Positions 1-19,784 of a DNA stretch of 19,784 bases are shown piece by piece. Each line of letters begins with the position of its first letter. Position 1 is the stretch's first letter. The notes beneath the pieces are model-generated. The model did no database searches. It was not told the origin of the DNA and was given only the letters and a program-made list of their open reading frames with translations. The position numbers and the translations under genes were made by a program. Source of the stretch: Clostridia bacterium (GTDB lineage: Bacteria > Bacillota > Clostridia > Christensenellales > Aristaeellaceae); contig JAUNDF010000030.1 of assembly GCA_030526225.1 (NCBI GenBank), forward strand, positions 1-19,784. Reading direction: 5' to 3'.

Positions 1-98
1 AATCCGAACGATTCTGCACAAGAACCGCTCGGATAATTCGATAGATTTGTAACAATTCTGTTCTGCTTTGCGTTTTCATTCGGTTTGATGAACTTCAT
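1..98 (-). CDS. 5-prime end of an unidentified gene running off the left edge (MKFIKPNENAKQNRIVTNLSNYPSGSCAESFG...)
   Basis: ATG at 98-96 on the minus strand, with 32 open codons to the window edge. AAGGAGG lies just upstream, but only 2-3 nt from the ATG, which is short. The fragment is too small to assign a product. Confidence 0.3.
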   Translation of the reverse strand, partial: MKFIKPNENAKQNRIVTNLSNYPSGSCAESFG

Positions 99-121
99 GC
101 CCTCCTTCAGCAAACTATTTC

Positions 122-150
122 TTGTATCAACGCCAAGAAAATGATATACT
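122..150 (+). promoter_or_regulatory. sigma-A type promoter for the radical SAM / AI-2E operon
   Basis: TTGTAT (122-127), a 17-nt spacer, then TATACT (145-150). The TTG that the ORF track uses as a start codon is this -35 box. Confidence 0.5.
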
Positions 151-184
151 ATATTTATTCAACAAAGTAAGGAATGTGACATTT

Positions 185-1066
185 TTGAACGATTGCGCAT
201 TATGCCCCAGGCAATGTCATCAGCCAAGAAATCAGCATGAAGGCCACGGCTTTTGCAAACTGCCTGAAACCATGTTGGTTGCAAGAATTGCTCCGCATCT
301 GTGGGAGGAGCCTCCCATCAGCGGAAAAAACGGAACCGGCGCTGTGTTCTTCAGCGGCTGTACGCTGAGATGTGTGTATTGCCAGAACGGAGAAATCAGC
401 CATCATAATAAAGGAAGAGAATTCACGCCTCAGCAGCTGGCTGATTCGATTCGCAAGCTTATGGACATGGGGATGGAATCCATTTCCTTTATCACAGCTA
501 CGCCTTATATCCCCCAAATCATCGAAACCTTGAACATCTATCGCCCGCCTGTTCCGATTGTGTGGAACACCTCCGGGTATGAAATTGTCGATTCCATCAG
601 GATGCTGGAAGGCATCGTCGATGTTTATCTTCCCGATTTAAAGCACCACTCGGAGCAAATGGGCAGGCTTTGTGCGAAGGCGCCCGATTATTTCCGCTTC
701 GCCAGCGAAGCCATCACCGAAATGGTCAGGCAGACAGGACATCCCATTTATAATGAAGACGGCATCATGCAGCGCGGCACATTAATCAGGCATTTGATTT
801 TGCCCGGCCTCACCTCTGAGAGCTGTGCGCTGCTGGACTGGATTCATGAGCATCTGCCGGATGACATTCCCGTCAGCCTGATGCATCAATATATTCCTTA
901 TAATGGTGTGGATATTCCCGGGCTGGACCGCCGCATCACTAAGCGCGAGTACAAGCGCGTGCGAGAACACATGGAATACCTCGGCATACCCGGCTTCAAG
1001 CAGGAGCTGTTGAGCGCCTCAGAGGGTTTTGTCCCCGTGTTTTGCCAGGATGAAAGCTACATTTGA
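185..1066 (+). CDS. radical SAM protein, PflX-like (homolog of pyruvate formate-lyase activating enzymes, COG1313 type)
   Basis: CTLRCVYCQN gives the CxxxCxxC radical SAM cluster motif. The N-terminal CALCPRQC...GFC and HLWEEPPISG motifs are typical of the PflX group. I moved the start to TTG 185 (alternative GTG 176) because 122 lies inside the predicted promoter; AAGGA sits at 169-173. Stop codon is TGA. Confidence 0.8.
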   Translation: MNDCALCPRQCHQPRNQHEGHGFCKLPETMLVARIAPHLWEEPPISGKNGTGAVFFSGCTLRCVYCQNGEISHHNKGREFTPQQLADSIRKLMDMGMESISFITATPYIPQIIETLNIYRPPVPIVWNTSGYEIVDSIRMLEGIVDVYLPDLKHHSEQMGRLCAKAPDYFRFASEAITEMVRQTGHPIYNEDGIMQRGTLIRHLILPGLTSESCALLDWIHEHLPDDIPVSLMHQYIPYNGVDIPGLDRRITKREYKRVREHMEYLGIPGFKQELLSASEGFVPVFCQDESYI

Positions 1067-1087
1067 TTATATGAAAGGAGACCGTAT

Positions 1088-2323
1088 ATGGATCGCAACG
1101 AAAAAAACAAGTATCTGTATATATTCCTGACCGGATTCGGCATTATTGCCGCCGGTACACTCTTTTTCTTCCTCATTTTCCGCTGGAGCAACGTCAGTGA
1201 GGCGCTGGCAAATGTGTTTTTGTCCATTCGCCCGATTTTGGTCGGCGCTGTGATTGCTTATATCCAGCGGCCCATCTGCTCACGGCTGGAGGCTTCGCTT
1301 TGCAAGGTATTCCCCAAAAAGCTTGAGAGCTTTGCAAACGGTCTTTCCGTCACCATCACCATGCTGGCTGCCGCCGTCATTGTATATGTATTTTCAATCC
1401 TTGTTCTTCCCCAAATCTACTCAAACCTGATTTCTCTGCGGCATACGCTGCCTGTGCAGCTGACCTCTCTGGTAAACATTGCGAAGGATTACTTCCAGAA
1501 TATGCCCTCGGTTTTAACGGTGATTGATGAAGCCGTGCTGGCCGTCAATGAATTCACCGAAAACTGGGTGAACAACATTCTGATTGCGAACCTGCAAACC
1601 ATCATGAACGGCACTCTGGTCGGCGTAAACATCGTCAAGGACGTGCTGGTGGGCATTGTGGCCGCCATTTATCTGCTGGCTTCCCGCAAGAGCCTGTGCC
1701 GCATCTGCAGGCTGATGGTAAAGGCAATCTTCCCGCCCAAATGGTCAGATATCATTTTTAAGGAAACCATGTATGCGGATACGCGTTTTGCCGGCTTCCT
1801 TACCGGCAAGCTGGTGGATTCGCTGATTATCGGTGTGCTGTGCTACTTCTGCATGCTGATTTTCAGTTTCCCCAATGCCATGCTGATTTCTGTGCTGATT
1901 GGCGTTACGAACATCATCCCCTACTTCGGCCCCTTTATCGGCGGCATTCCCGCTGCGATTCTTGTGCTGATTCAAAGCCCCTCTCAAGCCGTCGGCTTTA
2001 TCATTTTCGTGCTGGTGCTGCAGCAGGTGGACGGCAACATCATCGGCCCCAAGATTCTGGGCAACTCCACGGGCCTGAAGAGCTTCTGGGTTATGTTCGC
2101 CATTTTGCTCTTTGGCGGCACCTTTGGCGTGATTGGCATGATTCTGGGCGTTCCGTTGTTTGCAGTCATTTATGACATTACCAAGCAGCTGGTCAGCTTT
2201 GGACTGAAGAAGAAGGGCATCGATGAGGATGTACCGATTTCCATCAACACAACTGAACGTCCCAAGTCTGTTGTCACCCAAACGCTGAAGAAGTTCACGG
2301 CAAAGAAACAAGAAAAGAAATAA
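1088..2323 (+). CDS. AI-2E family transporter (UPF0118 / PerM-YtvI-like integral membrane protein)
   Basis: Multi-pass hydrophobic protein with the family signature QQVDGNIIGPKILGNSTGL. AAAGGAG RBS lies 7 nt upstream of the ATG, and the gene starts 21 nt after the radical SAM gene. Confidence 0.85.
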   Translation: MDRNEKNKYLYIFLTGFGIIAAGTLFFFLIFRWSNVSEALANVFLSIRPILVGAVIAYIQRPICSRLEASLCKVFPKKLESFANGLSVTITMLAAAVIVYVFSILVLPQIYSNLISLRHTLPVQLTSLVNIAKDYFQNMPSVLTVIDEAVLAVNEFTENWVNNILIANLQTIMNGTLVGVNIVKDVLVGIVAAIYLLASRKSLCRICRLMVKAIFPPKWSDIIFKETMYADTRFAGFLTGKLVDSLIIGVLCYFCMLIFSFPNAMLISVLIGVTNIIPYFGPFIGGIPAAILVLIQSPSQAVGFIIFVLVLQQVDGNIIGPKILGNSTGLKSFWVMFAILLFGGTFGVIGMILGVPLFAVIYDITKQLVSFGLKKKGIDEDVPISINTTERPKSVVTQTLKKFTAKKQEKK

Positions 2324-2331
2324 TGTTATCG

Positions 2332-2365
2332 CGGGAGAAGCGGCACTCGGCTTCTCCCGTGTTTT
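2332..2365 (+). terminator. rho-independent terminator after the AI-2E gene
   Basis: Stem CGGGAGAAGC / GCTTCTCCCG (10 bp), an 8-nt loop, then TGTTTT. Confidence 0.7.
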
Positions 2366-2370
2366 GCGTC

Positions 2371-2399
2371 TTGCCCATTTGCGCGAAGTATGCTATAAT
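2371..2399 (+). promoter_or_regulatory. promoter of tRNA-Leu
   Basis: TTGCCC, 17-nt spacer, TATAAT. The -10 box ends about 10 nt before the mature tRNA 5-prime end. Confidence 0.6.
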
Positions 2400-2409
2400 A
2401 CCTTCGTTC

Positions 2410-2490
2410 GCTGACATGGTGGAATGGCAGACACTGGGGACTTAAAATCCCCTGCCGCAAGGCGTGCGGGTTCGACCCCCGCTGTCAGCA
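2410..2490 (+). tRNA. tRNA-Leu (anticodon UAA), class II with long variable arm, no encoded CCA
   Basis: Hand-folded cloverleaf. Acceptor GCTGACA/TGTCAGC plus discriminator A. D arm GTG-GAATGGCAGA-CAC. Anticodon stem GGGGA/TCCCC with loop CTTAAAA (UAA). Variable arm of 13 nt, TGCCGCAAGGCGT. T arm GCGGG-TTCGACC-CCCGC. Confidence 0.9.
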
Positions 2491-2497
2491 CAGAAAG

Positions 2498-2526
2498 CAC
2501 GCTGTTAAAACGCAGCGTGTTTTTTG
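2498..2526 (+). terminator. rho-independent terminator after tRNA-Leu
   Basis: Stem CACGCTG / CAGCGTG followed by TTTTTT. Confidence 0.7.
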
Positions 2527-2530
2527 CATT

Positions 2531-2567
2531 AAAAAAGAGAGCCTTCTCTTTGGAAAGCTCTCTTTTA
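2531..2567 (-). terminator. terminator of pfkA
   Basis: Stem AAGAGAGC / GCTCTCTT, with the U-run on the minus strand (plus-strand AAAAAA at 2531-2536). It lies 10 nt past the pfkA stop. Confidence 0.55.
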
Positions 2568-2576
2568 TGTATGTTC

Positions 2577-3647
2577 TTAATCGCCGAAGGAAATGCCCAT
2601 GGTCTTGGCAATGTTGACCATCTGGCTGTCAGCGGGGACGGGCTTGGGTACGCCTGCAATCTCCTGCAGGGGATTGTGGGTGATTTCGTTGCCCTTGAGT
2701 GCAACGGTAACGCCGAATACGCCATCGCGAATCAGCTCTGCGGCATGCACGCCGAACTGGGTGGACAGCACGCGGTCATAAGCGCTGGGGGAACCGCCGC
2801 GCTGAATATGACCGGGGACCACCGCTCTGGCTTCCACGCCGACGATTTCCTGCAGCTGGGCGGCAATATCGGCACTGGCAGAATAGTGGGCAGCGGCGCG
2901 CCTGGCCTCGCGCTCCTTCTTCTTCAGCTTGGCTTCTTCCTTGCTCATGGCGCCCTCGGCAACGGCAAGAATGGTGAAGCCCTTGTTGGACTTGGCGCGG
3001 CCCTCGACCACCTTGGCGACCTTCTTGATGTCATAGGGGATTTCGGGAATCAGAATCACATCAGCACCGCCGGCCACGCCGGAAAACAGGGTGAGCCAGC
3101 CGGCTTTGTTGCCCATGATTTCGATGACCATGCACCGGCCATGGCTGGCAGCGGTGGTATGGATGCGGTCAATCACATCGGTGGCAATATCAACCGCGGT
3201 ATGGAAGCCGAAGGTGAAATCGGTACCGTAGATATCGTTGTCGATGGTTTTCGGCAGACCGATGACGTTCAGACCCTCCTGACTGAGCAGATTGGCCGTT
3301 TTGTGGGTGCCGTTGCCGCCCAGGGTCACAAGGCAATCCAGCTTCAGATCCTTGTAGGTCTTTTTCATGGCGGCAACCTTGTCCACCTTGTCCTCGCCGA
3401 TGACCCGCATGTTGCGGAAGGGCGTACGGCTGGTGCCGAGGATGGTGCCGCCGATGGTCAGGATGCCGGAGAACTGCTCGCGCTTCATGGGCTGATAATC
3501 GCCCTCAATCAAACCGCGATAGCCATCATGGATGCCGATAATTTCAGCGTCAAACATTTCATAGGATGCACGGGCCACACCGCGAATGGCGGCATTCAAG
3601 CCGGGGCAGTCGCCGCCGCTTGTCAGAATACCGATTCTTCTTTTCAT
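2577..3647 (-). CDS. pfkA: ATP-dependent 6-phosphofructokinase
   Basis: N-terminus MKRRIGILTSGGDCPGLNAAIRG, plus GGDGT-like LGGNGT, PKTIDND and MGR-like IMGNKAGW motifs. AAGGAGG RBS. Stop TAA. Confidence 0.95.
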   Translation of the reverse strand: MKRRIGILTSGGDCPGLNAAIRGVARASYEMFDAEIIGIHDGYRGLIEGDYQPMKREQFSGILTIGGTILGTSRTPFRNMRVIGEDKVDKVAAMKKTYKDLKLDCLVTLGGNGTHKTANLLSQEGLNVIGLPKTIDNDIYGTDFTFGFHTAVDIATDVIDRIHTTAASHGRCMVIEIMGNKAGWLTLFSGVAGGADVILIPEIPYDIKKVAKVVEGRAKSNKGFTILAVAEGAMSKEEAKLKKKEREARRAAAHYSASADIAAQLQEIVGVEARAVVPGHIQRGGSPSAYDRVLSTQFGVHAAELIRDGVFGVTVALKGNEITHNPLQEIAGVPKPVPADSQMVNIAKTMGISFGD

Positions 3648-3669
3648 ACCGATAGCCTCCTTGATTAAC

Positions 3670-3698
3670 TTGATTTCCGTTGGAAAATATTATATCAT
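3670..3698 (+). promoter_or_regulatory. promoter of the ybaK-like / histidine phosphatase operon
   Basis: TTGATT, 17-nt spacer, TATCAT. It overlaps the divergent pfkA -10 box back to back. Confidence 0.5.
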
Positions 3699-3717
3699 GA
3701 GTCTGCCCCGATGAAAA
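3689..3717 (-). promoter_or_regulatory. promoter of pfkA (extended -10)
   Basis: On the minus strand: TTTTCA, 17-nt spacer, TGATATAAT (TGn plus TATAAT). Confidence 0.5.
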
Positions 3718-3742
3718 GAGATTATTTGCGGAGATACACAAA

Positions 3743-4267
3743 ATGAGCAATAAAGCATTAGTTCTTTCCCGGTTGGATTCTCTGGGCGTGCCGCATGATA
3801 TTTATGAGCATCCGGCTGCCCATACCATGGAGGATTGTCTGGCACTGCCCTTTGCAGCGCCGGATGTTACCATCTGCAAAAACATTCTGCTGTGCAACCG
3901 GCAGAAGACGATGTTCTATCTGTATGTGACGCTGGCAGACAAGCCCTTTCGCACGGCAGATGTGAGCAAGCTGCTGGGCGTGAGCAGACTGAGCTTTGCC
4001 CCGGAGGAAGCGCTGATGGATATGGTGCAGACCGCCAGCGGCTCTCTCTGCCCCATGGCGCTTTGGTTTGATGCGGAGCACCGCATCACCTTTGTGGCAG
4101 ACAAGGACATCAAGGCCACGGCGCGCATTGCCTTCCACCCCTGCGACAACACGGCAACCGTGGTGTACAATCAGCAGGATTTCTGGGAGAAGGTAGCGCC
4201 GACCTTCGGTACCGCACCCATCTGGCTGGATGTGCCGTGGCCCGAAATGAAGGGGGAAGCAAAATGA
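3743..4267 (+). CDS. YbaK/ProX-type aminoacyl-tRNA editing (trans-deacylase) domain protein
   Basis: 174 aa with the family pattern CKNILL...LYV...ADKPF...GSLCP...FHPCDNTATV. Its stop overlaps the next start as ATGA. Confidence 0.75.
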   Translation: MSNKALVLSRLDSLGVPHDIYEHPAAHTMEDCLALPFAAPDVTICKNILLCNRQKTMFYLYVTLADKPFRTADVSKLLGVSRLSFAPEEALMDMVQTASGSLCPMALWFDAEHRITFVADKDIKATARIAFHPCDNTATVVYNQQDFWEKVAPTFGTAPIWLDVPWPEMKGEAK

Positions 4268-4854
4268 AGCTGATGTTCATCCGTCACGCAGAGCCGGATT
4301 ATGTGCACGATTCCCTGACGGAAAAGGGCGAGCGCGAGGCCGCTTATCTGGCTGATTATCTGGCAAATGTGAAAATTGACAAAATCTATATTTCTCCTTT
4401 GGGCCGCGCCCAGCGGACTGCATGGCACACCCTGCAGAAGAAAAATATGCAGGGCGAAACAAGGGAGTATCTGCGGGAGTTCAATTGCTCCTGCCCCAAC
4501 CGGAACGACGGCCGCGACCGCCATTGCTGGGATCTTCGTCCCCAGGACTGGACGAAGCAGGAACAGCTGTACGACAGACACGAATGGACACAGGCACCGC
4601 TTCTGTCCGGCGGCAATGTGGAGGAAGTGTGGCACAAGGCAACCGAGGGCTTCGATGATCTGCTGGCTGAAAACGGCTACATTCGCGACGGGGCCATCTA
4701 CCGCTGTGAAAACAACACCGACGAAACCATCGCCATCTTCTGCCACTTCGGCATTGCCACGGTGCTGATGAGCCATCTGCTGGGTGTATCCCCCATTCCC
4801 ATGCTGCAGGGGCTTTGTATGCTGCCCTCCTCCGTCACCACCCTTGTGACCTAG
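4264..4854 (+). CDS. histidine phosphatase (phosphoglycerate mutase-like) family protein, reading frame as far as the in-frame TAG
   Basis: MKLMFIRHAEPDY carries the RHxE catalytic motif. ISPLGRAQRTA and the second catalytic His region IAIFCHFGIATVLMSHLLG are present. The ATGA overlap with the upstream gene suggests translational coupling. The frame stops at TAG 4852-4854. Confidence 0.8.
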   Translation: MKLMFIRHAEPDYVHDSLTEKGEREAAYLADYLANVKIDKIYISPLGRAQRTAWHTLQKKNMQGETREYLREFNCSCPNRNDGRDRHCWDLRPQDWTKQEQLYDRHEWTQAPLLSGGNVEEVWHKATEGFDDLLAENGYIRDGAIYRCENNTDETIAIFCHFGIATVLMSHLLGVSPIPMLQGLCMLPSSVTTLVT

Positions 4855-5013
4855 GAACGGGTCAAGGGCGAGGTGGTGTTCCGCTGCACCGAATACGGCG
4901 GATTGACCCACCTTCGCATGGCAGGCGAAAAACCTTCCACCGCCGCCATGTTCTCTGAGCTGTATGACGGGCGCGACACCACCAATCCCATCGAATGGGA
5001 TCAGAACAAATAA
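4855..5013 (+). other. in-frame continuation of the histidine phosphatase past TAG (ERVKGEVVFRCTEYGGLTHLRMAG...EWDQNK, stop TAA)
   Basis: The same frame stays open for 52 more codons. It encodes the conserved C-terminal strand and HL motif of the family, and the only terminator follows this TAA rather than the TAG. Confidence 0.6.
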
Positions 5014-5026
5014 TCTTCGGATATAA

Positions 5027-5066
5027 AAAGACTGCATTGCTTTTTCAGCTTTGCAGTCTTTTTTTC
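5027..5066. terminator. bidirectional rho-independent terminator between the phosphatase and the yeiH-like gene
   Basis: Stem AAAGACTGCA / TGCAGTCTTT (10 bp), flanked by an A-run upstream and a T-run downstream. Confidence 0.7.
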
Positions 5067-5078
5067 GTATGGGATTGA

Positions 5079-6107
5079 TTACAGCATACCCAGCATGCCT
5101 TCGCCCCAGATGACACCGTAGGCAACCAGCACCACCAGCAGAGAGATGATGAAGCCGTGCAGCATGGGTGCGGGACCGGCCTTCTTCATGTCGCGGAAGC
5201 TGGTGTTCATGCCGATAGCGGCCAGTGCGGCAACCATCAGGAATTTGCTGATGTTTTTCATGGCGACGCCCACAGCGGCGGGAATCAGGCCGAAGCTGTT
5301 CAGCGCGGCCATGGCCAGGAAGCCCAGAATGAACCAGGGGAACACAGACTTGATGTTGATCTTCACCTTTTCGCCGGCAGCAGCACCGGAGGCCTTTTTC
5401 TTCAGGCGAATGTTGACCAGAGCGAAGATGATGACGGTGGGAATGATGGCCAGGGTACGGGTCAGCTTCACGATGGTGGCATAGTCACCGGCAGCCTCGG
5501 AGAAGGCATAGCCTGCAGCCACCACGCTGGAGGTATCGTTGACGGCAGTACCGGCCCACATGCCGTAGGCCACATCGCTCATGCCCAGCAGACGGCCCAT
5601 GATGGGGAACAGCACAATCATGGCCATGTCAAACAGGAAGGTGGCAGACAGACCGAAGGCAATGTCAATGTCATCCGCTTCGATGACGGGCGCAATGGCC
5701 GCGATGGCAGAGCCGCCGCAGATGCCGGTGCCTGCGGAAATCAGGTTGGACATTTTCCAGTTCAGACCCAGCAGCTTGCCGGAGATGTAGCCCAGACCGA
5801 AGCAGGTGGCCAGCGTGAATACCATAACTGCCATAGAGTTGCGGCCCACATGAAGAATGTCATTCAGGTTCAGGCTGGCGCCCAGCAGAATGATGGCCAG
5901 CTTCAGCACCTTCTTGGAGGTGAACTTGATGCCGGGGGCAGTCACCTCGTTGGGCTTGGCAAAGGAGTTGATGGCCATGCCGATGAACAGCGCAATGACG
6001 GAAGCGCCAATGAGATGCACGGGCATCAGGGATTCGAAGTATTTGGAGGCTCCCGCCACCACCAGTGCCAGCAGCAGGCCGGGGAGGTACTTCAACCATG
6101 CTTTCAT
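5079..6107 (-). CDS. YeiH/YidK family (UPF0324) putative sulfate-exporter-type membrane transporter
   Basis: 342-aa polytopic membrane protein with typical N-terminus MKAWLKYLPGLLLALVVAGASKY. The start is set at the ATG preceded by AAGGAAG rather than the longer ORF start at 6170. Confidence 0.8.
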   Translation of the reverse strand: MKAWLKYLPGLLLALVVAGASKYFESLMPVHLIGASVIALFIGMAINSFAKPNEVTAPGIKFTSKKVLKLAIILLGASLNLNDILHVGRNSMAVMVFTLATCFGLGYISGKLLGLNWKMSNLISAGTGICGGSAIAAIAPVIEADDIDIAFGLSATFLFDMAMIVLFPIMGRLLGMSDVAYGMWAGTAVNDTSSVVAAGYAFSEAAGDYATIVKLTRTLAIIPTVIIFALVNIRLKKKASGAAAGEKVKINIKSVFPWFILGFLAMAALNSFGLIPAAVGVAMKNISKFLMVAALAAIGMNTSFRDMKKAGPAPMLHGFIISLLVVLVAYGVIWGEGMLGML

Positions 6108-6141
6108 GTAAAAATCTTCCTTTCTGAACACAATCGCGGAA

Positions 6142-6170
6142 AGTATATCACACGGCCGGACGGTTGGCAA
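6142..6170 (-). promoter_or_regulatory. promoter of the yeiH-like gene
   Basis: On the minus strand: TTGCCA, 17-nt spacer, TATACT. Confidence 0.5.
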
Positions 6171-6212
6171 TAAATATACTGAAATGTTATGCCCTATACC
6201 GATTATGTTATG

Positions 6213-6869
6213 TTATTTTTTGCCGTCCCATTCATCATAGAACTGAGCCAGATACTGCTCCATAAACTTGTGGCGGCCCTCTGCCATTTTCTTGCCGGCA
6301 TCCGTATTCATCATGTCCTTGAGGAGCAGCAGCTTTTCATAGAAATGATTGATGGAGCAGGACTTTTGGGCATAGTAAGCCTCTGCAGACAAATCCTCCC
6401 CCGGCTTTTCATCCGGGACATAGATGGCTCTGCCTGCGTGGCCGCCATAGGCAAAGGCCCGGGCGATGCCGATGGCTCCGATGGCATCCAGCCGATCCGC
6501 ATCCTGAACAATGCAGCCCTCCGGCGTATCGGGCCGAACGGAATCCGTCCCTTTAAAGGACACCTGACGGATGGCTGTGCAGACAGCGGCGATGGTTTCC
6601 TCATCAATGCCATGGCTGCGCATAAAGCCCACGGCACGGTCAAGTCCTGCAGTTGTTTCGGGGGACAGCTTGCGGTCATCCACATCGTGGAGGAGCGCCG
6701 CCAGCTGAATCACAGCAAGGTTCGCATCCTCCTCCCCTGCCAGGGTTTCGGCGGCACGCCACACCCGCAGAGTATGCTGCTCATCATGACCGCTGCTGTC
6801 CTTTGAAAAGCAATCATGGACAAAGGCAAGCAGGTCGTTCAAAACGGTTTGGTCAAGTCCGCGGTGCAT
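6213..6869 (-). CDS. HD-domain phosphohydrolase (YedJ-like)
   Basis: GHDEQHTLRV ... LAALLHDVDD gives the H...HD...D metal-binding pattern. The start is at the ATG preceded by GGGAGG; the longer ORF start would run into the alaS terminator. Confidence 0.8.
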   Translation of the reverse strand: MHRGLDQTVLNDLLAFVHDCFSKDSSGHDEQHTLRVWRAAETLAGEEDANLAVIQLAALLHDVDDRKLSPETTAGLDRAVGFMRSHGIDEETIAAVCTAIRQVSFKGTDSVRPDTPEGCIVQDADRLDAIGAIGIARAFAYGGHAGRAIYVPDEKPGEDLSAEAYYAQKSCSINHFYEKLLLLKDMMNTDAGKKMAEGRHKFMEQYLAQFYDEWDGKK

Positions 6870-6884
6870 ATAAATTCCTCCCAT

Positions 6885-6916
6885 GAAAAAGAGACGCAGG
6901 AGAACCCCGCGTCTCT
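6885..6916 (-). terminator. terminator after alaS, immediately upstream of the HD gene RBS
   Basis: Stem AGAGACGC / GCGTCTCT followed by a U-run on the minus strand. Confidence 0.7.
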
Positions 6917-6926
6917 GATGATTCAA

Positions 6927-8900
6927 TTAAGCCTTGGGCATAACCACTGCCTTGATGCGGCGAACGCCGGCAGAGGAAGCCTCTTCCTTCTTAATCTTGA
7001 AGGAGCCCAGCTCACCGGTGTGCTCCACGTGGGGGCCGCCGCAGATTTCGAAGGAGAAGTCACCCATCTTGTAGGTGCGGACCTTCTCGCCGTACTTGCT
7101 CTCGAACACGTGCATAGCACCCTTTTCGATGGCTTCGGGCACGGTCATCTCTTCCATCACAACGGGCAGGTCGGCGGCGATGGCTTCGTTAACCAGCTTT
7201 TCCACCTCGGCCAGCTCGTCGGGGGTTACCTTGCGGTTAAAGGCGAAGTCGAAGCGCAGACGCTCGGCGGTGATGTTGGAGCCCTTCTGGTAGACCTCGT
7301 CACCCAGTACCTTGCGCAGTGCAGCCTGCAGCAGATGGGTGGCGGTGTGCAGCTTGGTGGTTTCCTCACTGTGGTCCTGCAGGCCGCCCTTGAAGGCACC
7401 GGCAGACAGGTTGCGGCTCTTTTCCTGATGCTCGTTGAAGCGCTTGTCAAAGTCCTCACGGTCAACGGTCAGGCCCTTTTCTGCTGCCAGCTCCATGGTC
7501 ATCTCAATGGGGAAGCCATAGGTATCATACAGCTTGAAGGCGCTGCGACCGTCGAGCACATTCAGGCCAGCCATGCGGGCTTCAACGGCAGCCTTCACAG
7601 CGGCGCTGTCACCGGACTTGCCGGCCTCGATGATGGGCAGCATGTCGGGAGAGGGGCGCAGCTTCTTGGTGGCAGCCAGCTCGTTGGCCTTGGCAGCGGA
7701 ATCCTCGGCAGTGAGGATGGACTCCAGCACAGCCTTGGTGTTCTGTAGGTTGTTCCACAGCTTCTCGAATTCCTTTTCGCCGGTCTTGAGGGTCTTGGCG
7801 AAACGGCTTTCCTCCTGAGTCAGCTGTTCGATGACGAAGGCGCTGTTCATGCCCAGCTCGGGATAAGCGGCCTTGTACTGATCAATGATAACCTTGGCAA
7901 TCTCGGCGGTGAAGCCCTCGGTCATGCCCAGCTGCATGCCGTAGCGGACGGCACGGCGAATCAGACGGCGCAGGATGTAGCCCTGATCGGTGTTGCTGGG
8001 GCCAATGCCGCGTTCATCACCCAGAATGAAGGTGGAAGTACGCATATGGTCAGCGATGATGCGGAATGCCTTGGTGGTTTCCTCGTCACTGCCATACTCC
8101 TTGCCGCTCAGCTCGGCAATGCGGTTGATGATGCCGGTGAAGGCATCGGTTTCGTATACGGTCTTCTTGCCGGTCAGCACGCCGATGGTACGCTCCAGGC
8201 CCATGCCGGTATCCACGTTCTTCTTGGCCAGCGGAACAAAGGTACCGTCAGCCTGCTTGTTGTACTGCATGAACACGTCATTCCAGATTTCCAGATAACG
8301 GCCGCAGGAGCAGGCAGGAGAGCAATCGGGGCCGCAGGGCTCCTTATCGGTGATGATGAACATCTCGGTATCGGGGCCGCAGGGACCGGTCAGGCCGGCA
8401 GGGCCCCACCAGTTGTTTTCCTTGGGCAGGTAGAAGATGTGATCCTCTGCCACACCCATAGAACGCCACAGGTCATGGCTTTCCACATCGCGGGGGCAGT
8501 CATCATCGCCGGCAAACACAGAGAATGCCAGACGGTCCTTCTCCAGACCCAGATATTCGGGGCTGGTGAGGAACTCCCAGCTCTGGGAAATGGCCTGTTC
8601 CTTGAAGTAATCACCCAGGGACCAGTTGCCCAGCATCTCGAAGAAGGTCAGGTGGCTGGGATCGCCGACATCATCAATGTCGCCGGTGCGGATGCACTTC
8701 TGCACGTCGGTCAGGCGGGTGCCGGCGGGATGGGGGGTACCCATCAGATAAGGCACCAGAGGATGCATGCCGGCTGTGGTGAACAGCACGGTGGGATCGT
8801 TTTCGGGAATAACAGAAGCCGACTGGATGCGGTGATGTCCCTTGCTTTCCATAAAGGACTGGAACATTTCACGCAGCTGAGCGGATGTAATCTGCTTCAT
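6927..8900 (-). CDS. alaS: alanine--tRNA ligase, short form (657 aa: catalytic, tRNA-recognition and editing domains, no C-Ala domain)
   Basis: Class II AlaRS motifs FTTAGMHPLVPY, FFEMLGNWSLGDYFK, WGPAGLTGPCGPDTEMF, IWNDVFMQYN and DTGMGLERT. Editing-domain motifs HTATHLLQAAL (HxxxH) and CGGPHV. The protein ends right after GVRRIKAV. GGAAGGAG RBS. Confidence 0.9.
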   Translation of the reverse strand: MKQITSAQLREMFQSFMESKGHHRIQSASVIPENDPTVLFTTAGMHPLVPYLMGTPHPAGTRLTDVQKCIRTGDIDDVGDPSHLTFFEMLGNWSLGDYFKEQAISQSWEFLTSPEYLGLEKDRLAFSVFAGDDDCPRDVESHDLWRSMGVAEDHIFYLPKENNWWGPAGLTGPCGPDTEMFIITDKEPCGPDCSPACSCGRYLEIWNDVFMQYNKQADGTFVPLAKKNVDTGMGLERTIGVLTGKKTVYETDAFTGIINRIAELSGKEYGSDEETTKAFRIIADHMRTSTFILGDERGIGPSNTDQGYILRRLIRRAVRYGMQLGMTEGFTAEIAKVIIDQYKAAYPELGMNSAFVIEQLTQEESRFAKTLKTGEKEFEKLWNNLQNTKAVLESILTAEDSAAKANELAATKKLRPSPDMLPIIEAGKSGDSAAVKAAVEARMAGLNVLDGRSAFKLYDTYGFPIEMTMELAAEKGLTVDREDFDKRFNEHQEKSRNLSAGAFKGGLQDHSEETTKLHTATHLLQAALRKVLGDEVYQKGSNITAERLRFDFAFNRKVTPDELAEVEKLVNEAIAADLPVVMEEMTVPEAIEKGAMHVFESKYGEKVRTYKMGDFSFEICGGPHVEHTGELGSFKIKKEEASSAGVRRIKAVVMPKA

Positions 8901-8952
8901 TGTGACTATCTCCTTCCGGTTATCGCACGATGGCGCTAAACTCACAAATGTC

Positions 8953-8981
8953 ATTATAGCAAAGGATACGCACGATTGCAA
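8953..8981 (-). promoter_or_regulatory. promoter of alaS
   Basis: On the minus strand: TTGCAA, 17-nt spacer, TATAAT. The leader is only about 50 nt. Confidence 0.6.
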
Positions 8982-8996
8982 GCACTTCACAGTCGA

Positions 8997-10379
8997 TTAC
9001 TGCGCCTGCCCCACCGTCAGGTTTCGGACCCAGCGTTCTTTTTTCAGCCACACCCATGCCACGGCGATTTTGATGAAATCCACCGCCTTGACCACGATGT
9101 ACATTTCCACCGGCCCCAGGTCGGTGCAAAGCGCCATATAGAACATGGCCGGGATGGCAATGCCCACCGTGCACACCACATCCACGATGACACCCATCAT
9201 GGTATCACCGCCAGCGCGGGAAATGGCAAACTGTGCATTCTGATAGACCCATGCCGGCATGAAGATGGCCATCCAGAAGACCATCCGCCGGCAAATCGCC
9301 TGAGAGGCAAGGCTGAGGCTGGCAAAGGCCACCGGCACAAGGGCTGTGGTCAGGATGCCCACACCTGTCATTGCAAGGCCGAAGACAAGGGAGATGGTCA
9401 GCAGCCACCGGCTCTCCTGCCGGGCCTGGTCCAGCTTCCCTGCCCCCAAGGATTTCCCTACAATAATGGAAGTAGCCGTCGTCATGCCGGAAAATGCCAC
9501 GAAGAACAGGTTGGCAATGGAGAACGAGCAGGACATGCCGCTGACCACATCCGCACCGCCGCGGCTGTTGTAGAGGGCAGTGGTGATGGTTTCCGACAGC
9601 ACCCATGTCATTTCGGAGAAGATGACCATGCCGCCCTTTTGCAGGATGGAGCGGAACAGGGGCCAGTCGATTGTACGGAAGTCCTTGAGGGAAACAGCAA
9701 AGGGCTGGGGACGGCGCGATGTATAAGCGATATACAGTGCCACCTCGCACACCCGGGCAATGATGGTCGCATAGGCCGCACCCTCTACCTCAAGCCGGGG
9801 TGCACCCAGATTGCCGTAAATCAGCACCCAGTTCATGAAGGTGTTGATGAGGGTTGCGATGACTGAAATCACCAGCGGTGTTTTGACATTGCCTGTTTCG
9901 CGCAGGGAGCTGGCGAAGATGTTTGCCAGAATCATGGGCACGCCCACCAAACCCATGACCCGCATGTACCGGACACCCTCGTCAAGGATGGCATCCGCCT
10001 GAAGATTGCCCACCACCATCAGCGACAGAACGGGCCGCGGGAAAACCATGCATACCAGCATGAAAACAATCACCGAAACGCCGCTGACAATCAGCTTGTA
10101 GCACAGCGTTTGCCGCATGCCCCGCTTGTTGTCCGCACCGAAGAACTGCGTCATGAAGATGCCGCCGGTGATGCAGATGGTGTTGAGCAGGACCATAAAC
10201 ACAAACAGAATCTGACCGGAGATGTTGACACCGGCCATTTTCACATCGCCGAGGCCGGATACCATGAACTGGTCCACCAGCGAAACCAGATTTTGAATCA
10301 GGCTCTGACACATCACCGGCAGAGCGATGAGGGCAGCCTGCTTGTAGAATGCACCGGTTCCAAAATACTTCTTATCCAT
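8997..10379 (-). CDS. MATE family multidrug/toxic compound efflux transporter
   Basis: 460 aa with roughly 12 hydrophobic segments. The N-terminus ALPVMCQSLIQNLVSLVDQFMVSGLG is typical of the MATE family. Confidence 0.9.
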   Translation of the reverse strand: MDKKYFGTGAFYKQAALIALPVMCQSLIQNLVSLVDQFMVSGLGDVKMAGVNISGQILFVFMVLLNTICITGGIFMTQFFGADNKRGMRQTLCYKLIVSGVSVIVFMLVCMVFPRPVLSLMVVGNLQADAILDEGVRYMRVMGLVGVPMILANIFASSLRETGNVKTPLVISVIATLINTFMNWVLIYGNLGAPRLEVEGAAYATIIARVCEVALYIAYTSRRPQPFAVSLKDFRTIDWPLFRSILQKGGMVIFSEMTWVLSETITTALYNSRGGADVVSGMSCSFSIANLFFVAFSGMTTATSIIVGKSLGAGKLDQARQESRWLLTISLVFGLAMTGVGILTTALVPVAFASLSLASQAICRRMVFWMAIFMPAWVYQNAQFAISRAGGDTMMGVIVDVVCTVGIAIPAMFYMALCTDLGPVEMYIVVKAVDFIKIAVAWVWLKKERWVRNLTVGQAQ

Positions 10380-10475
10380 ATTGCTTACCTTCCCGATGGG
10401 TTTTCACAGGATTTTTTGCGAAAACAACATCGTATGAGAATCGTTATTGAATTTATGTTCTTGAACGATTGTTTG

Positions 10476-10504
10476 ATTATAGTGAAAATCAATTCTCTTG
10501 TCAA
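10476..10504 (-). promoter_or_regulatory. consensus promoter of the MATE gene
   Basis: On the minus strand: perfect TTGACA, 17-nt spacer, perfect TATAAT. The leader is roughly 90 nt. Confidence 0.65.
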
Positions 10505-10565
10505 GTGTTTATAGGAAAGATTGTCATTTCGTGTCGTCACAACTTCTCCCGCCGAGGCCATCGCC

Positions 10566-10676
10566 ATGGCAACCCAGATGAAGAACGAGCTGATGTACTA
10601 CCTGGCTGCCAACGCCTCTTTGATACAGCCCCCCAAGGCTCCCTTTACCCCTTCCCTGCTGAACGCAGCTGAATAA
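10566..10676 (+). CDS. possible 36-aa small ORF or remnant of a gene 3-prime end (MATQMKNELMYYLAANASLIQPPKAPFTPSLLNAAE)
   Basis: Host-like G/C-ending codons, GAGG 8 nt upstream, and a terminator directly downstream. The frame is open back to TTG 10521. Below the ORF-track size cutoff, and no homolog recognised. Confidence 0.2.
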   Translation: MATQMKNELMYYLAANASLIQPPKAPFTPSLLNAAE

Positions 10677-10686
10677 GACAAAGCAA

Positions 10687-10726
10687 AGCGCCCTGAATCT
10701 GAAATATGATTCAAGGCGCTGTTTTG
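10687..10726. terminator. bidirectional terminator between the small ORF and the convergent DUF218 gene
   Basis: Stem AGCGCCCTGAATC / GATTCAAGGCGCT (13 bp, 1 mismatch) followed by GTTTTG. Confidence 0.6.
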
Positions 10727-10733
10727 TGTTGAA

Positions 10734-11327
10734 TCAGATATCGAAGTCCGGCATGACGCCGTTTTGCACATAATGAATCAGGTTCTTTGCCTCGGCATAC
10801 ACAAGGCCGCGCATGTGTTCATCCTCCTGCCAGCCCTGCGGATGGTCTGCCGGACAGGGGCAGATCTCAATATGCTTCGGGAAGAAGTAGCGGGCAATGT
10901 GCAGGCTGCGGCGCATATGAAAGGACGCGGTGACCAGAATCACCCGCTTCACCTTGTTCAGCCACATTTCCCGCTGCAGCACCAGCATGGCACACAGGAT
11001 GTTTTCAATGGTGTTGGTGGATGTGTTCTCCACCAGAATATCCGCATCAGGCACGCCCATGTCGATGGCCTTCAGGCTCATGTGGTCTGCCTCGGAAACG
11101 GTATGGCCGGGTGTGGTGCTGGTGATGCCGCCGCACATCATAATCTTCGGTGCGCGGCCTGCCTTGTATGCTTCCACCGCTGTGGGCACCCTGTTGCGCA
11201 TGGCCTTGCCGCTGCCCAGAACAATGATGCAGTCACCCGCTTCCCCATTGTCCTCAAGCCCCTGAAAGAGCAGCCGCTCCACCAGCGCATCGTCCAGTGT
11301 GGATTCGTCGATTTGAGATACCCGCAT
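10734..11327 (-). CDS. YdcF/DUF218 (ElyC/SanA-like) family protein
   Basis: Pattern IIVLGSG...RAPKIMMCGG...TNTIEN...VILVTASFHMRRS is typical of DUF218. The start is at the ATG preceded by GGAGG (residue 15 of the listed ORF). Confidence 0.75.
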   Translation of the reverse strand: MRVSQIDESTLDDALVERLLFQGLEDNGEAGDCIIVLGSGKAMRNRVPTAVEAYKAGRAPKIMMCGGITSTTPGHTVSEADHMSLKAIDMGVPDADILVENTSTNTIENILCAMLVLQREMWLNKVKRVILVTASFHMRRSLHIARYFFPKHIEICPCPADHPQGWQEDEHMRGLVYAEAKNLIHYVQNGVMPDFDI

Positions 11328-11368
11328 GGTATTCAGCCTCCGTTGATTTGCGATTGATTCATAGGACA

Positions 11369-11396
11369 ATTATAGCAGATTCCGCCGCCGCTGCAA
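11369..11396 (-). promoter_or_regulatory. promoter of the DUF218 gene
   Basis: On the minus strand: TTGCAG, 16-nt spacer, TATAAT. Confidence 0.5.
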
Positions 11397-11400
11397 AGAG

Positions 11401-11446
11401 CAAACAAAAACACCCGGAGGACAGCAGCGCTGTTTCCATCCGGGTG
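11401..11446 (-). terminator. terminator of the tat operon
   Basis: Outer stem CACCCGGA / TCCGGGTG with an inner stem, followed on the minus strand by TTTTTGTTTG. Confidence 0.65.
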
Positions 11447-11471
11447 AAAAATGCGATTCGGAAAGCTTCCG

Positions 11472-12239
11472 TTACATGTCCTCAGGGCGGGTACGGGGCT
11501 TGGTAATCTTTGCCACCAGAATGCTGACCTCATACAGCAGCAGCATGGGAATCGCCAGCATGCACTGGGAAACCACGTCCGGCGGGGTCAGCACAGCCGC
11601 AAACACGGCGATGCCCAGAATGACGAACTTCCGCTTCTGTGCCAGCATCTGTGCATTGGTCCAGCCCATACGGGTGGTGATGTACAGTGCCACCGGCAGC
11701 AGGAACGCCACGCCGAAGGGCACGATAAAGCCGAACAGGAAGCCGACGTAGCTGTCAATGCCCAGCATGGGAGTTGCCAGGTTTTCACCGGCGACGAGGA
11801 AGAAATCCACCGCCAGGAAATACACGGCAAAGTAACAGAAGGTTACGCCCAGCAGAAACAAGAATACAGCCACGAAGAACAGGCCGCTGAACAGCTTCTT
11901 TTCATCATCGTACAGGGCGGGCTTGATGAAATTCCACAGCTGCCAGATGATGACCGGGCTGGAGATGATGGCAGCTGCAATCAGTGCCACCTTCAGCTTG
12001 GTCATCAGCGCCTCTGACATGGCGGTGTAGATGATTTCAATGCCGCGGGCCTTGATGGGGCCGGTAATCAGGCCCATCAGCCAATCCACGCAGGTGTAAA
12101 AAATCACCAGAAAGGAAATACCCAGTGCGCCAGCACTGACAAACAGCACCTTGCGCAGTGCCAGCAGGTGGCTGAGCAGCGTTTCCTTTGCCTGTGCCTG
12201 CTCCTGCTGCCGGGTGGACTTTTCAGGTTTCTTTTCCAT
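11472..12239 (-). CDS. tatC: twin-arginine translocase subunit TatC
   Basis: 255 aa with six hydrophobic segments. Family pattern LSHLLALRKVL...GPIKA...ALMTKLKVA...PALYDDEKK. GGAGG RBS. Confidence 0.9.
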   Translation of the reverse strand: MEKKPEKSTRQQEQAQAKETLLSHLLALRKVLFVSAGALGISFLVIFYTCVDWLMGLITGPIKARGIEIIYTAMSEALMTKLKVALIAAAIISSPVIIWQLWNFIKPALYDDEKKLFSGLFFVAVFLFLLGVTFCYFAVYFLAVDFFLVAGENLATPMLGIDSYVGFLFGFIVPFGVAFLLPVALYITTRMGWTNAQMLAQKRKFVILGIAVFAAVLTPPDVVSQCMLAIPMLLLYEVSILVAKITKPRTRPEDM

Positions 12240-12274
12240 GGTTGATAAAATCCTCCATCAGGAAAGAAGCCGGA

Positions 12275-12466
12275 TTAAGCCTTTTCCTCTTCCTTCTTTT
12301 CTTCGGTCTTCTCTTCGGCCTTGGCGGGCTCGTCGTCCTTCATTTCGTTCTTGAAGTCCTTGATGCTCTTGCCCAGAGCCTTACCAACACCGGCCAGCTT
12401 GCTGCCGCCGAACAGTACCAGAGCCAGAACGAGAATCAGAGCAATTTCCCAGGGTCCCAGACGCAT
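12275..12466 (-). CDS. tatA: twin-arginine translocase subunit TatA/E
   Basis: MRLGPWEIALILVLALVLFGGSKLAGVGKALGKSIKDFK is the canonical TatA TM helix, FGG hinge and amphipathic helix, followed by an acidic/lysine tail. AAGGAGG RBS. Confidence 0.85.
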   Translation of the reverse strand: MRLGPWEIALILVLALVLFGGSKLAGVGKALGKSIKDFKNEMKDDEPAKAEEKTEEKKEEEKA

Positions 12467-12489
12467 AATGATGTCCTCCTTGATGTCAA

Positions 12490-12813
12490 TCAATGTTGTT
12501 TGGTTTCTTCTTCGGATTTCTTTAAGTCACGCTTAATGTCGCTGAAGCTGCGCTGCAGCTGCTGCTTTGTATCGCGGATGTCTGCCGTAATGTCTGCTTC
12601 CTTCATGGTCGCATCGATTTCCTTTTTGGTTTCCTCCAGATCGGCGGTCAGATTGTTCCAACCGGTCTCTTCCTTCAGCTCCTTCAGCATCCTGCGGAGA
12701 GCCTTCAGCTGCCTGGCTATCCAGCGGGCTACCTTTGGCAGGTCCTTGGGGCCAACCACCAGAAAGGCTATCAACAGCACCACGACCAGTTCGGCCATGC
12801 CAATGTTAAACAA
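12490..12813 (-). CDS. tatB: TatB-like TatA-family subunit (107 aa)
   Basis: (M)FNIGMAELVVVLLIAFLVVGPKDLPKVARWIARQLKALRR shows the GPxxLP hinge and long amphipathic helix typical of TatB. The start is set at TTG 12813, 7 nt after AGGAGG (alternative ATG 12798). Confidence 0.7.
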   Translation of the reverse strand: MFNIGMAELVVVLLIAFLVVGPKDLPKVARWIARQLKALRRMLKELKEETGWNNLTADLEETKKEIDATMKEADITADIRDTKQQLQRSFSDIKRDLKKSEEETKQH

Positions 12814-12844
12814 GCATTGCCCTCCTTTCATGAGCGCTTTTTGT

Positions 12845-12873
12845 ATTGTACCCCAAAAAAACAAGAATTGCAA
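12845..12873 (-). promoter_or_regulatory. promoter of the tatB-tatA-tatC operon
   Basis: On the minus strand: TTGCAA, 17-nt spacer, TACAAT, about 30 nt upstream of the tatB-like start. Confidence 0.55.
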
Positions 12874-13027
12874 CATTCACTTGAAAATGAAAATAATTTC
12901 GAACAGACAAGCTGCTTCTATATAAAAACATGAAGAATGATAATTTTTCAGCATTTTGTCACTTTATAAATTATGCATTTTCCAAAAACAATGCACAAAA
13001 GTTATAGCTTGTCAACAGGTCAAAAAC

Positions 13028-13056
13028 TTGAAAAAAGGTACTGTTTATGTTATATT
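13028..13056 (+). promoter_or_regulatory. promoter of the FeS-subunit/AOR operon
   Basis: TTGAAA, 17-nt spacer, TATATT. This predicts a 5-prime UTR of about 230 nt. Confidence 0.6.
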
Positions 13057-13065
13057 CTAAGAAAC

Positions 13066-13160
13066 GAATAGAGTCTCCGAGTTTGTATAAGCCCTCCGGG
13101 TTTTGCAAACCATTGGGTGATTCCGGCAACGGAATGGCCTGCCTTTTGCGAAGGAGTGAA
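13066..13160 (+). promoter_or_regulatory. candidate molybdenum/tungsten cofactor (Moco RNA motif) riboswitch
   Basis: Starts just after the predicted TSS. It contains blocks I recall as conserved in the Moco motif: CUCCGAG (13075-13081), GCCCUCC (13091-13097), GGCCUGCC (13137-13144) and GAAGGAG (13150-13156). CUCC/GGAG can close a P1 stem, and AUUCCG-GCAA-CGGAAU forms a GNRA-capped hairpin. It lies upstream of a pterin-enzyme operon. Not verified with a covariance model. Confidence 0.5.
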
Positions 13161-13296
13161 TAAAGAAGCTGCGGGCAGCGTTATATTTGCTGTCTACATT
13201 TTCTTTGTTCACTTTTTGTGCGTTTGCACAGAAAACTCATTCGTGAAACAAACGTTTGGTTTCCAAACATCCACAATTTGTAAGGAGGAGAAAACA

Positions 13297-13428
13297 ATGG
13301 CTGATACAAAGCGCTTCCTTGACAAGGACTACACCCGCCGCCAGTTCCTGAAGCTGTCCGGCAAGAGCCTGGCCGGCCTGTCCATGTCCGGCAGCATGCT
13401 GGCTGCTCTGGGTGTAACCGCGCAGGCA
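13297..13428 (+). other. twin-arginine signal peptide
   Basis: TRRQFLK matches the S/T-R-R-x-F-L-K consensus exactly. A hydrophobic h-region follows, then an AQA-VAE signal peptidase I site after residue 44. Confidence 0.75.
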
Positions 13429-13926
13429 GTTGCAGAGGACAAGGTCCGCGTTTGGGCATTCCCTCAGGGCCTGCTGGTGGTCGATGCTGACCGCTGCGTA
13501 GGCTGCCAGCGCTGCGAAATTAACTGCACGCTGACCAACGACGGCTGCTGCTCCAGCTACATTTCCCGCGTAAAGGTAACCCGTAACCTGACCTCCAGCC
13601 GCAACGGCAACGGTCTGTACACCGAAAACAACTGGACCTACTTCCCTGACACCTGCCGTCAGTGCGAAGATCCTGCCTGCGGCAATGCCTGCCCCATGCA
13701 GGCCATCGAGGCCGGCTTCGACGGTGTTCGCCGCGTAAACCAGGACAAGTGCGTTGGCTGCGGTGCCTGCGTACAGGCTTGCCCCTGGCACATGCCCACC
13801 GTTAACCCCGAAACCAAGAAGTCTTCCAAGTGCGTGCTGTGCGGCGAATGTGCCCGCGGCTGCCCCTCCGGCGCTCTGTCCATCATTCCCTGGGACAAGG
13901 TTTCTGCCGCTGCTCAGGAAGTCTAA
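13297..13926 (+). CDS. Tat-exported 4x[4Fe-4S] ferredoxin-like electron-transfer subunit (DmsB/NrfC/YdhX-like)
   Basis: Strong AAGGAGG RBS 6 nt upstream of the ATG. Twin-arginine signal present. Four cluster motifs: CVGCQRCEINC, CRQCEDPACGNACP, CVGCGACVQACP and CVLCGECARGCP. No C-terminal TM segment. Confidence 0.9.
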   Translation: MADTKRFLDKDYTRRQFLKLSGKSLAGLSMSGSMLAALGVTAQAVAEDKVRVWAFPQGLLVVDADRCVGCQRCEINCTLTNDGCCSSYISRVKVTRNLTSSRNGNGLYTENNWTYFPDTCRQCEDPACGNACPMQAIEAGFDGVRRVNQDKCVGCGACVQACPWHMPTVNPETKKSSKCVLCGECARGCPSGALSIIPWDKVSAAAQEV

Positions 13927-13959
13927 TCGTCCGGGAAAAATATCAAGGAGGAATAAACA

Positions 13960-16128
13960 ATGTCTGTTAAGAATGGCATTTACGGCTGGGCCGGTCAGAT
14001 TGCTCGCATCAACCTGACCACTGGCGAAGTCACCAAGGAAGACACCCTGCCCAAGTATAAGCCCTTCATCGGCGGCATGGGTCTGGGCTACAAGGTCATT
14101 TGGGACGAAGTACCCCTGGAGACCGATGCTCTGGCTCCCGAAAGCAAGGTTGTGTTCGGCGTAGGTCCTCTGACCGCTTCCGGCGTTCCCTGCTCCGGCC
14201 GTCTGAATATCTCTTTCCTGTCCAACTGGTCCAAGGGCAACTCCATCGTTGACGCTCACATGGGCGGCCACTTTGCTCATGCCATGAAGTATGCCGGCTA
14301 TGACGCCATCATTCTGGAAGGCCAGAGCGACAAGCCCGTGTACATCAAGATTGATGACGAAAACATCACCCTGGAGGACGCTTCCCATGTTTGGGGTACC
14401 GGCACCTTCAACACCAACAAGGTGATTGCTGCTGAGTGCGGCGATACCTTCGATGTGTGCTCCATCGGCCAGGCCGGTGAGAACCTGGTGCCCATGTCCA
14501 CCATCATCACCTCTGTCGGCAACTCCGGCGGTGCCGGCATCGGTGCTATCCTGGGTTCCAAGAAGGTGAAGGCTCTGGCTGCCCGCGGCACCGGCGCTGT
14601 GAAGATTGCAGAACCCATCAAGCTGCGTGAGCTGTCCAACTACATGATCAAGGATCTGGTTGGCGGCAACAACAACCACAACGTGCCTTCTGTGCCTCAG
14701 TCCTGGGCTGAGTACTCCGCTACCTCCAAGAACCGTTGGCAGGGTGGCCCCGGCGTTGTTTGGGGCAAGGCTCCCAACGGCCCCGTGGATACCGGCGAAC
14801 AGCCCAGCGGCCAGATTAACGTTGCCGCTATGCGCTGCAACAAGGGCGTATTCGACTTCGGCCATGTGGCTGAAAAGTGGACTGTAAAGCAGGGCGGCTG
14901 CTCCTCCTGTCCCGTTCGCTGCTATACCGAGTACGAAATGGATCCCCTGGCTGATTTCGATCTGCCCACCCACGTTTCCAACACCTGCATGCCCATCATC
15001 TCCGGCAAGAGCATCTTCCCCGGCAAGAGCAACATCCATGACTTCGTGGACGAAGGCGATGCCGGCATGATTCTGGGCGGCTCCATGAGCCGTGCACAGG
15101 ACGAATACGGTGTATGGTGCAACTACGGCAACGTTTACTCTGACTTCTATCGTCTGTACAACGACGGTATCCTGAAGGAACACTTCACCGAGGAAGAGTG
15201 GAACGAAGTCAACTGGCAGTACATGCTGGACGGCGATCCCCGTTGGGCATGGGAGTTCTTCAAGCACATTGCCGAGGGCAAGGGTGTTTGGGCTGACCTG
15301 GGCATGGGTTCCTATTACCTGTACCAGAAGTGGGGCCTGGACGACGCTACCAAGAACAGCGCCGGCAAGAACTACTATGATGAGGTCATCGGCAAGAACA
15401 CCAACGTGACCTACAACGGCTATCCCAAGCATCACTCCTCCGAGGATGCATGGCAGTCCGGTCTGCTGTACAACGCTATGTACAACCGTGACTGCATGAT
15501 TCACCACTGCACCAACTTCGTCCGTTCCGGCTCTCCCTATGAAGAGGTCATCAAGCCCGTTCTGGCTTACTGGTTCGGCGAAGGCGCTACCGACGCTCCC
15601 AAGAAGTACACCCCCATCAACGACGCCAAGATCCGCGTTGCCAAGTGGTCCTTCCTGGGCAAGCAGTGGCATGACTCCGCTACCCTGTGCAACTGGATGT
15701 ACCCCATGACCCTGTCCACCTCCAAGAAGCGCAACTACATCGGCGACCTGGATCTGGATGCCAAGTACATGAGCGCTGTGACCGGCGAAGAATACACCCG
15801 CGAGTCCATCGACTTCGACTGCGAGCGTATCTCTCACCTGCTGCGCGCCATGACTGCCATCTCCTTCAAGATCAACCTGGGCAGCGATAACCTGCGCAAG
15901 GATCATGACGCCATCCCCGCTTGGGTATTCGACAAGGAACCCGACTTCAAGGCCTTCGAAGAGGGCACTGTGAAGATGGACCGTGACGACATGGAGAAGG
16001 CTTTCACCATGTTCTACGAGGCCATGGGCTGGGACACCGAAACCGGCATCCCCACCCGTGAGACCCTGGAGAAGTATGACCTGGCTGACGTTGCCGACAA
16101 GCTGGCTTCCTACGGCCTGATCAAGTAA
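13960..16128 (+). CDS. aldehyde:ferredoxin oxidoreductase (AOR) family tungsto-/molybdopterin enzyme, YdhV-like, no signal peptide
   Basis: AOR N-terminal domain pattern GWAGQIARINLTTGEV...GGMGLG...GPLTASGVP.SGR...KYAGYDAIILEG. CSSCPVRC is the CxxCxxxC [4Fe-4S] motif. AAGGAGG RBS lies 33 nt after the FeS gene. Codon bias is very strong. Confidence 0.9.
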   Translation: MSVKNGIYGWAGQIARINLTTGEVTKEDTLPKYKPFIGGMGLGYKVIWDEVPLETDALAPESKVVFGVGPLTASGVPCSGRLNISFLSNWSKGNSIVDAHMGGHFAHAMKYAGYDAIILEGQSDKPVYIKIDDENITLEDASHVWGTGTFNTNKVIAAECGDTFDVCSIGQAGENLVPMSTIITSVGNSGGAGIGAILGSKKVKALAARGTGAVKIAEPIKLRELSNYMIKDLVGGNNNHNVPSVPQSWAEYSATSKNRWQGGPGVVWGKAPNGPVDTGEQPSGQINVAAMRCNKGVFDFGHVAEKWTVKQGGCSSCPVRCYTEYEMDPLADFDLPTHVSNTCMPIISGKSIFPGKSNIHDFVDEGDAGMILGGSMSRAQDEYGVWCNYGNVYSDFYRLYNDGILKEHFTEEEWNEVNWQYMLDGDPRWAWEFFKHIAEGKGVWADLGMGSYYLYQKWGLDDATKNSAGKNYYDEVIGKNTNVTYNGYPKHHSSEDAWQSGLLYNAMYNRDCMIHHCTNFVRSGSPYEEVIKPVLAYWFGEGATDAPKKYTPINDAKIRVAKWSFLGKQWHDSATLCNWMYPMTLSTSKKRNYIGDLDLDAKYMSAVTGEEYTRESIDFDCERISHLLRAMTAISFKINLGSDNLRKDHDAIPAWVFDKEPDFKAFEEGTVKMDRDDMEKAFTMFYEAMGWDTETGIPTRETLEKYDLADVADKLASYGLIK

Positions 16129-16158
16129 TTCTTCCCAAGTTCACATATGTAACAATGG

Positions 16159-16190
16159 GCGGAGGAGAGCAATCTCCTCCGCTTTTCCTC
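16159..16190 (+). terminator. strong rho-independent terminator of the FeS/AOR operon
   Basis: Stem GCGGAGGAGA / TCTCCTCCGC (10 bp) with a GCAA tetraloop, followed by TTTTCCTCTT. Confidence 0.8.
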
Positions 16191-16219
16191 TTGACGAATA
16201 CCCCCCGAGGGTATATATT
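16191..16219 (+). promoter_or_regulatory. promoter of the acidic orphan gene
   Basis: TTGACG, 17-nt spacer, TATATT, directly after the AOR terminator. Confidence 0.55.
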
Positions 16220-16248
16220 GAAATCAGTAAATGAAAGGAGTGAACGCA

Positions 16249-17058
16249 ATGTTGTTCGGAAGAAGAAAGCCCGGTTTCGCCAAGGAAGTGGACAAGACCG
16301 AAGAGGTTGTGGATTACTTCTGCGACGCCAACGACCCTGCCATGAATCGTCAGGCAGATAACCCCAAGCAGGAAAAGGCAGAAATCATCGCCGCCGCTGA
16401 TGCCGTGATGAACGGTGAAGCCGCACCGGCTGAGGAAAAGGTAAACCTCCTGGATTATATGGAATCCCTGCCCGAGGTTAATGACCCCTTCCCCGCCAGC
16501 GAGGATCCCATGATTGAATCCCCCGAGGAGCACAAGGCCCAGCTGAAGGACGGCGAAATCCTGGCCGAGTTTGTCCGTGAGCGCAGCGCCAATGGTCTGA
16601 TTACCGCCAAGAAGCCGCTGATGAAGGAAGACGAGAATATGCCTGCCATGCTGGAAGAAATGTTCTCTCTGGAATCCTGCGCCGATATCAAGGAAGTAAA
16701 GGGCAACAAGGACGAGTACCTGTACTCCGATGAAAACATGGCCAACAACTACGCCATGATTGCCATGCTGGTTGAGGAAAAGGATATTGCCCGGACCATG
16801 GCTCACATGATTCGGTTCAACGCAAAGACCTATCCCGCCCCGACTCCCCTGTACTACTTCCAGAAAACCCCTTATAACTACACCATGCCGCAGATTCAGA
16901 ACGCGCTGCGGGCCATCCGTTCCAACCCGGATACTCAGGACATCAAGTCCTACACCACCCACAACAACATCGAGTATCTCTACCCCGAAGGCATCATGAG
17001 CTTCAAGTATGCCCGTGCCCTTGCCGAGGATGCAGAGACCGATGAGGCCGGCAACTGA
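16249..17058 (+). CDS. acidic hypothetical protein (269 aa), possibly YdhW-like companion of YdhV-type AOR
   Basis: AAAGGAG RBS with ATG at 16249 (residue 7 of the listed ORF). The N-terminal half is D/E/P-rich and looks disordered. The C-terminal half looks globular (ILAEFVRERS, DEYLYSD, MIRFNAKTYPAP). The position after the AOR gene parallels ydhW in E. coli. The family assignment is from memory and synteny only. Confidence 0.6.
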   Translation: MLFGRRKPGFAKEVDKTEEVVDYFCDANDPAMNRQADNPKQEKAEIIAAADAVMNGEAAPAEEKVNLLDYMESLPEVNDPFPASEDPMIESPEEHKAQLKDGEILAEFVRERSANGLITAKKPLMKEDENMPAMLEEMFSLESCADIKEVKGNKDEYLYSDENMANNYAMIAMLVEEKDIARTMAHMIRFNAKTYPAPTPLYYFQKTPYNYTMPQIQNALRAIRSNPDTQDIKSYTTHNNIEYLYPEGIMSFKYARALAEDAETDEAGN

Positions 17059-17073
17059 TTATCAAACAAATAC

Positions 17074-17104
17074 AGCCGACAGGAGCATTTCCTGCCGGCT
17101 TTTT
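17074..17104. terminator. bidirectional terminator between the orphan gene and the convergent fdhD-like gene
   Basis: Stem AGCCGACAGG / CCTGCCGGCT (1 mismatch) followed by TTTT. Confidence 0.6.
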
Positions 17105-17106
17105 GA

Positions 17107-17781
17107 TTACACAATATGCGATTGACTGCCCCATACTGCAAGATGATCAGAGGCTGCCTTCCCGATGAGGGTGATGTTCAGCTTTTCCGCCCAATGCACG
17201 GCTAAATCGCCGGGGTATTTCCGGCTGAAAAACACCGGAATGCCTGCCATGGCCGCCTTACACAGCATTTCAAGGGAGAGGCGGCCTGTGCTGCCCAGCA
17301 CGCATCGGTGCATATCCCATCCGGCATAAAGACAGGCGGCAATCACCTTGTCTACAGCATTGTGGCGGCCAATGTCCTCACGGAAAATGGTCTGCCCTTC
17401 ACACGCCAGCATCGCCCGATGATTGCCGAAGCTTCCCTTCCCGGCCAGCAGCTGTGCACACAGGTCTTTGATTTCCGCAGGGGTGACAGACTTGCCCACA
17501 GGGACAGGCTGACAGCGCTGCAGCCGCTCAAGAATATCCGCAGGGGGATTGTTCTGCAATCTGGCGGTAACATCATAAACATCGCCATGCCGGTCAAGCT
17601 TCAGCACATCCGATACTGATGCAATGCGGCCTTCTGTCACCAAACCGCCCGCCAGCAGCTCTTCCTGATGCCGGGCAGTACACAGCTTCGGCGACTGCCT
17701 GACGCCGTTCAGCGACCAAAAGAGCAGCGATTCCTGCATGACGGCATGCTCTGCATTGTGCAGGCTATTCATTGGACCCAT
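17107..17781 (-). CDS. fdhD: FdhD-family molybdo/tungstopterin enzyme accessory protein (short form, no CxxC)
   Basis: EDIGRHNAVDKVIAA, GSTGRLSLEMLCKAAMAGIPV and AEKLNITLIG are hallmark FdhD motifs. The start could be ATG 17781 or 17772. Confidence 0.75.
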   Translation of the reverse strand: MGPMNSLHNAEHAVMQESLLFWSLNGVRQSPKLCTARHQEELLAGGLVTEGRIASVSDVLKLDRHGDVYDVTARLQNNPPADILERLQRCQPVPVGKSVTPAEIKDLCAQLLAGKGSFGNHRAMLACEGQTIFREDIGRHNAVDKVIAACLYAGWDMHRCVLGSTGRLSLEMLCKAAMAGIPVFFSRKYPGDLAVHWAEKLNITLIGKAASDHLAVWGSQSHIV

Positions 17782-17791
17782 CCCCTTTTCA

Positions 17792-17827
17792 GCAAAATCC
17801 CCGGAGCCCTGTTGCAGGCTTCCGGGG
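17792..17827 (-). terminator. hairpin/terminator after the guaA-like gene, directly upstream of fdhD
   Basis: Stem CCCCGGAAGCC / GGCTCCGGGG (one bulge) followed by ATTTTG on the minus strand. Confidence 0.5.
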
Positions 17828-17835
17828 AGAAAATT

Positions 17836-18816
17836 TTATTCCCATTCGATGGTTCCGGAGGGCTTGGGCGTGAGGTCATAGAGGACACGGTTCACGCCAT
17901 CCACCTCGGCGGTGATGCGGTCGGTGATGCGATGCAGCAGCGCATAGGGAATCTCTTCGATGGTGGCTGCCATGGCATCCACGGTGTTCACCGCGCGGAT
18001 AATCACAGGGTATGCATAGGTGCGGGCACCATTCTTCACGCCGACGGAACGGAAATCCGGCACGGCAGTGAAATACTGCCACACCTTGCCTTCCAGACCG
18101 GCCTTGGCAAACTCCTCGCGAAGAATGGCATCGGATTCGCGGACGCACTCAAGACGGTCACGGGTGATGGCACCCAGGCAGCGCACACCCAGTCCGGGAC
18201 CGGGGAAAGGCTGACGGTAGACCATGCCATCCGGCAGGCCCAGTGCCTTGCCCACCACGCGAACCTCGTCCTTGTACAGGAACTTCAGGGGCTCCACCAA
18301 TTCGAACTGCAGGTCTTCAGGCAGACCGCCCACATTGTGGTGTGCCTTTACGCCATCGCTCTCCAGAATATCGGGGTAGATGGTGCCCTGTGCCAGGAAT
18401 TCGATGCCCTCCTGCTTGCGGGCTTCTTCCTCAAACACGCGGATGAATTCTGCGCCGATAATCTTGCGCTTCTGCTCGGGCTCTGCCACGCCGGCCAGCT
18501 TGTCAAGGAAGCGGTCCACCGCATCCACATAGACAAGATTGGCGTTCATCTGGTTGCGGAAAACCTCCACCACCTGCTCCGGCTCACCCTTGCGCAGCAG
18601 GCCATGGTTGACATGCACGCACACCAGCTGCTGGCCGATGGCCTTAATCAGCAATGCCGCAACAACGGAAGAGTCCACACCGCCGGACAAAGCCAGCAGC
18701 ACCTTTTTGCCGCCGACCTGCTTTTGGATTTCAGCAACCTGCTCGGCAATGAACGCATCAGCCAAAGCCTGAGTATTGATTCTTGCCATGGATTCCGGGC
18801 GCTTATTGTTTTCCAT
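17836..18816 (-). CDS. guaA: GMP synthase ATP-pyrophosphatase plus dimerisation domains only (GuaA subunit-B-like, 326 aa, no glutamine amidotransferase domain)
   Basis: [16 protein letters not shown] is the PP-loop SGGx[44 protein letters not shown] and the C-terminal PSGTIEWE are also present. AAGGAG RBS lies 6 nt upstream of ATG 18816. Confidence 0.9.
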
Positions 18817-18853
18817 AATATGCTCCTTTTTTTGTGTAGGATTTGCTTCCTTT

Positions 18854-18882
18854 ATGATACCAGTCCGGGCAGGAAAATGCAA
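18854..18882 (-). promoter_or_regulatory. promoter of the guaA-like gene
   Basis: On the minus strand: TTGCAT, 17-nt spacer, TATCAT, about 35 nt upstream of the start codon. Confidence 0.5.
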
Positions 18883-19135
18883 GTTCTTTTGCAAAACGAA
18901 TGCTGGTTTTGGTGGATTTGGGTGGGGGTAAGTGTGGGGACTCAATTACTTTTATATCACATTCCACATTCATGCCTTCCTTATCCCGATTCACAAGGCA
19001 CGGACGAATCCTATGCAAAGCAGAAGCTGGACGAGCGAATGGACGAGATAATGAAGCTCTTCTCCGAGAACCTTGATTTGGGTCTGGACGAACTTCGGCT
19101 GAAGTTCCGGGGCAAGAAACCTAATGAATAACAAT

Positions 19136-19190
19136 CCCCGCCGGCGAGAATGTGCAAGTCATTCTTTATACCGGCGGGGTTACTTTTTGT
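19136..19190. terminator. long compound hairpin/terminator
   Basis: Outer stem CCCCGCCGG / CCGGCGGGG, inner stem AGAATG / CATTCT, followed by TTACTTTTTG. Confidence 0.55.
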
Positions 19191-19210
19191 TCTTACCCTT
19201 TTGACATGCG

Positions 19211-19453
19211 TTAGGATTTCAGAAACTCAGTAAAATCAATGGATTCCAGACGATAGAAACAGCTATTGTTGATGCGAATGTTTTCGCAGTCCTTGGCAGA
19301 GGCGATGATATCAGTGTTCAGCAGGATGCTGCCATCGTGGATGACTTCCTGCACGGAGAGGTCACCGAACTCCTTCACCAGCCACATGTTTCCGTCCATC
19401 AGGTGCAGCATCATCATCTTTGGGTTAAAGCCATGTTCGCCAAGCCTGCCCAT
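19211..19453 (-). CDS. small hypothetical protein (80 aa)
   Basis: ORF 22 nt downstream of the SIR2-like gene on the same strand. ATG at 19453 with a weak GAGAG RBS. No motif recognised. Confidence 0.45.
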   Translation of the reverse strand: MGRLGEHGFNPKMMMLHLMDGNMWLVKEFGDLSVQEVIHDGSILLNTDIIASAKDCENIRINNSCFYRLESIDFTEFLKS

Positions 19454-19474
19454 GCAATACAATAACTCTCTGCG

Positions 19475-19784
19475 TCAAAGCACCTGCCGCACCCTCTCCA
19501 GCACCTCACCAATATCCCCATTCACGCAGATGCTCTGCCCCTCAATCTCCTCGGGGCACACGGCCTGCCCCTGATTGATACAGGCATACACTGCATTAGG
19601 GTTCTTCGCGGTCATCTGCCAGAAGGGGTACTTGATAATCACCGGCGTATTGTAGCCCACGCCCAGCTCCAGAAGGAGCATACGGCTGCCCTGATGGCTG
19701 CGGAGGAAATCCTCGTAGCGCTTGGCGGCACGGTGCCAGCCTGCATCCTCCACAAAGCGGCTGTCGGAGCGCAGATTCATGGTC
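19475..19784 (-). CDS. SIR2-family NAD-dependent deacylase/ADP-ribosyltransferase-like protein, C-terminal part (5-prime end outside the window)
   Basis: LLLELGVGYNTPVIIKYPFW resembles the sirtuin Rossmann strand plus G-x-G/S segment. The frame is open to the window edge, so the listed M at 19780 is probably internal. Confidence 0.5.
   Translation of the reverse strand, partial: TMNLRSDSRFVEDAGWHRAAKRYEDFLRSHQGSRMLLLELGVGYNTPVIIKYPFWQMTAKNPNAVYACINQGQAVCPEEIEGQSICVNGDIGEVLERVRQVL

Follow-up and report, generated by a model that had tools for sequence, protein, structure and literature searches.

A Class V W/Mo-bis-pyranopterin oxidoreductase module beside tat genes in a gut Clostridia genome: probable Tat export of an enzyme that may lack a membrane anchor

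The closest described counterparts of the locus presented here belong to a Tat-linked class of the AOR family, Class V WOR or clade 41 (WOR41), described in 2026 and said to make up more than 10% of the family (PMC13328260). The class was described as membrane-associated and presumed respiratory, and in Cetobacterium somerae CsWOR41 is encoded by an S-L-W operon of three genes that has tatAE/tatC and fdhD in its vicinity (PMC13328260). The sole Class V catalytic subunit to have been partly purified oxidised none of 46 aldehydes (PMC13328260), so that aldehyde chemistry is not established for the class. The same paper makes no mention of a lipobox, lipoproteins or Christensenellales. A related L N-terminal domain and a polyferredoxin-like S subunit are also found in WOR5 (6x6u), AorABC (8c0z) and WorLS (9mqx), but these are cytoplasmic and lack the Tat signal of the S subunit described here, and sequence alignment of the window's L subunit to solved structures extends no further than its first ~230 residues. 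The [NiFe] hydrogenases likewise carry a signal on the FeS electron-transfer subunit only and none on the cofactor-bearing catalytic subunit; however, the latter is unrelated to YdhV, and the small subunit of a hydrogenase typically ends in a TM anchor or pairs with a membrane partner, neither of which is seen for YdhY.

In the window, the whole 19,784-nucleotide stretch of Clostridia DNA that was analysed, a tat operon (12813-11472, minus strand) diverges from an operon of ydhY and ydhV (13297-16128, plus strand), and the module fits, by its sequence, the YdhY-YdhV-YdhW form of the already named Class V WOR. Like CsWOR41, it combines an AOR-family L subunit, a four-cluster S subunit with a Tat signal and a YdhW-like third gene, with tatA/E, tatC and fdhD close by. 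It differs in that the window lacks tupABC and moeA, a TatB-like gene is part of the tat set, a P3-less Moco/Tuco riboswitch stands in front of the operon, and the S subunit is devoid of both a lipobox and a TM helix. The hosts differ too: Cetobacterium is a fusobacterium and diderm, whereas the Clostridia lineage of the window is presumably single-membraned. The E. coli ydhYVWXUT locus had been regarded in the earlier note as merely comparable, and as the only comparable Tat-linked case; its ydhY, ydhV and ydhW are in fact orthologous to those of the window (45%, 46% and 34% identity) and in the same order, and Class V WOR is now named and widespread (PMC13328260). In contrast to E. coli, the window lacks YdhX (a second Tat FeS protein), YdhU (cytochrome b-like) and YdhT, while its YdhW carries an N-terminal LFGRRKPGF peptide and an acidic linker that are both missing from E. 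coli YdhW. E. coli YdhY reads T-R-L-E-F-L-R, with R-L where the window protein has R-R, and its h-region ends in a lipobox-like LLGC that has no equivalent in the window. E. coli YdhV is said to have been described by Reschke and co-workers in 2019 as a bis-Mo-MPT enzyme.

YdhY (WorS; 13297..13926, plus strand), the predicted 4x[4Fe-4S] electron-transfer subunit with the Tat signal, matches NCBIfam PRK09898 at 237 bits (cutoff 213); over its full length it shows the identity to E. coli YdhY given above and 31% to YdhX, and its best non-YdhY NCBIfam matches are TtrB, DmsB, NrfC and HybA. The signal (about 13297-13434) comprises the twin-arginine motif T13-R-R-Q-F-L-K19, a weakly hydrophobic h-region and A42-Q-A-V-A46, with cleavage predicted after A44 or A46. 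The mature part contains the Cys motifs C67xxCxxCxxxC, C120xxCxxxxCxxxCP, C152xxCxxCxxxCP and C179xxCxxCxxxCP, and no hydrophobic stretch is present at the C-terminus. The four Cys motifs, TRRQFLK, the AQA site and the lack of a C-terminal TM helix reported earlier were thus all found in the sequence. Among 120 homologue cluster representatives of YdhY the RR motif is present in 119, as it is in all related loci that have the N-terminus intact, and its occurrence in the window is therefore not due to chance. A lipobox is found in 58 of the 120, about half of the family; sister clades and E. coli YdhY carry one. The window's clade has no lipobox cysteine but instead a conserved A-[VLI]-A|E-D (A-x-A|ED) site, and its h-region is less hydrophobic (median 1.40 vs 1.67; maximum 15-residue Kyte-Doolittle mean about 1.4). 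The weak h-region and the strictly conserved small-x-small site argue for signal cleavage, and the predicted cleavage at AQA/AVA makes an anchor-free enzyme plausible. The "soluble extracytoplasmic" enzyme of the earlier note is supported to this extent, the soluble form being one option only.

The catalytic subunit YdhV (WorL; 13960..16128, plus strand; 722 aa), an AOR-family bis-pyranopterin protein, matches PRK09849 at 878.3 bits (cutoff 868), its identity to the E. coli protein extending over 714 residues. Profile searches proposed earlier matched AFOR_N (211 bits) and AFOR_C (117 bits) in YdhV, as well as TatC in the window. The CxxCxxxC motif noted before is CSSCPVRC, and no signal peptide is present at the N-terminus, MSVKNGIYGWAG, nor was one found among YdhV orthologs. 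Hitchhiking of YdhV on the FeS subunit, as already suggested, is strongly supported by conservation, namely by the invariant Tat motif of YdhY and the frequently adjacent tat genes, from which export of a YdhY-YdhV dimer is predicted.

The tat genes, all on the minus strand, comprise tatC (11472..12239; 255 aa, ~6 TM helices; PF00902 205 bits; TIGR00945 183.3 vs cutoff 132.7), tatA (12275..12466; 63 aa from MRLGPWE; PF02416 61.7 bits; TIGR01411 60.4 vs cutoff 53.9) and a second TatA-family, tatB-like gene (12490..12813; 107 aa, TTG start; TIGR01410 56.3 vs cutoff 56.5). The divergent arrangement described earlier is thus borne out, with TatC and TatA above cutoffs and the TatB-like protein borderline. 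The latter begins with MFNIGMAEL and has a GP hinge, its TTG start at 12813 is preceded 6 nt upstream by GGAGGG, and within the window's clade its gene stays next to tatA and tatC. A consensus scan alone gave a promoter-like site for the operon (12845..12873, minus strand; TTGCAA-17-TACAAT). In a neighbourhood survey of 80 related loci, tatC homologues adjoin the module in 42; among the 38 fully flanked loci, which extend 4 kb or more to either side, 24 have tatC no more than 10 kb from the module and 19 no more than 4 kb from it, while tat is not adjacent in 14. Linkage of the module to tat genes is frequent, not obligatory, and the pairing with an own tat operon claimed earlier holds to that degree.

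Upstream of ydhY lies a P3-less variant of the Moco/Tuco riboswitch aptamer (13063..13172, plus strand), in which the P3 hairpin is deleted and whose RF01055 score of 34.2 bits (E=7.9e-5) falls just below the gathering score of 36. This ~110-nt element also precedes ydhY in relatives, with scores of 45.3, 45.1, 40.7 and 33.0 bits, and with a covariance model from five copies it is detected in front of ydhY in 55 loci (52-108 bits). Just 5' of the riboswitch is a promoter-like site (13028..13056, plus strand; TTGAAA-17-TG-TATATT; consensus scan, 10/12 matches, extended -10 TG), and a long terminator-like hairpin (13154..13219, plus strand; -29.9 kcal/mol, then UUUUUGU) overlaps with its 5' arm the 3' strand of aptamer stem P1; 15 of the 22 relatives examined have an equivalent P1-overlapping hairpin with a U-run. 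Since this strand is common to aptamer and terminator, cofactor binding should prevent termination, and the riboswitch may act as an ON switch. The transporters linked in relatives are ModA-type, not TupA/WtpA, and the tungsten reading of the P3-less aptamer is therefore contested.

The ydhW-family gene (16249..17058, plus strand) reaches 141.5 bits with NCBIfam PRK09947, short of the cutoff of 203, and comes after ydhV in all related loci that extend far enough. Its product has an invariant N-terminal MLFGRRKPGF peptide, an acidic disordered linker and a predicted C-terminal tandem winged-helix-like domain; AF2 pLDDT is >90 for residues 100-269, and Foldseek returned only weak winged-helix matches (E of at least 0.01). 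The ydhV/ydhW gap contains a strong terminator-like hairpin (16157..16184, plus strand; 12-bp stem, 7 G-C pairs, T-rich tail) and, after it, a promoter-like site from a sequence scan (16191-16219, plus strand). A scan also gave a terminator-like hairpin (17074..17100, both strands) common to ydhW and the convergent fdhD-like gene (17107..17781, minus strand; 224 aa; PF02634 130.7 bits, below both NCBIfam equivalog cutoffs). The fdhD-like protein keeps a GRHNAVDK motif and has no CxxC, and the catalytic cysteine loop of E. coli FdhD, GC121GVC124G, is absent from all 16 aligned fdhD-like copies linked to ydhYVW loci. The ydhW gene, the identity of the fdhD-like gene and the riboswitch all lie within the region treated in the earlier note, where they were overlooked.

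Four-cluster FeS subunits of the TtrB, DmsB, NrfC and HybA type normally feed membrane anchors, and it is possible, if rather doubtful, that the exported enzyme is the peripheral head of a membrane-bound respiratory complex with its partner (an NrfD/PsrC-like quinol dehydrogenase, a cytochrome b or a flavinylated FMN-binding lipoprotein) elsewhere in the genome, or that it is tethered by an uncleaved signal. The published view of the class (PMC13328260), the addition of YdhX, YdhU and YdhT in E. coli and the half of the family that is, by motif, lipid-anchored are in line with such a complex, as are three Hungatella loci in which an exported RnfG-like FMN_bind protein adjoins the module, indicating that partners exist in some lineages. 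However, although the ydhY-ydhV-ydhW trio is complete throughout the 80 related loci as far as the contigs reach, neither homologues of E. coli YdhX/U/T nor a recurrent membrane redox subunit are linked to it there, the only recurrent multi-TM neighbours being TatC and a ModB-like permease, and no membrane partner gene occurs within 10 kb in any locus of the window's clade, where the signal features favouring cleavage likewise count against tethering. The absence of a local membrane subunit, cytochrome or lipobox reported for the window thus extends to the relatives as far as a membrane partner is concerned; in the window itself an AI-2E transporter, YeiH, MatE and TatC make up the full set of membrane proteins, and neither a CxxCH motif nor an N-terminal lipobox is present in any product of the 18 called genes.

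To our knowledge, all characterised AOR-family enzymes are cytoplasmic. Ravcheev & Thiele 2014 predicted a cytoplasmic YdhV for two Coriobacteriia genomes without partners, and the R-L of E. coli YdhY would suit a twin-arginine region that is vestigial or a chaperone-binding remnant. For the window a cytoplasmic enzyme is nevertheless very unlikely, as 119/120 representatives keep the full consensus T-R-R-x-F-[LM]-K together with the h-region and either a cleavage site or a lipobox, physical linkage to tat genes is found in most loci, and selection would not maintain a lipobox or A-x-A site in a vestigial signal. Still less credible is a recently transferred island or assembly artefact without a settled role in the genome, even though tat, enzyme and maturation genes form a compact self-contained cassette and relatives differ in how tat is placed and oriented with respect to ydhY. 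No mobile-element genes were seen flanking the module in the window, and the even GC content across the region speaks against such an origin, as does the fact that dozens of related species carry the cassette, with 60-93% identity, which fits vertical descent. Codon usage counts against it as well: the codon bias of YdhV and YdhY is the strongest in the window (effective number of codons, ENC, 28.5 and 30.1, vs 32.2 for AlaS and 34.2 for PfkA, encoded at 2577-3647 on the minus strand), in agreement with the earlier claim of a bias as strong as in pfkA and alaS, and their RSCU correlates with that of AlaS and GuaA at 0.91-0.92.

The locus is thus read, with moderate confidence, as a Class V W/Mo-bis-pyranopterin oxidoreductase together with export machinery, the enzyme being Tat-exported and most likely anchor-free, with a partner not encoded nearby. 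Transcription would start near 13056 and run into the P3-less aptamer, where bound cofactor would prevent termination, so that ydhY-ydhV would be made only when cofactor is present. In the cytoplasm YdhV would receive its pterin cofactor and a [4Fe-4S] cluster and YdhY its four clusters, maturation probably being helped by YdhW and the fdhD-like protein, here without persulfide-carrying cysteines. The folded dimer would then be exported through the adjacent TatA/TatB-like/TatC by the YdhY signal only, hitchhiking as in [NiFe] hydrogenases. As the A-x-A|ED site appears to replace an ancestral or sister-clade lipobox in the window's clade, the mature enzyme would most likely be freed without a covalent anchor and act on the outer face of the single membrane, where the four-cluster wire of YdhY would exchange electrons with its partner. 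The YdhYVW-type enzyme of this gut Clostridia genome is a real member of its class, probably expressed at a high level.

Judged by sequence, the three plus-strand genes encoding an FeS protein (13297-13926), an AOR-family protein (13960-16128) and a 269-aa protein (16249-17058) correspond as orthologs to E. coli ydhY, ydhV and ydhW, with the gene order unchanged. The FeS protein matches NCBIfam PRK09898 (237 bits, cutoff 213) and carries a Tat motif and four Cys motifs. The AOR-family protein, which has a CSSCPVRC motif and no signal peptide, matches AFOR_N (211 bits), AFOR_C (117 bits) and the NCBIfam equivalog PRK09849 (878.3 bits, cutoff 868), and the 269-aa protein matches PRK09947 at 141.5 bits, under the cutoff of 203. 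BLASTP identity to the E. coli K-12 proteins is 45% for YdhY, 46% for YdhV (714 residues) and 34% for YdhW; against E. coli YdhX, the window FeS protein reaches no more than 31%. Alignment of YdhV to AOR and FOR structures is confined to the N-terminal ~230 residues, and a canonical cytoplasmic, ferredoxin-linked AOR of the stand-alone Class I type was rejected because ydhV is translationally adjacent to a gene for an FeS subunit with a Tat signal. The sequence observation of the earlier note, that an FeS subunit with a Tat signal accompanies an AOR-family subunit, is therefore real, as its Tat, FeS and AOR claims are all confirmed.

That note regarded the system as near-unprecedented, a view now superseded by the published YdhYVW class. 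Its members, named “Class V WORs” (PMC13328260, June 2026), form clade 41 within the family of tungsten oxidoreductases. Each pairs an L subunit (YdhV) with an S subunit (YdhY) that bears a Tat signal, a TM domain or both, and has one or more additional subunits. They make up more than 10% of the family, are common in gut bacteria and are presumed to be membrane-associated and respiratory, while activity, substrate and role are known for none (PMC13328260). The Class V enzyme of Cetobacterium somerae is encoded by a three-gene L/S/W operon with tatAE, tatC, fdhD, moeA and tupABC close by, and its L subunit favours W relative to Mo and failed to oxidise any of 46 aldehydes (PMC13328260); E. coli YdhV binds bis-Mo-MPT, for which that paper cites Reschke 2019. 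The window has a YdhV-lineage catalytic subunit (AFOR_N plus AFOR_C, PRK09849, 46% identity), an S subunit (WorS) with a Tat signal predicted from T-R-R-Q-F-L-K, an h-region and an AQAVA site together with PRK09898, and ydhW directly downstream of ydhV as the gene beyond L and S. The module is thus a member of the described class in its minimal three-gene form, and not a ydh-like orphan. Compared to the E. coli ydhYVWXUT locus, YdhX, YdhU and YdhT are missing, and the six-gene complex is not encoded in the window. As regards the membrane association of Class V, neither YdhY, YdhV nor YdhW has a TM helix or a lipobox and no membrane subunit is linked, although export by itself would put the enzyme at the membrane surface.

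A scan of species-representative genomes gave 80 loci with YdhV 59-93% identical. The closest belong to MAGs of gut origin (horse, human, chicken and ruminant) under the labels Clostridia, Christensenellales, Candidatus Ventricola or Candidatus Egerieenecus (Bacillota, Clostridia at NCBI), a taxonomy from which a single-membrane envelope is inferred for the host. A YdhW protein identical to that of the window is on record as “MAG: Clostridia bacterium”. The order ydhY-ydhV-ydhW is conserved in all of the 80 loci with enough contig. Among the 18 genes callable in the window, tatC (11472-12239, minus) and tatA (12275-12466, minus) score above curated cutoffs, and are joined by a tatB-like gene (12490-12813, minus) with a TTG start at 12813 and GGAGGG 6 nt upstream. 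A TatABC set with a distinct TatB is consequently present, the TatB call being borderline (TIGR01410, 56.3 bits against a cutoff of 56.5) and supported by a TatB-style N-terminus (MFNIGMAEL, of the form MF-IG--EL) and a GP hinge. Both the coordinates and the profile scores agree with a tat operon divergent from the FeS/AOR operon, as had been claimed. Such a TatB-like third component, with a GP hinge and a long amphipathic helix, joins tatA and tatC in the window's Clostridia clade, and Tissierellaceae and Hungatella loci have TatC with only TatA copies. tatC was found in 42 of the 80 loci; of the 38 that offer 4 kb or more on each side of ydhV, 24 have it no farther than 10 kb away and 19 no farther than 4 kb, and 17 of these 38 have an fdhD-like gene.

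The search for a membrane partner was negative on several levels. No window gene matched cytochrome, NrfD/PhsC-type or second Tat FeS families in Pfam/NCBIfam scans, and none shows either CxxCH, the haem motif, or a lipobox at its N-terminus; homologues of YdhX, YdhU and YdhT are also missing from the 80 related loci (tblastn with the E. coli proteins, E<=1e-5). The claim that no membrane partner, cytochrome or lipobox lies nearby accordingly holds for the window genes. When crude ORF calls of the 80 loci and the window were clustered, the caller often choosing a long antisense ORF within ydhV, the only recurrent multi-TM neighbours were TatC and a ModB-like permease, and further recurrent neighbours were ModA-type binding proteins and the Moco-biosynthesis proteins MoeA, MoaA, MoaC, MobB and a MoaB-like one. 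An exported RnfG-like FMN-binding protein adjoins ydhYVW between fdhD and tatC at three loci of the survey (L061 ~7148-8161, L067 5120-5920, L070 7520-8311), all from Hungatella, and has no homologue in the window. Its sequence makes it a candidate flavin partner for electron transfer outside the cytoplasm in Hungatella, and it is probably the “membrane-bound flavin-binding subunit” of gut Clostridia mentioned in PMC13328260. Given this distribution, it was rejected as a partner of the window module.

The signal peptide of YdhY separates the window's clade from its sister groups. Window YdhY has T13-R-R-Q-F-L-K19, a serine/glycine-rich h-region, A42-Q-A-V-A46 and four [4Fe-4S] cysteine motifs, and lacks a C-terminal hydrophobic stretch. 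The motif T-R-R-x-F-[LM]-K is found in all related loci with an intact N-terminus and in 119 of 120 YdhY cluster representatives drawn from a search of 5.8 billion proteins, the lone exception being N-terminally truncated; the perfect twin arginine noted earlier on the FeS subunit, and on this subunit alone, is hence a general feature of the family. In 58 of the 120 representatives, including Tissierellaceae, Hungatella, Wansuia, Varibaculum, Desulfitobacterium, Vermiculatibacterium and Pseudoflavonifractor, the h-region ends in a lipobox, L-[FLM]-G-C, and these proteins are predicted Tat-dependent lipoproteins. In the window's clade, cysteine never occupies this position, which instead has a strict small-x-small site (A/S-[VLI]-A, then E-D; A44-V-A46|E-D in the window), and the h-region is less hydrophobic (median of the best 15-residue Kyte-Doolittle mean 1.40 versus 1.67). 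At the level of motifs, these features together argue for cleavage by signal peptidase I, leaving no covalent anchor. The AQA signal-peptidase site of the earlier note is indeed present in the window, but the relatives have EKA, KEA or QQA there, and AVA|ED is the better conserved site. E. coli YdhY (8852-9478, minus, of the E. coli ydh locus) has a degenerate twin arginine, T-R-L-E-F-L-R, and an h-region ending in the lipobox-like LLSLLGC; its export route and lipidation may merit a second look.

Upstream of ydhY, and absent from the earlier note, a Moco/Tuco aptamer with a deleted P3 hairpin lies at 13063-13172 (plus), directly preceded by a promoter-like site (13028-13056), and scores 34.2 bits against Rfam RF01055, whose gathering score is 36 (E=7.9e-5). 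The corresponding ~110-nt element of relatives scores 45.3, 45.1, 40.7 and 33.0 bits, the first three exceeding the gathering score, and 55 loci have it upstream of ydhY according to a model constructed from five copies (52-108 bits). These loci are Christensenellales-type (recorded among L002-L059, L069, L074, L075, L077 and L080), and with the same model the P3-less element is found in none of the Tissierellaceae or Hungatella loci. The stems differ among aligned copies with compensating changes, and model match, conservation and covariation together place the element in RF01055 as a putative riboswitch. Aptamers containing P3, at 64-74 bits, are located in Moco-biosynthesis or transport regions (L035 15378-15514, plus, at moeA-moaA-moaC; L041 7449-7583, minus; L022 1210-1348, minus; L072 5358-5498, plus). 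As L035, L041 and L022 carry such a copy (69-74 bits) and a P3-less copy upstream of ydhY on the same contig, their genomes combine two aptamer classes that differ in target. In the window, a 61-nt hairpin with a folding energy of -29.9 kcal/mol, trailed by UUUUUGU, has its 5' end inside the 3' strand of P1, aptamer and hairpin together spanning 13063-13219 (plus), and a P1-overlapping hairpin with a U-run is likewise seen in 15 of 22 relatives. This overlap of terminator and P1 suggests that the ydhY leader is an ON switch, in which P1 stabilised by the cofactor would block termination and the apoenzyme would be made when cofactor is present. Regarding the metal of the predicted bis-pyranopterin cofactor, the indirect hints conflict: the P3-less class, which correlates almost perfectly with tungsten-cofactor metabolism (Regulski et al. 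2008, PMC2408646), suggests W, whereas the linked binding proteins, which in relatives are ModA-type (TIGR01256 above cutoff) and not TupA/WtpA, suggest Mo. Between ydhV and ydhW, at 16157-16219 (plus), a strong terminator-like hairpin with a 12-bp stem is followed by a promoter-like site, and transcription of ydhW may be partly independent of ydhYV.

YdhW has a near-invariant N-terminal peptide, M(x)LFGRRK(P)GF, in both Firmicute clades, with a twin arginine that no hydrophobic region follows; in E. coli YdhW, by contrast, this peptide is missing. A disordered, acidic linker bearing the conserved motif DLxDYxxSLPxVEDPF leads to a C-terminal domain modelled by AF2 as two helix-helix-helix-strand-strand units (pLDDT >90), for which Foldseek returned weak winged-helix matches only (ESCRT-II, SelB, ScpB; all E>=0.01). 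As the modelled fold is winged-helix-like rather than all-helical and TorD-like, a Tat chaperone of the TorD/DmsD/NarJ type was rejected. YdhW had no PDB sequence hits and no hit in a local Pfam copy, and an exhaustive search returned 426 clusters at E<=0.001, a few with N-terminal TM helices followed by basic residues; there is a weak hint that the domain acts at the cytoplasmic face. Candidate roles are that of a maturation or targeting factor, or of a true subunit. An apparent Tat-lipoprotein homologue (P0271) was judged a chimeric or frameshifted contig product and left aside. Two tandem YdhW-like genes follow ydhV in some relatives (L055 6711-7992, L058 3125-4606, L069 3463-4635, L079 12278-13463). 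Convergent with ydhW is an FdhD-like gene (17107-17781, minus), whose product matches the Pfam FdhD-NarQ domain at 130.7 bits and falls under both NCBIfam equivalog cutoffs (96 vs 140.9; 113.7 vs 269). It keeps a GRHNAVDK motif but not the E. coli FdhD loop GC121GVC124G, and does not combine the fold with the CxxC persulfide-relay loop of an FdhD sulfurtransferase. The loop is missing, and GRHxAxDK kept, in all 16 linked homologues aligned (linked genes were seen in the window and in L023, L024, L046, L060-L063, L065, L067, L068, L070-L073 and L077). With the loop absent and this motif retained, a pterin-cofactor chaperone appears more likely than a sulfurtransferase.

Elsewhere in the window, the guaA gene (17836-18945, minus) covers the GMP synthase profile (512 positions) from 174 to 512 only, the ATP-pyrophosphatase and C-terminal part, with no glutamine amidotransferase domain in or adjoining it. 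AlaS (6927-8990, minus) is a short form of 687 aa (best model PRK01584, 595 positions) which keeps the editing (SAD) domain and lacks the long C-terminal domain. Long antisense ORFs at 13237-15906 (minus, 889 aa, against ydhV), 2424-3668 (plus, against pfkA) and 17668-19131 (plus, against guaA) have no family hits and were dismissed as artefacts of GC3-rich coding; codon usage, measured for that at 2424-3668 only, is atypical. The real pfkA is at 2577-3647 (minus), and tRNA-Leu(TAA) at 2410-2491 (plus).

In the proposed mechanism, the riboswitch would gate transcription of ydhY-ydhV, the cofactor would be loaded in the cytoplasm, and the YdhY-YdhV dimer would leave through Tat on the YdhY signal, which signal peptidase I would then cleave. 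The unanchored enzyme would remain at the outer face of the membrane, its four-cluster wire trading electrons with an unlinked partner. Export of YdhY-YdhV, as read in the earlier note, is well supported and very probable, and a cytoplasmic enzyme with a vestigial signal, set against a twin arginine kept throughout the family, is highly improbable. Still less credible is a recent-transfer island. YdhV and YdhY have the strongest codon bias among the window genes (ENC 28.5 and 30.1, with 32.2 for AlaS and 34.2 for PfkA), and their RSCU correlates at 0.91-0.92 with AlaS plus GuaA; both measures bear out the claim of a bias as strong as in pfkA and alaS, and support high expression and long residence of ydhV and ydhY in the genome.

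Whether the exported enzyme is free of an anchor is a closer matter, and the signal peptides of the clade tip the balance slightly towards an anchor-free state. The same exported enzyme might instead sit on a membrane or flavin partner whose gene lies elsewhere, or be tethered by an uncleaved signal peptide. The presumed membrane association of Class V and the Hungatella flavoprotein speak for this possibility, the predicted cleavage site of the window's clade and the lack of a linked partner speak against it, and it is considered rather unlikely, though the main alternative. More speculative than either is the full scenario for anchor-free YdhY-YdhV, that the large Christensenellales-type gut/rumen clade has lost the lipid anchor and sheds a free and abundant heterodimer into the wall space around a cell with one membrane, where it would act on an extracellular substrate with diffusible or unlinked carriers instead of a quinone-linked chain, its synthesis being turned on by a riboswitch class specific for a tungsten (or nucleotide-free bis-pterin) cofactor.

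If true, this would be the first extracytoplasmic tungsten/molybdenum AOR-family enzyme without membrane binding, and likewise the first case of an apoenzyme in this family whose synthesis is controlled by an ON switch that the cofactor activates. The finding itself leaves existing knowledge of Class V unchanged. Modestly new are the apparent switch from lipobox to signal peptidase I that defines a large gut/rumen clade, the P3-less, putatively dedicated riboswitch and its presumed ON-type platform, the predicted cysteine-less FdhD and the proposed anatomy of YdhW. The window locus and its ~55 close relatives represent the most stripped-down form of Class V, reduced to the pair of redox subunits plus YdhW, the Tat genes, an FdhD-like factor and a predicted cofactor riboswitch, with neither a linked membrane subunit nor a lipid anchor, and with codon usage that points to high expression. 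The clade therefore offers a clean system for the role of the exported enzyme and the destination of its electrons in a single-membrane cell, for the P3-less riboswitch and the discrimination between W and Mo cofactors, and for the function of YdhW and of the cysteine-less FdhD.
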